In this document: positions 1-64,000 of the stretch, piece by piece
Layout of the letters: each line of letters opens with the position of its first letter
Numbering within the stretch: position 1 is the stretch's first letter
Source: Minisyncoccia bacterium
GTDB taxonomy: Bacteria > Patescibacteriota > Minisyncoccia > Phycocordibacterales > PALSA-1337
Direction: 5' to 3'
Length of the DNA stretch: 64,000 nucleotides
NCBI GenBank assembly: GCA_044228445.1
Contig: JBGAUV010000001.1
Span: 15,827-79,826 of the forward strand
Notes under the pieces: generated by a model
The model's input: only the letters and a program-made list of their open reading frames with translations
What the model was told of the DNA's origin: nothing
Database searches by the model: none
Position numbers and translations under genes: made by a program

Positions 1-90
1 CTTTTCAATGGCATCATGGTATCCACTATTCAGAGCCTGGTATCTCCCCGATTGAGTTACCAAGTCAATAAAACTGTACGGGAAAATCAT
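1..90 (-). CDS. Hypothetical protein, N-terminal part only (continues left of window)
   Basis: rc of 88..90 is ATG preceded by AGGAGGAAGT (rc of 91..100) at SD-like spacing; open frame to window edge (MIFPYSFIDLVTQSGRYQALNSGYHDAIEK...). Confidence 0.3.
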   Translation of the reverse strand, partial: MIFPYSFIDLVTQSGRYQALNSGYHDAIEK

Positions 91-194
91 ACTTCCTCCT
101 ATTTTTTCTATTGTTATGCGTGCAATTAATTCACCGAAAAACATACCATTTTAGTAAGATTTAGTCAAAAACTTTATTATTATTCTCTGGTATA

Positions 195-1283
195 ATGAAT
201 ATACATATGGAAGATAAAAAATACACTCTTTACACCTCAAATGAAGAAGTATGGAAATCTATTCTTGAGGATTGTAGTAAAGCTGAAAAGAGCATTGATC
301 TTGAACAGTTTATTTTTATTAATGATGAATTCGGAAAAAAGCTTATAGATATTTGCAAAGAAAGAGCTGATAAAGGTGTGAGAGTTAGATTCCTTTGGGA
401 TGCTGGTGGAAGTTTTTCTTTTTCTGGATCTAGTATTATTCAAGAATTAAAAGAAAAGAAAATCGAGCTTATGTTTTGGAAAACTCTTATTCCAAACTAT
501 TTTAATATACCTGACTATAGAGCTTGGTTTTTGAGAAATCACAGAAGAACGATTGTTATAGATAAAAAGATTGGATATACAGGAAGTATATGTATTGAAA
601 CAAAGTTAAAGAATTGGAGAGATACAAATGTAAGATTGCAAGGTTTGGTAGTAAAAGAAATGGCTCAAGCATTCAATAGAATGTGGATGAGAGCGAGAAG
701 ACAAACTCCCCTACCTCCATACATGGACCCAAAGGATCCAGAATTTAACTATGTTACAAATAACCCAACTCCAGGAAGAAGGTATATGTATTCTGCTTTA
801 CTTGAAGCAATTAGAAATGCTAGATCTTATATTTATATAACTACACCATATTTTGCACCAACAGCGAGATTGGCTAGAGTAATAAAACTTGCTGCACATA
901 GAAAAGTCGACGTAAGGATATTAATACCAGAAAAATCAGATCATTTTATAGTTGATCTTGGTGCTAGATCATATTTTGATACTTTACTCAGATCTGGAGT
1001 TAGAATATTTTTATATTCTGGAAATATGATTCATAGTAAAGCTATTGTTATTGATGGTAAATGGGCTAGTGTAGGTACTCTAAACATGGATAGCGCTAGT
1101 CTTTTATACAACTTTGAAGCAAATATAGTTACGAGCAATAGTAAGTTTGCTGAAGAAATAGTCTCTCATTTTGTGCATGATACACAAGAATCAAGTGAAG
1201 TATTGCTTGATGAATGGAGAAAAAGATTTTTCTTAGAAAAGATACTGGAATTATTGATAAGGTTAATAAGGAAATTTCTATAG
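195..1283 (+). CDS. cls: Phospholipase D / cardiolipin synthase family protein (two HKD-type motifs; first motif has K->R)
   Basis: Motifs NHRRTIVIDKK...GS and HSKAIVIDGKWASVGTLNMD match the duplicated HxKx4D(x6)GS PLD signature. Confidence 0.75.
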   Translation: MNIHMEDKKYTLYTSNEEVWKSILEDCSKAEKSIDLEQFIFINDEFGKKLIDICKERADKGVRVRFLWDAGGSFSFSGSSIIQELKEKKIELMFWKTLIPNYFNIPDYRAWFLRNHRRTIVIDKKIGYTGSICIETKLKNWRDTNVRLQGLVVKEMAQAFNRMWMRARRQTPLPPYMDPKDPEFNYVTNNPTPGRRYMYSALLEAIRNARSYIYITTPYFAPTARLARVIKLAAHRKVDVRILIPEKSDHFIVDLGARSYFDTLLRSGVRIFLYSGNMIHSKAIVIDGKWASVGTLNMDSASLLYNFEANIVTSNSKFAEEIVSHFVHDTQESSEVLLDEWRKRFFLEKILELLIRLIRKFL

Positions 1284-1358
1284 CATATATTATATATATA
1301 ACTATAATTGCCAAAAAAGGCCTAATATGCTATAAATAAAGCTCAAATAAGACTCAAA

Positions 1359-1868
1359 TTGACTCCTAGAGTAAAAATAAATCATCAAATAAAAGCACCT
1401 GAACTAAGGGTTATAACAACCGATGGAGAAAACCTTGGGGTTATTTCTCTTACTCGCGCACTTGAAGAAGCAAAGCTTAGAAATCTAGACCTAATTGAAA
1501 TATCACCTACCGCCACTCCACCAGTTGCAAAAATCATGGATTATGGTAAATTTCAGTATGACGAAAAGAAGAAACAGAAGGTTGCAAAATCCCGCTCTGT
1601 TACGTCAGATCTCAAAAATATACAGGTAAAAATAGGTACAGGAGAGCACGATCTAGAGCTAAAAGCCAAGAAAGCATCAGAATGGCTAAAAGAAGGCAAT
1701 AGAGTGAAGATAGACCTATTTCTCGTTGGAAGATCAAAATACATGGACCAAAACTTCCTAAAGGAACGTATGGAGCGTATTCTAAAGCTCATTACGGTCG
1801 AGTATAAAATATCTAGCGAACCTACAAAGAGTCTTAAAGGCTTAACAGCAATAATTGAGAAAAAATAG
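1359..1868 (+). CDS. infC: Translation initiation factor IF-3 (non-ATG start: TTG at 1359, or in-frame ATA at 1347)
   Basis: ELRVI..GE.LGVISL..AL..A....LDL.EISP.A.PPV.KIMDYGKF.Y is the IF-3 N/C-domain signature; followed by rpmI-rplT as in the canonical operon. Confidence 0.9.
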   Translation: MTPRVKINHQIKAPELRVITTDGENLGVISLTRALEEAKLRNLDLIEISPTATPPVAKIMDYGKFQYDEKKKQKVAKSRSVTSDLKNIQVKIGTGEHDLELKAKKASEWLKEGNRVKIDLFLVGRSKYMDQNFLKERMERILKLITVEYKISSEPTKSLKGLTAIIEKK

Positions 1869-1890
1869 CATAGCTATTAATTATAATTTT

Positions 1891-2079
1891 ATGAAATCAA
1901 ATAAATCATATTTAAAGAGACTAAAGATAACAAAGAACGGTAAGATTCTTGCTAGAAGAACTGGCCAAAACCATTTCAATTCAAAAGAAAGCAGACGTTC
2001 ACAACTAAAGAAGAAAAATTCTATGGTTCCTTTTCATATGACACCAAAGGAGAAGAGTCGCTTCCTAGTAAATGCATAA
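1891..2079 (+). CDS. rpmI: 50S ribosomal protein L35 (start moved to internal Met; track ORF 1855 would overlap infC)
   Basis: Small basic protein MKSNKSYLKRLKITKNGKILARR... between infC and rplT. Confidence 0.75.
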   Translation: MKSNKSYLKRLKITKNGKILARRTGQNHFNSKESRRSQLKKKNSMVPFHMTPKEKSRFLVNA

Positions 2080-2105
2080 TAAGAATTTAATTTAATAAAA
2101 ATACC

Positions 2106-2456
2106 ATGGCAAGAGTAAAAAAGGGTGTAAATGCACTAAAAACAAGAAGAAATATATTAAGACAAGTAAAGGGTTATCGTTTCCGCAGAAGTAAAACAGA
2201 AAGAGCAGCTTATGAAGCTATTTCACATGCTGGTACTTATGCTTTTGCTCACAGAAGAGATAAAAAGGGTGATTATAGAAAACTATGGAATGTACGCATA
2301 AATGCTGCACTTAGAGCTATAAACCCAGAATATTCTTACAGCAAGTTTATAGGAGGTCTAAAGAAGAATAATATTGCTCTAGATAGAAAGTCACTTTCAA
2401 ATCTAGCAAATATTGCTCCAAAGGCTTTTGAAATGATAGCAAAGAAAGTAGCTTAA
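2106..2456 (+). CDS. rplT: 50S ribosomal protein L20
   Basis: MARVKKGV.A.K.RR.IL...KGYRF..SK.ER.A.EA..HAG.YAF..RR.KK..YR.LW..RINAA matches L20. Confidence 0.9.
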   Translation: MARVKKGVNALKTRRNILRQVKGYRFRRSKTERAAYEAISHAGTYAFAHRRDKKGDYRKLWNVRINAALRAINPEYSYSKFIGGLKKNNIALDRKSLSNLANIAPKAFEMIAKKVA

Positions 2457-2478
2457 TAATAAATAAGCTAAACAAACA

Positions 2479-2506
2479 AAAACCACCTCTCGGTGGTTTT
2501 TGTTTT
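2479..2506. terminator. Intrinsic terminator hairpin (ccacc-tctc-ggtgg) with flanking A/T runs, usable by both convergent genes
   Basis: aaaaaccacctctcggtggtttttgtttt read directly. Confidence 0.5.
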
Positions 2507-2514
2507 ATATTCAA

Positions 2515-3882
2515 TTATTCTAGTTCATATGTCTTTGCAACCTCGGGACAAACTGCTTGTATACCAAGTTCATCTTTTATTCTTTGACTTAAAAATGTAG
2601 AACTCTTAAACTCCCCCATTACCACAAAAGCCTTTTTTAGAGTATTTTGTGCAGTATTAACAAACTCTACAAGATGATCACTATCTTTATGTGATGAATA
2701 ACCAAGTATTGAATCTATATGAGCTTTTACTTTTATAGTGTCATGACCTATCTTTATTTTTTTATCTCCATCAAGTAAATGTCTTCCTATAGTTCCAAGA
2801 GTCTGATAACCAACTAGAAGTATAGTACTGTTTGGATCAGGTAAATATATTTCTTCATGTCTTATAACTCTACCGCCAACTGACATACCAGAACCAGCTA
2901 TTATGATCTTCGGACCGGGTACTCTTTCTAAACTTCTTGATTCTTCTGAGCCGTGAGTATATATAAGTTTTGGGAAAGAAAAGATATCATCACCATCATT
3001 TATTTGTTTTCTAGTATTTTCATTAAAATTTTCTTCACCTCTTTTATACACTTCTGTTATTCTAGTTGCCAAAGGAGAATCCACATAAACTGGAATACTA
3101 GGTATTTCTCTATTTTCAATAAGGTTATTCATTTCATAAATCAAAACTTGTGTTCTTTCTAAAGAAAAAGCGGGTATAACTAGTGTACCTTTTTTATGAA
3201 TAGTATCATTTATTGTTTGTTTTAATTTTTCAATTCTTTCTGATTTTGGTTCATGATTTCTATCACCATAAACACTTTCCATAACCACATAATCAGCACC
3301 TTGTATTGATTCAGTATCACGTAAAAGTGGACTAGGTGAATTACCCAAATCTCCAGTAAATACAACCTTTCTGTCTTGACCATTCTTTTTATATTTAAAT
3401 TCAAACATACTTGCTCCAAGTATATGTCCTGAATCTTTTAAATAGACACTAAAATCTCCAAAATTATGATCAGTATGATATCCTATAGTTTTCCAATTAT
3501 TAAAGGATTTTCTCATATCTGATTCACTGTATAGAGGTTCAAGTCCTTGTTCATTTGCATTCTTTTGTAATATCATAACCGCATCCTCAAGTATCAATTC
3601 AGCAAGTGCTTTTGTTTCATTTGTAGAATAAATTTCTCCAACAAAACCCTCTTTTATTAACTTTGGAATTCTTCCAACATGATCAAGATGAGCATGTGTA
3701 ACAAAAAGCATATCAATAGTCTTTGGATCATAACCAAATGGCAATCTATTATCCTCCATTGCTTCTCTTTCACCTTGAACCAAACCACAATCAACTAGCA
3801 TTCTCTTATTACCAAGTTCAAATAGAAAGTTAGCTCCTGTAACACTACCAACTCCCGTATAAAAAGTTATTTTTGAATTCAT
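2515..3882 (-). CDS. MBL-fold beta-CASP ribonuclease (RNase J-like / CPSF-like)
   Basis: HxHxDH motif (VTHAHLDHVGRIP) in N-terminal MBL domain, 455 aa with beta-CASP-like middle region. Confidence 0.65.
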   Translation of the reverse strand: MNSKITFYTGVGSVTGANFLFELGNKRMLVDCGLVQGEREAMEDNRLPFGYDPKTIDMLFVTHAHLDHVGRIPKLIKEGFVGEIYSTNETKALAELILEDAVMILQKNANEQGLEPLYSESDMRKSFNNWKTIGYHTDHNFGDFSVYLKDSGHILGASMFEFKYKKNGQDRKVVFTGDLGNSPSPLLRDTESIQGADYVVMESVYGDRNHEPKSERIEKLKQTINDTIHKKGTLVIPAFSLERTQVLIYEMNNLIENREIPSIPVYVDSPLATRITEVYKRGEENFNENTRKQINDGDDIFSFPKLIYTHGSEESRSLERVPGPKIIIAGSGMSVGGRVIRHEEIYLPDPNSTILLVGYQTLGTIGRHLLDGDKKIKIGHDTIKVKAHIDSILGYSSHKDSDHLVEFVNTAQNTLKKAFVVMGEFKSSTFLSQRIKDELGIQAVCPEVAKTYELE

Positions 3883-4292
3883 TTTTTAATTTTATTAAGA
3901 AAAAACAGAGAAATAAAAGCACCTATAGTGTCATCGATCAAATCCTTAACAGTATCAAAATAATAAGCTCCTGAACCAACTGGAGCACTAGCAATATCAT
4001 AATAGGCCTCAATTCCTTCCCATAATAGACCCGCTATAAAAGTAAAAATTACAACATATATAAATATAGTTTTATTTGTACTCTTTTTTGATACTGTCTT
4101 AAGAAACCAAAACACAGAGAGACCAATTCCTATACCACCTAATATATGCATCATAATGTCATACCACCATATATTGTTATAAAAACCATACTCTGAACCT
4201 AATATATGAAGTACAAATACAAGCAACAGAACAAGAATCGCGGGTATATATGTTTTATTCATAAAGACTATTATACACAAAAATAAAAACAC
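3879..4292 (-). CDS. Small polytopic membrane protein, unknown function
   Basis: About 4 hydrophobic segments; no recognised motif. Confidence 0.4.
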   Translation of the reverse strand: MFLFLCIIVFMNKTYIPAILVLLLVFVLHILGSEYGFYNNIWWYDIMMHILGGIGIGLSVFWFLKTVSKKSTNKTIFIYVVIFTFIAGLLWEGIEAYYDIASAPVGSGAYYFDTVKDLIDDTIGAFISLFFLNKIKK

Positions 4293-4493
4293 CTGCCCCT
4301 TTTGAAGCAGATGATTTTATTAGGCTACTGGAGTATTAGACCTAGTTAGACTAGGTGGGTGTCCTCAGACAATACACCACGGTGTATGACAATTTGAACT
4401 CCCAAAATATAAGTTAAGGATTAATACTCCCGTAACCTATAGTCATTATAAAACTTAAAAAATAGAATACAATAGACGAAGTGGATAAACTGT

Positions 4494-5105
4494 TTATTCT
4501 TTTTTACCATCCATATTTACATCATATAAAATTCTTTCATTCATATGAATATAATCAAAAATCTCTCCATCTTTAAACCAATGTTTAATTTCATTTTCAG
4601 CTTCTTTTACTGAACTTGAAGCATGAACTACATTTCTAACTGCTCTATTTGCATCATCAGCTAGTTTATAAGAATCCAAAACAAAATCACCTCTAATAGT
4701 TCCTACATCAGATACTAAAGGTTCTGTACTACCTACTATTTTTCTAACTATAGCAACAGAATGAGCTCCTTCAAGAACAAAAGCTATTATTGGACCACTA
4801 GTTAAATATTTCTTTAATTTCGAAAGTATTATCTCTGTAACTTTAAGTGGTTCGCCTTTTAATGGGTGAATCATTCCTTTTTCTTCATATGCTTTTATAT
4901 TTTTCTCTCCAGTTATTCTTCTCCATTCTGGATCAAGTGTATAGTGTTGTTCAATCAATTCATCACTAGCAATCATCATTTTCATACCAACTATTTTTAA
5001 ACCCACTTTTTCAAAACGACCAATTACCTCACCTACAAGTGACCTCTGTACTCCATCCGGTTTTATAATTACTAGTGTTCTTTCCTTTTTTGGGTGTAAT
5101 GTCAT
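4494..5105 (-). CDS. ndk: Nucleoside diphosphate kinase, unusually long (203 aa) with internal insertion
   Basis: TLVIIKPDGVQR.LVGEVIGRFEK.G..IVGMK and NVVHASSS (NxxHGSD variant) motifs. Confidence 0.75.
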   Translation of the reverse strand: MTLHPKKERTLVIIKPDGVQRSLVGEVIGRFEKVGLKIVGMKMMIASDELIEQHYTLDPEWRRITGEKNIKAYEEKGMIHPLKGEPLKVTEIILSKLKKYLTSGPIIAFVLEGAHSVAIVRKIVGSTEPLVSDVGTIRGDFVLDSYKLADDANRAVRNVVHASSSVKEAENEIKHWFKDGEIFDYIHMNERILYDVNMDGKKE

Positions 5106-5112
5106 ATATAAG

Positions 5113-5880
5113 TTATATGGTTAATATTTCCGGCTCTCCTTTTGTAATGACTACTGTATGCTCAAAATGTGCACTTACACTGCCATCTTTTGTTCTATAT
5201 GTGTAACCATCCTTATCTAAAACCACATGTCTACTACCTAGATTAAACATAGGTTCAATTGCCAAAACCATACCTGGAACCAATCTTTCCCCAGTTCCAG
5301 GTTCACCGTAGTTTGGTATTGCAGGATCTTCATGGACAGAATATCCAACGCCATGACCACAAAGTTCTTCAACTATTCCATAACCACCCATAATTCCAAC
5401 TTTCTCTATACTTGAACTTATATCACCTACCCTTTTACCTCCTTTACCAGATTTTATACCAGCCATTAAAGCCTTTTTTGTAATCTCTAGTAAAAGCAAT
5501 TTATCAGTGGAAACATTACCTACAGGAACAGTTACTGCCATATCAGTTACTAGGCCCTTATGAGTTAAAGCAAAATCTAAACTAACTATATCTCCATCTT
5601 TTAAAATTCTTGGATTCTCATTTGGTATACCATGAACAATTTCATCATTTACTGATATACATGTTGAAGCTGGATAAGCTCTATGCGCACCTCTTGGAGT
5701 AAAGTTCAAAATCGATGGTTCATCACCACCCTCAATTATCATATTATGAGCAAATTTATCTAGAGCTTCAGTTGAAACACCTGGAGTAATGAGATTAATT
5801 AATTGTCTCATTATTTCAGCATGCCTTTTACCTCCCTCTCTTAAAATAGCTATTTCTTCTTTTGTCTTTATACTTACCAT
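5113..5880 (-). CDS. map: Methionine aminopeptidase type I
   Basis: MAP-I fold signature residues (D..D..H..E..E context: FTPRGAH..., HGIPN, VGDISSSIE, GHGVG, HFEHTV). Confidence 0.9.
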   Translation of the reverse strand: MVSIKTKEEIAILREGGKRHAEIMRQLINLITPGVSTEALDKFAHNMIIEGGDEPSILNFTPRGAHRAYPASTCISVNDEIVHGIPNENPRILKDGDIVSLDFALTHKGLVTDMAVTVPVGNVSTDKLLLLEITKKALMAGIKSGKGGKRVGDISSSIEKVGIMGGYGIVEELCGHGVGYSVHEDPAIPNYGEPGTGERLVPGMVLAIEPMFNLGSRHVVLDKDGYTYRTKDGSVSAHFEHTVVITKGEPEILTI

Positions 5881-5884
5881 TAAA

Positions 5885-6484
5885 TTATAAAAGTTTTGAT
5901 TTTTCTATTATTTCTCTGTGTATTTCATCGATAGATTTTTCTCCATTTATAGATATAAAGTTATAATCACTATTAGTTCTATAATAATCTACTGCAGGTA
6001 CTACATCGCTATAATAAAAGTCCAATCTCTCATTTATATCATCGACATTATCATCAAATCGCTTTCTAGCCAAGAGCCTCTTCATTGCCTCTTCTCTAGT
6101 TATATCTATAAATATAACATTCGGTTTTTCAAGTTTATAGAATTTAAAAACGGTATCCATAACTAATGCTTCTCTATATGTTCTAGGAGAACCATCCATT
6201 ATTAGGTGACCATCTGGGGTAAAGTGTTTTATTAATTCATGGGACCAGATATGTATTGCTAAAAAAGAAGGTAAAATACGTCCAGCATCGTATATATTTT
6301 TCGCTAGCCTTTGTGTATAACTATCTCCTTTTATAAAATCTCTGAAAAGTCCCCCACTTTGAATATTGAGTATATTATTCTCTTTATTTAAACTGTATAA
6401 ATAATTTTCTAATAATCCTATCTGTGTACCTTTTCCGCAACCAGAAATTCCAATAAATATAAAAGATTTTTGTGGCATATTCAT
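5885..6484 (-). CDS. adk: Adenylate kinase
   Basis: P-loop FIGISGCGKGTQ at N-terminus; position secY-adk-map. Confidence 0.8.
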   Translation of the reverse strand: MNMPQKSFIFIGISGCGKGTQIGLLENYLYSLNKENNILNIQSGGLFRDFIKGDSYTQRLAKNIYDAGRILPSFLAIHIWSHELIKHFTPDGHLIMDGSPRTYREALVMDTVFKFYKLEKPNVIFIDITREEAMKRLLARKRFDDNVDDINERLDFYYSDVVPAVDYYRTNSDYNFISINGEKSIDEIHREIIEKSKLL

Positions 6485-6517
6485 ATGCCTATATTATATC
6501 TTTATTTTATTAAAATC

Positions 6518-7792
6518 CTAATACTCTCTTATACTTGCTTGAGCGTCTATCTTCTTTAATAGATCTAGAACTACTGACACTACGATAAGTAATGCTGTAC
6601 CTCCAATTGCCAAAGATTGATTACCACTGAATGATTGCATTATAACAGGTAGAACTGCTATGAAACCCAAGAATAGCGCACCTACTAGTGTTATACGAGT
6701 AACTATCTTTCCAAGATAATTTTGAGTTGATTCACCTGGACGAACTCCCGGTATGAATGCTCCACCCTTTTGTAGATTTTCAGATATCATCTTTGGATCA
6801 AAGGTAACTGCTGTGTAGAAATATGTAAATATAAATACCAAGAAGAAATACATAATTCCATGGGCTGTTGTATTTGCCAAGAAATCAGAAATTGTTGTTG
6901 CTATACTTGATACTGTTACATTGGATACGCTTGAAAAATACTTTGCTATCATCTGTGGGAATAGAAGTATAGATAGAGCAAATATAATTGGAATAACACC
7001 AGCTTGATTTAGACGAAGTGGAAGATATGTTGATGTACCTCCATAAACCTTATTTCCTCTAACTTGTTTTGCATATGTAACAGAAACCGGTCTTTCTGCT
7101 TCAGTTATAACCACCACAGACAATACTACTAGAATAGATATAATAGCGAATATTAAATAGAATGGGATTTGTGCTGAATCAAAACCTGCGAAGAATTGCA
7201 TAATCTTTGTTGGTAAAACCGCAATAATACCAGCGAATATTATAAGTGACACTCCATTACCTATTCCAAATTCTGAAACAATTTCTCCAAGCCACATTAG
7301 GAATACTGATCCTGCTGTAATAACCGCCAAGTTCACAATCATATCCATACTTGTCATTGAACCTGATATAACACCTTGTGTCTTTAGTAGAGAGAGGAAA
7401 GCAAAACCTTGTAGTAAAGCTAGAGGTACTGACAATAGTCTTGAATAATTTGAAAGCTTTTGTCTACCTAGATCTCCTTCTTCTTGCATCATAGCTTTCA
7501 TACTTGGGAACATCATTGTAAAAAGCTGTATGATAATTGAAGCTGTTATATACGGACCAACTCCAAGCATAACTATAGATAATCTAGATATTCCTCCTCC
7601 AGAAAATACATCTAGAAGACCGAAGAATTGATTTGTAGCTAATAATCTTTCCAAACTAGGTATATCTATACCTGGTATAGGAATTGTTGAAAGTAATCTA
7701 AATATTACCAATGCACCTAGTGTAAATAGGATGCGCTTTCTCATCATAGGGTCCTTTAATACTGTAGAAATTTTTTGAAAAAATGTATTCAT
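6518..7792 (-). CDS. secY: Preprotein translocase subunit SecY
   Basis: 10-TM profile, 424 aa, immediately downstream of rplO. Confidence 0.9.
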   Translation of the reverse strand: MNTFFQKISTVLKDPMMRKRILFTLGALVIFRLLSTIPIPGIDIPSLERLLATNQFFGLLDVFSGGGISRLSIVMLGVGPYITASIIIQLFTMMFPSMKAMMQEEGDLGRQKLSNYSRLLSVPLALLQGFAFLSLLKTQGVISGSMTSMDMIVNLAVITAGSVFLMWLGEIVSEFGIGNGVSLIIFAGIIAVLPTKIMQFFAGFDSAQIPFYLIFAIISILVVLSVVVITEAERPVSVTYAKQVRGNKVYGGTSTYLPLRLNQAGVIPIIFALSILLFPQMIAKYFSSVSNVTVSSIATTISDFLANTTAHGIMYFFLVFIFTYFYTAVTFDPKMISENLQKGGAFIPGVRPGESTQNYLGKIVTRITLVGALFLGFIAVLPVIMQSFSGNQSLAIGGTALLIVVSVVLDLLKKIDAQASIREY

Positions 7793-7846
7793 ATATTTTT
7801 ATACTCTAACTATACCAAATTGAATACAATTGGCTACTTTAGAGTG

Positions 7847-8290
7847 TTATTTTGAAACACTGCCACCTACCTTTTCTATCTTTGTTTTTGCTGATGCTGA
7901 GATCACACAATTTTCAAAACTTAGCTTTTTTGTTATTTCTCCTGTTGCTAGGATTTTTATACTTGGGATTTTACCATTGAATGTGTTCACTATACCCGCT
8001 TCAACTAGAGTCTTTGGATTAACAATTGAACCATTTTGGAATTTTGCTTCAATATCACTAAGATTTACTGGCACAACAAAAGTGCTTATAGATTTATTTG
8101 AATTAACACCACGACCACGAAGCTTTGGAATTCTCTTTATGAAATCTCTCAATTCAGGACGGCGTTTATTACCTGCTCTTGCTGTTTGTCCTTTTCCTCC
8201 ACGACCTGAAGTCTTTCCACGCTTTCCACCACGACCAACAATCATGGTCTTTGTGTTTTTTGTTTTTGGTATAAGTGTATGTATTTGCAT
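7847..8290 (-). CDS. rplO: 50S ribosomal protein L15
   Basis: G/R/K-rich N-terminus (GRGGKRGKTSGRGGKGQTARAG) typical of L15. Confidence 0.9.
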   Translation of the reverse strand: MQIHTLIPKTKNTKTMIVGRGGKRGKTSGRGGKGQTARAGNKRRPELRDFIKRIPKLRGRGVNSNKSISTFVVPVNLSDIEAKFQNGSIVNPKTLVEAGIVNTFNGKIPSIKILATGEITKKLSFENCVISASAKTKIEKVGGSVSK

Positions 8291-8305
8291 GGTATTTTAT
8301 TAAAT

Positions 8306-8941
8306 TTATTTATCGTTTGGTGACTTTGTCATCTTTGTACCTGGGTTTTTTGAAAGCATACTTAGTGCCTTTATTGTTGCACGAGCAATGTTTAATTTGT
8401 TTTTACTTCCAGAAAGAAGTTTTACACAAATATCCTTTACTCCTCCAAGTTCAATTACATTTCTTGCTGAGCTTCCCGCTACAACTCCACGACCCTTTGC
8501 TGGCATCATCATAACTATTGCACTTGAATATTTTGCTTGAATAGCGTGAGGAATAGTCATAGAACTTGAAAGAGGAATTCTTATCATATTCTTTTTTGCA
8601 TCACGAGTAGCTTTATCAATAGCCATTGATGTATCTCCAGACTTTCCAAGTCCAACACCAACTCTACCCTTCTTATCTCCTGAAACTACTGCAACTGAGA
8701 ATGTAAATCTTCTACCTCCGGAAACAACACGAGTAACACGTCTGATATTTATTATCTTTGTATCAAATTCTGGCTTTATTCTTTCCTTTTGTTCACGTGG
8801 TGGTCTTCCTCCGTCTTTTCTATTACCTCTTGGCTTCTTATCAAAAGATCTTGCATCTGTAGGTGCAACTGAAGAAGAAATAGGAGTATTTGGCTTTACT
8901 TCTGTATTTACTGTATTTGTTTGTTTTATTTCTTGTTCCAT
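8306..8941 (-). CDS. rpsE: 30S ribosomal protein S5 (with N-terminal extension)
   Basis: RV.RVVSGGRRF.F...VV.GD..G.VG.G.GK S5 dsRBD signature. Confidence 0.9.
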   Translation of the reverse strand: MEQEIKQTNTVNTEVKPNTPISSSVAPTDARSFDKKPRGNRKDGGRPPREQKERIKPEFDTKIINIRRVTRVVSGGRRFTFSVAVVSGDKKGRVGVGLGKSGDTSMAIDKATRDAKKNMIRIPLSSSMTIPHAIQAKYSSAIVMMMPAKGRGVVAGSSARNVIELGGVKDICVKLLSGSKNKLNIARATIKALSMLSKNPGTKMTKSPNDK

Positions 8942-8946
8942 TTTAT

Positions 8947-9297
8947 TTAAAATATTAGACCACCTTCTCTAGCTCCATCTGCTACAGACTTTATTTTACC
9001 TGTATATAGATAGCCTCCGCGATCAAATACTACCTTTGTAATATTATTTGCTTTTGCTTTCTTTGCAAGTTCTTTTCCTACTTCAAAAGCTTTTTCTGCT
9101 GGAGTCTTTGCTTTTCCATCTTTTGATGAAAAAGATACTAGAGTATGACCTTTTGTATCATCTATTATTTGAGCTGATATATATTTGTGAGATTTGAAAA
9201 CTGAAAGACGTGGTCTATCTGAAGTACCAGAAAGAATAGAGCGAATTCTCTTATGACGTCTTGCTATTTTTAGTTGTTTTTGTTTGCTTGTATTCAT
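8947..9297 (-). CDS. rplR: 50S ribosomal protein L18
   Basis: R.RL.V..S..YI.AQ.IDD..G.TL...S... and FDRGGYLY.GK...A.GAREGGL C-terminus. Confidence 0.85.
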   Translation of the reverse strand: MNTSKQKQLKIARRHKRIRSILSGTSDRPRLSVFKSHKYISAQIIDDTKGHTLVSFSSKDGKAKTPAEKAFEVGKELAKKAKANNITKVVFDRGGYLYTGKIKSVADGAREGGLIF

Positions 9298-9310
9298 ATT
9301 ATTTTCTTAA

Positions 9311-9844
9311 CTAAGCAGCCTTCTTACCTTGCTTACGTCTTATAACTTCTTTTTCATATCTTATACCCTTACCCTTATATGGTTCAGGCTTTTTCATTGA
9401 TCTTATCTTTGCTGCAAATTGACCAACAACTTCACAGTCTATTCCGGAAATAGTAACTATGTTTTTTTCTGCTGTTACCTTTAGACCATTTGGAATTGTA
9501 ACTTTAATTGGGTGTGAAAATCCTAAAGCGAGATTCAATTCACTTCCTTTAACATCAGATTTAAATCCAATACCTTCAATTATAAGTTTCTTTTCATAGA
9601 ACTTATTTACACCTGACATCATATTTTTTATATGTGAAGCATATGTTCCTAAAAGAGCCTTTGTCTGAATAGAATTATTTGCTGGAGAAAGGTTGACTGT
9701 ATTATTTTCAATTACAATATTTACATCGGGACGGAAATCCTTCTTCAATTCTCCTAATGGACCTTTTGCAGAAAATACTCCACCTGTATATGAAACAGTT
9801 GTCTTTTCTGGAATTGTTATTGGTTTTTTTGCTAGACGTGACAT
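9311..9844 (-). CDS. rplF: 50S ribosomal protein L6
   Basis: MSR.AKKPI..P... two-domain L6 pattern, GKG.RY. Confidence 0.9.
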   Translation of the reverse strand: MSRLAKKPITIPEKTTVSYTGGVFSAKGPLGELKKDFRPDVNIVIENNTVNLSPANNSIQTKALLGTYASHIKNMMSGVNKFYEKKLIIEGIGFKSDVKGSELNLALGFSHPIKVTIPNGLKVTAEKNIVTISGIDCEVVGQFAAKIRSMKKPEPYKGKGIRYEKEVIRRKQGKKAA

Positions 9845-9860
9845 GTTTTTATTTTAATTA

Positions 9861-10253
9861 TTACCAGATCTTAAATAGAACTTCTCCTCCGACCTTTCTA
9901 TTTTTTGCATCAATATCTAGAAGTATTCCTTCTGGAGTTGAAAAAACAGTATTTCCATAACCACTCTTAAATATTCTTATATCTTTTGATTTTTGATATA
10001 TTCTTCTTGAAGGCTTTGAAACACGAGCAACATCATTTACTCTTGGCATATTTCCTACATATGAAAGTCCTATTTCAAGTGTCTTCTCTACTTTCTTTCC
10101 TTTTACTTCAACACTTGTAATATATCCTGCTTTTAATAGAACATGGGCAATTGATTCTTTTAGAGCTGAATAAGGTAGTGAAATACTTGCCTTACCTGCT
10201 TTATTGGCATTCTTTATTGAAATTATTAAATTTGCGATTGGGTCTGTTACCAT
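9861..10253 (-). CDS. rpsH: 30S ribosomal protein S8
   Basis: M.TDPIA..I..I.NA..A ... S8 signature, 130 aa. Confidence 0.9.
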   Translation of the reverse strand: MVTDPIANLIISIKNANKAGKASISLPYSALKESIAHVLLKAGYITSVEVKGKKVEKTLEIGLSYVGNMPRVNDVARVSKPSRRIYQKSKDIRIFKSGYGNTVFSTPEGILLDIDAKNRKVGGEVLFKIW

Positions 10254-10432
10254 GATGATTTCTTTATACCTGGAATAACACCTTCATTTGCGAACTCTCT
10301 GAAACAAATACGACAAAGGTCAAAATCTCTCATATATCCATTCTTTCTACCACATCTAAAGCAACGACGAACAACCCTTGATTTGAACTTTGGGGCTTTC
10401 TTTGCTCTTGCTTTTACTGATGTCTTTGCCAT
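10247..10432 (-). CDS. rpsZ: 30S ribosomal protein S14 type Z (zinc-binding)
   Basis: 61 aa with CxxC...CxxC (CFRCGR...CRIC). Confidence 0.9.
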   Translation of the reverse strand: MAKTSVKARAKKAPKFKSRVVRRCFRCGRKNGYMRDFDLCRICFREFANEGVIPGIKKSSW

Positions 10433-10593
10433 TTTTTATTTTTATAAACAATTTTTATAAACAAACGAGGATTGGTTAGCTTGACCTTGCGGTATGGACT
10501 TCCAATCACTGTAACCTTCTATTTTTATCAACTCCTAACTTATTCCTAATGTGGAATTATACTATCAGATTGATAAAAAGAATGCAAGGATAT

Positions 10594-11154
10594 TTACTTT
10601 ACCCCTACCTTCTTGAATGGGAAACCTAAATATTCTAGAAAAGCTATAGTATCTTCTTTCTTTCTTGAAGAAACTACTATGTTAACACCCATACCGAATA
10701 CATCTCTTAGATCTTCATCTGAAGTTTCGGCAAATATAGTATGCTCTTTTATACCAAGACTGTAGTTACCCATTTCATCAATGGCTGTTCTTGAAATACC
10801 ACGAAAGTCTTTTGTACGAGGAAGAGCAATATTTATAAGACGATCGATAAAATCACACATTCTCTTTCCTCTTAGAGTTATTTGATATCCAACTGGATCA
10901 CCTTGGCGAACCTTAAATGTAGCAATAGATTTCTTTGCTCCTCTTAAAGCTGGCTTTTGACCCGTTATCTTTGCAAGACGATCTGCAATAAGTTCCATCT
11001 TCTTCTTATCTTTTAGTGAACCTATACCACAAGACACAACAACCTTTAACAATCTAGGTGCTTGCATCTTATTTTTAATATCAATCTTACCCTTTAGATT
11101 TTCAAAAGAGTTCTTATTAAGTTCATATGTATTTTTTACTGTTTCTTTTTTCAT
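10594..11154 (-). CDS. rplE: 50S ribosomal protein L5
   Basis: L5 signature; position between L24 and S14. Confidence 0.9.
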   Translation of the reverse strand: MKKETVKNTYELNKNSFENLKGKIDIKNKMQAPRLLKVVVSCGIGSLKDKKKMELIADRLAKITGQKPALRGAKKSIATFKVRQGDPVGYQITLRGKRMCDFIDRLINIALPRTKDFRGISRTAIDEMGNYSLGIKEHTIFAETSDEDLRDVFGMGVNIVVSSRKKEDTIAFLEYLGFPFKKVGVK

Positions 11155-11176
11155 GTTTTTATTTCTACCTTATTCT

Positions 11177-11419
11177 CTATTTCTTTTTTCCTTTTTTGTA
11201 TTCAGATTCAAGTGCTACATTTGAAATATGTATTGGCATTGAAACCTCTACCAATTGACCCTTTTGTCCTTTCTGACGAGGCTTTTGATGTTTCTTTACT
11301 ATATTTAGTCCTGATACGATAAGCTTATCTTGTTTTGGAAGCATTTTTAAAACCTTTCCAGTTTTACCCTTATCTTTTCCTACTAAAACTATTACATTGT
11401 TGTCTTTCTTGATATTCAT
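11177..11419 (-). CDS. rplX: 50S ribosomal protein L24
   Basis: KOW motif [15 protein letters not shown]. Confidence 0.85.
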
Positions 11420-11425
11420 ATATTT

Positions 11426-11797
11426 TTATACTATTTCTGGTGCACGTGAAGCGATAGTTTGAAAACCCTCTTCAGCTATTTCTCTTGGTATTGGACCGAA
11501 TATACGTCCGGCTATTGGCTCCTTTTTACCCTTTTCTAAAATAACTACTGCATTTTCATCAAACTTTATATAAGATCCATCCTTTCTTCTATAAGGTTGA
11601 ACTTGTCTAACTACAACAGCTTGTAGAACATCCTTTTTCTTTATAGACTTTCTTGGTTCTGCTTTTTGTACAGAAAGAACAACAAGATCACCGATCATTG
11701 CATATCTTTTCTTTGAGCTTCCTAGTACCTTGAAAATACGGCCTATTTTTGCTCCGCAATTATCTGTTATTCTTACTATTGAACGTGGCTGTATCAT
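11426..11797 (-). CDS. rplN: 50S ribosomal protein L14
   Basis: MIQ..S.....DN.GAK.... Confidence 0.9.
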   Translation of the reverse strand: MIQPRSIVRITDNCGAKIGRIFKVLGSSKKRYAMIGDLVVLSVQKAEPRKSIKKKDVLQAVVVRQVQPYRRKDGSYIKFDENAVVILEKGKKEPIAGRIFGPIPREIAEEGFQTIASRAPEIV

Positions 11798-11815
11798 TGA
11801 AGTTTATTTAAATTA

Positions 11816-12079
11816 TTATTCTGCAATCTTAAAAGACTTATGTCTTGAAATTGGTCTGCATGATTCGATTATTACTTTATCACCAATCTTCTTTGTATTT
11901 CCAGCATCATGAACCTTATATCTCTTTCTTAGTTTCATGTACTTTTGATACTTAGGATCTTTAACAAATCTCTCGACCACTACAACAACAGTGTCTTTCA
12001 TTTTATCAGACACAACAACCCCAGAAAATCTCTGTCTCTTTGGTGTTTCTATATTGTTTTGTGTTGTTTTTGTTTGCAT
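11816..12079 (-). CDS. rpsQ: 30S ribosomal protein S17
   Basis: G.VVSDKM.KT.VV.VER...H..Y.K. Confidence 0.85.
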   Translation of the reverse strand: MQTKTTQNNIETPKRQRFSGVVVSDKMKDTVVVVVERFVKDPKYQKYMKLRKRYKVHDAGNTKKIGDKVIIESCRPISRHKSFKIAE

Positions 12080-12091
12080 TTTATTTATCCT

Positions 12092-12289
12092 TTACTTTAC
12101 TATTTCTGACTTATTTCTCATACCAATCTCAGTCATAATTCTAGCTATATCTTTCTTTAGTGTACCAGCTAGTTTTACATTCTTTGTTTTACTACCTGAT
12201 GAACCAAAACGGAAGTCACGTATAGCTACCCTCTTTTCGTTTATGAGTTTCTTCAAATCCTCTAATGTTTTATTCTTGTACTCTTTCAT
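12092..12289 (-). CDS. rpmC: 50S ribosomal protein L29
   Basis: 65 aa helical protein between L16 and S17. Confidence 0.8.
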   Translation of the reverse strand: MKEYKNKTLEDLKKLINEKRVAIRDFRFGSSGSKTKNVKLAGTLKKDIARIMTEIGMRNKSEIVK

Positions 12290-12298
12290 ATGTTTATA

Positions 12299-12730
12299 CT
12301 ATATTAGGTTACGATTTACAACTTTTGTCTTTACTGAAATCTTTGTACCAGCTTTTCTCAATGCTTCTGCGGCAACTGCATCTGTTACTCCATCAATTTC
12401 AAAAAGGATTCTTCCAGGTTTAACTTCTGCTACGAAACCTTGTGGATCTCCCTTTCCTTTACCAAGTTTTACTTCTGGTGGCTTTTGTGTAAAAGGTCTA
12501 TCAGGGAATATTCTTACCCAAACCTTACCGGATTTTGTAGCATAACGCGCCATAACCTTTCTAGCTGCTTCAATTTCATTTGAACTCAATCTTCCATATT
12601 TAAGAGCCTTTAGACCATAAGAACCGAAAGATAGGTCTACTCCACGTGTTTCAACAGTTGTAGCAAGCTTTTTTGCATTCTTGCGTCCTGTGTGCCACTT
12701 TCTGAATTTTACTTTTTTAGGGAAAAGCAT
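12299..12730 (-). CDS. rplP: 50S ribosomal protein L16
   Basis: ML.PK..K.RK...GR L16 N-terminus. Confidence 0.9.
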   Translation of the reverse strand: MLFPKKVKFRKWHTGRKNAKKLATTVETRGVDLSFGSYGLKALKYGRLSSNEIEAARKVMARYATKSGKVWVRIFPDRPFTQKPPEVKLGKGKGDPQGFVAEVKPGRILFEIDGVTDAVAAEALRKAGTKISVKTKVVNRNLI

Positions 12731-12741
12731 GGTAGTAAAAA

Positions 12742-13446
12742 TTATGATCTATTATTATTAACTTCTTTCTCTCGAGCAGATTTCAAATCCTTCTCGAAAA
12801 TTTGACCTTTATATATCCAAACCTTTATTCCTATACCTCCGTAGGTCATATTTGCTTTTTCACGAGCAAAATCAATATCTGCACGTAGTGTTTGAAGTGG
12901 AATACGTCCTCTCTTTAGGTCTTCTGTACGTGCCATATCTGCACCCCCAAGACGACCTCCTAGTTTTATCTTTACTCCCTGAACTTCTCTATTTGCCATT
13001 ACCTTTTCTATTGTCTGTTTCAAAACTCTTCTGAAAGGTAATCTTTTTTCTAAACCTTCAGCAACAATCATAGCCACAATAGCAGCATTTGCTTCTGGGT
13101 TTCTTATTTCTTCAATATCAAGCTTTAATTCTTGACCCATTAAATCAACTTTATTTTTCTTTAAAATAGCTAGTATTTTTTCTCTTAGCTTTACAACCCC
13201 GTCCCCGCTTCTTCCTATTATCATTCCAGGACGAGAAGTTCTGATTATCACTCTTAGTGACTTTTGATTTCTTTCAATTTGAACATCTGATAGATAAAAA
13301 GCTCTAAGTTCTTTTGTTAAAAATTGTCTTATTAGAAGATCGGCTTTTAGAGAATCTCTATAATCCTTATTCTGTCTAAACCAACGACTTTTCCAATCGC
13401 GTATAACTCCTAATCTATGTGAATATGGGTGGACTGATTTTGACAT
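12742..13446 (-). CDS. rpsC: 30S ribosomal protein S3
   Basis: KH domain plus S3 C-terminal domain (GIKV...GRLGGA..AR). Confidence 0.9.
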   Translation of the reverse strand: MSKSVHPYSHRLGVIRDWKSRWFRQNKDYRDSLKADLLIRQFLTKELRAFYLSDVQIERNQKSLRVIIRTSRPGMIIGRSGDGVVKLREKILAILKKNKVDLMGQELKLDIEEIRNPEANAAIVAMIVAEGLEKRLPFRRVLKQTIEKVMANREVQGVKIKLGGRLGGADMARTEDLKRGRIPLQTLRADIDFAREKANMTYGGIGIKVWIYKGQIFEKDLKSAREKEVNNNRS

Positions 13447-13447
13447 G

Positions 13448-13861
13448 TTATTTTTGTTCTTTTTTAACCTTTACTGTTTCTTTTACTTCTTTTTTAACTT
13501 CGGTTGTTTTCTTTGTCTTTGAAGCTTTTTCTACCTTTGGAACAAGAGTAATATTTACGTGGCTTGTTCTCTTATTTATTCTATATGCCATTCCACGAGC
13601 ACGAGGCATATTTCTCTTTAAAATAAGTCCACCATCAACTCTTACATCCTTTACTATAAGATTTTCCTTATCCATATTAAAATTATTCTTTGCATTTGAA
13701 ACTGCTGAAGCTAAAAGAGCATATAGTGGATCTCCTGCCTTCTTATTTATATGTGCAAGTGTGTCCAAAGCATAAGTCACAGGTTTACCCTTTATTAGAT
13801 TTGCCACGCCTCGCATTTTACGTGGTGATTGTCTGTAGTTTTTTAGTGAAGCGTTTATCAT
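13448..13861 (-). CDS. rplV: 50S ribosomal protein L22
   Basis: SPRK.R.VA..I.G position and L22 pattern. Confidence 0.85.
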   Translation of the reverse strand: MINASLKNYRQSPRKMRGVANLIKGKPVTYALDTLAHINKKAGDPLYALLASAVSNAKNNFNMDKENLIVKDVRVDGGLILKRNMPRARGMAYRINKRTSHVNITLVPKVEKASKTKKTTEVKKEVKETVKVKKEQK

Positions 13862-13875
13862 GGGTGTTTATTAAA

Positions 13876-14220
13876 TTATTTTTTTGGTGTAGCTACTGCA
13901 TCCTTTGCGGCTTTTGCAGCATTAACTTCAGCCTCTTTAGCTTTCATTTCAAGCTCTTTTTGCATCTTACCTCCATGTCTAATAAATTTCTTTGTAGGAG
14001 AAAATTCACCGAGGCGGTGTCCTACCATTTCCTCGGTTACTAAAACATCAATATGTTGCTTTCCATTATAAACACCAAAAATAAAACCTACCATCTCAGG
14101 TGAAATTTGGCTTCTTCTGTACCATGTTTTAATAACCCCAGTTTCAATTGGTTTTTTTCCTGCAATCTTCTTTAGAAGTCGCTCTTCGATATATGGTCCT
14201 TTTTTTAGTGATCGTGACAT
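13876..14220 (-). CDS. rpsS: 30S ribosomal protein S19 (C-terminal K/A/E-rich extension)
   Basis: SRS.KKGP... GH.LGEF.PT S19 signature. Confidence 0.9.
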
Positions 14221-14291
14221 ATTTTTTTCTGTTTGAAGTCTTCAAATACTAGCAAAATCTTGATTAAAGTCAAGAAAATGCTTTATTTTAT

Positions 14292-15149
14292 CTATACATT
14301 TTCTGCTGAAGCTTTCTTTCCGACCTTTCTTCTTGAAACAATAAACACATTTGAATACTTCTTTGGTGTTCTTGTCTTTTGACCCTTACCTGCTGGCTTA
14401 CCCCAACGAGTCTTTAGTCTACGTAGACCTCTTCCTGTTCTCTGTTCTCCTCCTCCGTATGGGTGGTCCACTGGGTTTTGAGCAGAACCTCTAACAGTAG
14501 GACGTATACCAAGCCAACGAGAACGTCCTGCTTTACCAATATTTACAAGACGTGATTCTTCATTTGAAACCGTACCAACTGTAGCCCAAGCAGTTTCATG
14601 AACTTTTCTAACTTCAGTTGAAGGAAGTTTAAGGTGAGTATACCCAGCATCGTTTGCAATAACTTGAGCAAATGTACCAGCTGATCTAACAAGTTTTGCT
14701 CCGCCAAGAGGCTTTACTTCTATATTGTATACAAAAGTTCCAACCGGAATTTTCTTTAGAGGAAGTCTATTTCCTGTCTCAATAAGTGCATTTTCAGAAA
14801 CAATAAATGAATCACCCACCTTCATTGTCTTTGGTACTAGAATATATCTTCTTTCACCATCTTCATATTGAACAAGAGCAATATACCCAGTTCTAAATGG
14901 ATCATACTCAACAGTCTTTATAATAGCCTTCATATTTTTCTTATTGTAGAAAAAGTCTATTTCTCTGTATAGCTTTTTATGGCCACCTCCTTGGTGTCTA
15001 ACTGTGATACGTCCCTGACTGTTTCTTCCAACGTCTCTTTTCATTCCCTTTGTAAGAGGTTTATAAGGTGAAGACGTAGTCAAATACTTCTTGAAAGGAA
15101 GTGTTGTCATATGACGTCTTGATGGTGTTGTTGGGTGATAATGTTTCAT
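14292..15149 (-). CDS. rplB: 50S ribosomal protein L2
   Basis: 285 aa with conserved L2 C-terminal region (P.VRG.AQNPVDHP.GGGE). Confidence 0.9.
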   Translation of the reverse strand: MKHYHPTTPSRRHMTTLPFKKYLTTSSPYKPLTKGMKRDVGRNSQGRITVRHQGGGHKKLYREIDFFYNKKNMKAIIKTVEYDPFRTGYIALVQYEDGERRYILVPKTMKVGDSFIVSENALIETGNRLPLKKIPVGTFVYNIEVKPLGGAKLVRSAGTFAQVIANDAGYTHLKLPSTEVRKVHETAWATVGTVSNEESRLVNIGKAGRSRWLGIRPTVRGSAQNPVDHPYGGGEQRTGRGLRRLKTRWGKPAGKGQKTRTPKKYSNVFIVSRRKVGKKASAENV

Positions 15150-15167
15150 ATATTTATAAAATGTTTA

Positions 15168-15587
15168 TTATGCAATTTCTATCTTATCTCCCTTTTTGAG
15201 ATAAACTAGTGCTTTCTTTATTGAAGACTGTGTTCCATATCTTCCTCTAACTATAACTGTCTTTGCTGGTAAATGTATAGTTCTCACTTTGATTGGAGTT
15301 ACCTTATACATATCCTTTATAGCCTTTGATATTTCTGACTTTGTTGCATCTTTTGTAACTTCAAATGTATATACATTTTGTGATTCAATAGAAAGTCCTG
15401 CTTTTTCTGTTATTCTAGGTCGTAAAATAACATCTTTTTTTACAATAGTGTTTGTATTTACTCTTTCAGCAATAGCTTTTGTAGCTGGCTTCTTAACAAC
15501 CTTTGCTTTTGTAGTAGTTTTCTTTACTGTATCCTTAACAGCTTCTACTTTCTTTTCTGTATTCTTTTTTAGTCCAAATAATGCCAT
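15168..15587 (-). CDS. rplW: 50S ribosomal protein L23 (N-terminal K/T-rich extension)
   Basis: Position between L4 and L2; L23 core in C-terminal half. Confidence 0.8.
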   Translation of the reverse strand: MALFGLKKNTEKKVEAVKDTVKKTTTKAKVVKKPATKAIAERVNTNTIVKKDVILRPRITEKAGLSIESQNVYTFEVTKDATKSEISKAIKDMYKVTPIKVRTIHLPAKTVIVRGRYGTQSSIKKALVYLKKGDKIEIA

Positions 15588-15591
15588 ATAT

Positions 15592-16275
15592 TTATTTATT
15601 AAAATTCTTTAGAGTTTCATTTGGATTAACAATAACTAAATACTTATGATTTAGTAATGAAACTGGGTTAATATTTCTAAATTCTTCAACTGAAATATTT
15701 CCAAAGTTTCCAAAACTCTTATTTACATTTACTGACCTCTTATCCATAGCAATTATGGCAACGTTCTTTGGTTTTGTTGAGAATTTTTCAAAACCCTTTA
15801 TTTTTCCAAATGACTCAACTACTAGTTTTGCATCTTTTGTTTTTGGTTTATCAAATGATATTGAATCAACAAACAATAATTCACCATCTTTTAATTTTCT
15901 AGAAAGAATAGTGTAAAGAGCTTTTGATTTTGTCTTTTTATTTACTTTTCTATCATAATTCTTATCATTTCTTGGTCCATGAGCAACACCTCCACCAACC
16001 CATATAGGTGAACGAGTAGAACCATGACGAGCACGTCCTGTACCCTTTTGTTGCCAAGGCTTCTTACCTCCTCCACTTACTTCTCCACGAGTTTTTGTAT
16101 GTGCAATTGGATCTCTACTTGTAGACATCATTGAAACAACAACACTATGAACTAGGTCGGCATTCCAAGGTAAACCAAATACATCTTTAGGAAGAGTTAA
16201 CTTTCCTATTTCTTCACCTCTTTGATTATGCAATTTTGTTTCCATTTTTGTTTCCATGTTTTTTCTTTCTATCAT
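15592..16275 (-). CDS. rplD: 50S ribosomal protein L4
   Basis: L4 signature (KPWQQKGTGRAR.GS.RSP.W.GGG.A.GP). Confidence 0.85.
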   Translation of the reverse strand: MIERKNMETKMETKLHNQRGEEIGKLTLPKDVFGLPWNADLVHSVVVSMMSTSRDPIAHTKTRGEVSGGGKKPWQQKGTGRARHGSTRSPIWVGGGVAHGPRNDKNYDRKVNKKTKSKALYTILSRKLKDGELLFVDSISFDKPKTKDAKLVVESFGKIKGFEKFSTKPKNVAIIAMDKRSVNVNKSFGNFGNISVEEFRNINPVSLLNHKYLVIVNPNETLKNFNK

Positions 16276-16277
16276 TT

Positions 16278-16883
16278 TTATCCAACTATTTCAACCAGTG
16301 TTCCCCTTTTACCTGGAATTGCACCTGATATGTACATAATGTTTGCACTTGGATCAACGTGAAGAACTCTTAAATTCTTTATTGTTACTCTATCGCTACC
16401 CATTCTTCCGGCCATTCTCATCTTTTTTGGAACCTTATTTCTAAGACCTCCTCCAATAGATCCCGGTTCTCTTTCTGAGTGCTTTTGTCCGTGTGTTCTA
16501 GGTCCTCCTCCGAAACCATGTCTCTTAACTACCCCTTGGAAACCTTTTCCTTTTGATATTGCACTAACCTCTATAGCATCACCTTGTTTGAATTGATTTA
16601 GATCAATTTTATCACCCACTTTATTATTTACTTCATTTACTCTAAATTCGCGTAGTGAAGCAAAAGCTCCAAGATCTTTCATATGACCTTTCATAGCTTT
16701 ATTTATTCTTTCAGCCTTCTTTACACCACTTGCAACTTGTACAGCATTATAACCGTCGGTTTCTTTTGTTTTGACTTGTGTTACAACAATAGGACTAACT
16801 TCAACAAGAGTAGTAGGATGAACTACACCTTCATTATCGAAGATTTGTGTCATATTTAACTTTCGTCCAAGAATAAATTTCAT
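16278..16883 (-). CDS. rplC: 50S ribosomal protein L3
   Basis: G.KGKGF.GV.KRHGF.GGP..HG L3 signature. Confidence 0.9.
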   Translation of the reverse strand: MKFILGRKLNMTQIFDNEGVVHPTTLVEVSPIVVTQVKTKETDGYNAVQVASGVKKAERINKAMKGHMKDLGAFASLREFRVNEVNNKVGDKIDLNQFKQGDAIEVSAISKGKGFQGVVKRHGFGGGPRTHGQKHSEREPGSIGGGLRNKVPKKMRMAGRMGSDRVTIKNLRVLHVDPSANIMYISGAIPGKRGTLVEIVG

Positions 16884-16906
16884 TGCAGTATTAATTAATC
16901 TAATGA

Positions 16907-17287
16907 TTACATCATTTTTACATCGATATTAACTCCCCCAGGTAAACTAAGGTTTGTTAAAGCTTCAATGATTTTCTGATTTGGGTTTATTATATCTATA
17001 ATTCTCTTATGAACTCTCATTTCGAATTGTTCACGAGTATTCTTATATACGAATGCAGCTCTGTTTACTGTATATTTCTTAATTTCAGTAGGTAAAGGTA
17101 TAGGACCATAGAACTTCATATCGTATCTAATAGCTGTATCCATTATTTGCTTCAAAGAAGCATCAAGAATTTTGTGCTCATAAGCACGAACACGTATACG
17201 AAGTCTTGCTCCATCACCTTCAACTGGTGCTTTTGCAGTCTTTGGACGTGTTACTTTCTTTTTTACTTCTTTTGTAGCAGTAGTCAT
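16907..17287 (-). CDS. rpsJ: 30S ribosomal protein S10 (N-terminal extension)
   Basis: RIR.RA.....LD.....I...A......GPIPLPT S10 signature. Confidence 0.9.
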   Translation of the reverse strand: MTTATKEVKKKVTRPKTAKAPVEGDGARLRIRVRAYEHKILDASLKQIMDTAIRYDMKFYGPIPLPTEIKKYTVNRAAFVYKNTREQFEMRVHKRIIDIINPNQKIIEALTNLSLPGGVNIDVKMM

Positions 17288-17296
17288 AGGATTATA

Positions 17297-18481
17297 TTAA
17301 GCAACTATCTTTGTTATAACTCCGGCACCCACAGTCTTACCTCCTTCACGAATAGCAAATCTTTGCTTATCTTCTAGAGCAACTGGTGCTACTAGCTTTA
17401 CCTTGAATGTAACTGTATCTCCTGGCATAACCATTTCTACTCCTGTTGCTAGAGTAACTTCTCCAGTAACATCTGTTGTTCTTATGTAGAACTGAGGCTT
17501 ATAACCTGTGAAGAATGGTGTGTGACGTCCTCCTTCTTCCTTCTTTAGGATGTAAACTTCTGCTTCGAATTCTGTGTGAGGCTTTACTGAACCTGGCTTT
17601 GCTAGAACCATACCACGAGTAACATCATCCTTTGATGTACCTCTTAGTAGAAGACCAGCATTGTCCCCGGCAATAGCTTCTTTTAGAGACTTATTGAACA
17701 TTTCTATGAATGTAACAACTGTTTTTGAAGTTTCTCTGAAACCTAGGATTTCTACTTCTTCGTTTACCTTTAGTACCCCTCTTTCTACACGTCCTGTTAC
17801 TACAGTACCACGACCTTCAATTGAGAATATATCTTCTATAGGCATTAGGAAAGGCTTATCTACTTCACGAACTGGGTTTGGAATATAAGTATCAAGAGCG
17901 TTCATAAGATCCTTGATTTTTGCTACCCATTCAGCATCACCTTCTAGAGCCTTTAGAGCAGAACCACGAATAACTGGAGCTTCTTTTCCGTCGAAACCAT
18001 TCTTTGTAAGAAGTTCACGCACTTCTTCTTCAACTAGGTCAATAAGGTCTTTTTCAGGAACCATATCACACTTGTTTAGGAAAACTACAACTCTTGGAAC
18101 ACCAACTTGCTTTGCAAGAAGAATATGCTCTCTTGTTTGTGGCATAACTCCATCTTGTGCTGATACTACTAGAATAGCACCGTCCATTTGAGCGGCACCT
18201 GTAATCATGTTCTTTATGTAGTCAGCGTGTCCTGGTGCATCGATGTGAGCATAGTGACGATTTGCTGTTTCGTATTCTACGTGAGCAAGAGAAATAGTAA
18301 CGATTTTTGATGCATCTCTTACTGTACCTCCCTTTGCAATATCAGAATAAGCCTTGTTTTGAGCAAGACCGTCCTTTGCTTGAACAGCTAGGATAGAAGT
18401 AGTAAGTGTTGTTTTTCCGTGGTCAACGTGACCGATTGTACCAACGTTTACATGAAGCTTTGTACGATTGAATTCTGCCAT
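17297..18481 (-). CDS. tuf: Elongation factor Tu
   Basis: [23 protein letters not shown] GTPase motifs; 394 aa. Confidence 0.95.
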
Positions 18482-18644
18482 ATGATTTTAGTGCTTTAGT
18501 CCTTTTTCAATTGGGCGTGAAAGCCAGTTGAAGCAAGACTAAAGATAAATTGTTAATTAATAAGTAATGAACGCAAAGAAAAATGCGTATTGGCTATAGT
18601 AGCATGATAGCTATTTTAAAGTCAAATATATGTATTAATATATC

Positions 18645-21611
18645 TTATATACCGAATATTAGCTTGAAGGATTTAATTATTGAGGAATTAATTAATTCCA
18701 TATCATTATTTTCTATACCTAAAATATCAAATAGGGTCTTTTTATTTTCACTAGCAATTTTTGCTATATTAAATATGAATTGATTACTTTTTCCTTTTTC
18801 AGTTTCAATCGTAATTGGTATATCTTGTCCTACTGGATTATCGAAGATTACTAAATCTATTTCGATCTTATTTTGATCTTTTGTCTCTACATTTTTTAAT
18901 ACTCCATTTATACTAACTACATTTTTACCATTATTAAAGTTTATACCATTTATTATTAATTTATTTTTTTCTTGCACTATTGATAATATATATGGACTAA
19001 GTTCACCAACTATTACAAGAGGTTTGCCGATTTCTTGGTCTGATTTTTTTATTATATTTGAATAATTATTTTTTGAATCATACGCCCCCATTCCGCTAAA
19101 TGAGAAGCTGTACTGTCCTCTATATATACTTGTAGTTACCTCAGCATAAACATCAATTATTTTTTCTTCCCCTTTTTTCATAGCAAAGCCACTATTATTC
19201 TCCCCTTTGATTGGACCATAACCATAATAATTTTTACTCATACCCGGAACAAAATCTGGAACCAATCTAGTAGCAATTACATACAGATCCTTAACAACAA
19301 TATCTTCATACGCTTTTATTTTAACCTTAAAATCTAGTCTTATATTTTTCTCATTATTATTTCCATCGTATACAATCTTTGATGTAGAATTTGCAATATC
19401 TACAACTTCAGCAACACCAACAGTTTTATCTTTAAAATCACTTATTTCAAACTTATCACTAACTGAATTAATCTTTTTATTATCATTATTACTTACTCTA
19501 ATCTTATATATATCATTATCTATATTGTATGGAACTGCCCATCTAAATGTATGATTAGATATTTTTCCTGGATTTTCTACTACGGTATTTGATGATGTAA
19601 TTGTTTTTACTAAAGTTCTATTTCTAATATCATAAAGTTCAATTGACACATTACTAGAATTTCTTGATGACCATGTTATATCATAATTTTTAAACTTACT
19701 TATATCTCTATCAGAAAGCTGTACATCTTTTATAAGACTAACAGAGTTATCTACTATTTTACCTCTTGCATCATCTGACCCAGGAGTTGCAACAGTTGAA
19801 TTAACTAGACTAAGAATATTTGATTTATTTTCTTTTACTTTATATGAATTAAAACCATAACCAAAGTTTATCTTATCTATAACCGCATATACATTTCCAT
19901 TTATTGGTAATTCTTTTTGACTAGCCTCATCATAATATGTAGTGCCGGAATTAAATTCTGCACTGATAGTTATCGTTCTACCTTTTTTAAGTAAATAATA
20001 TGGTCCTGCATTTGGTTCAACCATATTTTGTATATCTGTAACAGTACCAATAGTTATAACTTTTCTACGTTCATCTATTATATTTTTATCATCAAAATAT
20101 AATTTAACAGTTAAGAAGCCATTTTTAGGTAAATTAATATCTTCTAGTGCTGTTAAGTTTATTTTAAAAGTCCCATGAATTTGAGGTGATTTCCAATTAG
20201 AATTATTGTATAAAATTATTTTTGGGTCATCTTTTATCTCTACAGATATATTTTTATCTTTTAGAATTATATTGCAGGAATTAAGAAATTTATTCATTTC
20301 AACATCTCTTTGAGTGTCTGAAGAATATATTGGTTTCATTTCAATCGGTATAAAGTTTTGTCCTAAAAAGTTTGCGAAATCCTTACTTAAATAATATTTT
20401 CTATACTCATTGAATGCTAGTTTCAAATATCTTTTCATATTTGTCTTATCCACATCAAATGGAAATTGATCTACCGCTAACTGCATTTTGTATAGATTAT
20501 TTATATCACCAAAAATCTCTCTGGTAGTATTATAGTATTGTTTTTTAATATTTGAATTGTTATTATCGTATGAATTTATCAAAACATCATCTATATAACT
20601 TGGTGAAATATATTTACAATCACTCATAGACATATCGAAACCATATGGTATTGCTTTCCATTTTTTAGTTGTTAAATCCATTCCATAATCTTCATTATGA
20701 AGCGTTGATCTATCTCCTATTTGCAAAAAATAGGTCAGTATTTTGTATTTAATCTGTGATTCAATATCCATATCAATATTTACAACTTTATTATTCTTTA
20801 CATCTTTATAACTTACAGTATATATGGAGTTTTTTTCGGTATAAGTTCCTACCCATTTATCAAATTTACCATCTTCAATTAAATTTTGATCGAGGTTAAA
20901 TTGTCTTGTAAAAGGAATTTGATCATCCTGTTCATTATCTCTTTGTAAAACAATATAGTTATATGTATTACCCTCATAACCTTTTGTTGGTGTCTTGATT
21001 TTTAAATTTGCAAAAGCTACAGGGTCAACACTTGGTACACCAAACAGTCTTAATATTTTATAAAATGAGTAGTCCATCAATTGAATATCAACTGTTTTAT
21101 TGAATCCAAAGTGATATTCATCATATAAAAAACCAGCAAAATCTAATAAATCACAATTAGAAACAAATCTCACCTTTTGATATTGCAATGTTTTATAACC
21201 TCCATATGTAGATAAACCACCGAACAATTCTTTAGGTTTGCCCTTACTATCAGTTTTATCAAAAGTGATATTAATCATAGGCGGCTGACAACTTGATCTA
21301 GCATGTCCCTTTTTTTCAAACTTTGTTTTCCATTTATTTATCTCTTTTCCTTTTGAATTGTATTCATATAACACAGAATCAGTATCTGTACTCCCGTCAG
21401 GGTTTACAATTTGTTCAACATCTTTATTTAATGTATCAAGAGTAAAGTTTCTAATTGGATACTTTATATCCTTATTAAGAGAACCGTCATTTATTTTGTT
21501 TTGTAAAAATAAATCATAACCATCTATTAAACCATCCTTATCCAAATCAACATTTTGAGCAAAAGAAATAATAGGAAAAATAAAAAACAAAACAAATAAG
21601 ATCTTTTTCAT
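18645..21611 (-). CDS. Very large (988 aa) secreted/surface protein with signal peptide and D-x-D-x-D-G calcium-binding-like motif near N-terminus
   Basis: MKKILFVLFFIFPIISFAQN signal peptide; DLDKDGLIDGYD motif; S/T/N-rich beta-type composition. Confidence 0.5.
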   Translation of the reverse strand: MKKILFVLFFIFPIISFAQNVDLDKDGLIDGYDLFLQNKINDGSLNKDIKYPIRNFTLDTLNKDVEQIVNPDGSTDTDSVLYEYNSKGKEINKWKTKFEKKGHARSSCQPPMINITFDKTDSKGKPKELFGGLSTYGGYKTLQYQKVRFVSNCDLLDFAGFLYDEYHFGFNKTVDIQLMDYSFYKILRLFGVPSVDPVAFANLKIKTPTKGYEGNTYNYIVLQRDNEQDDQIPFTRQFNLDQNLIEDGKFDKWVGTYTEKNSIYTVSYKDVKNNKVVNIDMDIESQIKYKILTYFLQIGDRSTLHNEDYGMDLTTKKWKAIPYGFDMSMSDCKYISPSYIDDVLINSYDNNNSNIKKQYYNTTREIFGDINNLYKMQLAVDQFPFDVDKTNMKRYLKLAFNEYRKYYLSKDFANFLGQNFIPIEMKPIYSSDTQRDVEMNKFLNSCNIILKDKNISVEIKDDPKIILYNNSNWKSPQIHGTFKINLTALEDINLPKNGFLTVKLYFDDKNIIDERRKVITIGTVTDIQNMVEPNAGPYYLLKKGRTITISAEFNSGTTYYDEASQKELPINGNVYAVIDKINFGYGFNSYKVKENKSNILSLVNSTVATPGSDDARGKIVDNSVSLIKDVQLSDRDISKFKNYDITWSSRNSSNVSIELYDIRNRTLVKTITSSNTVVENPGKISNHTFRWAVPYNIDNDIYKIRVSNNDNKKINSVSDKFEISDFKDKTVGVAEVVDIANSTSKIVYDGNNNEKNIRLDFKVKIKAYEDIVVKDLYVIATRLVPDFVPGMSKNYYGYGPIKGENNSGFAMKKGEEKIIDVYAEVTTSIYRGQYSFSFSGMGAYDSKNNYSNIIKKSDQEIGKPLVIVGELSPYILSIVQEKNKLIINGINFNNGKNVVSINGVLKNVETKDQNKIEIDLVIFDNPVGQDIPITIETEKGKSNQFIFNIAKIASENKKTLFDILGIENNDMELINSSIIKSFKLIFGI

Positions 21612-21657
21612 TTAAATATATTTATGAAATTTAATGATTATATTGTAACATGTTGTA

Positions 21658-22437
21658 ATGAAGAGATATTTCTTATTTATCCCCCATCTAATCATTTTGT
21701 TTATTATTTTGGTAATACTTGCCAATAGACTTGGTATTACAAATACAAAAGGAATTATCGATGAAACAAGTTCTTGTTATGAAAAAGGTGCATGTATAAA
21801 TACAGATTGGGAGAGGACTGAAGAATGGATCGTAGTAAAGAAAGCCTTGGTAAATGATTATGCGACTATAGCTAAAGTCTCAGAAATAACTAAAGTATCC
21901 CCAAAAATGATTATGGCAATAACCTCAGTAGAACAAATGCGTCTCTTTTTTGATGAAAGAGAAATATTTAAACTTGTATTTAAACCTTTAGGAAAACTCG
22001 GAATTCAAACGAATTTCTCTTGGGGAATAACTGGAATTAAAGAAAATACTGCGAGAAAAATTGAAAAAAACATAAAAGATAAGGATTCTATATTTTATCT
22101 AGGTAAAGATTTAGAAAATATACTAGATTTTCATACAAATAATATAGATAGCGAGAGATTTGATAGATTAACTGATAATAAAAGTAATTATTATTCGTAT
22201 TTATATACAGCTTTATTTATTAAACAAATTTATACTCAATGGGAAAAATCTGGATATAATATTAAAGATAAACCAGAGATACTTGGTACTTTATATAGTT
22301 TAGGATTTGAAAAATCTATTCCTAAGCTCAAACCCTTAGCAGGTGGATCAGTTATCAATATAAATGAAACTAAATATAGTTTCGGTGGACTTACCTATCA
22401 AATTTATAATAGTAAGAGTATTAATGAAATAAAATAA
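21658..22437 (+). CDS. N-terminally membrane-anchored hypothetical protein
   Basis: Single N-terminal TM (LFIPHLIILFIILVILA), soluble C-terminal domain, no recognised motif. Confidence 0.45.
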   Translation: MKRYFLFIPHLIILFIILVILANRLGITNTKGIIDETSSCYEKGACINTDWERTEEWIVVKKALVNDYATIAKVSEITKVSPKMIMAITSVEQMRLFFDEREIFKLVFKPLGKLGIQTNFSWGITGIKENTARKIEKNIKDKDSIFYLGKDLENILDFHTNNIDSERFDRLTDNKSNYYSYLYTALFIKQIYTQWEKSGYNIKDKPEILGTLYSLGFEKSIPKLKPLAGGSVININETKYSFGGLTYQIYNSKSINEIK

Positions 22438-22482
22438 AAACACCTACTTCAATCGGTGCTTTTATTTTAACTTTTTCAAATA

Positions 22483-23700
22483 TTATTTGAATATACCGAA
22501 TAGCAATTTCATAGAATCAATGACTGAACCGGTTAATAATGAAACGAAGCTGCCATTTTTTATATTAGAATTATCAACTTGTTCGACTAAAACTGTAGGT
22601 GTATACAATTTTTCCAAACCATTTGTAATTGAATATATTTCATTTATACCTCCAATATCAGTTAGAGATATTTTATTAATAGATATATTTCTATTGGCTC
22701 TTATTCCATCATTCTTCTTTATTATTCCATTTGTTGTAAACTTTCTATAACTTCCACTAGGAATTACAAATAATTCTGAACTATCTCCTGTTAGTGATGA
22801 TGGAATAGAATTTGTTGAAGAGAAAGTATAACTAGTACCAGGAGTAATATTTACACCAAAAGACTTACGTCCATTTTTACTTATATATACATCCTTATTA
22901 CTAATATTGTTTATTGTAAAATTAAAACTAAAACTTGCTGAGTCTGGAGACAAAGTACCGTTATCTACTGTTTGAATATTTGAACTCGCATCAGTTACAT
23001 AAGGTGTAGTTGATGATGCTAGAGTTATTGTTCCTGTAACAATAGATGAACTGGCTTCAACAGGAACTTGTCTATTCAAGCTATCAAAAGCCATTATAGA
23101 ATCATTACTTGGTGTAAGTCTCAAATATAGTTTTGTTCCATCTGGTACCCCAGGCTTTATATGTCCGTAAACAGAAACCTGTACAAAACTATCAATCGGT
23201 AAAGATTTATTCATATCAACTGACATGTGTAGTTGAGTTGTTGTAGTAGAATAATTATCAATTATTATGTCACTTAAAACTTCATTTGCTAGTTTTCCTC
23301 CTGAAGTTATGATATCAAACTTCAAATTTCTTAATGTAGAAGAAGTATTTTTTGATTTTATTTCAAAAATACCTAGATTTATTTGAGAACCAGGATTATA
23401 CAATACAGTTCTCGTCATAGGTGAAGCGGGAGATAATCTTGAATTAATTATTTTTGTCGAAGTACCAGTAATAACTGTACATGTATATCCTAGAGGACAA
23501 CCTACCGGCTGAATTGGTAATGGAGTACAAATATAGTTTATGGGACAGATAGGATTTGTTTGTGCTTTTACATCCTTATATCCAAATACTAAACCTAATA
23601 AAAATATTAGAAATAAAACAAATATTTTATGGGACTTTATATTCATAAATAAAAAAATTAATATTACAAAATAAATTATAGCACAATACACACATATCAT
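22483..23700 (-). CDS. Secreted protein with duplicated N-terminal CPxGYxC cysteine motif (paralogue of next gene)
   Basis: N-terminal TM/signal then CPINYICTPLPIQPVGCPLGYTC; S/T-rich remainder. Confidence 0.5.
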   Translation of the reverse strand: MICVYCAIIYFVILIFLFMNIKSHKIFVLFLIFLLGLVFGYKDVKAQTNPICPINYICTPLPIQPVGCPLGYTCTVITGTSTKIINSRLSPASPMTRTVLYNPGSQINLGIFEIKSKNTSSTLRNLKFDIITSGGKLANEVLSDIIIDNYSTTTTQLHMSVDMNKSLPIDSFVQVSVYGHIKPGVPDGTKLYLRLTPSNDSIMAFDSLNRQVPVEASSSIVTGTITLASSTTPYVTDASSNIQTVDNGTLSPDSASFSFNFTINNISNKDVYISKNGRKSFGVNITPGTSYTFSSTNSIPSSLTGDSSELFVIPSGSYRKFTTNGIIKKNDGIRANRNISINKISLTDIGGINEIYSITNGLEKLYTPTVLVEQVDNSNIKNGSFVSLLTGSVIDSMKLLFGIFK

Positions 23701-23739
23701 ATGTGTGTATTGTTGATATTAATTAAATTATTTATTTAA

Positions 23740-25161
23740 TTACATTATTAATGAAGCCAAAGTTATGACAGAGTCAAAAACTGAAGCAACATAATGCCAA
23801 CCATTATTTTTTGTTACTGGGGCGGATTGTGAAATTACATTAAACTTCACTGTATAAACATCATCTCCCCACCAAATAACATCATAATATCCAGTCTTTG
23901 CATCATTTGGAACTGTGAATGTTATAACTTCATTGTTTGAATTTGTATAATTTACAAAACCATAACTTCCGAAGTTAAAATCTCCTAGAGTTACTGGTGA
24001 CTTTTTTGGATTGTTCAAAGTCAAAGTAACTTTTGTTCCTGGAGCACCTGATGCAGGATAAATTGATTTTATTCCTGGGGCAACAACTACCGCTGGTTGT
24101 ACACTTGCATTGGTTACTGATCCTTGTGTATTGTTTTGAATATTAGATTCATTTAATACTGTTGGAGCTATAACTTTGAATGTTGGAGAGAATACTCTTA
24201 CATTTCCTATTTCAACACCGATTCTTAAATCAGTATTTGTAAGCATATAATCTTCTACTTTCCAATCATATGATCTCTTTGTAGGATCAATATAACCTGT
24301 TCTTAGTGCTCCATATATATTTGGATTAGATGGAGACTGGAATATCAAAGTGAATCTAGCACTTTCAGGAACACCTGAAGCATTCCAATATATTGTATAT
24401 GTCTCCCCTTTTGTAACTGAAGTATTTTCAGTTACTTGAACTCCTGATGTTTTATTTACTATTTTTACATCAGTTATATTTGCATTCGCATAATATAATG
24501 TTTTTTCTGCTACGGGTGGAGTTGGTGGTAACTTTGGTCCAACATTTGCATTTGCACCTGCTGGTACTCCAAGTGGCTTAATATTACCGATACCATTATT
24601 ACATCCATACAATTTATTTAATCTAGCGCGTGTCATAGGCCCAACAAAACCTGTTGTAGGAATTCCATTTTGTCTTTGGAATTTTTTTACAGCATCTTTT
24701 GTTGATATTCCAAACACTGGATTCTTCAATTCTCTCTCACTATTATTTATATCTATATTTTCTTTATCTTCCAAAAGAGTTTGTAGATTAAATAGTGCAA
24801 TACCAGAATCTTTTTCTATTGGTACACCTATGTCCATATTTCTAGGGTCAAGATCAAAGTTAAATGTATAACAATACTTTGGATCTAGTTTTGTTACACT
24901 ACTCTTAACTTCTTCTTTACCACTTGTTGTATCCTCAATTTTAAATGAAGGATTAACAGTTCTTGTTTCTATCTTTGAACATATATAGCCCGCAGGACAA
25001 CCAACTGGTTGTTCAACTATAGGTCTACATGTATATCCTGCTGGACAAGCAATAGCATTTGTATTTGTTTCTGCAAATACTTCCTTTACTTGTGGCAATG
25101 AATAAGCAGCCACTGTAAGAATGGCTACTGCAAGAATATGTTTTTGATGTTGATTTAACAT
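23740..25161 (-). CDS. Secreted protein with duplicated CPxGYxC motif and a putative peptidoglycan-binding (PG_binding_1-like) segment
   Basis: CPAGYTCRPIVEQPVGCPAGYICS after signal peptide; KDAVKKFQRQNGIPTTGFVGPMTRARL resembles PG_binding_1. Confidence 0.5.
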   Translation of the reverse strand: MLNQHQKHILAVAILTVAAYSLPQVKEVFAETNTNAIACPAGYTCRPIVEQPVGCPAGYICSKIETRTVNPSFKIEDTTSGKEEVKSSVTKLDPKYCYTFNFDLDPRNMDIGVPIEKDSGIALFNLQTLLEDKENIDINNSERELKNPVFGISTKDAVKKFQRQNGIPTTGFVGPMTRARLNKLYGCNNGIGNIKPLGVPAGANANVGPKLPPTPPVAEKTLYYANANITDVKIVNKTSGVQVTENTSVTKGETYTIYWNASGVPESARFTLIFQSPSNPNIYGALRTGYIDPTKRSYDWKVEDYMLTNTDLRIGVEIGNVRVFSPTFKVIAPTVLNESNIQNNTQGSVTNASVQPAVVVAPGIKSIYPASGAPGTKVTLTLNNPKKSPVTLGDFNFGSYGFVNYTNSNNEVITFTVPNDAKTGYYDVIWWGDDVYTVKFNVISQSAPVTKNNGWHYVASVFDSVITLASLIM

Positions 25162-25380
25162 AGTTTGTTAATAATTTTAATAATCGCACAATATTTACGA
25201 ACCTAATTTCAAACCTACTTTTAAAAGTTATTTGATATATGATCAAATATTCAAGTAGTTTATAAAAAGAAAAATCGAGCCAGTTTCCTGTGCCCGTTTT
25301 CGAGTAGTGTCTCTTGCTTATAAGAATACTACTTAATATTTTTCTTTGCAATTGTAGTTATCCACAATTGCTATTTTATA

Positions 25381-27525
25381 TTATTTTCTAGCTTCTGCTA
25401 TTTCCTTTTCAATATTTGGTGGAACTACTTCATAGTGATCGAATTCCATTGTTGAGCTTCCTTGTCCTGAAGTCATAGAACGAAGCTGAGTAGTGTAACC
25501 GAACATTTCTGATAGAGGAACCTTGGCATGAAGTACCTTTGCTTGGCCTCTTTCTGTCATTTCTTCAATAGTACCTCGCTTTGACGAGATAGAACCTGTT
25601 ATATCACCCATATACTTTTCTGGGAATAGAACCTCTACCTTCATGATAGGCTCTAGTATAACTGGTCTTGCTCTTCTAGCAGCTTCTTGGAAAGCTTGTG
25701 AACCTGCTATCTTGTAAGCAATTTCTGATGAGTCAACATCGTGGTATGAACCGAATGTAAGTTCACAACTTACATTTACCATTTTGTATCCCGCAACAAT
25801 ACCTCTATCCATAGCTTCATGTACTCCCTTTTCAACTGCTGGAATAAATTCTTGTGGAATTACTCCTCCTTTAATTGAATCAATGAATTCAAAGTCATCA
25901 TAACGGCTAACATTTTTTGGAATCTTAGCTCCTGGTTCAATAGGCTTCATTGGAGATATTGTAATCTTCACGTGACCGTATTGTCCTTTACCTCCAGACT
26001 GCTTGATGTATTTATGTTCAGCTTCAGCAGTTCCAAGAATTGTTTCTCTGTATGCTACTTGTGGTTTACCAACATTTGCTTCAACACCGAATTCTCTCTT
26101 CATACGATCAACCATAATTTCAAGATGTAGTTCTCCCATACCTGCAATTAGTGTTTCTCCTGTTTCTGGGTTTGAACTTACTTTGAATGTTGGATCTTCA
26201 TTTGTAAGTTTACGAAGTGCCATACCCATTTTTTCTTGATCAGCTTTTGTCTTTGGTTCAATACGAAGTGATACCACAGGTTCTACGAATTTTATTGCTT
26301 CAAGAACAATTGGATTATTTTCATCACAGAATGTATGTGAAGTAAGTGCATCTTTTAATCCTACAGCAGCTGCAATTTCTCCTGCGAAAACTTTTTTAAC
26401 TTCTTCTCTCTTATCAGCTTGTAGACGAACAATACGTCCTAGTCTTTCTTTCTTTCCAGTTGTTGAGTTATATATATATGTACCTGCTTCTATTGTTCCA
26501 GAATAAACTCTAAAGAAAGTAAGTTGTCCTACGAATGGATCGTTTTGAAGTTTGAATGCTAGAGCTGCAAAAGGTTCTTCATCACTTGGTTTTCTTTCTA
26601 TTATTTCACCTGTATTTGGATTTGTACCTTTTACAGACTTTAGATCTGTAGGCGCTGGTAAATAATCAACAACAGCGTCAAGTACTAGTTGAACTCCAAC
26701 ATTTTTTAGAGCAGAACCTGTAAACACTGGGAATATTTTATTTTCAATTACCAGTTTTCTTATTTCAGCTTTTAGAACATCGACTGGAATTTCTTTTCCA
26801 TCCAAATACTGTTGCATAAGAGTATCATTATGTTCAACTGATTTTTCTATAAGTTCAGCATGATATTTTTTTGCATCGGCAAGATAAGCTTCTGGAATTT
26901 CTTTTTCTATAACATTAATTCCCTTTTCACCGTCAAAATAATAAGCCTTCATCTTTAATAGATCGATAACACCATTGTGTTCTCCTTCTGTACCTATTGG
27001 AATTTGGAATCTTACTGCTTTTTTATTTAGTCTTTCAAGGATAGATGCATATGATCTTTCAAATGATGCACCCATTCTATCCATCTTATTTATAAAACAT
27101 AGACGAGGCACATTACTTTCATCTGCATATCTCCAGTTTGTTTCTGATTGAGGTTCTACCCCTGCTACTCCATCAAAAACCACAACAGCACCGTCAAGAA
27201 CACGAAGAGATCTTTTTACTTCTACTGTAAAGTCAATGTGACCTGGTGTATCGATAACATTGAAACGAACCTTTTTTGAAGTATCTGTCTTTGGCATATA
27301 TGAAGGATTCCAAAAACATGTAATAGCAGCTGCGGTAATAGTAATACCTCTTTCTCTTTCCTGTTCCATCCAGTCAGTTGTAGTTGCACCATCGTGAACT
27401 TCACCAATCTTATGGATCATACCTGTATAATAAAGAATACGTTCTGATGTAGTAGTTTTACCAGCATCAATATGGGCTATAATTCCAAAATTTCTAACTT
27501 TTTCTAGTGGGTAATCGCGATTCAT
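25381..27525 (-). CDS. fusA: Elongation factor G
   Basis: AHIDAGKTT, DTPGHIDF, NKMD motifs; 714 aa. Confidence 0.95.
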   Translation of the reverse strand: MNRDYPLEKVRNFGIIAHIDAGKTTTSERILYYTGMIHKIGEVHDGATTTDWMEQERERGITITAAAITCFWNPSYMPKTDTSKKVRFNVIDTPGHIDFTVEVKRSLRVLDGAVVVFDGVAGVEPQSETNWRYADESNVPRLCFINKMDRMGASFERSYASILERLNKKAVRFQIPIGTEGEHNGVIDLLKMKAYYFDGEKGINVIEKEIPEAYLADAKKYHAELIEKSVEHNDTLMQQYLDGKEIPVDVLKAEIRKLVIENKIFPVFTGSALKNVGVQLVLDAVVDYLPAPTDLKSVKGTNPNTGEIIERKPSDEEPFAALAFKLQNDPFVGQLTFFRVYSGTIEAGTYIYNSTTGKKERLGRIVRLQADKREEVKKVFAGEIAAAVGLKDALTSHTFCDENNPIVLEAIKFVEPVVSLRIEPKTKADQEKMGMALRKLTNEDPTFKVSSNPETGETLIAGMGELHLEIMVDRMKREFGVEANVGKPQVAYRETILGTAEAEHKYIKQSGGKGQYGHVKITISPMKPIEPGAKIPKNVSRYDDFEFIDSIKGGVIPQEFIPAVEKGVHEAMDRGIVAGYKMVNVSCELTFGSYHDVDSSEIAYKIAGSQAFQEAARRARPVILEPIMKVEVLFPEKYMGDITGSISSKRGTIEEMTERGQAKVLHAKVPLSEMFGYTTQLRSMTSGQGSSTMEFDHYEVVPPNIEKEIAEARK

Positions 27526-27597
27526 AAATTAAAATTAATTTAAATAAATAAGTAGATTAAAGTTTAACACAATACAATACTAACCAAGAATACAAAC

Positions 27598-28068
27598 TTA
27601 CCAAGCAAAGTGAGCAAAGGCTTTGTTTGCTTCTGCCATCTTATGAGTATTTTCACGCTTCTTAACTGCTTCACCTTCATTCTTTGAAGCTAAGAATATT
27701 TCTTCAGCTAGTTTTTCTGATATTGGCTTTCCTTTTTTACTTCTAGCAGCTTCTACTATCCATTTCATTGATAGAGCTTGGCGTCTCTCTGGACGTACTT
27801 CACGAGGAACTTGATAGTTCGCACCTCCAACTCTACGAGAACGTACTTCCATAGCTGGCGCAGTGTTCTTTAGTGCTGTTTCAAAAACCTCAATAGGGTT
27901 TTCTACTTTTGCTTTTTCTTTTAGTATTTCAAAGCAATCATAAACAGCTTTTCTTGCTACTGTCTTTTTTCCCTCTTCCATTACATAGTTTATAAATTTT
28001 GAAACCTTTACTGAATCATAAACAGCTTCAGGCTTTATAACATGCTTATTACGTATTTTTCTTCTCAT
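27598..28068 (-). CDS. rpsG: 30S ribosomal protein S7
   Basis: 156 aa; S7 signature including C-terminal ...AHFAW. Confidence 0.9.
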
Positions 28069-28097
28069 TTTAGTTTTTATTTTCTAAATATAATAGA

Positions 28098-28517
28098 TTA
28101 AACCTTAGCAGCCTTTGGCTTTTTATTTCCGTACTGGCTTCTACCCTTTCTTCTCTTTTCTACTCCTCCTGCATCTAGAACACCACGAACTACTGAATAT
28201 CTAAGACCTACGTCCTTTACACGACCTCCTCTTAATAGAACAACTGAGTGTTCTTGCAGATTATGTCCTTCCCCTGGAATATATGCAGTTACTTCCATAC
28301 CATTACTTAGTCTTACTCTAGCAATCTTTCTAATAGCTGAGTTAGGCTTTTTTGGAGTCTTTGTTGTAACTTTTATACATACACCTCTTTTAAATGGAGA
28401 TGGGAAAAAGTTTGGACGATTTTTAATTGTATTAAAGCTCTTTGTTAGAGCAATAGACTTTGACTTACGCACAAAAGTCTTTCTTCTTCTCTTAATAAGT
28501 TGATTTATTGTTGGCAT
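28098..28517 (-). CDS. rpsL: 30S ribosomal protein S12
   Basis: MPTINQLI..R..., PKKPNSA.RK S12 signature. Confidence 0.9.
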
Positions 28518-28656
28518 TATTTATTTATTTCACCATAAAAGTGTACGCTTCACCGGCATATATATAGTATATAGACCGTGTTACTCACTTTTATGTTCTA
28601 TTAATGTACGTCTTTAAACGTGGGAATACTCTAACATATAGGTATATAAAAGAAAC

Positions 28657-28819
28657 GCGGCGGGGCCCCCGTGCCCCGCCGCTGCACCTTATTGAATCGA
28701 GCGCAATAAGATGCTCTGTCTAGGAACACAGGTATGAGCCGTTCCTGTGTCGGGTGAGGGTCTATGGACCTCACCCAATTCTTGCCTACACCACTGACTC
28801 GTGACCAATGTGTCGGCAA
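28657..28819. ncRNA. GC-rich array of 4-5 perfect hairpins; putative structured RNA, or 5' leader element of the str operon if minus-strand
   Basis: gcggcggggc-ccccgt-gccccgccgc, cttattg..caataag, acacagg..cctgtgt, gggtgagg..cctcaccc, ttgcc..ggcaa; >60% GC in ~30% GC context; the 64-aa ORF here is implausible. Confidence 0.35.
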
Positions 28820-28843
28820 ATTCAAAATCTTTTAATAATATAC

Positions 28844-28862
28844 GCCTTTTTTAAAAAAAGGC
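28844..28862. terminator. Perfect palindrome gcctttttt/aaaaaaggc, a bidirectional terminator-like hairpin after the M50 protease gene
   Basis: Read directly; U-run on both strands. Confidence 0.4.
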
Positions 28863-28871
28863 AAGTATATA

Positions 28872-29534
28872 CTATAAATTAATACCTGTAATAAGTGTGA
28901 ATAAAAAAGGTATAATTGGCTCAAATACTGGCCATAATAGGAATAGAACTATAAATATTGTAACTATTTGATTATTTTCTAGAATAGCTCTATATCTATT
29001 CATGCTATATGGTAAAAGGTTAAACAATACCTTTGAACCGTCCAAGGGTGGTATCGGAATAAGGTTAAATATACATAACACTGTATTTATAATTACAATA
29101 TAAGAAAATATAGATATCGTGGAGTGTGGCAACATATCCTGAAAAAACCTAATAGACAAGCCAAATACTAAAGCTAAAAATAGATTTGAACCAGGTCCAG
29201 CAATAGAAATAAGCATTTCCCCTACTCTACGATTCTTTATATTATATGGATTCCATTCTACAGGTTTTGCCCAACCAAATGTCATTCCAAGCATAGAAGT
29301 TATAAGTGGAATTATCACAGAACCATACAAATCCATATGTTTTATAGGGTTTAAAGTAAGTCTCCCCTGCAACCTTGGTGTAGGATCGCCTAAAATATCA
29401 GCTACATAACCATGGCATACTTCATGTATTACTACTGACATTATTAAAATTATTATTGATATTATGAATGCAATTGTGTCCATTTTATTAAAAAATAAAT
29501 AAGTCCTTGCCAAATACAATACATATGATAGCAT
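28872..29534 (-). CDS. M50 family (site-2 protease-like) membrane metalloprotease
   Basis: HEVCHG (HExxH) within TM segment, polytopic membrane profile. Confidence 0.65.
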   Translation of the reverse strand: MLSYVLYLARTYLFFNKMDTIAFIISIIILIMSVVIHEVCHGYVADILGDPTPRLQGRLTLNPIKHMDLYGSVIIPLITSMLGMTFGWAKPVEWNPYNIKNRRVGEMLISIAGPGSNLFLALVFGLSIRFFQDMLPHSTISIFSYIVIINTVLCIFNLIPIPPLDGSKVLFNLLPYSMNRYRAILENNQIVTIFIVLFLLWPVFEPIIPFLFTLITGINL

Positions 29535-29553
29535 AGCTCTACAAACAAAACTT

Positions 29554-29796
29554 ATGGCAAAAATCTGCGCAATAACAAAAAGGGGTTCAATGGTAGCGGG
29601 TGGATATTCAAATCGTACTCGTGCTACACAATTTAACCCTACAGGAATGGTTAGAAAGTATCCAAATCTTCAAAAGAAAAAGATATACATACCTGAATTA
29701 AAGAAATCTATTACTCTTACAGTATCAACAAGAGGTCTTAAAACTATACAGAAGCACGGAGCATTTATAACTCTAAAGAAAGCTGGTCTAATATAA
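29554..29796 (+). CDS. rpmB: 50S ribosomal protein L28
   Basis: MAKICAITKRGSMVAGGYSNRTRATQFNP L28-like N-terminus; 80 aa, basic. Confidence 0.7.
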   Translation: MAKICAITKRGSMVAGGYSNRTRATQFNPTGMVRKYPNLQKKKIYIPELKKSITLTVSTRGLKTIQKHGAFITLKKAGLI

Positions 29797-29801
29797 TAAA
29801 T

Positions 29802-30611
29802 TCAATTCCCCCTCTCCCAAGAACTACCATTTGAAAACCAAGTGGTAGTTTTTGTTTTTGTAGTTTGAATATATTTTGGGTTTATTAAATTAAATAAATC
29901 TTTAGATTTTTTATTTTCTACACCACTATTAAATAATTCAACAATATTATCTTTTTGATCAATTTCTTTAGAATTGCTTTTATCTATTAAATTTTTGTAA
30001 ATGTTTTTTTGAATTGTTTTTGATAAATTTCCTAGTAAATAAGCATCTGTATCTTTATAAGAAATTAATAATCCTAGTTCAGGTAAACTTGTTTTATTAA
30101 ATTTAAAATCTAAGCTTGGAAATATAACTTCAATTTTTATATTATCTACATTTATTTGATCGTCTTTTTTTATTTTTATGATTTCTATCTTTTTATCTTT
30201 AATTATTTTATTTATTTGTTCCAAAGCTGTACTAGTAGAAAATATCTCACTCATGTATACCTTATCAACTTCATATCTTTTTAGTATATCTATTAATCCA
30301 AAAATTTGATTTGGCAATGAACTTGAAATAAAAATGTGATCAATTTTTCTTTTATAAAATGGAATTAAATCTGTAATATTTCTTATTACACCTTTATCCC
30401 CTGCTCCAATTAAAATATTTTTGCCTTTTGGTGTTTTTATAAAAATTGATCTTGATCTTGAACTACTCAAAAAGTTTATTTCTAAAAGTGGTTTTCTAAA
30501 TTCAAATCTATAAATATAAAAAGATAAATATATTAAACATAATAAAAATATTAATAAAAAAGCTATGTATTTTTTGCATAGTATTTCTTTAAAAAACTTA
30601 ATTGCTTTCAT
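29802..30611 (-). CDS. ComEC C-terminal MBL-like domain protein with degenerate metal-binding motif (separate ORF)
   Basis: N-terminal TM; IFIKTPKGKNILIGAGDKG resembles ComEC MBL domain (ILI.TP.GK.ILIDGG) but HxHxDH is replaced by IDHIFISSS. Confidence 0.45.
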   Translation of the reverse strand: MKAIKFFKEILCKKYIAFLLIFLLCLIYLSFYIYRFEFRKPLLEINFLSSSRSRSIFIKTPKGKNILIGAGDKGVIRNITDLIPFYKRKIDHIFISSSLPNQIFGLIDILKRYEVDKVYMSEIFSTSTALEQINKIIKDKKIEIIKIKKDDQINVDNIKIEVIFPSLDFKFNKTSLPELGLLISYKDTDAYLLGNLSKTIQKNIYKNLIDKSNSKEIDQKDNIVELFNSGVENKKSKDLFNLINPKYIQTTKTKTTTWFSNGSSWERGN

Positions 30612-30630
30612 GTGCCCACTGTAGCATAAT

Positions 30631-30671
30631 GAGATAAAGAAATAATGAAGAAATTATAAAATTTTAATAAA
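30631..30671. repeat. 41-bp conserved element, copy A (copy B at 33055..33095, 38/41 identical), promoter/5'UTR-like for the downstream minus-strand gene
   Basis: GAGATAAAGAA[A/T]TAATGAAGAAATTAT[A/G]AAATTTTAAT[A/G]AA; minus-strand reading contains TATAAT. Confidence 0.5.
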
Positions 30672-30685
30672 GTTTATAAAATAAA

Positions 30686-31282
30686 ATGAATAAATTTGAA
30701 GAAAAAAAATTTGATATTGGCGAGCTAAAAGGAATATCGAAAAAAAGTATTGAGGAACATTTAAAGCTTTATTCTGGTTATGTAAAAAATGCAAATACTA
30801 TAATTGATAAGGTTAATGAAATGAGAATTGATACTGAAAAAAATAGTTATGCAATTAGCGAAACAATGAGAAGATTTGGTTTTGAATATAATGGTATAAG
30901 AAATCATGAAGTTTATTTTGATAGTCTATCTGGTGGCAATAATCCACTACCGAGTTCATCAGTACTAAAAAAACAAATTGAAAAGGATTTTATTTCTTTT
31001 AATAAATGGCTTTCCGAATTTAAGGCTCTAGGTATGACACGTGGTATTGGTTGGGCTATGCTATATTTCGATAGAAAAGATAATAGACTTCTAAATGCTT
31101 GGGTAGATGAACAACATATAGGACAACTTCAAGATTGTAGTCTTATACTAGCACTTGATATGTGGGAACATTCATTTGTTGCAGACTATATGTCATCTGG
31201 TAAAAAGAATTATATTGAAGATTTTTTCTCAAATTTAAACTGGCTAAAGATTGAAGAGAATTTAAAAAATATAATAAAGTAA
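30686..31282 (+). CDS. sod: Fe/Mn superoxide dismutase family protein
   Basis: C-terminal D-x-W-E-H motif (LALDMWEHSFVADY), central ...NHEVYF..L; N-terminal His pair partly substituted (EEHLKLY). Confidence 0.7.
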   Translation: MNKFEEKKFDIGELKGISKKSIEEHLKLYSGYVKNANTIIDKVNEMRIDTEKNSYAISETMRRFGFEYNGIRNHEVYFDSLSGGNNPLPSSSVLKKQIEKDFISFNKWLSEFKALGMTRGIGWAMLYFDRKDNRLLNAWVDEQHIGQLQDCSLILALDMWEHSFVADYMSSGKKNYIEDFFSNLNWLKIEENLKNIIK

Positions 31283-32559
31283 GTTATATAAATAAATAAA
31301 ACTATATAAGGTGAAAAAGGCGGAACCACAATACTTGAAAATGGTAGGTTCGCGCTTTTTTCAACTACAAATAATTCATAAGATAAAAGTATATGTGCTC
31401 CGTAAGCAAATAATTTTGAAATAATAATTGAAACGAAACCAAATAAGCCTGATAAACATACCAGTAACATTGTTAAAGGAATAAATGGCAAAACAATTAT
31501 ATTTACGAACATTCCAACTATTGATATTTGTCCCATCATATAGAGTATATATGGTGATACAAATATTTGTGTAGCTATAGTTGATGACACCACTCCCCTT
31601 ATTCCAAATTCTTCAGTAATAAACGTAAGTCTTTTTTCAATTGGACTAGCGAGTATAATAAGACCAAAACTTGCTAAAAAAGAAAGTTGAAATGATGGAT
31701 CATAAAATAATATAAGTGGATTTTGTATTAGCATTAATAAACCTGCAATAAATAAAGCTCTTAAAACTTTATAATCTTTTCTAAATAATTCTCCGATCAA
31801 AGCTATTATTGCCATAATACATGAACGTATGACCGTAGCTCCACCACCAACTAAAATTCCGAATAAAATTATTCCAATCATTCCAAGTACAATAGAAATA
31901 TTTCTTGGTAAAAATGAAAGTAATCTTCTTATTGTTGTTGCAATAATAGTTATGTTATATCCTGATAAAACTACTATATGTATCAGACCAGCTTTTCTAA
32001 AATTATCAATTATATCTTTTCCCAAACTAGCTTTTTCTCCAACCACCAAACCCGAAGCCAAAGCTGAGTGAGGTTCTCCCAAAACTTTATTTAAATTATT
32101 TACAAAGGCTTTCTTTAATTTATTTAACTTTGTACCCAAATTAAATTGCTTATCATTATTTAATATAGTTACATTTGCTTTTTTAATTTCATAATATATA
32201 TCATCTTTTTTTAAATAATTTATATAATCAAACTCTCTACCTGTATCCCCCATAAAGTTTCTTGGTATAGATAATTTACCAGAGACTTCTATTTTATCTC
32301 CATAAAAATACTCTTGATAAGGTTCAGTTGTAACCTTTATATTTGTTTCACTGTTAATTTCTAATATAAAAGTCTGGCTATTTTTCTTTGCTATTGATTC
32401 TGAGACAATTGTCCCTCTTAGTGAAACTTCACTACCTAGTTTCATATCAAGATCGGAAGAATGATGTTTATTCAATATAAAAACAATTCTTAGTATTGTT
32501 ACTAGAATCAATAGTATAAATATAATATTTTCTTTAATAATATATTTTATATTTGACAT
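31210..32559 (-). CDS. comEC: ComEC/Rec2-family competence membrane protein (DUF4131 plus competence domain; lacks fused MBL domain)
   Basis: ...ALASGLVVGEKASLGKDIIDNFRKAGLIHIVVLSGYNITII... competence-domain signature, polytopic membrane. Confidence 0.7.
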   Translation of the reverse strand: MSNIKYIIKENIIFILLILVTILRIVFILNKHHSSDLDMKLGSEVSLRGTIVSESIAKKNSQTFILEINSETNIKVTTEPYQEYFYGDKIEVSGKLSIPRNFMGDTGREFDYINYLKKDDIYYEIKKANVTILNNDKQFNLGTKLNKLKKAFVNNLNKVLGEPHSALASGLVVGEKASLGKDIIDNFRKAGLIHIVVLSGYNITIIATTIRRLLSFLPRNISIVLGMIGIILFGILVGGGATVIRSCIMAIIALIGELFRKDYKVLRALFIAGLLMLIQNPLILFYDPSFQLSFLASFGLIILASPIEKRLTFITEEFGIRGVVSSTIATQIFVSPYILYMMGQISIVGMFVNIIVLPFIPLTMLLVCLSGLFGFVSIIISKLFAYGAHILLSYELFVVEKSANLPFSSIVVPPFSPYIVLFIYITYFIIFFKFSSIFSQFKFEKKSSI

Positions 32560-32642
32560 TGATTATGTTTGGTTTATACTTTATTTGTTCTTAACTATGG
32601 GCGTAAGCCTCGAGATCAATAAAGATCTCAAACTAAAAAGAG

Positions 32643-33035
32643 TTACTCAAGAAATTGGGTGACTGCTTTTTTTATTTTTGTAAAAGTATTCTGATGTAAA
32701 CTACCCATCTTTTTTAATAATCTTCTTTTATCAAGGATTTTTAATTGTGATATTAGTGCAACACTAATACTATAGTTAAAATAGAATGGAAAATGAACTT
32801 TATCTATTCTTAATGTCTTTGTTAGTGGTATTGCAATGAATGTATACCTATTAATCTTTTTTAAAATAAGAATTGGTCTAACAAAATATTCCCCCTTTCC
32901 ATCCTGTTCTGAACCTATATTTAATCCTAGACTTGCCCACCATATCTCCTTTTCGTAAAAGAAAATCTCAATATCTTTTTCTGATATTGTTTTTTTAATT
33001 GCATTCCAACCATCAAAATCCTTTACATAATCCAC
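32643..33035 (-). CDS. PemK/MazF-family toxin-like protein (GTG start), no adjacent antitoxin ORF
   Basis: EIWWASLGLNIGSEQDGKGEYFVRPILILK resembles MazF/PemK (IW.VDFDPT.GSEQ.G.RPA.VLS). Confidence 0.5.
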   Translation of the reverse strand: MDYVKDFDGWNAIKKTISEKDIEIFFYEKEIWWASLGLNIGSEQDGKGEYFVRPILILKKINRYTFIAIPLTKTLRIDKVHFPFYFNYSISVALISQLKILDKRRLLKKMGSLHQNTFTKIKKAVTQFLE

Positions 33036-33054
33036 GCACTAATCCTAACAAAAC

Positions 33055-33095
33055 GAGATAAAGAATTAATGAAGAAATTATGAAATTTTAATGAA
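33055..33095. repeat. 41-bp conserved element, copy B (see 30631..30671)
   Basis: 38/41 identity to copy A; sits about 20 nt upstream of the GTG start of the MazF-like gene. Confidence 0.5.
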
Positions 33096-33175
33096 TTTTT
33101 TACTAGGACACAAAGGAATGTTACACCGCAAGTTGTGAGCGATCCTTTCCTGTTGCTTAATATGTGAAACTAGGT

Positions 33176-33658
33176 TTAAACACTGATATGGTAACCAGAG
33201 AGTAGGCCAGAATATAACTTTACAGGATTATTATCAGCAAAACTTGTAGCTATTACATCACAACGATTATTGCCTTCATTGTCTGCATGTCCGTCTACGT
33301 GTAACCACTTTATGTCTTTTCCTTGTGAAACAGACAAGAGTTTTTCCCAAAGATCCCTATTTAGAACCTCCTTTTTTGACGCTGTTCTCCAACCCTTTTT
33401 TTGCCAACCCTGTATCCATAGTGTCATTCCTTTTACTACATATTCTGAATCAGAATATAGAGTTATTGTTTTGCTAGAAAATTCACTTGGTAAAGTACTA
33501 AGTGCTTGTATGCATCCTATAAGTTCCATTCTATTGTTTGTAGTCATATTTTCTCTACCTCCAATTTCTAGAACTTTATCTCCCATGATCAAAACAGCAC
33601 CGTATCCACCAGGCCCTGGGTTTCCCCGTGACGAACCGTCCGTATATATCGTTGTCAT
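33176..33658 (-). CDS. rnhA: Ribonuclease HI
   Basis: IYTDGS..GNPGPGGYG..., ...TNNRMEL, ...SDS.YV RNase H catalytic motifs (D-E-D-D). Confidence 0.85.
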   Translation of the reverse strand: MTTIYTDGSSRGNPGPGGYGAVLIMGDKVLEIGGRENMTTNNRMELIGCIQALSTLPSEFSSKTITLYSDSEYVVKGMTLWIQGWQKKGWRTASKKEVLNRDLWEKLLSVSQGKDIKWLHVDGHADNEGNNRCDVIATSFADNNPVKLYSGLLSGYHISV

Positions 33659-33707
33659 AATTTTATATTCAAATTGTACTATTTATATTTTAAATAGCAA
33701 AATAAAA

Positions 33708-35423
33708 TTAAATTACATCAATTATCCTAAGCCTTAATTCTGGTCTTCCTCTGAAATTAGATTTTTCCATACAAGCAATTAAATTTATTTTATCTCCAAT
33801 AACTAGACTATTACCATTTTTATTTTTAAAACTTCCGCTATTCATAAAGAAACCTATAGCAGGAACTTTTTCTCCTGTCCTTTTACTAAATAGAAATTCT
33901 AGGTGATTCTTTTCTTTTCCAAACTCTTTTATGCCAGATATAGAAATATTTTTAAATATAAAACTTGGTTTAGGATTACCAATTCCAAATGGTGCCAATT
34001 TTTCTATAGAGTTATATGTTTTCCAATTAACATCTTGAATTTCAAGTTCTCTATCAATATATTGTATATTTTCTTTTTCTGAACTTTTTACTATTTTATA
34101 GGCTTCATTTAATTTCTCTTCTACATGATGTATACCTTCATTTGAAATTGCAAAACCTCCGCTTTCTGCATGACCACCGAATTGTAGAAAAGTATTTTTA
34201 TTTACTGCATTCATGAGATCAAGTAAATGAACACTACCTGCCGCGCGACAACTTCCTTTTATAATTCCATCTCCGTCCCTTCCCCAAAGAAATACAGGAC
34301 AAGAAAATTCTTCAGCAAAAACATTTGCAGCAAGACCAAGTAAACTTGGTTTCCAATCTGGATTTCCAATTACAATAACTCCATCAGGTTTTTCTCCATA
34401 TCTTTCTATTATTTTTTTCTTTGTTTCTTTTACTAGTGATGCTACAGTTCCTTTTCTTTCATTATTTATATGATCAAGGTTTTTTGCAAGAATATGTGCC
34501 TCATCATCACTATCTGTAGATAATAATTTAAATGCATCCATTGGTACACCCATACGTGAAGCAGCATTTATTCTTGGACCAATAGTAAAACCAATATCAT
34601 CTTCAGTTAAATATCTTTGATCTGATTTTAATAAATTTAATAATCTAACTAAACCTTTTCTTGGGGACTTTCTAAGTACTTGTAAACCATAATAAGCAAA
34701 GACTCTATTTTCACCGACTAGAGGTACCATGTCTGAAAGTGTGGCAATACCAACCATATCCAGAAGCCATTTTTCCCAACCGAGTTTTATACCAAAATCT
34801 TTTTTCTTAAGTATTCCTTGAATAACTTTATACCCGACCCCAGAACCGCAAAGCATTTTTTCAGGATAATTACACTGATCTTGTTTTGGATTTACTATTG
34901 CATAAGCATCAGGAATTATTTTTCCTGGTATATGATGATCTGTAATTATTACATCTATTCCACTCTCTTTTGCGAGACTTACAGGTTCGATATCTGCTAT
35001 ACCACAATCCAAAGTAATTATTAATTTTACTCCTTGCTCCTTAAAATCTTTTATTGCACCCACATTTAAACCAAAACCTTCATCATGTCTATGTGGAATA
35101 TAGTTTATAAAGTTTGTATAACCGATTTTCTTGAATGTATCATGCATACAAACTCCAGCAGGAATACCATCGGTATCGTAATCACTATATATAACTATTT
35201 TTTCATTATCATTTATTGCTTTCAATATTCTATCGACTGCTTTTTCACAATCTTTTAAAAGAAATGGATCATGAGTATGATTATCATAACTAGGATTTAA
35301 AAAATCTTGTCTCTCTTTTTCAGTCTTTATTCCACGATAAAAAAGTAAATGATCTGTAAGACTACCATTGTATATCTCTCTTACTTCATATCTTTTAGCC
35401 ATATAGTATAAAGAGTATATCAT
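33708..35423 (-). CDS. recJ: Single-stranded-DNA-specific exonuclease RecJ
   Basis: DHH motifs (DYDTDG, ITDHH) plus DHHA1 and C-terminal OB region; 571 aa. Confidence 0.85.
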
Positions 35424-35446
35424 GTAGAATTTGTTATACTATATTC

Positions 35447-35815
35447 ATGAAACAAGATAATAATTGTATATTTTGCAAAATAGTAAAAAAAGAAATACCA
35501 GCACATATAGTCTATGAAGATGATAAATTTCTAGCATTTTTAGATATAAATCCTCAATCTCCTGGACACACTCAAGTAATACCAAAAAATCATTATAGAT
35601 GGGTTTGGGATGTTCCAAATGTCGGAGAGTATTTTGAATTAGCCAAAAAGATAGCTTTGGCTCAAAGAAAAGCATTTGATACTGATTTTATATTAAGTAA
35701 AGTTGTAGGTGATGAAGTTCCCCACTCTCATATATGGGTATTTCCAAATAGTGAAGTAAAAGGAAATAAAAGAGACTTTGAAGTAAATAAAAATAAAATT
35801 AGAGAGAATTTATAA
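35447..35815 (+). CDS. HIT family hydrolase
   Basis: CIFCKI N-terminus and H.H.H histidine triad (HSHIWVF). Confidence 0.8.
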
Positions 35816-36940
35816 CTTAGAATTTTCAAGCGCTTCTATGCCTGGGAGACTGCCTTGAGATAAGAAATCAAGCATTGCACCTCCCCCTGTTGAAACAAAA
35901 GTAAAATCCTGTTCTATACCTAGTTTTGCTATAGCAGCCAAAGTATCTCCCCCTCCTACAATAGTCTTTACCCCGAGCTTTGTTGAACTAGCAATATGAC
36001 GAGCTAGATCTAGTGTTGGATTAACATAACCTTGTTCATAAGCTCCCAATGGTCCATTCCATAATATATATTTTGCCTTTTTTATTTCTTCTTCTATAAG
36101 ATTTAAAGTCTTTGGACCTGTATCATATATAACATCATTATCTTGAATTTCTTTTATATCTTTTACCTTATCATGAGAAATTGTTGCATCTATAGGTAAA
36201 ATGATTTTATTTGTTGAAACTAGTTTATTTAAACCAAAATTCTTTGGACTTACCATTGATTTGCCTATATTTATTCCATTTTCTTGTAAAAAGTTATTTG
36301 CCAAAGCTCCTCCAACAAAAACCTTATCAGCTATACCTGTAAACTTTTCTATAAGTGGTAACTTCGTTTCAAACTTTGCTCCACCAAGAATAAATAGAAA
36401 TGGTCTATCGGGGTTAAAGGCTGTACTTAGATTTTTTACTTCTTTTTCAAAAAGTATACCTGCATAACTTGGAATAAATTCTGTTATAGCTGAAACCGAA
36501 GCGTGTTCACGGTGTGATACTGCAAAAGCTTCATTTACATAAATATCTGCAAGACTTGCTAGTTCTTTTGCAAACTTTTTATCATTCTTTTTTTCACCTT
36601 CGTGATCTCTTAAGTTTTCTAAAAGGACTATATCTCCATTATCAATACTATTTATTACTTTTATACAATCTCTGTAATTTTTTATAAAACTACACTTTAT
36701 GCCGAGCTTTTGTATATGTTCAAATACAGGAGTTAAACTTGGTTTTTCGCCTTCTAAAGGTTCGATATGACTAATTAAAATTATTTTAGCCTTTTTTTCT
36801 TTTAAATAATCAATAGTTGGAATTATTTTTCTAAGTCTAAAATCATCTCGTACTATGCCATTTTCTATTGGTAAATTAAAATCTACTCTCATTAGGACTT
36901 TTACTCCCTCTAGATTATTTATATCTCGTAGATATTTCAT
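35810..36940 (-). CDS. pgk: Phosphoglycerate kinase
   Basis: RVDFN.P N-terminal motif, GGGA...GG glycine-rich C-terminal motifs; 376 aa. Confidence 0.9.
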
Positions 36941-36949
36941 TTATTTATT

Positions 36950-37756
36950 TTATTTAACTGAATCTACAACCTTTAATAATTCAACAAAGCCTTGTGGATT
37001 TACACTTTCTCTACCTACTAAAAGACCATTTACTCCCCCATTTTCCATTATATCCAAAGCATTTCTGAAACTTACAGAACCTCCATAAAGTATTGGCATA
37101 TTTTTACCATTTTCTTGACCGTACATATCTGATATAACTTTTTTAATGAAAATTACCATTTCATTTATAACTCCTGTAGTCATTGGTTCTTTTGCACCAA
37201 TAGCCCAAACAGGTTCATAAGCAATAATAAGTTCACTTATGAGTTTTTTTGGTATTTTATCGAGTGAATTCTTTATTTGTGATTTTAATATATCCAAGTA
37301 TGCACCTTGTGAATCTCTTTCTTTTTCTCCTATACATAGAATTGGGTGAATTCCGATTTCTAGATTCATAGCAACCTTTTTTGCAATAATTTCATCTGTT
37401 TCACCCATTTCCCTTCTCTCTGAATGTCCGATAATAGAATACTTAATACCAAATTCTTTTAACATTACGGGACTAATTTCACCTGTAAATGAACCTCTTT
37501 CTTCAAAAAAAGTATTTTGGACTCCATAACTTACATTATTTGCATTCTTGCTTGATATTAGCTTTGGTATGTATATAAATGGTGGGCAAATTACTATATT
37601 AGTATTTTTTAATTTATCAGATACTTTATTTATACTTGATGTAATTTTCTTTGCTTCGTCTATACTAGTCGGGTTCATCTTCCAGTTTCCTACAATAATC
37701 TTTCTTTTCATTTTTTTAAGTAAATTATTTATTGATTTATGAGACACTACAAACAT
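36950..37756 (-). CDS. tpiA: Triosephosphate isomerase
   Basis: GNWKMN, ...IGHSERR, AYEPVWAIG catalytic motifs. Confidence 0.9.
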   Translation of the reverse strand: MFVVSHKSINNLLKKMKRKIIVGNWKMNPTSIDEAKKITSSINKVSDKLKNTNIVICPPFIYIPKLISSKNANNVSYGVQNTFFEERGSFTGEISPVMLKEFGIKYSIIGHSERREMGETDEIIAKKVAMNLEIGIHPILCIGEKERDSQGAYLDILKSQIKNSLDKIPKKLISELIIAYEPVWAIGAKEPMTTGVINEMVIFIKKVISDMYGQENGKNMPILYGGSVSFRNALDIMENGGVNGLLVGRESVNPQGFVELLKVVDSVK

Positions 37757-37766
37757 AGTATATCAT

Positions 37767-39254
37767 TTACTTAACCTCATCCCAAGATATTATTGAATAT
37801 TGATTTGAAGTTAAAGGAAAGCTTGGTGGTGGAGAATACAATAAGTTTGAATCATATATAATGTTTCTAGTTTGATAACCTGTACCATCAGTATAAGCAA
37901 AACCATATCTTTGATTTGTTGCTATCATTCCATATAGTGTAAGTGTATTTCTAATATCATAACCCTGACAACTTTGTCCTCCACTACCATTGTTTAAATA
38001 ATAATATCTTCCTGCTCTACCATTTTGAGCAACTAGAGCAGCATCTATCCTTAGAGTATCAGCGCTTCTTAACCCTGTATTTATATTATCTTGAGCGATT
38101 AGTGATATAACATCACTACCATCATAATTTGTATAAAGTAAGTTATTATTTATTGTAATACTTCTTCTTGTACTTACATTATCTGGGAATCTACCTGCTG
38201 CAATTGTTATTCTGGCTGTATTTATTTGTCCATCCACCCAAACATGATCTTCTACGAAAATTATTCCATTTGCTGGATTTGGATAGTTTCCAACTAAAGT
38301 TTCAGTATTTATTGACCAAGAACCCCAGTTTGGTTGACTTTGTGAATCAGTACATTTACTTCCCATAGAAACAAGGGTATTTACCTTATATACATCATAA
38401 GTATCATTTGTCTTTAGCTTTATGTGATAACCCTGTACACCTGAACTAGCTAGATATTTACCATTTGCTTGTGCTAAAGTCTTCATTTGAGATAAATCAG
38501 TAGTTAAACCGGTAAAATCAAAGGTCTGTATAGGAAATGTTCTTCCCGCCATGAAAACATCTGGTCTATTTGGAACAGCAGCTGGCGGACTAGGATCATC
38601 TGTACCTACAGTTGTATATACACCGAATCTATATGCACTACCATTGTCAGGATCGATATATTTATCTTTTGATGATGTAATAAGGTTATGAGCTAAACCA
38701 TCAAACCTTATACCGTTGTTTGAGTGTATAGGACCGAATACTTCAGTACCAGAACCAAATCTCATAATATCATTTGCTGCCACAGCATATTTTGCCAAAG
38801 ACGGTATAGCTAGAGTAACCTGTATAGTTCTACTTAATCCCGTTCCATCATTTACTGTACCTTTTGATTTTATCTTTACTACAGTTGATCCTGTAGGTGG
38901 TGGTGTAATGGTCAAAGCATAATTCCCTATAACATTACCATCTTTATCGTTAAAATTGTGTATAAATGGCCCGTTTGTTGTTGTAGCGTTTCCATCTTTA
39001 TAATCAGTCTGATTGTGGGCTAAATGCCACCTATAGTAGTCGATTCCTGCTTCAGCTATTTGTAAAGCTTGTTCCTTTGAAGTTAATCTTTTTGATGTCT
39101 TTAATATAGTCGAACCCCAGGTAATTAATGCAGAAGTTACAGTAATACCAATTACAGCAAAGACAAGTACATTCACCAAGACTAGACCCTTATCTCCCTT
39201 TTTATTAAAATAAGTTTTATTTTTATTCATTGGGCTTTTAAACAATATTTTCAT
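37767..39254 (-). CDS. Membrane-anchored protein co-located with pilins (possible pilus-associated/minor pilin-like)
   Basis: N-terminal hydrophobic segment (GLVLVNVLVFAVIGITV) without clear G-F-T-L-x-E prepilin motif; G/S/T/N-rich. Confidence 0.35.
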   Translation of the reverse strand: MKILFKSPMNKNKTYFNKKGDKGLVLVNVLVFAVIGITVTSALITWGSTILKTSKRLTSKEQALQIAEAGIDYYRWHLAHNQTDYKDGNATTTNGPFIHNFNDKDGNVIGNYALTITPPPTGSTVVKIKSKGTVNDGTGLSRTIQVTLAIPSLAKYAVAANDIMRFGSGTEVFGPIHSNNGIRFDGLAHNLITSSKDKYIDPDNGSAYRFGVYTTVGTDDPSPPAAVPNRPDVFMAGRTFPIQTFDFTGLTTDLSQMKTLAQANGKYLASSGVQGYHIKLKTNDTYDVYKVNTLVSMGSKCTDSQSQPNWGSWSINTETLVGNYPNPANGIIFVEDHVWVDGQINTARITIAAGRFPDNVSTRRSITINNNLLYTNYDGSDVISLIAQDNINTGLRSADTLRIDAALVAQNGRAGRYYYLNNGSGGQSCQGYDIRNTLTLYGMIATNQRYGFAYTDGTGYQTRNIIYDSNLLYSPPPSFPLTSNQYSIISWDEVK

Positions 39255-39257
39255 ATA

Positions 39258-39863
39258 TTATAGATTATCTTTTAAATTTCTAAGAGTTGCAGTAGAAGTA
39301 TATAGCCTTGGAATTGGCGATCTATTTGGATCAGCGTCAATAAGAAGATTTGTTCTAATTAATCTAATTGAAGTGATATTTACTGGGTAAGTAAGTGGTG
39401 ATGAAGTCCCTGCATAGTTAGTATCATAATATTCAAATAATGGTGTGGTGCTAGAATTTTTTAGATTATAGGCTAGAGTTGTAATAACTTCAGATGCTGG
39501 ATTATATACTGGAGGATTTCCAGTTGATGCAATTACTCCCTTTTTCAAAACATTACCAGTTAAAAAATATCTGACCTGCTCCATCTTTGTATCACCATCA
39601 ATATCACTAAAGAAAGTCAACGTACTTGTTGCAACTGAACTTATAGGATAAGCTCCATTACCACTTGGAGACATTGATCTCATTTCTTTAACCATAGTTG
39701 CTATAATAGCTCTTGAATCTTGAGCACTCTCTATTACATCCTTTGTATATTTATTAAATCTAAATATATTTGTTTGGAAAGTCGCCACAGCAATAGATAT
39801 TAAAACTATCATTCCAAGTGCAACCATTGTCTCTATTAAAGTAAATCCTTTATTTTTTTTCAT
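39258..39863 (-). CDS. Type IV pilin-like protein with prepilin cleavage/methylation N-terminus
   Basis: MKKNKGFTLIETMVALGMIVLI matches G|FTLIE prepilin class III signal. Confidence 0.65.
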   Translation of the reverse strand: MKKNKGFTLIETMVALGMIVLISIAVATFQTNIFRFNKYTKDVIESAQDSRAIIATMVKEMRSMSPSGNGAYPISSVATSTLTFFSDIDGDTKMEQVRYFLTGNVLKKGVIASTGNPPVYNPASEVITTLAYNLKNSSTTPLFEYYDTNYAGTSSPLTYPVNITSIRLIRTNLLIDADPNRSPIPRLYTSTATLRNLKDNL

Positions 39864-39864
39864 T

Positions 39865-41682
39865 CTACTTTGTTAATATTACTGTTTGCTCTTGCCAACT
39901 TGAACTTACATTTGAAACATTTGTTGTTGTTGGATAATCATTTCTAGAAGTTGTGATTGTATAACTACCTGTAGATAAGCCCTTAAATATAACTTGTCCT
40001 GGAGGAGTACAGTCTGAAGTATATGTAAAGTATATATCAGAAAGATTTGGTGTAAAACTATTATCTAGTGTTGATAAATATATTTTATATCTAACATATC
40101 TATCTCCATTATGAACTGTATTTATATTAGTATCAGAAGCTGTGTAGTAAGTATTTGAAGTTCCATCAGGGCCCTTGTACACCCAAGTTGTTGAAGCATT
40201 TATTATAGAATTTGTAGCAAACTGAATTCTTAAACTTGTTGTACCTGTTTGTATAGGCTGATCAGTTGGTGTCCAGAATACTTTATGGAAATTACTAATT
40301 GATCCGAGATCAATAATAGATGATTCCATTTCACTAGTTGAAGCAAAACTTCCTGATGTATTTTTTAGTTTAAGTTCCCCACTTGGTGAAGATATTTCCA
40401 AATTACCATCATCATAAAAATAACTTAATTCATCACTAAAATTAACTTGCCCACTACCATTTGACCAATCAGTTTGATTGAAATATCCCCTATCAGTTAT
40501 TTGTGTATACTCGAAATCATCACCGTCACTTATTTTTACAGTTGCTCCAGTAACTGGTAAACCTGTAACACTATCTTTTACTGTTACCAAAAGACTCTTT
40601 GGAGTTTTTGGCCCACCAATTATCATTACAGTTTCTGTACTATTTGGAGTAATCTCATTTGGACTTAAAGGATTTAAACCATATATATCATAACTCGAAT
40701 CAGTTCCCATAATACTGTATGTATCCCATTCTATATTTGTATTATTATATAATCCTGAACTATTTGTAGTTAAAGCACTTGAAAACTTTGGTATATTAAC
40801 ACCCTTTGTCTTTGCACCGGTCATCGTAAAATTAAAATCAGGTAAAACTACACAAGTAGGTCCAACACTTTTTATAGTTAAATTTGAGACTCTATCTATA
40901 ACAAAACTTATTTGAGTAACTTGTTGAACAAGAACAGTTGCATTTGGTTTTGTTGGATTTAAGTTTGTTGTGCTAGTTGCATATGTCTTATCAGTTGAAT
41001 AGCCATTTTTACTTACTGTAATTTCATAAGCTTCTATACCAGGAGGTGCATCAACTATAGCCAACATTCCATTTATATTTGTAACATCATCAATTATGAT
41101 ATTTGGACTGACTTTTGCATTTACCACATGAACATCTGCATCTGATACAGGTACGCCATTTGCATCAAAAACTTTTATAAAAAGTGCTCCATTGGTACTT
41201 GCTGTTTCAAGATTTTTTGGTGCTATTGTGGTCGTTAATGTAATAGGTAAATATCCTTTACATGTATCACATTCAACTTCAACTTCTACAAGTTTATTAT
41301 CAGCGGGTGATAAATCATTTAGATTTCCTCCAAGAGTTCCGTCGTATGGTAAATCAATATTTCTTATTGTAGTTATAACATTAAAAGTAATACCTCCTCT
41401 TACAAACTGTTGTGTATGTGGAATTTTTCCTTTTGGTATACCAGAAACTTCTCCAACATCTGAATAAGGTAAATTTCTTATTATTTCAAATTGTTCATTT
41501 GCAAGACTAATTGCCAAAATCTTATACTGGCTGGCTGAAGCAACTGAAAATAGACTTACATAAACCTGATACAGTGCAATAGATATAGTTAAAAATACAG
41601 CAATTCCCACCAAAGTCTCAACCATAGTAAAACCTTTTTTAAATAACTTTATATTTTTAGAAATTAAATTATATAAATACAT
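39865..41682 (-). CDS. Giant (605 aa) prepilin-type protein (major or minor pilin-like)
   Basis: KKGFTMVETLVGIAVFL prepilin N-terminus; long T/S/N-rich beta-type C-terminal region. Confidence 0.6.
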   Translation of the reverse strand: MYLYNLISKNIKLFKKGFTMVETLVGIAVFLTISIALYQVYVSLFSVASASQYKILAISLANEQFEIIRNLPYSDVGEVSGIPKGKIPHTQQFVRGGITFNVITTIRNIDLPYDGTLGGNLNDLSPADNKLVEVEVECDTCKGYLPITLTTTIAPKNLETASTNGALFIKVFDANGVPVSDADVHVVNAKVSPNIIIDDVTNINGMLAIVDAPPGIEAYEITVSKNGYSTDKTYATSTTNLNPTKPNATVLVQQVTQISFVIDRVSNLTIKSVGPTCVVLPDFNFTMTGAKTKGVNIPKFSSALTTNSSGLYNNTNIEWDTYSIMGTDSSYDIYGLNPLSPNEITPNSTETVMIIGGPKTPKSLLVTVKDSVTGLPVTGATVKISDGDDFEYTQITDRGYFNQTDWSNGSGQVNFSDELSYFYDDGNLEISSPSGELKLKNTSGSFASTSEMESSIIDLGSISNFHKVFWTPTDQPIQTGTTSLRIQFATNSIINASTTWVYKGPDGTSNTYYTASDTNINTVHNGDRYVRYKIYLSTLDNSFTPNLSDIYFTYTSDCTPPGQVIFKGLSTGSYTITTSRNDYPTTTNVSNVSSSWQEQTVILTK

Positions 41683-42894
41683 TTATATTGCATTTACTAG
41701 TGAATACATAGGTGAAATCATTGCAATTGCAAAGAATCCAACTCCGACAGCTATAAAAACCATAAGTACTGGTTCAATTATTGTAGACATATCTTTTGTT
41801 CTTTGATCAACATCCTCTTCATAATAAACCGCTACCCCCAAAAGCATTTCACCTATTTTTCCAGTCTCTTCCCCAACTTCAATCATTTCGCTAAAAAATG
41901 ATGGGTAGAGCTTTTCATTACTATGAAAAACTTTTGAAATCAAATCTCCTTTCTCAACCGCTTGAGCTGATTGTTCTATAACTTTTTTGTAATGAACATT
42001 TTGTACAATATCTTTTGTAATACGTAGAGCTTCTAAGACATCTACCCCGGAAGTAATTAGAGAAGACATTGATCTTGCTGTTCTTGCACTATTTACCTCT
42101 TTTACTAGATTTCCAATAACTGGAATTTTAATAATTATATAGTGCAATATATTTTTTCCATTTAAACTTTTTGACCAAAAATATGCAAGACAACCTAGTA
42201 TAACAATTACAATTAGAATAAATATACCATTATTTATAATCATATCACTTATAAATAGAACAATTTTTGTTGGTGTAGGTAATGCTAAATTTAATTCTTT
42301 AAATGTTTTCATCAATGTTGGAACAATATAGGTAAGCATTATTATTCCTATAATTACCATCGCTGCAAGAACTACTGAAGGATACATGAGTGCTCCTTTA
42401 ATTCTCTTTTGTAATTGATAACTTTTCTCCATTTGAGTAGACACAACCTTAAGTGCTTCAGCTAACATTCCACTCTGTTCACCTGCCTTAACCATAGATA
42501 TAACTAAAGGAGAAAACATATTTTTATACATTTCCATTGATTCACTGAGTGTTTTTCCTGAAGATATTTCATCTCTCAAACTGCCTATAATTTTTTTAAC
42601 CTTTTTATTCTTATTCTGATTCTCCATTACTGACAATGCTCTTGATATGGCAAGACCAGCAGAAATCATGGATCCAAGATTTTTTGAAAAAGTAATCTTA
42701 TCCATCATTTTAATGGAATTAAAGAAATTAAAACTTATATTAAAAGAAAATCCTCCGCTCTTTTCTTTTACTGAAATTGCTTCATCTCCTGATTCTTTTA
42801 GCATTTTATACAAATCAAAACGATCTTTTGCATCACGCTCACCTTTATATATTTCACCATTGCTTCTTTTTGCTTTAAAAACAAATGTGGACAT
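41683..42894 (-). CDS. pilC: Type IV pilus / type II secretion platform protein PilC/GspF
   Basis: Two GspF-type repeats, 3 TM, 403 aa. Confidence 0.85.
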   Translation of the reverse strand: MSTFVFKAKRSNGEIYKGERDAKDRFDLYKMLKESGDEAISVKEKSGGFSFNISFNFFNSIKMMDKITFSKNLGSMISAGLAISRALSVMENQNKNKKVKKIIGSLRDEISSGKTLSESMEMYKNMFSPLVISMVKAGEQSGMLAEALKVVSTQMEKSYQLQKRIKGALMYPSVVLAAMVIIGIIMLTYIVPTLMKTFKELNLALPTPTKIVLFISDMIINNGIFILIVIVILGCLAYFWSKSLNGKNILHYIIIKIPVIGNLVKEVNSARTARSMSSLITSGVDVLEALRITKDIVQNVHYKKVIEQSAQAVEKGDLISKVFHSNEKLYPSFFSEMIEVGEETGKIGEMLLGVAVYYEEDVDQRTKDMSTIIEPVLMVFIAVGVGFFAIAMISPMYSLVNAI

Positions 42895-42895
42895 T

Positions 42896-44644
42896 TTATT
42901 CTGAAATTACTCTTAGAACTTCTTCAATTGTCGTTTGACCTTGAACTGATTTGAATATTCCATCTTCTATCATTGTAAGCATTCCCTCTTTTTTTGCTTG
43001 ATCCTCTATTTGACCTGCTGTTGCTCCTTTCATAATAAGATCCTTTATCGTCGGGCTCACCTTTAGAACTTCATGTATACCAATACGACTCTTATATCCA
43101 TCATCTTCTTTTCCAGGAACAGCTTTCCAAAAATTAATCTTATCCCAAGTATCTCCAGGCTTAACTACCTTTTCAGCTTTTAATACTTCTAGCACTCTCT
43201 TTAGATCAACAACTTTCTCTAAGTTTGCTAATTCTGCTTTTGATAAATAGTATTTTTCTTTTGTATCAGACAATCTTCTAACTAGTCTTTGAGCAATTAC
43301 AATATTTATAGTTGAAACTAGTAGGAATGATTCTATTTTCATATCCATAAGACGAGGAATAGCTCCAGCAGAACTATTGGTGTGTAATGTTGATAGAACC
43401 AAGTGTCCTGTTAGAGAAGCATTTACTGCTAGAGATGCTGTTTCATTATCTCTTATTTCCCCCACCATTATTATGTCTGGGTCTTGTCTAACTAGTGTTC
43501 TAAGTCCAGAAGCAAATGTAAAACCAATATCAGGATTTACTTGAGTCTGGTTTATTCTTTTCATTTGATACTCAACAGGATCTTCAATAGTTGAAATATT
43601 TACATCAGGTTTATTTAAAATATCCAGAATTGTATACAAAGTTGTGGTCTTACCGGAACCAGTTGGTCCTGTAGTTAGAATCATTCCTGTTGTTTGATTT
43701 GTAGCATGATGTATTCTATCCAATCCTTCTCCATGAAAACCAAGATGTTCTAATGTAAAACCAGAAACATTTTCACGAAGCAAACGCATAACAGTTTTTT
43801 CACCGTAATAAGTTGGTAGTATGGATACACGGAAAGACACTTTTTCATTATTCATATCAACCTTAAATCTTCCATCTTGTGGCAACCTTTTTTCATCTAG
43901 TTTTAAGTTAGAAAGAACTTTTATACGAGCAGTTATAGAAGATTCAGCATGTTTTGGAAGAATCATTGCATCATGTAAAAGTCCATCAATTCTATATCTA
44001 ACTAGCAATTCTGCTTCCATAGGTTCAATATGAATATCAGAAGCATCTTGTATAATTGCATGCTTTAAAAGTGTGTCCACTATACGAATAACAGGTAAGT
44101 TTTCTGCTATCTTTTTTAAATCCTCTTCACTTGTAGAACCACCTGCATCTTCAGCAATAGTCTTTAGAGTTGCTGATTCCTTTTGAATAATATCTCCGAA
44201 TTCAGCTTTCAAACTCTTTTGATATTGAATAATTGCGCTCTTTATTGATTCAGCATCAGTAAGTCTAGGTAAAATCTTCAATTTTACTTTCTTTTTTACG
44301 AAATCAATTGCTGAAAGATCGTCAACATCAAGCATAGCAACTTCTAAACTATCATCAGTCTTTTTAAAGCCTATAATATTGTGATTTCTAGCTACTGGCT
44401 CAGGAATCATAGATAGAGTATCAAAAGGAATTTTTCTAGATTTTAAATCTACGAAAGGAATACCGAGAACATAGGCCTGCATTCTTCTCAAATTATCCTC
44501 AGTAATCTTTCCATTATTTACAAGTATTTCAGCAGCTTTAACACCTTTTTCTTCAGCTTCTTTTATAGCCTTATCAAGATCAGTTTTGGAAACTAGATTG
44601 GAATCCAAAATAAATTTATTGAGCTGTGTCTCTGGAACGAACAT
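42896..44644 (-). CDS. pilB: Type IV pilus assembly ATPase PilB/GspE
   Basis: Walker A GPTGSGKTTTLY, Asp box, His box; N-terminal GspE_N domain. Confidence 0.9.
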   Translation of the reverse strand: MFVPETQLNKFILDSNLVSKTDLDKAIKEAEEKGVKAAEILVNNGKITEDNLRRMQAYVLGIPFVDLKSRKIPFDTLSMIPEPVARNHNIIGFKKTDDSLEVAMLDVDDLSAIDFVKKKVKLKILPRLTDAESIKSAIIQYQKSLKAEFGDIIQKESATLKTIAEDAGGSTSEEDLKKIAENLPVIRIVDTLLKHAIIQDASDIHIEPMEAELLVRYRIDGLLHDAMILPKHAESSITARIKVLSNLKLDEKRLPQDGRFKVDMNNEKVSFRVSILPTYYGEKTVMRLLRENVSGFTLEHLGFHGEGLDRIHHATNQTTGMILTTGPTGSGKTTTLYTILDILNKPDVNISTIEDPVEYQMKRINQTQVNPDIGFTFASGLRTLVRQDPDIIMVGEIRDNETASLAVNASLTGHLVLSTLHTNSSAGAIPRLMDMKIESFLLVSTINIVIAQRLVRRLSDTKEKYYLSKAELANLEKVVDLKRVLEVLKAEKVVKPGDTWDKINFWKAVPGKEDDGYKSRIGIHEVLKVSPTIKDLIMKGATAGQIEDQAKKEGMLTMIEDGIFKSVQGQTTIEEVLRVISE

Positions 44645-45020
44645 ACAGCTATTATATCAGTACTGTATAACAAAGAGTATGTGTATAAACATATTGCTAA
44701 TTAATAATTAAGGAGTAGCATTATGTGTGGAGGTGTTTATGATAGCAAAGCTTTTGTTATCGACAATTATTATTATCGCTGTACTTAGTCTAGCTCTAGC
44801 GGTAGTTGTTTGTGAAATACTAAACCCCAGTTTTTTAAACCGAAAGGTCACAAAATGATAATTTTTTACAACTGTATAGGCTTTTGCCTGTACAGTTGTT
44901 TGTTTTATACACAAAATCTACTATTGCTTTAGTCATCACCTTCTGGTATATTGTTGTTATCAGTAGTTCGCCCTCCCAGGCGGACATTTTTTATAAAAAG
45001 GGGTTAATAATAATAAATAT

Positions 45021-46181
45021 ATGGTTGATTTAAAGGTAATAAACTCTGTTTTAGAACAACTAGAACAAGAGCGTGGTATTCCAAAGGATAAAATGCTTGA
45101 GGCTATAGAACTTGCTTTAGCTATGGCGTATAAGAAAGAGTATGGTAAAAAAGGCCAGATAGTTAGGGCTATTTTCGATAAAAACACAGGAAAAGCTGAA
45201 TTTTATCAAGTTAAAATAGTAGTTGATGAAACAAAAGTCATCATGGAAGATGAAGAAGATGAACAAGACCTAAAAACAATAAGTGAAGAAAATATTCGCG
45301 TTAGATATAACCCTGAACACCACATTCTCCTAGAAGATGCAAAAAGAATAAAGAAAGATGCAAAAATAGACGATGAAATAATATTTCCACTAGAAACAAA
45401 GGATAATTACGGCCGTATAGCAGCTCAAACAGCAAAACAAGTCATAATTCAAAAGATTAGAGAAGCAGAAAAGACATCAGTTATGACAGAATATGGCCAA
45501 AAAGAAGGAGAAATTGTCTCTGGCACAGTACAAAGAATAGAAAGAGGTACCCTATTTATAGATATGGGAAGAGCTTTGGGGGTTATACCTTATGAAGAAC
45601 AAATCCCTAGCGAACACTACAAGCAAGGTGAAAGAATAAGAGCATATCTATATGCTGTTGAAGAGACTCCAAAGGGTATCCTACTTAAACTTTCACGTTC
45701 TCACCCAAAATTCTTAGCAAAACTATTTGAAATTGAAGCTCCAGAAATTGCTCAAGGCGTAGTTGAGGTTAAGTCAGTAGCAAGAGAGGCAGGATCACGT
45801 TCAAAAATCGCTGTATTCTCAAAAGACAGCCATATAGACCCTATAGGTTCACTAGTTGGGCAAAGAGGTGTGCGTGTTTCTACAGTTATGAGTGAGCTTG
45901 GAGGTGAAAAGATAGACATTATTGAATGGAGTGAGGATCCTTCAAAATTCATTACTGAGGCACTATCCCCTGCTAGAATCGTAGAAATAACTCTATTTAA
46001 GGAAGAAGCTAGAGCTGTAGTAAAGGTTACAGAAGATCAACAATCGCTAGCAATAGGAAAAGGTGGTCAAAATGTACGTCTAGCAGCAAAACTTACAGGA
46101 TGGAAAATAGACATACAACCAGTAAGTACTGATGGCATAGCAAAAGATGTATCTGAAGATATGGAAAAAGAGAGCGAATAA
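45021..46181 (+). CDS. nusA: Transcription termination/antitermination factor NusA
   Basis: NusA N-domain, S1 domain and KH1/KH2 (...GQNVRLAAKLTGWKIDI). Confidence 0.9.
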   Translation: MVDLKVINSVLEQLEQERGIPKDKMLEAIELALAMAYKKEYGKKGQIVRAIFDKNTGKAEFYQVKIVVDETKVIMEDEEDEQDLKTISEENIRVRYNPEHHILLEDAKRIKKDAKIDDEIIFPLETKDNYGRIAAQTAKQVIIQKIREAEKTSVMTEYGQKEGEIVSGTVQRIERGTLFIDMGRALGVIPYEEQIPSEHYKQGERIRAYLYAVEETPKGILLKLSRSHPKFLAKLFEIEAPEIAQGVVEVKSVAREAGSRSKIAVFSKDSHIDPIGSLVGQRGVRVSTVMSELGGEKIDIIEWSEDPSKFITEALSPARIVEITLFKEEARAVVKVTEDQQSLAIGKGGQNVRLAAKLTGWKIDIQPVSTDGIAKDVSEDMEKESE

Positions 46182-46211
46182 CATTATAAAACATAAAATA
46201 AGGCTAAAAAT

Positions 46212-46736
46212 ATGAATATTTTACACGATATTGAACCAGGAAAACCAGAAGAAGTGAATGTAATCATAGAAATACCAAAAGGATCAAAAAATAAGTATGA
46301 AATAGATAAGAAAACAGGTCTAATTTCACTAGATAGAGTATTACACACTGCACAAGATTTTCCTTTTGACTATGGTTTTATACCACAAACACTATGGCAT
46401 GATGGTGATCCACTAGATGTAGTTTTACTAACTACATACCCTCTTTTCCCAGGAATACTTGTAAAAGCCAGACCTGTAGCTGTTATGGGTATGCTAGACA
46501 GTGAAGAAAAGGACGATAAAATCATAGCAGTACCTGCTGATGATCCAAGATGGAACGACGTAAAGGATTTAAACGATCTAAATACCCATACACTAAAGGA
46601 AATTGAACATTTCTATTCAACATACAAGAAGATTCAGAAAAAAGAAGTTATTGTAAAGGACTTTGGAGATAAAAAGAAAGCAAAATCAGTTTTTGAAGAA
46701 GGAGTAGAAATGTATAAAAAGAATAAAAATAAATAG
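46212..46736 (+). CDS. ppa: Inorganic pyrophosphatase (family I)
   Basis: DGDPLDVVLL and ...DDK.IAV... PPase signature. Confidence 0.9.
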   Translation: MNILHDIEPGKPEEVNVIIEIPKGSKNKYEIDKKTGLISLDRVLHTAQDFPFDYGFIPQTLWHDGDPLDVVLLTTYPLFPGILVKARPVAVMGMLDSEEKDDKIIAVPADDPRWNDVKDLNDLNTHTLKEIEHFYSTYKKIQKKEVIVKDFGDKKKAKSVFEEGVEMYKKNKNK

Positions 46737-46826
46737 TATTGTTTTTATCTTTAATGCTATAATACATGTAGTGCCAAACTAATATAGATTCGGCATTGTG
46801 TTTTAATTATTATATAACTCAAAAAA

Positions 46827-47615
46827 ATGTTAAAAAAATATTCATTACTATTTGTATTACTTTCAATGGTATTTATACTACCATTTATTTCTAGTGCTCA
46901 AACTGGAAGTACTGATCCAGTTCCTACTACACAAAAGCCACCTGTATCTGGAAGACCAGATCTAAAAACCCGCGTTGAAGCTCGTATTGAAAACAATGAA
47001 AACAATCGAGGTATAAGACAAGTTGAAAAAAGAGTTGAAAATATAAAAGAAAAAGCTGAAATAAGAAAAGAAAAAAGAGAAGATATTAAGTCAATGAGAC
47101 TAGATGAAAATGCTTCAACTTCAGAAAGACTTTCTATGTTTAAGAAAAACATGAAAGATGATATGAAGAAAAAGATGGAAGCAAAGACTTTTGAAATAAG
47201 AAAAAATGCTCTTATAAAAGAATTAAATATTGCTCTTAGAAACCTTGATAGCGTAGACGAGAGAGTAAAAGCTAGAATAGAAAAACTATCCGGAGAAGGT
47301 AAAGATGTAAGTTCAATCAAAAATCTTCTAGCAACAGCAGAAGAAAAACTAAATAAAGCAAAGATAGATGTAAAGTCACTTGATTCAATATCAGTAGCAT
47401 CAACAACACCAAGTACAGGAACATCTACTGCTGAAGTTGATCTTTCAAAGCCACGTGTACTAGGAAATACAGCAATAAAGAGCGTGAAAGATGCTCGTGA
47501 TGCATTTAAAAAAGTAGTAGAAGCAATTGCTCACCTATCTGGAAATAAGATCGATAAGCAAGCAACAACAACACCAAGTACAGAAAGCACTCCTTCAACA
47601 ACTTCAACTCAATAA
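46827..47615 (+). CDS. Secreted K/E-rich coiled-coil protein, unknown function
   Basis: Signal peptide (LLFVLLSMVFILPFISSAQ), charged helical repeats, S/T-rich C-terminus. Confidence 0.4.
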   Translation: MLKKYSLLFVLLSMVFILPFISSAQTGSTDPVPTTQKPPVSGRPDLKTRVEARIENNENNRGIRQVEKRVENIKEKAEIRKEKREDIKSMRLDENASTSERLSMFKKNMKDDMKKKMEAKTFEIRKNALIKELNIALRNLDSVDERVKARIEKLSGEGKDVSSIKNLLATAEEKLNKAKIDVKSLDSISVASTTPSTGTSTAEVDLSKPRVLGNTAIKSVKDARDAFKKVVEAIAHLSGNKIDKQATTTPSTESTPSTTSTQ

Positions 47616-47641
47616 TTAATAAATAAATTTATATTAAACAT

Positions 47642-47959
47642 ATGGATATAAGACCAAATAACAATAATCAAATGGGAGGAATGAATAGTGGTGTTAACAA
47701 TACCAACCAAATGCCAATTAAAAAGGAAAAAAGCATTGGACCAATGATTGCTATTCTAATTGTTGTACTTGCAATAATAATTGCTGCAATATACTTTATA
47801 GGCGCAAAATTTAGTTCACCTAAGATAGATACAACTAATACAACATCACAAACCATAAACACAGAAACACAAACAGCTGCAACAATAAAAGCAGATGATG
47901 TTAATACTTTAAATCAAGAACTTGATAGTCAGTTAAAAGATATTGATTTTAGTTTCTAA
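47642..47959 (+). CDS. Small single-pass membrane protein
   Basis: One TM (IGPMIAILIVVLAIIIAAIYFIG), T/Q/N-rich tail. Confidence 0.35.
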   Translation: MDIRPNNNNQMGGMNSGVNNTNQMPIKKEKSIGPMIAILIVVLAIIIAAIYFIGAKFSSPKIDTTNTTSQTINTETQTAATIKADDVNTLNQELDSQLKDIDFSF

Positions 47960-47982
47960 ATAAGTTTTGAGTTAAAACAAGA

Positions 47983-48008
47983 GAGACCGAAAGGTCTTTT
48001 TTGTTTTG
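47983..48008 (+). terminator. Intrinsic terminator (agacc-gaaa-ggtct followed by TTTTTTGTTTT)
   Basis: GNRA-looped GC stem with U-tract. Confidence 0.55.
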
Positions 48009-48103
48009 TATAAATAAAGTAATACAGAGTAAAAAATAACATGAATGTTAAATAATTGTCTTTCCTCTACCTTTCTGCTATATTTGCCAAACATAATAAA
48101 TAT

Positions 48104-49174
48104 ATGGAAAATAATAAATTCTACGAAAATCTAAAGATTTCAAAGGCTGATGGTTCAAAAATAGAAATAACTGGTACAGTTCCAGCTCTAAAGTTTGAAT
48201 CATATAGAAAAAAGGCTCTTGAAAATATTAATAATGAAATATCAATGGACGGTTTTAGAAAAGGAAAAATTCCAGAAAATATCCTTATATCTAAAGTCGG
48301 CGATATGTCTATACTTGAAGAAATGGCTGAACTAGCCTTATCACAAGCTTATCCAAAAATAGTTATTGAAGAAAAGCTAGATGTAATAGGTAGACCAGAA
48401 ATACAAATTACAAAAATAGCAAAAGATAGTCCCCTAGAATTCAAAATTATTTCTGCTGTAGTTCCAGAAGTAAAACTTGATGATTATAAGAAAATTGCAA
48501 AAGAAGAAATATCAAAACAAAAAGAAATAGAACCAGTTACAGATAAAGATATTGAGGATGCAATATTAAAGATCCGTCGTTCAAGAGCAAATCATGATCA
48601 CAATCATGGTGAAATGTCAGAAGAGGAACACAATAAGCTTTTAGATTCTTCCCTACCTGAATTAAATGATGATTTTGTTAAAAGCTTAGGCCAATTCTCT
48701 GATGTAAATGATTTCAGAGATAAAGTAAAAGAAATGCTTGTTATCGATAGAAAAGATCAGGCGAGAGAAAAAAAGAGAATTGCAATATCAGATAAATTAA
48801 TAGAGACATCAAGTATAATAGTTCCTGAAGTATTGATAGAAAGCGAAACAAAAAGAATAGAAGCTCAGTTTGGTGAGGATATTGCTAGAATGGGTATAAA
48901 GATGGAAGATTATTTGAATCACGCAAAAAAGACAGTTGAAGATATAAGAAAAGAATGGAGACCACACGCAGAAAAGAAAGCAAAACTCCAACTTATACTA
49001 AATGAAATTGCAAAAATAGAAAAACTATCACCAGATCCAAAAGAAATTGAAAATGAAGTAAACCATATAGTTGAGCACTATAAGGACGCCGATAGAGATA
49101 GAGCATTCATATATGCAGAAACTGTTTTAACAAATGAAAAAGTCTACGGTTTCCTAGAAAGTCAGACAAAATAA
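48104..49174 (+). CDS. tig: Trigger factor (start moved to internal Met)
   Basis: Three-domain trigger factor pattern (ribosome-binding N-domain, PPIase-like middle region, C-domain). Confidence 0.8.
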   Translation: MENNKFYENLKISKADGSKIEITGTVPALKFESYRKKALENINNEISMDGFRKGKIPENILISKVGDMSILEEMAELALSQAYPKIVIEEKLDVIGRPEIQITKIAKDSPLEFKIISAVVPEVKLDDYKKIAKEEISKQKEIEPVTDKDIEDAILKIRRSRANHDHNHGEMSEEEHNKLLDSSLPELNDDFVKSLGQFSDVNDFRDKVKEMLVIDRKDQAREKKRIAISDKLIETSSIIVPEVLIESETKRIEAQFGEDIARMGIKMEDYLNHAKKTVEDIRKEWRPHAEKKAKLQLILNEIAKIEKLSPDPKEIENEVNHIVEHYKDADRDRAFIYAETVLTNEKVYGFLESQTK

Positions 49175-49188
49175 ATACAAATATAAAA

Positions 49189-49214
49189 ATACCGCATAAA
49201 AGCGGTGTTTTTAT
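49189..49214. terminator. Terminator hairpin accgc-ataaaa-gcggt with flanking T/A runs (bidirectional)
   Basis: Read directly between convergent tig and rsmE. Confidence 0.5.
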
Positions 49215-49918
49215 ATTATTTTTGTTAAAGCTACAACTACAGCAGTCTCTGATCTTAATATCTGTTCACCTAGTTTATAAATAGGAATACCGTTTATTCT
49301 AAATTCACCAATCTCTTCATCAGTATATCCACCCTCTGGACCGACAAAAACTGCATTATATGGAAGCATATCCATACTAACTTTATCTAACATATATGGT
49401 TCACCTTTAGTATGAAAAGCAATTGCTCTTATTTTATTATCTTTAATAAAGTCAAAACAAGAACTAAAATATTTTATATTATGAATATTTGGAGTATAAA
49501 CTCTTCCACTTTGTTCACTGGCCTCAATAGAGATTTTATTTAATCTTTCTTCATTTATATTCTTCTTTTCACTTCTCATAGAAACCACAGGGATAATATC
49601 ACTAACTCCTAGCTCGGTAGCTTTTTCAACAATCCATTCAAAAGTATCTTTTTTTACTATAGAAGCAAAAAGATAGGTTTTTTTATTATTTAAATCTTTT
49701 TTATCAATACTTTGTTCTATATTAAATGAAATACTATCTTTTAAAATATTATTAATAACAGTTATGTATTCATAACCAGAATTATCAAATAAAATTACCC
49801 TATCCCCTGTCTTAAATCTAAAAACTTTCTTTATTTGGTTTACCAAATCATCAGAAACAATAGTCTTACTCTTTTCATCGCCTATTTTTTCATTTATAAA
49901 AAATCTATGGAATCTCAT
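49211..49918 (-). CDS. rsmE: 16S rRNA (uracil1498-N3)-methyltransferase RsmE family
   Basis: N-terminal PUA-like region (MRFHRFF...) and SPOUT-type C-terminal domain (...FVGPEGG..). Confidence 0.7.
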   Translation of the reverse strand: MRFHRFFINEKIGDEKSKTIVSDDLVNQIKKVFRFKTGDRVILFDNSGYEYITVINNILKDSISFNIEQSIDKKDLNNKKTYLFASIVKKDTFEWIVEKATELGVSDIIPVVSMRSEKKNINEERLNKISIEASEQSGRVYTPNIHNIKYFSSCFDFIKDNKIRAIAFHTKGEPYMLDKVSMDMLPYNAVFVGPEGGYTDEEIGEFRINGIPIYKLGEQILRSETAVVVALTKII

Positions 49919-50014
49919 ATATAAAGTCTACAATGAAAGTTGCCAAATATCTACTGTAATGTATTATTTGTTTATACCTTAATAAATAAGAGCGAAAGCT
50001 CAATAAAAACAATT

Positions 50015-50584
50015 ATGCTTATACCAACCGTAATAGAAAAGACCAATTTTGGCGAAAGAGCATATGACATTTATTCACGATTACTAAAGGAAAACATCAT
50101 TTTCCTAGGTGGTCCTATAGATGATCATGTTGCTAATATTATTATTGCTCAGCTTCTTTTTCTTCAGTCAGAAGACCCAAAGAAGGATATAAACCTGTAC
50201 ATAAACTCTCCAGGAGGTTCTGTAACAGCTACATTGGCAATAATAGACACAATGAATCATATTAAAAATGATGTATGTACGACTTGTGTGGGTATGGCCG
50301 CTTCAGGTGGTGCCCTTATCCTTTCAGCAGGACAAAAAGGAAAAAGATATGCCCTTTCAAATTCAGAGGTTATGATACATCAACCACTTGGAGGTGCAGA
50401 GGGACAAGCATCAGATATAGAGATTAGCGCAAGACATATTATAAAAATGCGTGAAAATATAAATAAAATGCTTGCAAAGAATACAGGGCAGTCATTATCA
50501 AAAATCGAAAAAGACGTAGACAGAGATTTCTTTATGGATGCAGAAGAGGCTAAAAAATACGGAATAATCGACAAAGTTCTCTAA
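50015..50584 (+). CDS. clpP: ATP-dependent Clp protease proteolytic subunit
   Basis: Catalytic-site context ...GMAASGGA... (Ser), ...MIHQPLGG... (His); start moved to MLIPTVIEK. Confidence 0.9.
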
Positions 50585-50596
50585 AATAACAAAATT

Positions 50597-52126
50597 ATGT
50601 CACTTAAACTAGTCGCACTACTCCTTTCTATAGCAGGGGTTGCTGGTCTTGCGATAGGATACTATCTACGTTTAATCATTTCTCTTGGTAAAAAGGGTTC
50701 CATGGAACTTGAAATCAAAGAAATGCTCTTAACAGCAAAAGAAGAAGGAAAAAAGATAGTCTCTGCATCAGAAGAAAAAGCTAACTCTATATTAGAAGAA
50801 GCTAGAAGAGAGATAAAAGAAAAAGAAGAAAAAATACAACAAACTGAATCCCGCCTTATAAAAAAGGAGGATCTTTTGGATAAAAGACAGATTGATATCG
50901 ATAAAGAAGTAGAAATAATAAAAAGTCGTGTTGCTGAAATAAAAACAATAAAGGATAAAGTAGATAAAATGGAAATCGAGAGACTACAAATACTTGAAAA
51001 AGTATCAAATATGTCTCAAGAAGAAGCAAAAAATGAAATTATAAAGAATATAGAAAAGAATCATACTGAAGATTTGATGGTTAGAATTCAGAAACTCGAA
51101 CAAAATGGCGAAGATATTCTTGAAAATAAAGCAAAAGATATACTAGCCACATCTATTCAAAGATTAGCAAATTCTGTTGCTTCAGATGTAATGTCTACAT
51201 CAGTAAACATACCAAATGACGAAATTAAAGGAAAAATAATAGGAAAAGAAGGAAGAAATATCAAAGCTTTTGAAAGAATGTCTGGGGTTGAAATAATTGT
51301 TGATGATACACCAGGAAATATAACCATATCATCATTTGATCCAATACGTCGTCATGTCGCTAAAATGGCTCTAGAAGAGTTAATAAAGGATGGACGTATA
51401 CAACCAGCAAAAATAGAAAAAGCAATTGAAGAAGCTCAAAATAACATAAATAAAACTATAAAAGAAAAGGGTGAACAGGCTGCTTATGAATGCGGGGTTA
51501 TTGGTTTGGACCCAAGAATACTACTTATACTAGGTAGATTACATTTCCGTACTAGTTATGGACAAAATGTATTACAGCATTCTATAGAAATGAGCCATAT
51601 TGCTGGAATGATAGCAGAAGAAATCGGAGCAAATGTAGCAGTGGCAAAAGCCGGGGCATTACTGCACGATATTGGAAAAGCTTTGGATCATGAAGTTGTA
51701 GGTACACATGTAGAAATAGGTAGAAGAATATTGCAAAAGTTTGGTGCTAATGAAGAAATAGTGAAAGCTATGCAAGCACATCATGAAGAATATCCTTATG
51801 AAACACCAGAATCACGTATAGTACAAGCAGCAGATGCAATATCAGGAGCAAGACCAGGAGCTAGAAGTGATAGTATTGAAAACTATTTAAAGAGACTTGG
51901 AGATCTAGAAGCAATTGCAAACGCTTTCCCTGCTGTAGAAAAATCATATGCCCTTCAAGCAGGACGAGAAATAAGAATATTTGTTAAGCCAGAAAATATA
52001 AATGATATTGAATCAAAGAAACTTGCAAGAGATATAGCTATAAAAATTGAAAAGGATCTAAAATACCCAGGAGAGATAAAAGTAACGGTGATTAGAGAGA
52101 CAAGAGCAATAGAATTTGCCAGATAG
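50597..52126 (+). CDS. rny: Ribonuclease Y
   Basis: N-terminal TM, coiled-coil, KH domain (IIGKEGRNI) and HD domain (LLHDIGK). Confidence 0.9.
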   Translation: MSLKLVALLLSIAGVAGLAIGYYLRLIISLGKKGSMELEIKEMLLTAKEEGKKIVSASEEKANSILEEARREIKEKEEKIQQTESRLIKKEDLLDKRQIDIDKEVEIIKSRVAEIKTIKDKVDKMEIERLQILEKVSNMSQEEAKNEIIKNIEKNHTEDLMVRIQKLEQNGEDILENKAKDILATSIQRLANSVASDVMSTSVNIPNDEIKGKIIGKEGRNIKAFERMSGVEIIVDDTPGNITISSFDPIRRHVAKMALEELIKDGRIQPAKIEKAIEEAQNNINKTIKEKGEQAAYECGVIGLDPRILLILGRLHFRTSYGQNVLQHSIEMSHIAGMIAEEIGANVAVAKAGALLHDIGKALDHEVVGTHVEIGRRILQKFGANEEIVKAMQAHHEEYPYETPESRIVQAADAISGARPGARSDSIENYLKRLGDLEAIANAFPAVEKSYALQAGREIRIFVKPENINDIESKKLARDIAIKIEKDLKYPGEIKVTVIRETRAIEFAR

Positions 52127-52252
52127 TAAAGTATTGTTTCATCATTTTAGCCCTATTGCGCTAAATTATACACAATATATAATTATACCGAGGTTACAAG
52201 CTTTGGTATTTATAACCGAAGAAAAAATTATTACTATTAATCATAATTAAAT

Positions 52253-52525
52253 ATGAATAAAGCAGGAATTGTAGATGCAGTTCACGCAGTATTAGGAGGA
52301 ACAAAGGTTCAAGCAGAGCAAGCTGTAGAAACTATGATAAATTCTATAGTTGAATCTCTAAAGAAAGGGGAAGAAGTATCTATAGCAGGTCTAGGTATAT
52401 TCTCAGTAAAACAGAGAGCAGCTAGAGATGCTAGAAACCCAAGAACTGGAGAAACTATAAAGGTTCCAGCCATGAATGTTCCAAAGTTTCGTGCTGCTAA
52501 GGCTCTAAAAGATCTAGTAAAATAA
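52253..52525 (+). CDS. hup: HU family DNA-binding protein
   Basis: ...GFG.F.V..R.AR.GRNP.TGE.I.I.A... HU signature; 90 aa. Confidence 0.9.
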   Translation: MNKAGIVDAVHAVLGGTKVQAEQAVETMINSIVESLKKGEEVSIAGLGIFSVKQRAARDARNPRTGETIKVPAMNVPKFRAAKALKDLVK

Positions 52526-52542
52526 AAAAGTCTAGACAAAAC

Positions 52543-52571
52543 AAAAAACCGCATATAGCGGTTTTTTGTTT
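52543..52571. terminator. Terminator hairpin aaccgc-atata-gcggtt plus T-run (bidirectional)
   Basis: Read directly. Confidence 0.5.
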
Positions 52572-52577
52572 TGAAAA

Positions 52578-53333
52578 CTAGTAATAGTATATATTCTCTT
52601 CAGTTCTGTCATATATATCTTTTTCTACAAGACTATTTTGTTGCTTACCATATATTTCATAATATATCTCTTTAATAAAATCTTTTTGTTTATATAGATA
52701 AAATTCATTTACTTCCCCTTCTATTTTTACCATATTATTTACAGGTAATATGTTTTCTGTTATCACAGAAGATAAATTTAGAATAGTAAAACTTAAATTA
52801 TTATTAGAACTTAACATTTTATCTATATATTTCTTAACATTATCAAATATATCCCACCATTTATCATATTTAATCTTATAATACTTATCTTTTAAAATAC
52901 CAAAAAATACCACTTTTACCTTTTTATTTGACCTAGATAAAAAATTAACCATTGAAACAAAACTCTTATAACTCAGTTCTTCGATCATATCTTCAACCTC
53001 ATCATCACTAGTGTATATTTTATTAATATGCTTTACAGATGCTAATTCTAAAGGATATACACCTAGAGCATGTATATATATTATGCTATCTGAACCATTG
53101 CTATTTATAATATTAGATATATTATTACAATTCTCTTCATTTGATGTATCACCTATTGAGACTATATTTACAAATTTATTGAATTCTAAGCCTCTAATTT
53201 TATCTTTCACGCCTTGTCCTTCATTATACAAACCACAAATTTTATATCCATTCTCATTAAAAATGTATGCTAAACCTGTACCTATAAGTCCTTCAACTCC
53301 ATTTATTATTACAAGAGGTTTTTCTTCCATCAA
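52578..53333 (-). CDS. Hypothetical protein (Rossmann-like glycine-rich N-terminus), unknown function
   Basis: VIINGVEGLIGTGLAY... no assignable family. Confidence 0.4.
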   Translation of the reverse strand: MMEEKPLVIINGVEGLIGTGLAYIFNENGYKICGLYNEGQGVKDKIRGLEFNKFVNIVSIGDTSNEENCNNISNIINSNGSDSIIYIHALGVYPLELASVKHINKIYTSDDEVEDMIEELSYKSFVSMVNFLSRSNKKVKVVFFGILKDKYYKIKYDKWWDIFDNVKKYIDKMLSSNNNLSFTILNLSSVITENILPVNNMVKIEGEVNEFYLYKQKDFIKEIYYEIYGKQQNSLVEKDIYDRTEENIYYY

Positions 53334-53336
53334 TTT

Positions 53337-53410
53337 TGGTGCGGGACGGGGGAGTCGAACCCCCCACCACAGTTTGGAAAACTGTTATTTTACCGATAAA
53401 CTAGTCCCGC
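53337..53410 (-). tRNA. tRNA-Trp (anticodon CCA), 3' CCA genomically encoded
   Basis: rc folds as a cloverleaf: acceptor GCGGGAC/GTCCCGC, anticodon stem CAGTT/AACTG with loop TTCCAAA, T-arm GGGGG-TTCGACT-CCCCC, ends ...ACCA. Confidence 0.85.
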
Positions 53411-53465
53411 ATATAAAATATCAACACGGTTATACTATCAAGAATTTTGTTTTTTCGCTACTCCC

Positions 53466-54830
53466 CTATTTTGGATCGAATATTGATGGTCTAACTTTAT
53501 CACCAGCAATAATTTTTGATATTCTCCTACCACCAAGAACAGAAGGGATAATACCAATTCCATTACAACCAAGATTGTACAATAATACCCTATTTTTAGG
53601 TTCTTCACCTATTAATCTAATACGATTTGGTGTATAACCCATAAGTCCGTGCCAAGTAAAATCATAATCAATTTTTTTATTTGGATAAGCATCATATTCC
53701 TTTTTAATAAAATCGTCTATATCTTGTTGAATTTTATCAGAATATTCAAAGTCGTATACGTACTCTTTTCGATCTTCTATCTCAAACTCTGGACCACCGA
53801 CACAAATTAAATTATGTTTATCGTCATTTATTTCATGAGGTCTTCTTGTTAGATAATAATAAGGATCTGGTTTATCACTATATGGGTCATTTTTTTCAGT
53901 AAAATAAGATATTGCTGCTGCCTGCTTATTCATTTTCTCCAAATACCCTGACATATAACCAACCCTACCATTAACTAGATGGTGAAATTTTTTATCTATC
54001 GCCAAACCGTCTTCATTAAATATTTCAATTTTTTCAAAACCATTTGTACACAAAATTACTCTTCCTGCCTCTATAACATATTTGTCTGCATCCAATAAAG
54101 AATGGCCTTTTTTTAAAATAGTCTTAACTATATGGGTATTTTCGTATAAAGAAAATCTTTGTGGATATTTTTTTAATAGATATTTAACAACATCCTGACA
54201 AAAAAGTGCTGAATTCATGCAAGCAGCTTGTTCTGTGGTTACAGCATAAAAATTACCGTCTTTTGTTTCAAGCCTATTTAAAACTTCCTCATGCGGAACA
54301 ATTTTATAAAAATTAGATAGAGTTTTTGGTAAAATGTTTAAAAAAGGTGCATTTTCACTAATCATTATTTCATTTACATTCAATCCAGACAATCTTTCAA
54401 TCTCAATATCTTTAATGGCCAATAATACTTGAGACAAACTAGAATAACCTCTTGCTCCAGATATTCTAGAAAAAGATATGCTTAAATTTGAATCTGTGTA
54501 AATTTCATCTATTAATGTCCAACCTGATTGCAAGTCTTGCAATGCTTGTTTAGTCATATCAAAACCAAATTCATTGACAATCTTCTCTAAAGGCCTTTCA
54601 AAACGTGCTATAACTTGCCCTGCATTATGCCCTGTTGCTCCGTGTGCTAACTTACCCTGATCTAATACTACAACTTTCTTATTTGTATATTTCAAAATAA
54701 AGAAAGCGGTAGATATACCTGCAATACCTGCACCAACAATTGCAATATCGGTATCGATATCTTTATCAAGTGGTATAGGTTTTCTTTCTGGATCAAGTTG
54801 ATGTATCCAGGGAGATTTATTTATTTTCAT
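53466..54830 (-). CDS. FAD-dependent oxidoreductase (DAO-like family)
   Basis: N-terminal dinucleotide-binding motif IAIVGAGIAGISTAF...VLD. Confidence 0.6.
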   Translation of the reverse strand: MKINKSPWIHQLDPERKPIPLDKDIDTDIAIVGAGIAGISTAFFILKYTNKKVVVLDQGKLAHGATGHNAGQVIARFERPLEKIVNEFGFDMTKQALQDLQSGWTLIDEIYTDSNLSISFSRISGARGYSSLSQVLLAIKDIEIERLSGLNVNEIMISENAPFLNILPKTLSNFYKIVPHEEVLNRLETKDGNFYAVTTEQAACMNSALFCQDVVKYLLKKYPQRFSLYENTHIVKTILKKGHSLLDADKYVIEAGRVILCTNGFEKIEIFNEDGLAIDKKFHHLVNGRVGYMSGYLEKMNKQAAAISYFTEKNDPYSDKPDPYYYLTRRPHEINDDKHNLICVGGPEFEIEDRKEYVYDFEYSDKIQQDIDDFIKKEYDAYPNKKIDYDFTWHGLMGYTPNRIRLIGEEPKNRVLLYNLGCNGIGIIPSVLGGRRISKIIAGDKVRPSIFDPK

Positions 54831-54927
54831 TTCCCTTCTATTTTACATCATAAAAGTTCAAGACCAAAATATTAAACAGAAACTCTGCTAAATACTAAAT
54901 AAATTACAGATGATATAAAAACAAATG

Positions 54928-55000
54928 TCGGAGTGCCGGGATTCGAACCCGGAGTCGCCTGTTCCCAAAACAGGAATGTTAACCGTTACACCACACTCCG
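54928..55000 (-). tRNA. tRNA-Pro (anticodon TGG), no encoded CCA
   Basis: rc: acceptor CGGAGTG/CACTCCG, anticodon stem CCTGT/ACAGG with loop TTTGGGA, T-arm CCGGG-TTCGAAT-CCCGG. Confidence 0.8.
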
Positions 55001-55022
55001 ATATAAAACATCCTACAAAAAG

Positions 55023-55397
55023 CTATAATATCACATTTTCCATAAAAGACACTTTTGCTAGTCTAGTATTTGTGTTCATATAAACACAAGCAATATGGAA
55101 TTGAAACTCTATATCCAGTCCATATTTCATTTCAATCATATATGTTTGTATTACTCTTTTAAGTCTTTTTTGTTTCAATTCATGGACATTTTCTTCTGGC
55201 CTATAATTCCCTGTCCCATTTATACTCTTTACTTCGATAAAATGCAAAATACCCTTTTTACTAGCCACAATATCTATTTCTCCCCACTTTTTTGCATAAT
55301 TCCTGTCTATTATAAGAAAATTGTTCTTTATAAGATATTTACATGCAATATCTTCACCTATACGGCCTATTTCTTTGCTATTTTTATTTTTTTCCAC
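55023..55397 (-). CDS. yraN: YraN/UPF0102 family endonuclease-like protein
   Basis: GE.IA..YL...G..I..RN....GEIDIVA......HF.EVK pattern typical of UPF0102. Confidence 0.65.
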   Translation of the reverse strand: MEKNKNSKEIGRIGEDIACKYLIKNNFLIIDRNYAKKWGEIDIVASKKGILHFIEVKSINGTGNYRPEENVHELKQKRLKRVIQTYMIEMKYGLDIEFQFHIACVYMNTNTRLAKVSFMENVIL

Positions 55398-55477
55398 AAT
55401 TTTATTAACACTGTATTAGGTCATAAACAAAGGTCAGAGACACGATTATAAGCCATATTTTCTGTCTCTTATAAACA

Positions 55478-55508
55478 CTATCCACAAAGTTATCCACAGT
55501 TATACACA
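55478..55508. promoter_or_regulatory. Three tandem DnaA-box-like 9-mers in helical phase (CTATCCACA, TTATCCACA perfect, TTATACACA)
   Basis: Starts at 55478, 55490, 55500; consensus TTATCCACA; between tRNA-Gly and yraN. Confidence 0.4.
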
Positions 55509-55537
55509 ATTGTCCTTGTAGATACGAAACTGAAATG

Positions 55538-55608
55538 AAACAAAATGTGCGGGTAAGGAGAATCGAACTCCTACCTCATCCTTGGCAAGGACGTGTCCTA
55601 CCACTAAA
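55538..55608 (-). tRNA. tRNA-Gly (anticodon GCC), no encoded CCA
   Basis: rc: acceptor GCGGGTA/TACCCGC, anticodon stem CGTCC/GGATG with loop TTGCCAA, T-arm AGGAG-TTCGATT-CTCCT. Confidence 0.8.
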
Positions 55609-55694
55609 CGATACCCGCAAATAAACTTAACAAGTTAAATATAATATTTTATTGCAAAAAAATCCACTATTTTAAATATAAAACTAATATTTTG

Positions 55695-55766
55695 TGCTTC
55701 CGGAGGGACTCGAACCCCCAACAACGGTTCCGAAGACCGGTATGATATCCATTTCACCACGGAAGC
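55695..55766 (-). tRNA. tRNA-Arg (anticodon TCG), no encoded CCA
   Basis: rc: acceptor GCTTCCG/CGGAAGC, anticodon loop CTTCGGA (one mismatch in anticodon stem), T-arm GGGGG-TTCGAGT-CCCTC; TTGGCA-17-TATTAT promoter ends 7 nt before the 5' end. Confidence 0.7.
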
Positions 55767-55772
55767 ATTAAC

Positions 55773-56435
55773 CTAACCATAATACTTTATTAACATCTTT
55801 TGCCAAGCTAATACCTTTAAAATAATACTAACATCATTATACATCACTGACATTATTCCTTTAGTGTGATCGCCCTTTTTTGAGTCATTATCCCCTCTTT
55901 TATATGCATATACCTTAATACTTTCTTCAGGTATATCCAAATACTGTGACCAGAAATCAACAGTATTAACATAATCATCATTTAATCCTAAATAAATTTT
56001 AAACTTTAGCTTTTCTTTATCTATTGAAAGGTATTTATTCATCCAAACTAGCATTATTTTATGAATTTCAGGGTTTTTATGTGTGAAACTATAGTAATTT
56101 GATGTTTTATTACCATGACCTTCATATAAACCTAGTCCGTAACAGAACATTGCTTCGTTCACAAAACCTAAGAAAATCTTATTAGCTTGTTCGTATAAAG
56201 TCTTATCCGCAAAGACCTTTCTAGATCTAATACTGATTTTTGACTTCATTCTCCCCTTTTCTACCCTATTCTTTGTATTCTCTTTTATGATAGCAAGTTC
56301 ACTTTCAGTAAGTTTATAATTCTTCAACCACAAAGAAACACTGGATTTTGAAATACCAAGTTCACTACTTATTTGAGTATAAGTTTTCCCTTCTCTTCTT
56401 AAAAGTATTGCTTTATCTCTATTTCGAATAGACAT
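55773..56435 (-). CDS. HTH-domain protein (IS630/resolvase-type N-terminal HTH) of unknown function; possible degenerate LAGLIDADG-like segment
   Basis: ILLRREGKTYTQISSELGISKSSVSLWLKNY HTH; YGLGLYEGHG vaguely resembles LAGLIDADG; start moved to MSIRNRDK. Confidence 0.4.
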   Translation of the reverse strand: MSIRNRDKAILLRREGKTYTQISSELGISKSSVSLWLKNYKLTESELAIIKENTKNRVEKGRMKSKISIRSRKVFADKTLYEQANKIFLGFVNEAMFCYGLGLYEGHGNKTSNYYSFTHKNPEIHKIMLVWMNKYLSIDKEKLKFKIYLGLNDDYVNTVDFWSQYLDIPEESIKVYAYKRGDNDSKKGDHTKGIMSVMYNDVSIILKVLAWQKMLIKYYG

Positions 56436-56505
56436 ATTGTAATTATATAATAGCATATATATGTACAATATTGAAATTTATTGAGTAAAATGCTAGACTT
56501 TTCAC

Positions 56506-57999
56506 ATGAAACATACTCAATTATTAAATGAGGTTATACCTGCTGAGGTGGTAAGTGCTATAGAGACACTAGAAAAGGGTGGTTTTGAAGCATATCTAGT
56601 GGGTGGTTGTGTAAGAGATATATTACTTGGTAGGGAACCAAAAGACTGGGATATAACTACAAATGCTAAACCAGAACAAATAATCCCATTATTCAAAAAA
56701 ACTTTCTATGAAAACAGCTTTGGAACCGTAGCTGTAGTGAATGAAGATACAAAAAATGAAAAACTAAAAGTAATTGAGATAACTCCATATAGAATAGAAG
56801 GGAAGTATAGTGATTTTAGACACCCAGATGAAATTAAATTTGGAGAAAGTATAGAACAAGATCTAAAGAGAAGAGACTTCACAGTAAATGCAATGGCAAT
56901 GAGTTTATCAAATGGGTCTATAAAGGACATAATTGATTTATACGGTGGTTTAAAGGACATAAAGGACAAAGTACTCAGATCAGTAGGTGAAGCGTCACTA
57001 CGCTTCAATGAAGACGCTTTAAGGATGATGCGTGCTGGTCGCTTAGCAACAGAACTTGGTTTCACGTTAAACATTGATACTGAAAAGGCTATAAATAAGG
57101 ATAAAATACTTTTAAAACAGATATCTAGTGAGAGAATTAGAGATGAATTTGTTAAAATTTTAATGTCTAAACAACCTAAAGAGGGAATTGATACTTTGTA
57201 CAGACTAGGAATACTTGAAATTATACTACCTGAACTTCATAAAGCTAAGGGTGTTACACAAAATCAAGCGCATGCTTATGATGTATATGAACACCTATTG
57301 AGAAGTCTCCAGCATGCAGCGGATAAGGATTGGCCTATTGAAATAAGGCTTTCAGCTCTATTTCATGATATATCAAAGCCTGAGACAAAGAGATTTTCAC
57401 GTGAAACTGGTCAAATTACATTCTATAACCATGAAGTTGTAGGTTCACGTGTAACAAAAGCAATACTGGAAAGGATGAAGTTTCCAACGAAAACAATAGA
57501 TAAGGTATGTACAATGATAAGATGGCATATGTTTTTCTCTGATACGGAAACAATAACACTATCCGCAGTAAGAAGAATGATAAACAACGTAGGTAAAGAT
57601 AATATATGGGATTTAATGAATTTACGTATATGTGACCGCATAGGAACTGGAAGGCCCAAAGAAAACCCTTATAGATTAAGGAAGTATAAAGCTATGGTAG
57701 AACAAGCTATGCACGATCCAATAAGTGTGGGAATGCTTAAGATAGATGGAAAGGGGATAATGGAAGTTACACATGAAACTCCTGGACCAAAAATTGGTTA
57801 TATATTAAATGCTTTATTAGAAGAGGTTTTAGACAAACCAGAACTAAATACAACTGATTATTTGAACAATAGAGCCGTAGAATTATCAAAAATGCCTGTA
57901 AAAGAATTAATTGAACTAGGAAATAAGGGTAAAGAGAAGAAAGATAAAATAGAAAAGGGAAGTATTGAGGAAATCAATAAGAAGTATCACGTTCAATAA
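56506..57999 (+). CDS. cca: CCA-adding enzyme / tRNA nucleotidyltransferase with HD domain
   Basis: Pol-beta NTase head (LVGGCVRDILLGREPKDWDITT), HD motif (FHDISKP). Confidence 0.85.
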   Translation: MKHTQLLNEVIPAEVVSAIETLEKGGFEAYLVGGCVRDILLGREPKDWDITTNAKPEQIIPLFKKTFYENSFGTVAVVNEDTKNEKLKVIEITPYRIEGKYSDFRHPDEIKFGESIEQDLKRRDFTVNAMAMSLSNGSIKDIIDLYGGLKDIKDKVLRSVGEASLRFNEDALRMMRAGRLATELGFTLNIDTEKAINKDKILLKQISSERIRDEFVKILMSKQPKEGIDTLYRLGILEIILPELHKAKGVTQNQAHAYDVYEHLLRSLQHAADKDWPIEIRLSALFHDISKPETKRFSRETGQITFYNHEVVGSRVTKAILERMKFPTKTIDKVCTMIRWHMFFSDTETITLSAVRRMINNVGKDNIWDLMNLRICDRIGTGRPKENPYRLRKYKAMVEQAMHDPISVGMLKIDGKGIMEVTHETPGPKIGYILNALLEEVLDKPELNTTDYLNNRAVELSKMPVKELIELGNKGKEKKDKIEKGSIEEINKKYHVQ

Positions 58000-58590
58000 T
58001 AAACTTAATAATTAGTATTATATTAAAAAAGCTAAATATTTAACTCTTGTAATATTATTTCACGTGAAACTGTATATAAAGTAGTAAATATGGCTATAAA
58101 TAAGGCTACAATAAGAAAACCGCGTATGACGTCGATTTCCAGAGGTTACATGAAATCGCATCAAAACGCGGTTTTTAGAGTACATCTGGAAATTGTCAAA
58201 AGAGCTAATGAAGAACTGACCGTCAAGATCGAGCGTGGGAGAAGACGTGATATGCTTCAATAAATTTAGGTGCCACCCAGATAAGGTGACTAGTTGTTAA
58301 TTGTGAAGACAAACGTCTCAAGCCATAGCCCAAACAAGGGCTGCCTTCGGTATTACCTCTACTTGAGGTAATAAAAAAAATAAACAATTTTTCAGATGTA
58401 AAAAACTAAAGAGTACACTACCCATTTTTTTACAAAGAACAATTGTTCGAAAATAATTTTTATCTATTAGATATTTCCTTGGTTTAACCTAACAGATATT
58501 TAACTTTCAAACTGATCTGGGATTATTATAGCAAGTGTAAAAGACATGTAAAGGACATTTAAATAAAAACTGTGGATAAGTCCTTTATAT

Positions 58591-59364
58591 TTATCTGTCC
58601 TTTAAAATAATTTCAATTGGACAATGGTCAGAACCCATTATTTCACTTAGTATTTTTGCTTTTTCTATTTTTTTAAATATTCCTTGTGTTGCAAAAAAAT
58701 AATCAATTCTCCAACCAACATTTCTTTCTCTTGAAAATGTTTTCATATCCCAATATGTATAACAATCTTTTTTATTTGGATTCAAACTTCTCCAAACATC
58801 TATAAAACCATATTGTATAACTTCATCTATCCAGGCTCTCTCTATGGGTAAGAAACCAGTGTTTTTTTCATTTGCTTTTGGTCTAGCCAAGTCTATTTCT
58901 GTATGGGCGGTATTTATATCTCCACAAAATATTACTTCTTTTCCATCTTTCTTATGTTTATTAATAAATTTTAAAAATTCATCGTAAAACTCTAGTTTGT
59001 ATTTAAGTCTGTCTGGACCACTACCTCCATTAGGGAAGTAGGTGTTTATAAGTATGAAATCTTTGAAAAATAGAGCTAGAAATCGTCCTTCTTGATCGTA
59101 TTGGGGTATTCCAAGACCGTATTCAACCTTTTCTGGCTTTATCTTTGTATATATTGCAACTCCACTATATCCTTTTTTTTCTTTTGAATGATCAAAATAT
59201 GCAAAATAACCCTTTGGGTTCCTAGTATTTTCATCCAATTGATCTGGGTGAGACTTTGTTTCTTGTATACAGTATATATCTGGACTTTTCTTTAAAAACC
59301 AATCAAATCCTCCTTTTTTAACATTTGCACGCAAACCGTTCACATTCCAAGATATTATGTTCAT
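58591..59364 (-). CDS. xth: Exodeoxyribonuclease III (AP endonuclease)
   Basis: MNIISWNVNGLRA, ...CIQETK, ...GDHCPI EEP-family signature. Confidence 0.9.
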   Translation of the reverse strand: MNIISWNVNGLRANVKKGGFDWFLKKSPDIYCIQETKSHPDQLDENTRNPKGYFAYFDHSKEKKGYSGVAIYTKIKPEKVEYGLGIPQYDQEGRFLALFFKDFILINTYFPNGGSGPDRLKYKLEFYDEFLKFINKHKKDGKEVIFCGDINTAHTEIDLARPKANEKNTGFLPIERAWIDEVIQYGFIDVWRSLNPNKKDCYTYWDMKTFSRERNVGWRIDYFFATQGIFKKIEKAKILSEIMGSDHCPIEIILKDR

Positions 59365-59401
59365 GAGGAAATAATATCATATATGATAAATAAAACACTT
59401 A

Positions 59402-60319
59402 TTACCCCTTCCTATGAAACTTTTGATGTACTTTCTTTAATTCACTATCTGTAATATGTGTATATATCTGTGTCGTTCCTATATTTGCATGTCCAAGTAA
59501 CATTTGAACCGAACGCAAATCAGCACCATTTCGCAATAAGTCTGTAGCAAAAGAGTGGCGAATAACGTGTGGAGTTACCTTTTTTGATATTCCAGCCTTA
59601 ATTGCATAAAACTTTATTATTCTTTCTACTGATCTTGGAGTTAAACGTAGTGTATTTCTTTTCTTTTTATCGGCAATTTGAACAAATAATGCATCGTCCA
59701 TGTCTTTTCTCTTTTTTAAATATTCATTTACCCATTTTTTTGCATTTTCTGATAAAAATACTACTCTGACCTTTTCTCCCTTTCCTCTTATAGAAAATTC
59801 ATCTAATTTCAAATTTATATCTCTTGGTAGGGAACATAGCTCTGAAACACGCAAACCTGTTGAAAATAACAATTCCATCATTGCTCTATCACGTAAACCT
59901 TGAATTGTATTTGTATCCGGTGCTTTTAATAAATCATTCAATTCCTCTATATTTATTAAATCTATTGATCTTTCTGCTACTTTTGCCAATTCTATTCTCT
60001 CTGGTGGTATTACTTCTATACTTCTCTTAGCTAAATACTTCAAAAAAGAGCGTAAAGCAATTAAATAATAATTCTGTGTACGTTTCTTTATTGGAGTAGG
60101 GGAGCCTCCTTTTACTTTTACTGTTTGTTGTCTATTTAACCAAAGTCTATACTCTCTAAGTACGGTATCTGTTATATCTTTTGGGTTTTTAACCTTAGTA
60201 TGCTGTAAAAATACACTTATATAGTGATCATAGTTTCTCACAGTACTCAAACTTCTTCCTTTTTCTATTTCTACATATTGAAGAAATTCTGTTTTGAGAT
60301 CTGTTATATTGTGCGACAT
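59402..60319 (-). CDS. xerC: Tyrosine site-specific recombinase XerC/XerD family (start moved to MSHNITDL)
   Basis: C-terminal R..H..R..Y catalytic box: RHSFATDLLRNGADLRSVQMLLGHANIGTTQIYTH. Confidence 0.85.
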   Translation of the reverse strand: MSHNITDLKTEFLQYVEIEKGRSLSTVRNYDHYISVFLQHTKVKNPKDITDTVLREYRLWLNRQQTVKVKGGSPTPIKKRTQNYYLIALRSFLKYLAKRSIEVIPPERIELAKVAERSIDLINIEELNDLLKAPDTNTIQGLRDRAMMELLFSTGLRVSELCSLPRDINLKLDEFSIRGKGEKVRVVFLSENAKKWVNEYLKKRKDMDDALFVQIADKKKRNTLRLTPRSVERIIKFYAIKAGISKKVTPHVIRHSFATDLLRNGADLRSVQMLLGHANIGTTQIYTHITDSELKKVHQKFHRKG

Positions 60320-60369
60320 GACTATATTGTAACAGAAATATAGTTTTCCACAGTTATACACAGAATTGT

Positions 60370-60398
60370 TTGACAAGCTTTTTCTATGGGAGTATATT
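60370..60398 (+). promoter_or_regulatory. Consensus sigma70-type promoter (TTGACA, 17-bp spacer, TATATT) driving the GC-rich noncoding unit
   Basis: TTGACA at 60370..60375, TATATT at 60393..60398. Confidence 0.45.
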
Positions 60399-60404
60399 CA
60401 TGTA

Positions 60405-60756
60405 CGAAGCAGTACATTGGAAGTAATTAAGCAGTAGTCGGTGAACCGATGTGACTGCTCTGTCACAAAACCCGCTCCACACGCGATGTGTGGAGCAAAT
60501 TGGAAAGGTCCCAACTATGAAGAGTCCGAACGCGCCCCCTGGCAACGTTACCGTTGCCACCGCCCCCCATGGATTCAATGGCCTGACGAAGGCCTCCACC
60601 CCCCTGCGGAATACGGAGTATCCCGACAACCCGGCCCGCATCGCCTCCTCCCAGAAGCTCGGAGAACCGAGCACGTACGGTTGCTCCGCCTGACCACTCT
60701 AATCCGGTCAGAACGAGCATTTGCCACTTCATCCGGTCGATGGAGTGGCATTTTTT
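60405..60756 (+). ncRNA. Putative ~350-nt GC-rich highly structured ncRNA (class unassigned; RNase P RNA / tmRNA / novel)
   Basis: No plausible ORF (four mutually overlapping G/P/R-rich ORFs); ~60% GC; perfect hairpins (gctccacac-gcgat-gtgtggagc, ggcaacg-ttac-cgttgcc, gctcgg-agaa-ccgagc, ctgacc..ggtcag); ends in terminator gccacttcatc-cggtcg-gatggagtggc plus TTTTTT. Confidence 0.45.
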
Positions 60757-60821
60757 ATATCTATTATAACCCTTAAAATAAGGGTATTTTTTATTATTTA
60801 ATACTCTATTCATAATTTTAC

Positions 60822-60850
60822 TTGACAAATATTTTATATATGCTAGGATA
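60822..60850 (+). promoter_or_regulatory. Second promoter-like element (TTGACA then 16-17 bp then TAGGAT/TATATA)
   Basis: TTGACA at 60822..60827. Confidence 0.3.
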
Positions 60851-60856
60851 TTACCA

Positions 60857-61138
60857 GATGAACCTTGTTAGTACCCTTTATCTGGGGCAGGGAACATCTA
60901 AGGATCGGCGACGTAGCCAAATCCTTCAACACATGAATCTCTCCTAATGAGTTTATTGTTAGGAGAAAACGTGGGACTGAAAGGAGTCCATGAACAAAGA
61001 CCCGCCCGTCGAGTAAGATTTCTTGCTCGGACGACACAAAAAAGAATCAAACCTCAACCCGAGAACGCCAGCTCTATTGCCTAAGCGTTCTCATAACCCG
61101 GACTCTAGCGTGTTGCAACGCTCGAGTCCGATTTTTTT
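60857..61138 (+). ncRNA. Second putative structured ncRNA (~280 nt), ends at a strong intrinsic terminator just upstream of the rpsO promoter
   Basis: No ORF; hairpins tctcctaa..ttaggaga, gagaacgc..gcgttctc, ggat..atcc; terminator ggactctagcg-tgttgcaa-cgctcgagtcc plus gaTTTTTTT at 61100..61138. Confidence 0.35.
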
Positions 61139-61193
61139 ATAAAACACATACAGTATTGCTTTATAAACACATTCATGCTATTATCTTCACACA

Positions 61194-61460
61194 ATGCTTA
61201 CAACAAAACAGAAAGAAAAAGTAATAAAGCTTGCAGCGATTCACGATAAGGACACTGGCTCTCCAGAGGTTCAGATTTCAATTTTAACAAAGAAGATCAA
61301 TGAACTAGCTCTACATTTGAAGAAACATAAGAAAGACAATCACTCAAGAAGAGGTTTGTTAGCTATGGTTTCAGACAGACAAGCACATATGAACTATTTG
61401 AAGAAGAAGAATCCAAAGAGATACTCAAGTATTGCAAAAAAGCTAGATTTGAAGAAATAA
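61194..61460 (+). CDS. rpsO: 30S ribosomal protein S15
   Basis: S15 signature ...GSPEVQI..LT.KI..L..HLK.HKKD.HSRRGLL.MV..R...L.YL...; TTGCTT-17-TATTAT promoter ends about 10 nt before ATG (near-leaderless). Confidence 0.9.
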   Translation: MLTTKQKEKVIKLAAIHDKDTGSPEVQISILTKKINELALHLKKHKKDNHSRRGLLAMVSDRQAHMNYLKKKNPKRYSSIAKKLDLKK

Positions 61461-61564
61461 ATATATAACAATATAGTGCTATACTATATTTAGTTTGGTT
61501 TTAATAAGCATTTTAATAGATAATTTAATAGTATTTAATTTTTAATAAGTAATTTTTAATTTTC

Positions 61565-62206
61565 ATGTCAGTAATAAAACATAAAGAACAACGTGTTGGT
61601 ATTTTTATAGACACACAAAACATATATCATAGTGGGAAAAATCTATATCATTCAAAAGTAAATTTTGGACAAATAGTAAAGGATGCTCTGGAAAATCGTT
61701 CTCTAATACGTGCAGTAGCATATGTTATAACAACAGAAGCAGGGGATGAGAAAGGCTTTTTTGATGCTTTAACAAAAATGGGTATTGAAACAAAGACAAA
61801 GGATTTGCAAATATTCGGTAGTGGAGCAAAAAAGGCAGATTGGGATGTAGGATTGGCAATTGATGCAGTTAAAATGGCTCCAAAGCTTGATGCAGTAATA
61901 CTCGTAACTGGAGATGGGGACTTTGTACCACTAGTTGAATACTTACAAATGAATGAAGGATGTCAGGTAGAAGTAGTTTCATTTGGAAAATCAACATCAA
62001 CAAAGCTAGTTGAAGCAGCAGATGACTTTAAAGATCTTGATTCAGATCCACAGAAATACCTTATAAACAATAAAAGTAATTTTAATACTAAAAGCAAGAA
62101 TACAAAGCATAATTTCAAAAAAAGAAATAATGATAGAAATGAAATATCACAAGATACAGAAGAAAATATAGGTGATATGTCAGCAGATTTATCAGGACAA
62201 GAATAA
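61565..62206 (+). CDS. NYN-domain (LabA-like, PIN-like) protein
   Basis: VGIFIDTQNIYHS...VILVTGDGDFVPLVEYLQ NYN pattern. Confidence 0.65.
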   Translation: MSVIKHKEQRVGIFIDTQNIYHSGKNLYHSKVNFGQIVKDALENRSLIRAVAYVITTEAGDEKGFFDALTKMGIETKTKDLQIFGSGAKKADWDVGLAIDAVKMAPKLDAVILVTGDGDFVPLVEYLQMNEGCQVEVVSFGKSTSTKLVEAADDFKDLDSDPQKYLINNKSNFNTKSKNTKHNFKKRNNDRNEISQDTEENIGDMSADLSGQE

Positions 62207-62211
62207 AAATG

Positions 62212-62245
62212 GAACCGGTTTAATACCGGTTTTATTTTATATAGC
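62212..62245 (+). terminator. Hairpin aaccggt-ttaat-accggtt followed by TTATTTT
   Basis: Read directly after the NYN gene. Confidence 0.4.
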
Positions 62246-62276
62246 TCTATTTATACATATTTGTTAAAATTAAAAC

Positions 62277-64000
62277 ATGAACTCCAAACAATACTCTATA
62301 GAAATAGGTGGAAAAGTATTAATAGCTGAATTTAACAATCTAGCAGAACAAGCACATGGATCGGTAACTCTAAAATATGGCAATACAGTAGTGTTAGCGA
62401 CTGTAGTAATGAGTAAAGAAGAAAGAGATATAGATTTCTTTCCATTAACAGTAGAGTATGAAGAGAGATTTTATGCTTCAGGAAAAATACTAGGTAGTAG
62501 ATTTATAAGAAGGGAGGGAAAGCCTAGTGATGAAGCAATACTATCTGGGAGAATAGTTGATAGAACTATAAGGCCATTGTTTGATCATCATATAAGAAAT
62601 GAAGTTCAAGTTGTCTTAACTGTATTATCAATAGATGAAGATGATCCAGATGTTATATCTGTAATTGGTGCATCATTAGCACTAGGCACATCAGATATAC
62701 CTTGGAATGGACCAGTTTCAGCTGTAAGAATAGGGCATAATAATGGTTTTCATATTAATCCTAGCTATACAGAAAGAAAAAAGGCAGATATAAGTTTGGA
62801 TTTGGTAGCTTGTGGTAAAGATGGAAATATAAATATGATTGAACTTGGTGGTAAAGAATGTAGTGAAGATGAGGTTACACAAGCAATAATGAAAGCGAGT
62901 GAAGAAATAGAAAAAATACAAAAATGGCAAGAAAATATAATTAAAGAAATAGGTAAAACAAAAAGAGTAATTGAAAATAAACCAATTCCAACAAGTGTAA
63001 TTGAATTATTTAATAAAGAAATAGAACCTATTTTAAAACAAGCAATTTTTAATAATGAAAGTGGTGAAAAAAGCTTTGGTAGTGTAAAGGAAAAATGGGA
63101 AAAGCTATATAAAGAAAATTATCCTAGTGAAAACATAAGTGTAGCAAAGGAATATCTAGAAGAAAGAATAAATAAATTAATACATGATGAAGCTATTGAT
63201 AATGGAAGAAGAGCTGATGGTAGGGGGATGGATGAAATAAGACCCCTATATGCAAAAGCTGGAGGAATATCACCAATACTTCATGGTAGCGGAACATTTT
63301 ATCGTGGACAGACACATGTTTTATCAGTTTTAACTTTAGGTGGCCCTGGAGATGCTCAAGTTCTCGATGGGATGGAAATAACTCAAGATAAAAGATTTAT
63401 GCATCACTATAACTTTCCACCATTTTCTACTGGAGAAACTGGAAGAATAGGAGGAACAAATAGAAGAATGATAGGTCATGGTGCTCTAGCTGAAAAGGCT
63501 CTTTTACCAGTGATTCCTACAAAAGAAATTTTCCCATACACAATACGCTTGGTTTCTGAAGCATTTTCTTCAAATGGATCTACATCTATGGGTTCAGTAT
63601 GCGGAAGCACAATAGCTCTTATGGATGGTGGTGTGCCTATAAAGGCTCCAGTTGCTGGAATAGCTTCTGGCCTCATGATGAGAGAGGTGAAGTCTGGAAT
63701 AATAGGTAAGATATTTGGAAATAAAAAATATGAATATAAAATTTTAACTGATATACAGGGACCGGAAGATCATCATGGAGATATGGATTTTAAGGTAGCG
63801 GGTACAAGACAGGGTATTACAGCTATTCAAATGGATGTAAAAGTGAGCGGTGTACCAATACCAATACTTAATGAAGCATTTGAAAAAGCCAAACTAGCAC
63901 GTATGAAAATACTTGATGTAATTGAAAAAGAAATAGCAAAACCAAGACCAGATATTTCAAAACATGCACCAAAAATAGTTTTAATTAATATAAATAAAGA
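62277..64000 (+). CDS. pnp: Polynucleotide phosphorylase, 5' part (runs off window end)
   Basis: Self-translated from ATG 62277: MNSKQYSIEIGGKVLIAEFNNLAEQAHGSVTL...FFPLTVEYEERFYASGKI.GS..RREGKPS, later RADGR..DEIRP RNase PH-domain motifs; rpsO-pnp synteny. Confidence 0.9.
   Translation, partial: MNSKQYSIEIGGKVLIAEFNNLAEQAHGSVTLKYGNTVVLATVVMSKEERDIDFFPLTVEYEERFYASGKILGSRFIRREGKPSDEAILSGRIVDRTIRPLFDHHIRNEVQVVLTVLSIDEDDPDVISVIGASLALGTSDIPWNGPVSAVRIGHNNGFHINPSYTERKKADISLDLVACGKDGNINMIELGGKECSEDEVTQAIMKASEEIEKIQKWQENIIKEIGKTKRVIENKPIPTSVIELFNKEIEPILKQAIFNNESGEKSFGSVKEKWEKLYKENYPSENISVAKEYLEERINKLIHDEAIDNGRRADGRGMDEIRPLYAKAGGISPILHGSGTFYRGQTHVLSVLTLGGPGDAQVLDGMEITQDKRFMHHYNFPPFSTGETGRIGGTNRRMIGHGALAEKALLPVIPTKEIFPYTIRLVSEAFSSNGSTSMGSVCGSTIALMDGGVPIKAPVAGIASGLMMREVKSGIIGKIFGNKKYEYKILTDIQGPEDHHGDMDFKVAGTRQGITAIQMDVKVSGVPIPILNEAFEKAKLARMKILDVIEKEIAKPRPDISKHAPKIVLININK

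Follow-up and report, generated by a model that had tools for sequence, protein, structure and literature searches.

Promoters, fold, and terminator of a unit upstream of rpsO

The 64,000-nucleotide stretch of DNA analyzed here (the window), from an ultra-small, uncultured bacterium of the Patescibacteria, carries two tandem units, units 1 and 2, on the plus strand directly upstream of rpsO, and they adjoin a tyrosine recombinase gene (xer). Unit 2, of approximately 280 nucleotides (positions 60822 to 61138), is the focus of this analysis; its features and those of its sibling, unit 1, are collected in Table 1. No diversity-generating retroelement (DGR)-like or other repeats were found between the two units. 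ARAGORN identified four tRNAs in the window, all outside unit 2, and GC skew was uninformative on the replication origin or terminus because it tracks gene orientation.

Table 1. Predicted features of units 1 and 2 and of the rpsO promoter (window coordinates)
Feature	Position	Strand	Details
Unit 1 (sibling)	60370-60785	+	Promoter 60370-60398; tandem terminators 60722-60750 and 60769-60785
Unit 1 SD-like GGAAAGG	60502	+	
Unit 1 frame	60517-60693	+	58 codons, GC-rich, MKSPNAPPGN...
Unit 2 promoter	60822-60849	+	-35 TTGACA 60822-60827; 16-nt spacer; TG-n-TAGGAT extended -10 60844-60849; consensus scan
P1 helix (extreme 5' end of RNA)	60856-60899	+	AGAUG 60856-60860 / CAUCU 60895-60899; CCUUGU / GCAGGG
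P2 hairpin	60900-60926	+	AAGGAU...AUCCUU; MFE and centroid folds; variable among relatives
P3 hairpin	60932-60973	+	Includes 8-bp stem TCTCCTAA 60940-60947 / TTAGGAGA 60959-60966
SD-like GAAAGGAG	60979-60986	+	Loop and 3' arm of small hairpin 60973-60989
Mini-ORF MNKDPPVE*	60990-61016	+	ATG AAC AAA GAC CCG CCC GTC GAG TAA; 8 codons; starts 3 nt after GAAAGGAG
P5 hairpin	61007-61033	+	CGUCGAGUAAG...CUUGCUCGGACG; mini-ORF stop codon in 5' arm
P6 hairpin	61061-61092	+	8-bp stem GAGAACGC 61061-61068 / GCGTTCTC 61085-61092
Intrinsic terminator	61099-61138	+	Arms 61099-61111 / 61118-61130; 12/13 bp (92% complementary); U7 61132-61138
rpsO promoter	61156-61193	+	-35 TTGCTT 61156-61161; 17-nt spacer; TG-extended -10 TGCTATTAT 61176-61184

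A first-pass annotation of this DNA had described a TTGACA box with a plausible -10 and a strong terminator closing the unit, and both were recovered. The promoter is near-consensus, matching 10 of 12 positions with a TG upstream of the -10, and puts the start of transcription at about 60855 to 60857; the units of relatives are preceded by a like promoter, TTGACAA...TRTGnTAnnnT. Every related unit has a terminator in the corresponding position, and the terminators of the loci L001 and L002 differ from each other by compensatory changes. The claim that rpsO has its own promoter also held, since an extended -10 of the form TGnTAnnnT ends 6 to 9 nucleotides before the rpsO ATG in 125 of 143 distinct loci. 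In the window, this ATG lies at 61194, 9 nucleotides after the -10, which sets the 3' limit of unit 2. No Shine-Dalgarno (SD)-like sequence precedes rpsO in the 143 distinct loci, and because of this and the closeness of the -10 to the ATG, the rpsO mRNA is predicted to be leaderless. The arrangement supports unit 2 as a predicted autonomous promoter-to-terminator unit separate from the rpsO transcript. Of the earlier proposal of an independent noncoding RNA, the independence stands, whereas "noncoding" has to be qualified, given the conservation of a Pro-Pro frame with its start codon and ribosome-binding site.

Unit 2 lies in a GC island (GC content of 0.43 to 0.52, against 0.32 for the window). 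The predicted 284-nucleotide RNA folds at -99.8 kcal/mol, compared with -68.0 ± 4.6 kcal/mol when its dinucleotides are shuffled (200 shuffles; z = -6.9). No shuffle folds as well, and the stability of the modeled fold exceeds chance. At the extreme 5' end, the 5' strand of helix P1 is the conserved RRAUGAnCUUUGA of the family, and P1 was seen in the prefix folds of 28 units. When folds were anchored at the conserved (U/C)GAnC, which 22 units possess (the 6 of 28 lacking the anchor were left out), P1 positions -3 to +5 were paired in 73 to 95% of units, with GC/AU/UA exchanges. The energy of the P1 duplex relative to shuffles has a mean z of -1.6 over the 28 units and a z of -3.4 in unit 2, and the full-length minimum free energy (MFE) fold of unit 2 shows an alternative local pairing, CAGAUGAA/UUUAUCUG, in the P1 region. 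Because MAFFT alignments of the 5' modules left the P1 3' strands out of register, there is no covariance model for the units, and P1 covariation was counted sequence by sequence from the anchored folds and checked against shuffles.

The hairpins that follow P1 were compared with those of the closest relatives, L001 and L002. At the position of P2, both keep a hairpin of different sequence; P3 has a counterpart with compensatory changes (alignment columns 95 to 130); and the GAGUAAG...CUCGG element of P5 is common to all three. P6 is absent from L001 and L002, which have a different domain of approximately 200 nucleotides in its place. Compensatory hairpin changes also occur in other subclades. 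The two 8-bp stems listed in the first-pass annotation, TCTCCTAA/TTAGGAGA in P3 and GAGAACGC/GCGTTCTC in P6, are perfect complements within the stretch given there; they are real hairpins outside the conserved part of the RNA.

A short Pro-Pro frame behind an SD-like site

The approximately 280 nucleotides had been described as free of ORFs. This is correct for long ORFs, but mechanical plus-strand ORFs of 39 to 45 amino acids can be read, as can an 8-codon frame with a conserved start. The SD-like site before this frame has a predicted unpaired probability of 0.86 and its AUG one of 0.72, against 0.44 for unit 2 overall, and across the family 4 to 16 nucleotides separate (A)GAAAGG(AG) from the AUG. 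We assumed that GAAAGGAG is complementary to the 3' tail of the 16S rRNA in this lineage, CCUCCUUUC(U) versus (A)GAAAGGAGG; a 16S 3' end was sought in the fetched loci, and none is present there. An SD core precedes only 2 of the 42 genes of the window, and a -10-like hexamer ends 5 to 10 nucleotides before the ATG in 20 of the 42. Judged by sequence, the unit 2 site is a rarity in an SD-poor, largely leaderless genome.

Members of the family share the frame start M-N/K-x-P-P. Of 32 cases, 25 have CCnCC in frame with the AUG, 9, 12, 15, or 18 nucleotides downstream of it, so that the spacer changes by multiples of three; these cases are partly correlated by descent and perhaps represent 4 to 5 independent indel events. 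In codon 2 and both Pro codons, the first two positions have an entropy of 0 to 0.5 bits, compared with 1.4 to 1.8 bits at third codon positions, and start codons are replaced only among ATG, GTG, and TTG. L050, to which L107 is identical in sequence, carries an equivalent short ORF, TTG-NKDPPE*. A start-module profile built from 27 units outside the window ranked positions 60972 to 61007 first in the 64-kb window and the start of unit 1 second, with marginal E values of 0.77 and 1.2, respectively. In L001 and L002, the unit 2 frame reads GTG GGT GAC GAG TCA CCC GAG TAA and the unit 1 frames likewise have no Pro-Pro; thus, Pro-Pro is not indispensable.

Beyond its start, the ORF behaves differently from a gene for a conserved protein. 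In eight pairs, pN is about equal to pS in the ORF body and substitutions fall evenly over codon positions, whereas pN/pS for rpsO is below 0.1 in the very same pairs; this rejects a conserved protein but does not reject translation. Across the family, the ORFs are 7 to 58 codons long and are never called by gene predictors, the peptides have no family in Pfam or NCBIfam, and an alignment of 26 peptides found no match among 5.8 billion protein clusters. We consider the mini-ORF likely to be translated on the evidence of its start region. Because it combines a ribosome-binding site with a tiny Pro-Pro frame, unit 2 is probably a ribosome-engaging rather than a plain noncoding RNA. A third mini-ORF, GAAAGGAGAAG-UUG-UCUUACACCCC..., was rejected: TTG, TTG, CTG, or ACG stands in place of a start codon, and this part of the RNA forms a covarying helix.

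These data bear on two alternatives. A small-protein gene encoding Asn/Pro/Gly/Ala-rich peptides of 25 to 58 residues, with unit 2 as a decayed paralogue truncated by a premature stop, could draw on the 58-codon frame of unit 1 and on weak motifs in longer members (FVGAxGPG...GK(Y/H)LT in L076 and L126; IRAAVGSAVGAN in L061, L098, and L112). The substitution pattern and the empty database searches speak against it, as does the third-position GC content (GC3) of the unit frames, at 0.67 to 0.78 versus 0.36 to 0.41 for neighboring genes. Moreover, the short form MNKDPP(V)E* is maintained rather than decaying because it is common to the window and L050, between which rpsO has a pS of 0.78 and a pN of 0.18. 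We regard a small-protein gene as quite improbable.

The other alternative, a purely noncoding structured RNA in which GAAAGGAG...AUGAAn...CCnCC is an untranslated motif (a site for binding protein or RNA, or a pairing partner) of a trans-acting regulator or sponge, is a real possibility, albeit not a probable one. Further copies of GAAAGGAG with no start codon exist in related units, and in L061, L098, L101, and L112 such copies, with no conserved start codon, lie inside a covarying long-range helix. The MFE fold also pairs the Pro codons, CCCGCCC, with an upstream GGGG.CAGGG, and the missing codon periodicity and the silence of every gene caller fit this reading as well. It does not anticipate a spacer that changes by threes, wobble at the third positions of codon 2 and both Pro codons, replacement of the start by start codons only, or the canonical SD-to-AUG spacing.

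Distribution and divergence in Paceibacteria

We compared the window with 160 rpsO loci from Paceibacteria (candidate phyla radiation [CPR]). Similar units occupy the equivalent place in approximately 35 of them, roughly a quarter, in each case directly before a leaderless rpsO, and L001 and L002 retain the two units in the same order; conservation in relatives and co-conservation of the pair, which the first-pass annotation had put forward as checks, were thereby found. Counted over both strands of the first 80 loci and the window, 17 of 22 motif matches fall within the approximately 4% of sequence that is plus strand upstream of rpsO. From their sequences, units 1 and 2 are two tandem members of an unannotated, Paceibacteria-specific family of predicted RNAs. 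Its conserved core is a consensus promoter, a covarying 5'-end helix, an A-rich linker with GAAAGGAG, and an AUG opening an M-N/K-x-P-P frame; unit length ranges from 130 to 600 nucleotides.

Homology in this family is detectable only via architecture and short motifs. A blastn search of both units against 80 loci returned only a 16-nucleotide match, in L001 and L002, and nhmmer with a single sequence gave no match at an E value of ≤10. The near-identical genomes L012 and L018 illustrate the pace of change. A unit of approximately 390 nucleotides is present in one and absent from the other, in flanks that are 92 to 100% identical except for one 84% window within the upstream gene, and their copies of unit B are only 73 to 80% identical at an rpsO pS of 0.05. 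Units can diverge several-fold faster than nearby synonymous sites. No prior description of such an RNA was found in the literature on CPR bacteria, and the family is undescribed and fast evolving.

Such presence and absence, the divergence of unit B, the patchy distribution in relatives, and the position of tandem units beside xer could suggest a conflict-related or mobile cassette, be it a type I toxin-like mRNA, a defense element, or a unit that inserted beside the recombinase gene. However, the insertion site never varies, xer is there in relatives with or without units, and neither flanking direct repeats nor dif-like sites were found. Nothing alike was seen in viral contigs, plasmids, or phages: no DNA match was obtained in plasmids or phages, and all 32 pattern matches in viral contigs are chance matches, none having the ORF module or the GC island. 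Unlike type I toxins, the peptides are polar and Asn/Pro/Gly/Ala rich rather than membrane toxins, and no antisense (minus-strand) promoter was found in the unit. We consider a cassette of this kind very unlikely.

Comparison with known RNAs and a possible role

As suggested by the first-pass annotation, we searched Rfam 15 with the window, 18 loci, L061, and L001 and found nothing credible, either at gathering scores or at an E value of ≤10. From its sequence, unit 2 matches no known RNA family. The idea of a housekeeping RNA in divergent form (two-piece tmRNA, RNase P RNA, signal recognition particle [SRP] RNA, or 6S RNA) has as its sole support that the units are GC-rich and structured and that each has a promoter and a terminator of its own. 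Hallmarks of tmRNA are a tRNA-like domain and a tag frame that lacks SD and AUG and ends in a hydrophobic degradation tag. Unit 2 is similar in that a short frame lies inside a structured RNA, but the unit frames have an SD and an AUG, their peptides end in ...VE, ...ANK, ...YLT, ...FSS, and similar, and no tRNA-like domain was found in unit 2 by ARAGORN or Rfam. By ARAGORN, neither the unit nor any of 27 related loci contains a tmRNA or tRNA, and inspection revealed no T-arm, acceptor stem, P4, or domain-IV motifs. With the unit also missing at this locus in about 75% of relatives and variable in length, a housekeeping RNA is effectively refuted, and with it the earlier suggestion of a two-piece tmRNA or other split RNA.

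The earlier note had also raised a long S15-responsive leader. Known S15 autoregulatory leaders lie inside the rpsO 5' untranslated region (UTR) and overlap its ribosome-binding site (PMC4137082, PMC4684408). Unit 2 is likewise a structured RNA directly upstream of rpsO, but it terminates at 61138, before the promoter (61156 to 61184) of a leaderless rpsO, and it matches no S15 leader model. Only 7 of 22 units have a U-G beside a C-G in P1, and the order of the two pairs is opposite to that of the 16S helix 22 motif. A broader version, in which progress through the Pro-Pro ORF or binding of S15 tunes the terminator and read-through feeds or occludes the rpsO promoter, is one that we find unlikely. 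Pro-codon leader ORFs with elongation factor P (EF-P)-dependent regulation are known from mgtP and mgtL of Salmonella, with control of attenuation at mgtP (PMC3641672; EF-P and coupling, PMC5021804; PMC6460261). Like these, unit 2 has a short upstream-type ORF with conserved consecutive Pro codons in an otherwise unconstrained peptide, lying within alternative hairpins that precede an intrinsic terminator; if translated, the conserved SD, AUG, and in-frame Pro-Pro would make a fitting sensing motif. The unit always abuts the rpsO promoter, with the terminator approximately 5 to 30 nucleotides from the -35, and the 7-codon ORF of the minimal unit in L050 stops 4 nucleotides before the terminator stem.

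Attenuators, however, pair mutually exclusive terminator and antiterminator structures with a cotranscribed gene, and this combination was not found in unit 2. Because the leaderless rpsO is transcribed from a promoter of its own, unit 2 has no cotranscribed downstream gene, and the internal AUG of a read-through transcript, with no SD, would be translated poorly. No conserved antiterminator was found; the only alternative pairing in the window, seen by inspection, joins UCGGAC in the 3' arm of P5 to GUCCGA in that of the terminator over 6 bp. Neither ORF length nor distance to the terminator is conserved: the latter ranges from 4 to >300 nucleotides and is 82 nucleotides in unit 2. The approximately three-quarters of relatives with no unit also argue against any leader function for rpsO.

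Small RNAs with a second, coding function, such as RNAIII/hld, SgrS/SgrT, and SR1/SR1P, have a conserved functional peptide and a known base-pairing target. Unit 2 shares with them a structured promoter-to-terminator unit of a few hundred nucleotides with an SD and a short frame, but its peptide body evolves neutrally, and purifying selection on the peptide was not found. It is also unlike the CsrB/RsmZ sponges, which present GGA in many loops: the units have 1 to 3 GAAAGG motifs, mostly in single-stranded linkers, and the remaining GGA motifs of unit 2 sit in stems.

Close parallels exist with the 5' stabilizers of Firmicutes-type mRNA decay, whose logic is known from organisms having RNase Y and RNase J. 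The window encodes RNase Y, as in those organisms, but no RNase J gene was seen there. Compared with 5' stem-loops, the cry3A STAB-SD, and the ermC stalled ribosome, the units have a helix made of the first transcript nucleotides, SD-like GAAAGGAG elements (some with no start codon, and with the 16S complementarity assumed), and, in unit 2, a potential ribosome pause near the 5' end. STAB-SD binds the 16S 3' end and blocks RNase J1 (PMC4113751). Those elements guard a long downstream coding mRNA, whereas unit 2 has only a hairpin body and a terminator, and its stabilization is inferred.

As the best explanation, we propose on sequence grounds that unit 2 may be a self-stabilized, ribosome-loaded small RNA, a reading we find plausible while putting it somewhat below an even chance. 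Ribosomes would load on the RNA via the SD-like site, start translation, and pause at the Pro-Pro codons at positions 5 and 6 of the mini-ORF; ribosome occupancy would matter, and the 8-residue peptide would not. The P1 helix and the bound or paused ribosome would shield the RNA from 5'-end-dependent decay, and the GC-rich hairpin body, its 5' end so protected, would build up to high levels as a stable RNA. The degree of ribosome occupancy might in addition signal the state of translation (EF-P or Pro-tRNA). Stabilization would account for the persistence of the RNA only; the link to rpsO and the very fast divergence fall outside it. The model predicts a shortened half-life in B. subtilis, rescued by depletion of RNase J, upon mutation of the P1 5' strand, GAAAGGAG to GAAACCAG, AUG to AUC, or CCGCCC to GCGGCC.

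A more far-reaching proposal, which we think rather improbable, would make the units CPR-specific ribosome-engaging decoys that catch the 16S 3' tail, pause at Pro-Pro, and buffer or report ribosome availability in a manner coupled to S15 supply. As the sole strongly SD-bearing transcripts of an SD-poor, leaderless genome, they could sense an availability that may reflect S15-nucleated assembly of the 30S platform or EF-P status. Their fixed site before the leaderless rpsO promoter would couple the signal to the gene, e.g., through read-through that occludes the promoter, and their hypervariability would reflect selection on fold and GC content rather than on sequence.

CPR/Patescibacteria make up a large part of bacterial diversity and have tiny genomes with few regulators; to our knowledge, almost nothing is known of RNA-based regulation in these organisms. 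The units described here constitute a recurrent family of predicted CPR RNAs that is definable from sequence by its consensus promoter and 5'-terminal helix together with GAAAGGAG and Pro-Pro codons downstream of an AUG, and that keeps a GC-rich, hairpin-dense body despite strong AT pressure. If ribosomes do not load on these RNAs, this would still be an uncatalogued structured RNA family and a candidate for Rfam. If they do, the family would offer a handle on the use of the anti-SD in leaderless-dominated bacteria and an example of a stable RNA built purely of stabilizer modules.

Unit 2 and its surroundings

The window is AT-rich (GC 0.32), and two GC-rich islands lie between a divergent recombinase gene and rpsO. 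The first-pass annotation had described the second of these, unit 2, as carrying a promoter, two perfect 8-bp stems and a strong terminator, all of which were recovered here. The 284-nt unit 2 RNA has a predicted fold of -99.8 kcal/mol, compared with -68.0 +/- 4.6 for shuffled sequences (z = -6.9), and its sibling, unit 1, also exceeds its shuffles (z = -5.2).

Features of the two RNA units and their bounding genes
Feature	Position	Strand	Details
Tyrosine-recombinase gene, xerC/D-like	59402-60376	-	Divergent; bounds unit region
Unit 1	60370-60785	+	Promoter TTGACA/TATATT, 11/12 match
GC-rich island 1 (between xer and rpsO)	60401-60780		GC up to 0.68
Unit 1 Shine-Dalgarno (SD)-like site	60502		GGAAAGG
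Unit 1 58-codon frame	60517-60693		GC3 0.78
Unit 1 tandem terminators (two)	60722-60750 and 60769-60785		
Unit 2 promoter	60822 (TTGACA)		16-nt spacer, TG-extended TAGGAT; 10/12 match
Unit 2 P1 (5'-end) helix	60856-60899		
GC-rich island 2 (between xer and rpsO), unit 2	60891-61140		GC up to 0.52
Unit 2 perfect 8-bp stem	60940-60947 / 60959-60966		
Unit 2 SD-like site	60979-60986		GAAAGGAG
Unit 2 mini-ORF	60990-61016		MNKDPPVE*
Unit 2 perfect 8-bp stem	61061-61068 / 61085-61092		
Unit 2 terminator	61099-61111 / 61118-61130		13-nt arms, 12 pairs; then T7 at 61132-61138
rpsO (S15)	61194-61460	+	Pfam E = 5e-30

Rfam 15 returned only four tRNAs over the window, all outside the unit region, and no credible match within 60250-61250 even at E <= 10; ARAGORN found no tmRNA in the window. 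Among related rpsO loci, Rfam was negative at the gathering score in 18 and at E <= 1 for the full-length units of two (L061 and L001), and ARAGORN was negative in 27. Because of these results, the earlier suggestion of a two-piece tmRNA or other split RNA was abandoned, and a divergent RNase P, SRP or 6S RNA was likewise rejected. No Rfam family covers unit 2, our literature search found no description of such an RNA, and unit 2 lacks the features that define tmRNA, S15 leaders, type I toxins or Csr sponges. That this strongly folded RNA is a housekeeping RNA is extremely improbable.

Downstream, rpsO is followed by the gene of an NYN-domain protein (61565-62206; predicted RNase fold, Pfam E = 2e-35) and then by pnp (from 62278), so that an extra putative nuclease gene is inserted in the usual rpsO-pnp pair. 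A CCA-adding or poly(A) polymerase-type enzyme is encoded nearby (56506-57999). Between 58090 and 58380 (+ strand), a 57-codon ORF without a Pfam match (MAINKATIRKPRM...) is followed by a moderately GC-rich stretch with a final hairpin (GGTATTACCTC...GAGGTAATA) and an A/T run, which may be another small gene or RNA. A third GC-rich island of ~190 nt (28650-28830, minus strand; GC 0.60) precedes rpsL (S12; 28098-28517, minus strand). Its promoter-like element reads TTGCCT/TATATT, and its GC-rich terminator consists of GCGGCGGGGCACGGGGGCCCCGCCGC with a U run; Rfam gave no match to it, and it has no SD/AUG/Pro-Pro module.

A family of units upstream of rpsO

With S15 as the anchor, we fetched 80 species-representative and 80 metagenome loci; every one is from Patescibacteria (CPR) and carries the label Paceibacteria, Taylorbacteria or Parcubacteria. 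One or two units occupy the gap directly upstream of rpsO in ~35 of the 160; in the remaining loci this gap is 20-80 nt. The closest relatives of the window are L001 (identical to L081) and L002, whose S15 is 99% identical, and the adjacent pair reported in the first pass is conserved in both, in the same order (xer, unit 1, unit 2, rpsO). The window can be aligned with these loci at the promoters, over the initial ~15 nt of each RNA, at the terminators and at the rpsO promoter; the unit interiors show no similarity by blastn or nhmmer, and unit 2 is ~470 nt long in L001/L002 versus ~284 nt in the window. Despite this divergence, hairpins are retained at equivalent positions with compensatory changes, for example GCCCGGCGCAC...GCGCCGGGC versus GCCCGGTGCAC...GCACCGGGC in the L001/L002 terminator, and CCCCTC/GAGGGG versus CCCGTC/GACGGG. 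Double changes affect 8 of 42 predicted pairs in the three-way alignment, and the second terminator of unit 1 covaries in L001 (GGCTTA...TAAGCC).

The family architecture begins with a promoter (TTGACAA...TRTGnTAnnnT) and P1, the helix of the very 5' end, with the conserved 5' strand RRAUGAnCUUUGA. At least one variable hairpin follows, then an A-rich linker carrying (A)GAAAGG(AG) and, 4-16 nt after this motif, AUG AAn (xxx)0-3 CCn CCn, encoding M-N/K-x-P-P. Next comes a GC-rich body whose length varies and to which some clades add a ~250-nt long-range-paired 3' domain. A strong terminator, separated from the rpsO -35 by 5-30 nt, closes the unit. When 22 units were anchored at the conserved [U/C]GAnC, each P1 position from -3 to +5 was paired in 73-95% of them, with exchanges such as GAAUG/CAUUC, GGAUG/CAUCC, AGAUG/CAUCU and GAACG/CGUUC. 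The 5'-terminal 14 nt pair more stably with the 80 nt that follow than with shuffled sequence (mean z of -1.6 over 28 units; z < -2 in 11 of the 28, and -3.4 for unit 2).

A profile HMM of the start module, built from 27 units with those of the window excluded, was searched against both strands of the 64-kb window. Its best two matches, 60972-61007 and 60498-60528, are individually marginal (E = 0.77 and 1.2), and both coincide exactly with the predicted start sites of units 2 and 1. Across the first 80 loci and the window, 17 of 22 motif-pattern matches fell on the + strand upstream of rpsO, a region that makes up ~4% of what was scanned. The units very likely constitute a real, independent and conserved family of structured RNAs.

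Several lineage-specific features were also observed. In one subclade (L061 3656-3950, L098 777-1071, L101 2151-2450, L112 364-658), a long-range helix (CUAUGUUUUGAU / GGGUCAAAAAUAG) that shows compensatory changes closes the ~250-nt 3' domain, which contains a start-less GAAAGGAG; this domain is absent from unit 2 of the window. A 5-codon mini-ORF, AUG AAR CCN UUC (ACG/UUG/UUC) UAG or MKPF[TLF]*, recurs within the 3' portion of certain units (at -154 in L015, -222 and -139 in L024 and -425 in L098, counted from the rpsO ATG, and also in L029); GAAAGG precedes it, and the third positions of its Lys and Pro codons are variable. The two units of a genome share the flavour of their U-tracts, with TTTTTTATA twice in the window (60722-60758, 61118-61140) and TTTTACTTTA twice in L001 (3290-3320, 3850-3880) and twice in L002, which points to concerted evolution or to a termination requirement specific to the lineage.

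Probable ribosome loading in a largely leaderless genome

A 4-mer SD core at -18 to -5 precedes only 2 of 42 confident window genes, versus 10% of random positions, and a -10-like hexamer ends 5-10 nt before the ATG in 20 of the 42, versus 18%. With about half of the genes having such a hexamer near the ATG, initiation in this genome is therefore largely leaderless. The rpsO gene itself is leaderless in the clade: of 143 distinct loci, 125 have a TGnTAnnnT that ends 6-9 nt before its ATG, and an SD upstream of it is absent from all 143 (window promoter region 61156-61194). Classical S15 autoregulation through a 5' UTR thus cannot operate here. That the units serve as an attenuator or promoter-occlusion device for rpsO, which the closeness of their terminators to the rpsO -35 would suit, is distinctly unlikely. 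Because SDs are rare and rpsO is leaderless, the GAAAGGAG plus AUG of the units is exceptional in the genome; GAAAGGAG would be complementary to a CCUCCUUUC-type 16S tail, and none of the fetched DNA contained a 16S 3' end.

SD-to-AUG spacing is canonical across the family, and the SD and AUG of unit 2 are predicted to be accessible. With no frame imposed, the first CCn[C/T]C after the AUG was in frame in 25 of 32 cases, at offsets of 9, 12, 15 or 18 nt, and two of the exceptions are C-runs that also include an in-frame reading. Within the offset-9 class, the third codon positions (nucleotides 6, 12 and 15) have an entropy of 1.4-1.8 bits, compared with 0-0.5 bits at positions one and two of codon 2 and both Pro codons; four of these positions were fixed by the class definition. 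Start codons interchange only among ATG, GTG and TTG (unit 1, window versus L001 and L002; unit 2, window versus L050). The short frame MNKDPP(V)E* is shared by the unit 2 of the window and of L050 (identical to L107) despite an rpsO pS of 0.78, and is thus maintained. Translation of the mini-ORF, or at least ribosome loading, is therefore favored by these patterns as the probable reading. As a caveat, Pro-Pro is absent from both units of L001 and of L002. A purely non-coding RNA we consider possible but unlikely.

A small-protein gene is quite improbable. GC3 is raised in both frames (0.78 in unit 1 and 0.67 in unit 2, versus 0.36-0.41 in neighbouring genes), and ORF length ranges from 7 to 58 codons across the family. 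In eight alignable pairs, pN is close to pS in the mini-ORFs and differences spread evenly over codon positions (e.g., 12/10/11, 16/12/14 and 8/8/8), whereas 60-100% of rpsO differences in the same pairs fall at third positions (pN/pS < 0.1). The family peptides have no match in Pfam, NCBIfam or 5.8 billion protein clusters. In our reading, selection would act on ribosome loading and the first few codons, not on the peptide.

Divergence and putative function

Units can outpace neighbouring neutral sites in divergence. Between the near-identical genomes L012 (3300-3960) and L018 (3690-3960), the locus is a divergence hot spot: flanks are 92-100% identical save one 84% stretch inside the upstream gene, and rpsO pS is 0.05, while unit B is just 73-80% identical and unit A (~390 nt) is present in only one of the two. 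Unit divergence is 0.5 between L001 and L002, where rpsO pS is 0.29; in other pairs the units diverge more slowly than neutral sites (L123/L125, 0.08 versus 0.32; L019/L023 likewise). High GC and dense hairpins are retained throughout. Fast divergence could stem from selection for the fold instead of the sequence, from allelic replacement or from mutation associated with transcription. That the units are a conflict or mobile cassette, which such presence and absence might recall, is very improbable. No DGR-type repeats link units 1 and 2, and the units show no similarity to plasmids, phages or viral contigs.

The conserved modules combine a 5'-end helix, a strong SD-like site (with start-less copies in relatives) and what would be an early ribosome pause site. 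Known 5' stabiliser classes under RNase Y/J-type decay are 5' stem-loops, STAB-SD and the ermC stalled ribosome (PMC4113751), and RNase Y is encoded in the window (50597-52126). Because the three modules match these three classes and RNase Y is present, we propose that the unit may be a self-stabilised, ribosome-loaded small RNA whose GC-rich body would be the accumulated product and whose ribosome occupancy could sense EF-P or Pro-tRNA status. This stabiliser or occupancy function is tentative. The nearest systems in their working are the 5' stabilisers themselves and the proline-codon leader ORFs (mgtP, PMC3641672; EF-P and coupling, PMC5021804), but unit 2 belongs to neither: it has no gene downstream to protect and lacks both an antiterminator and a conserved peptide. 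Unit 2 is best described as a small structured RNA with a putative regulatory mini-ORF, and the units as a whole are recurrent, real and odd in several measurable ways.
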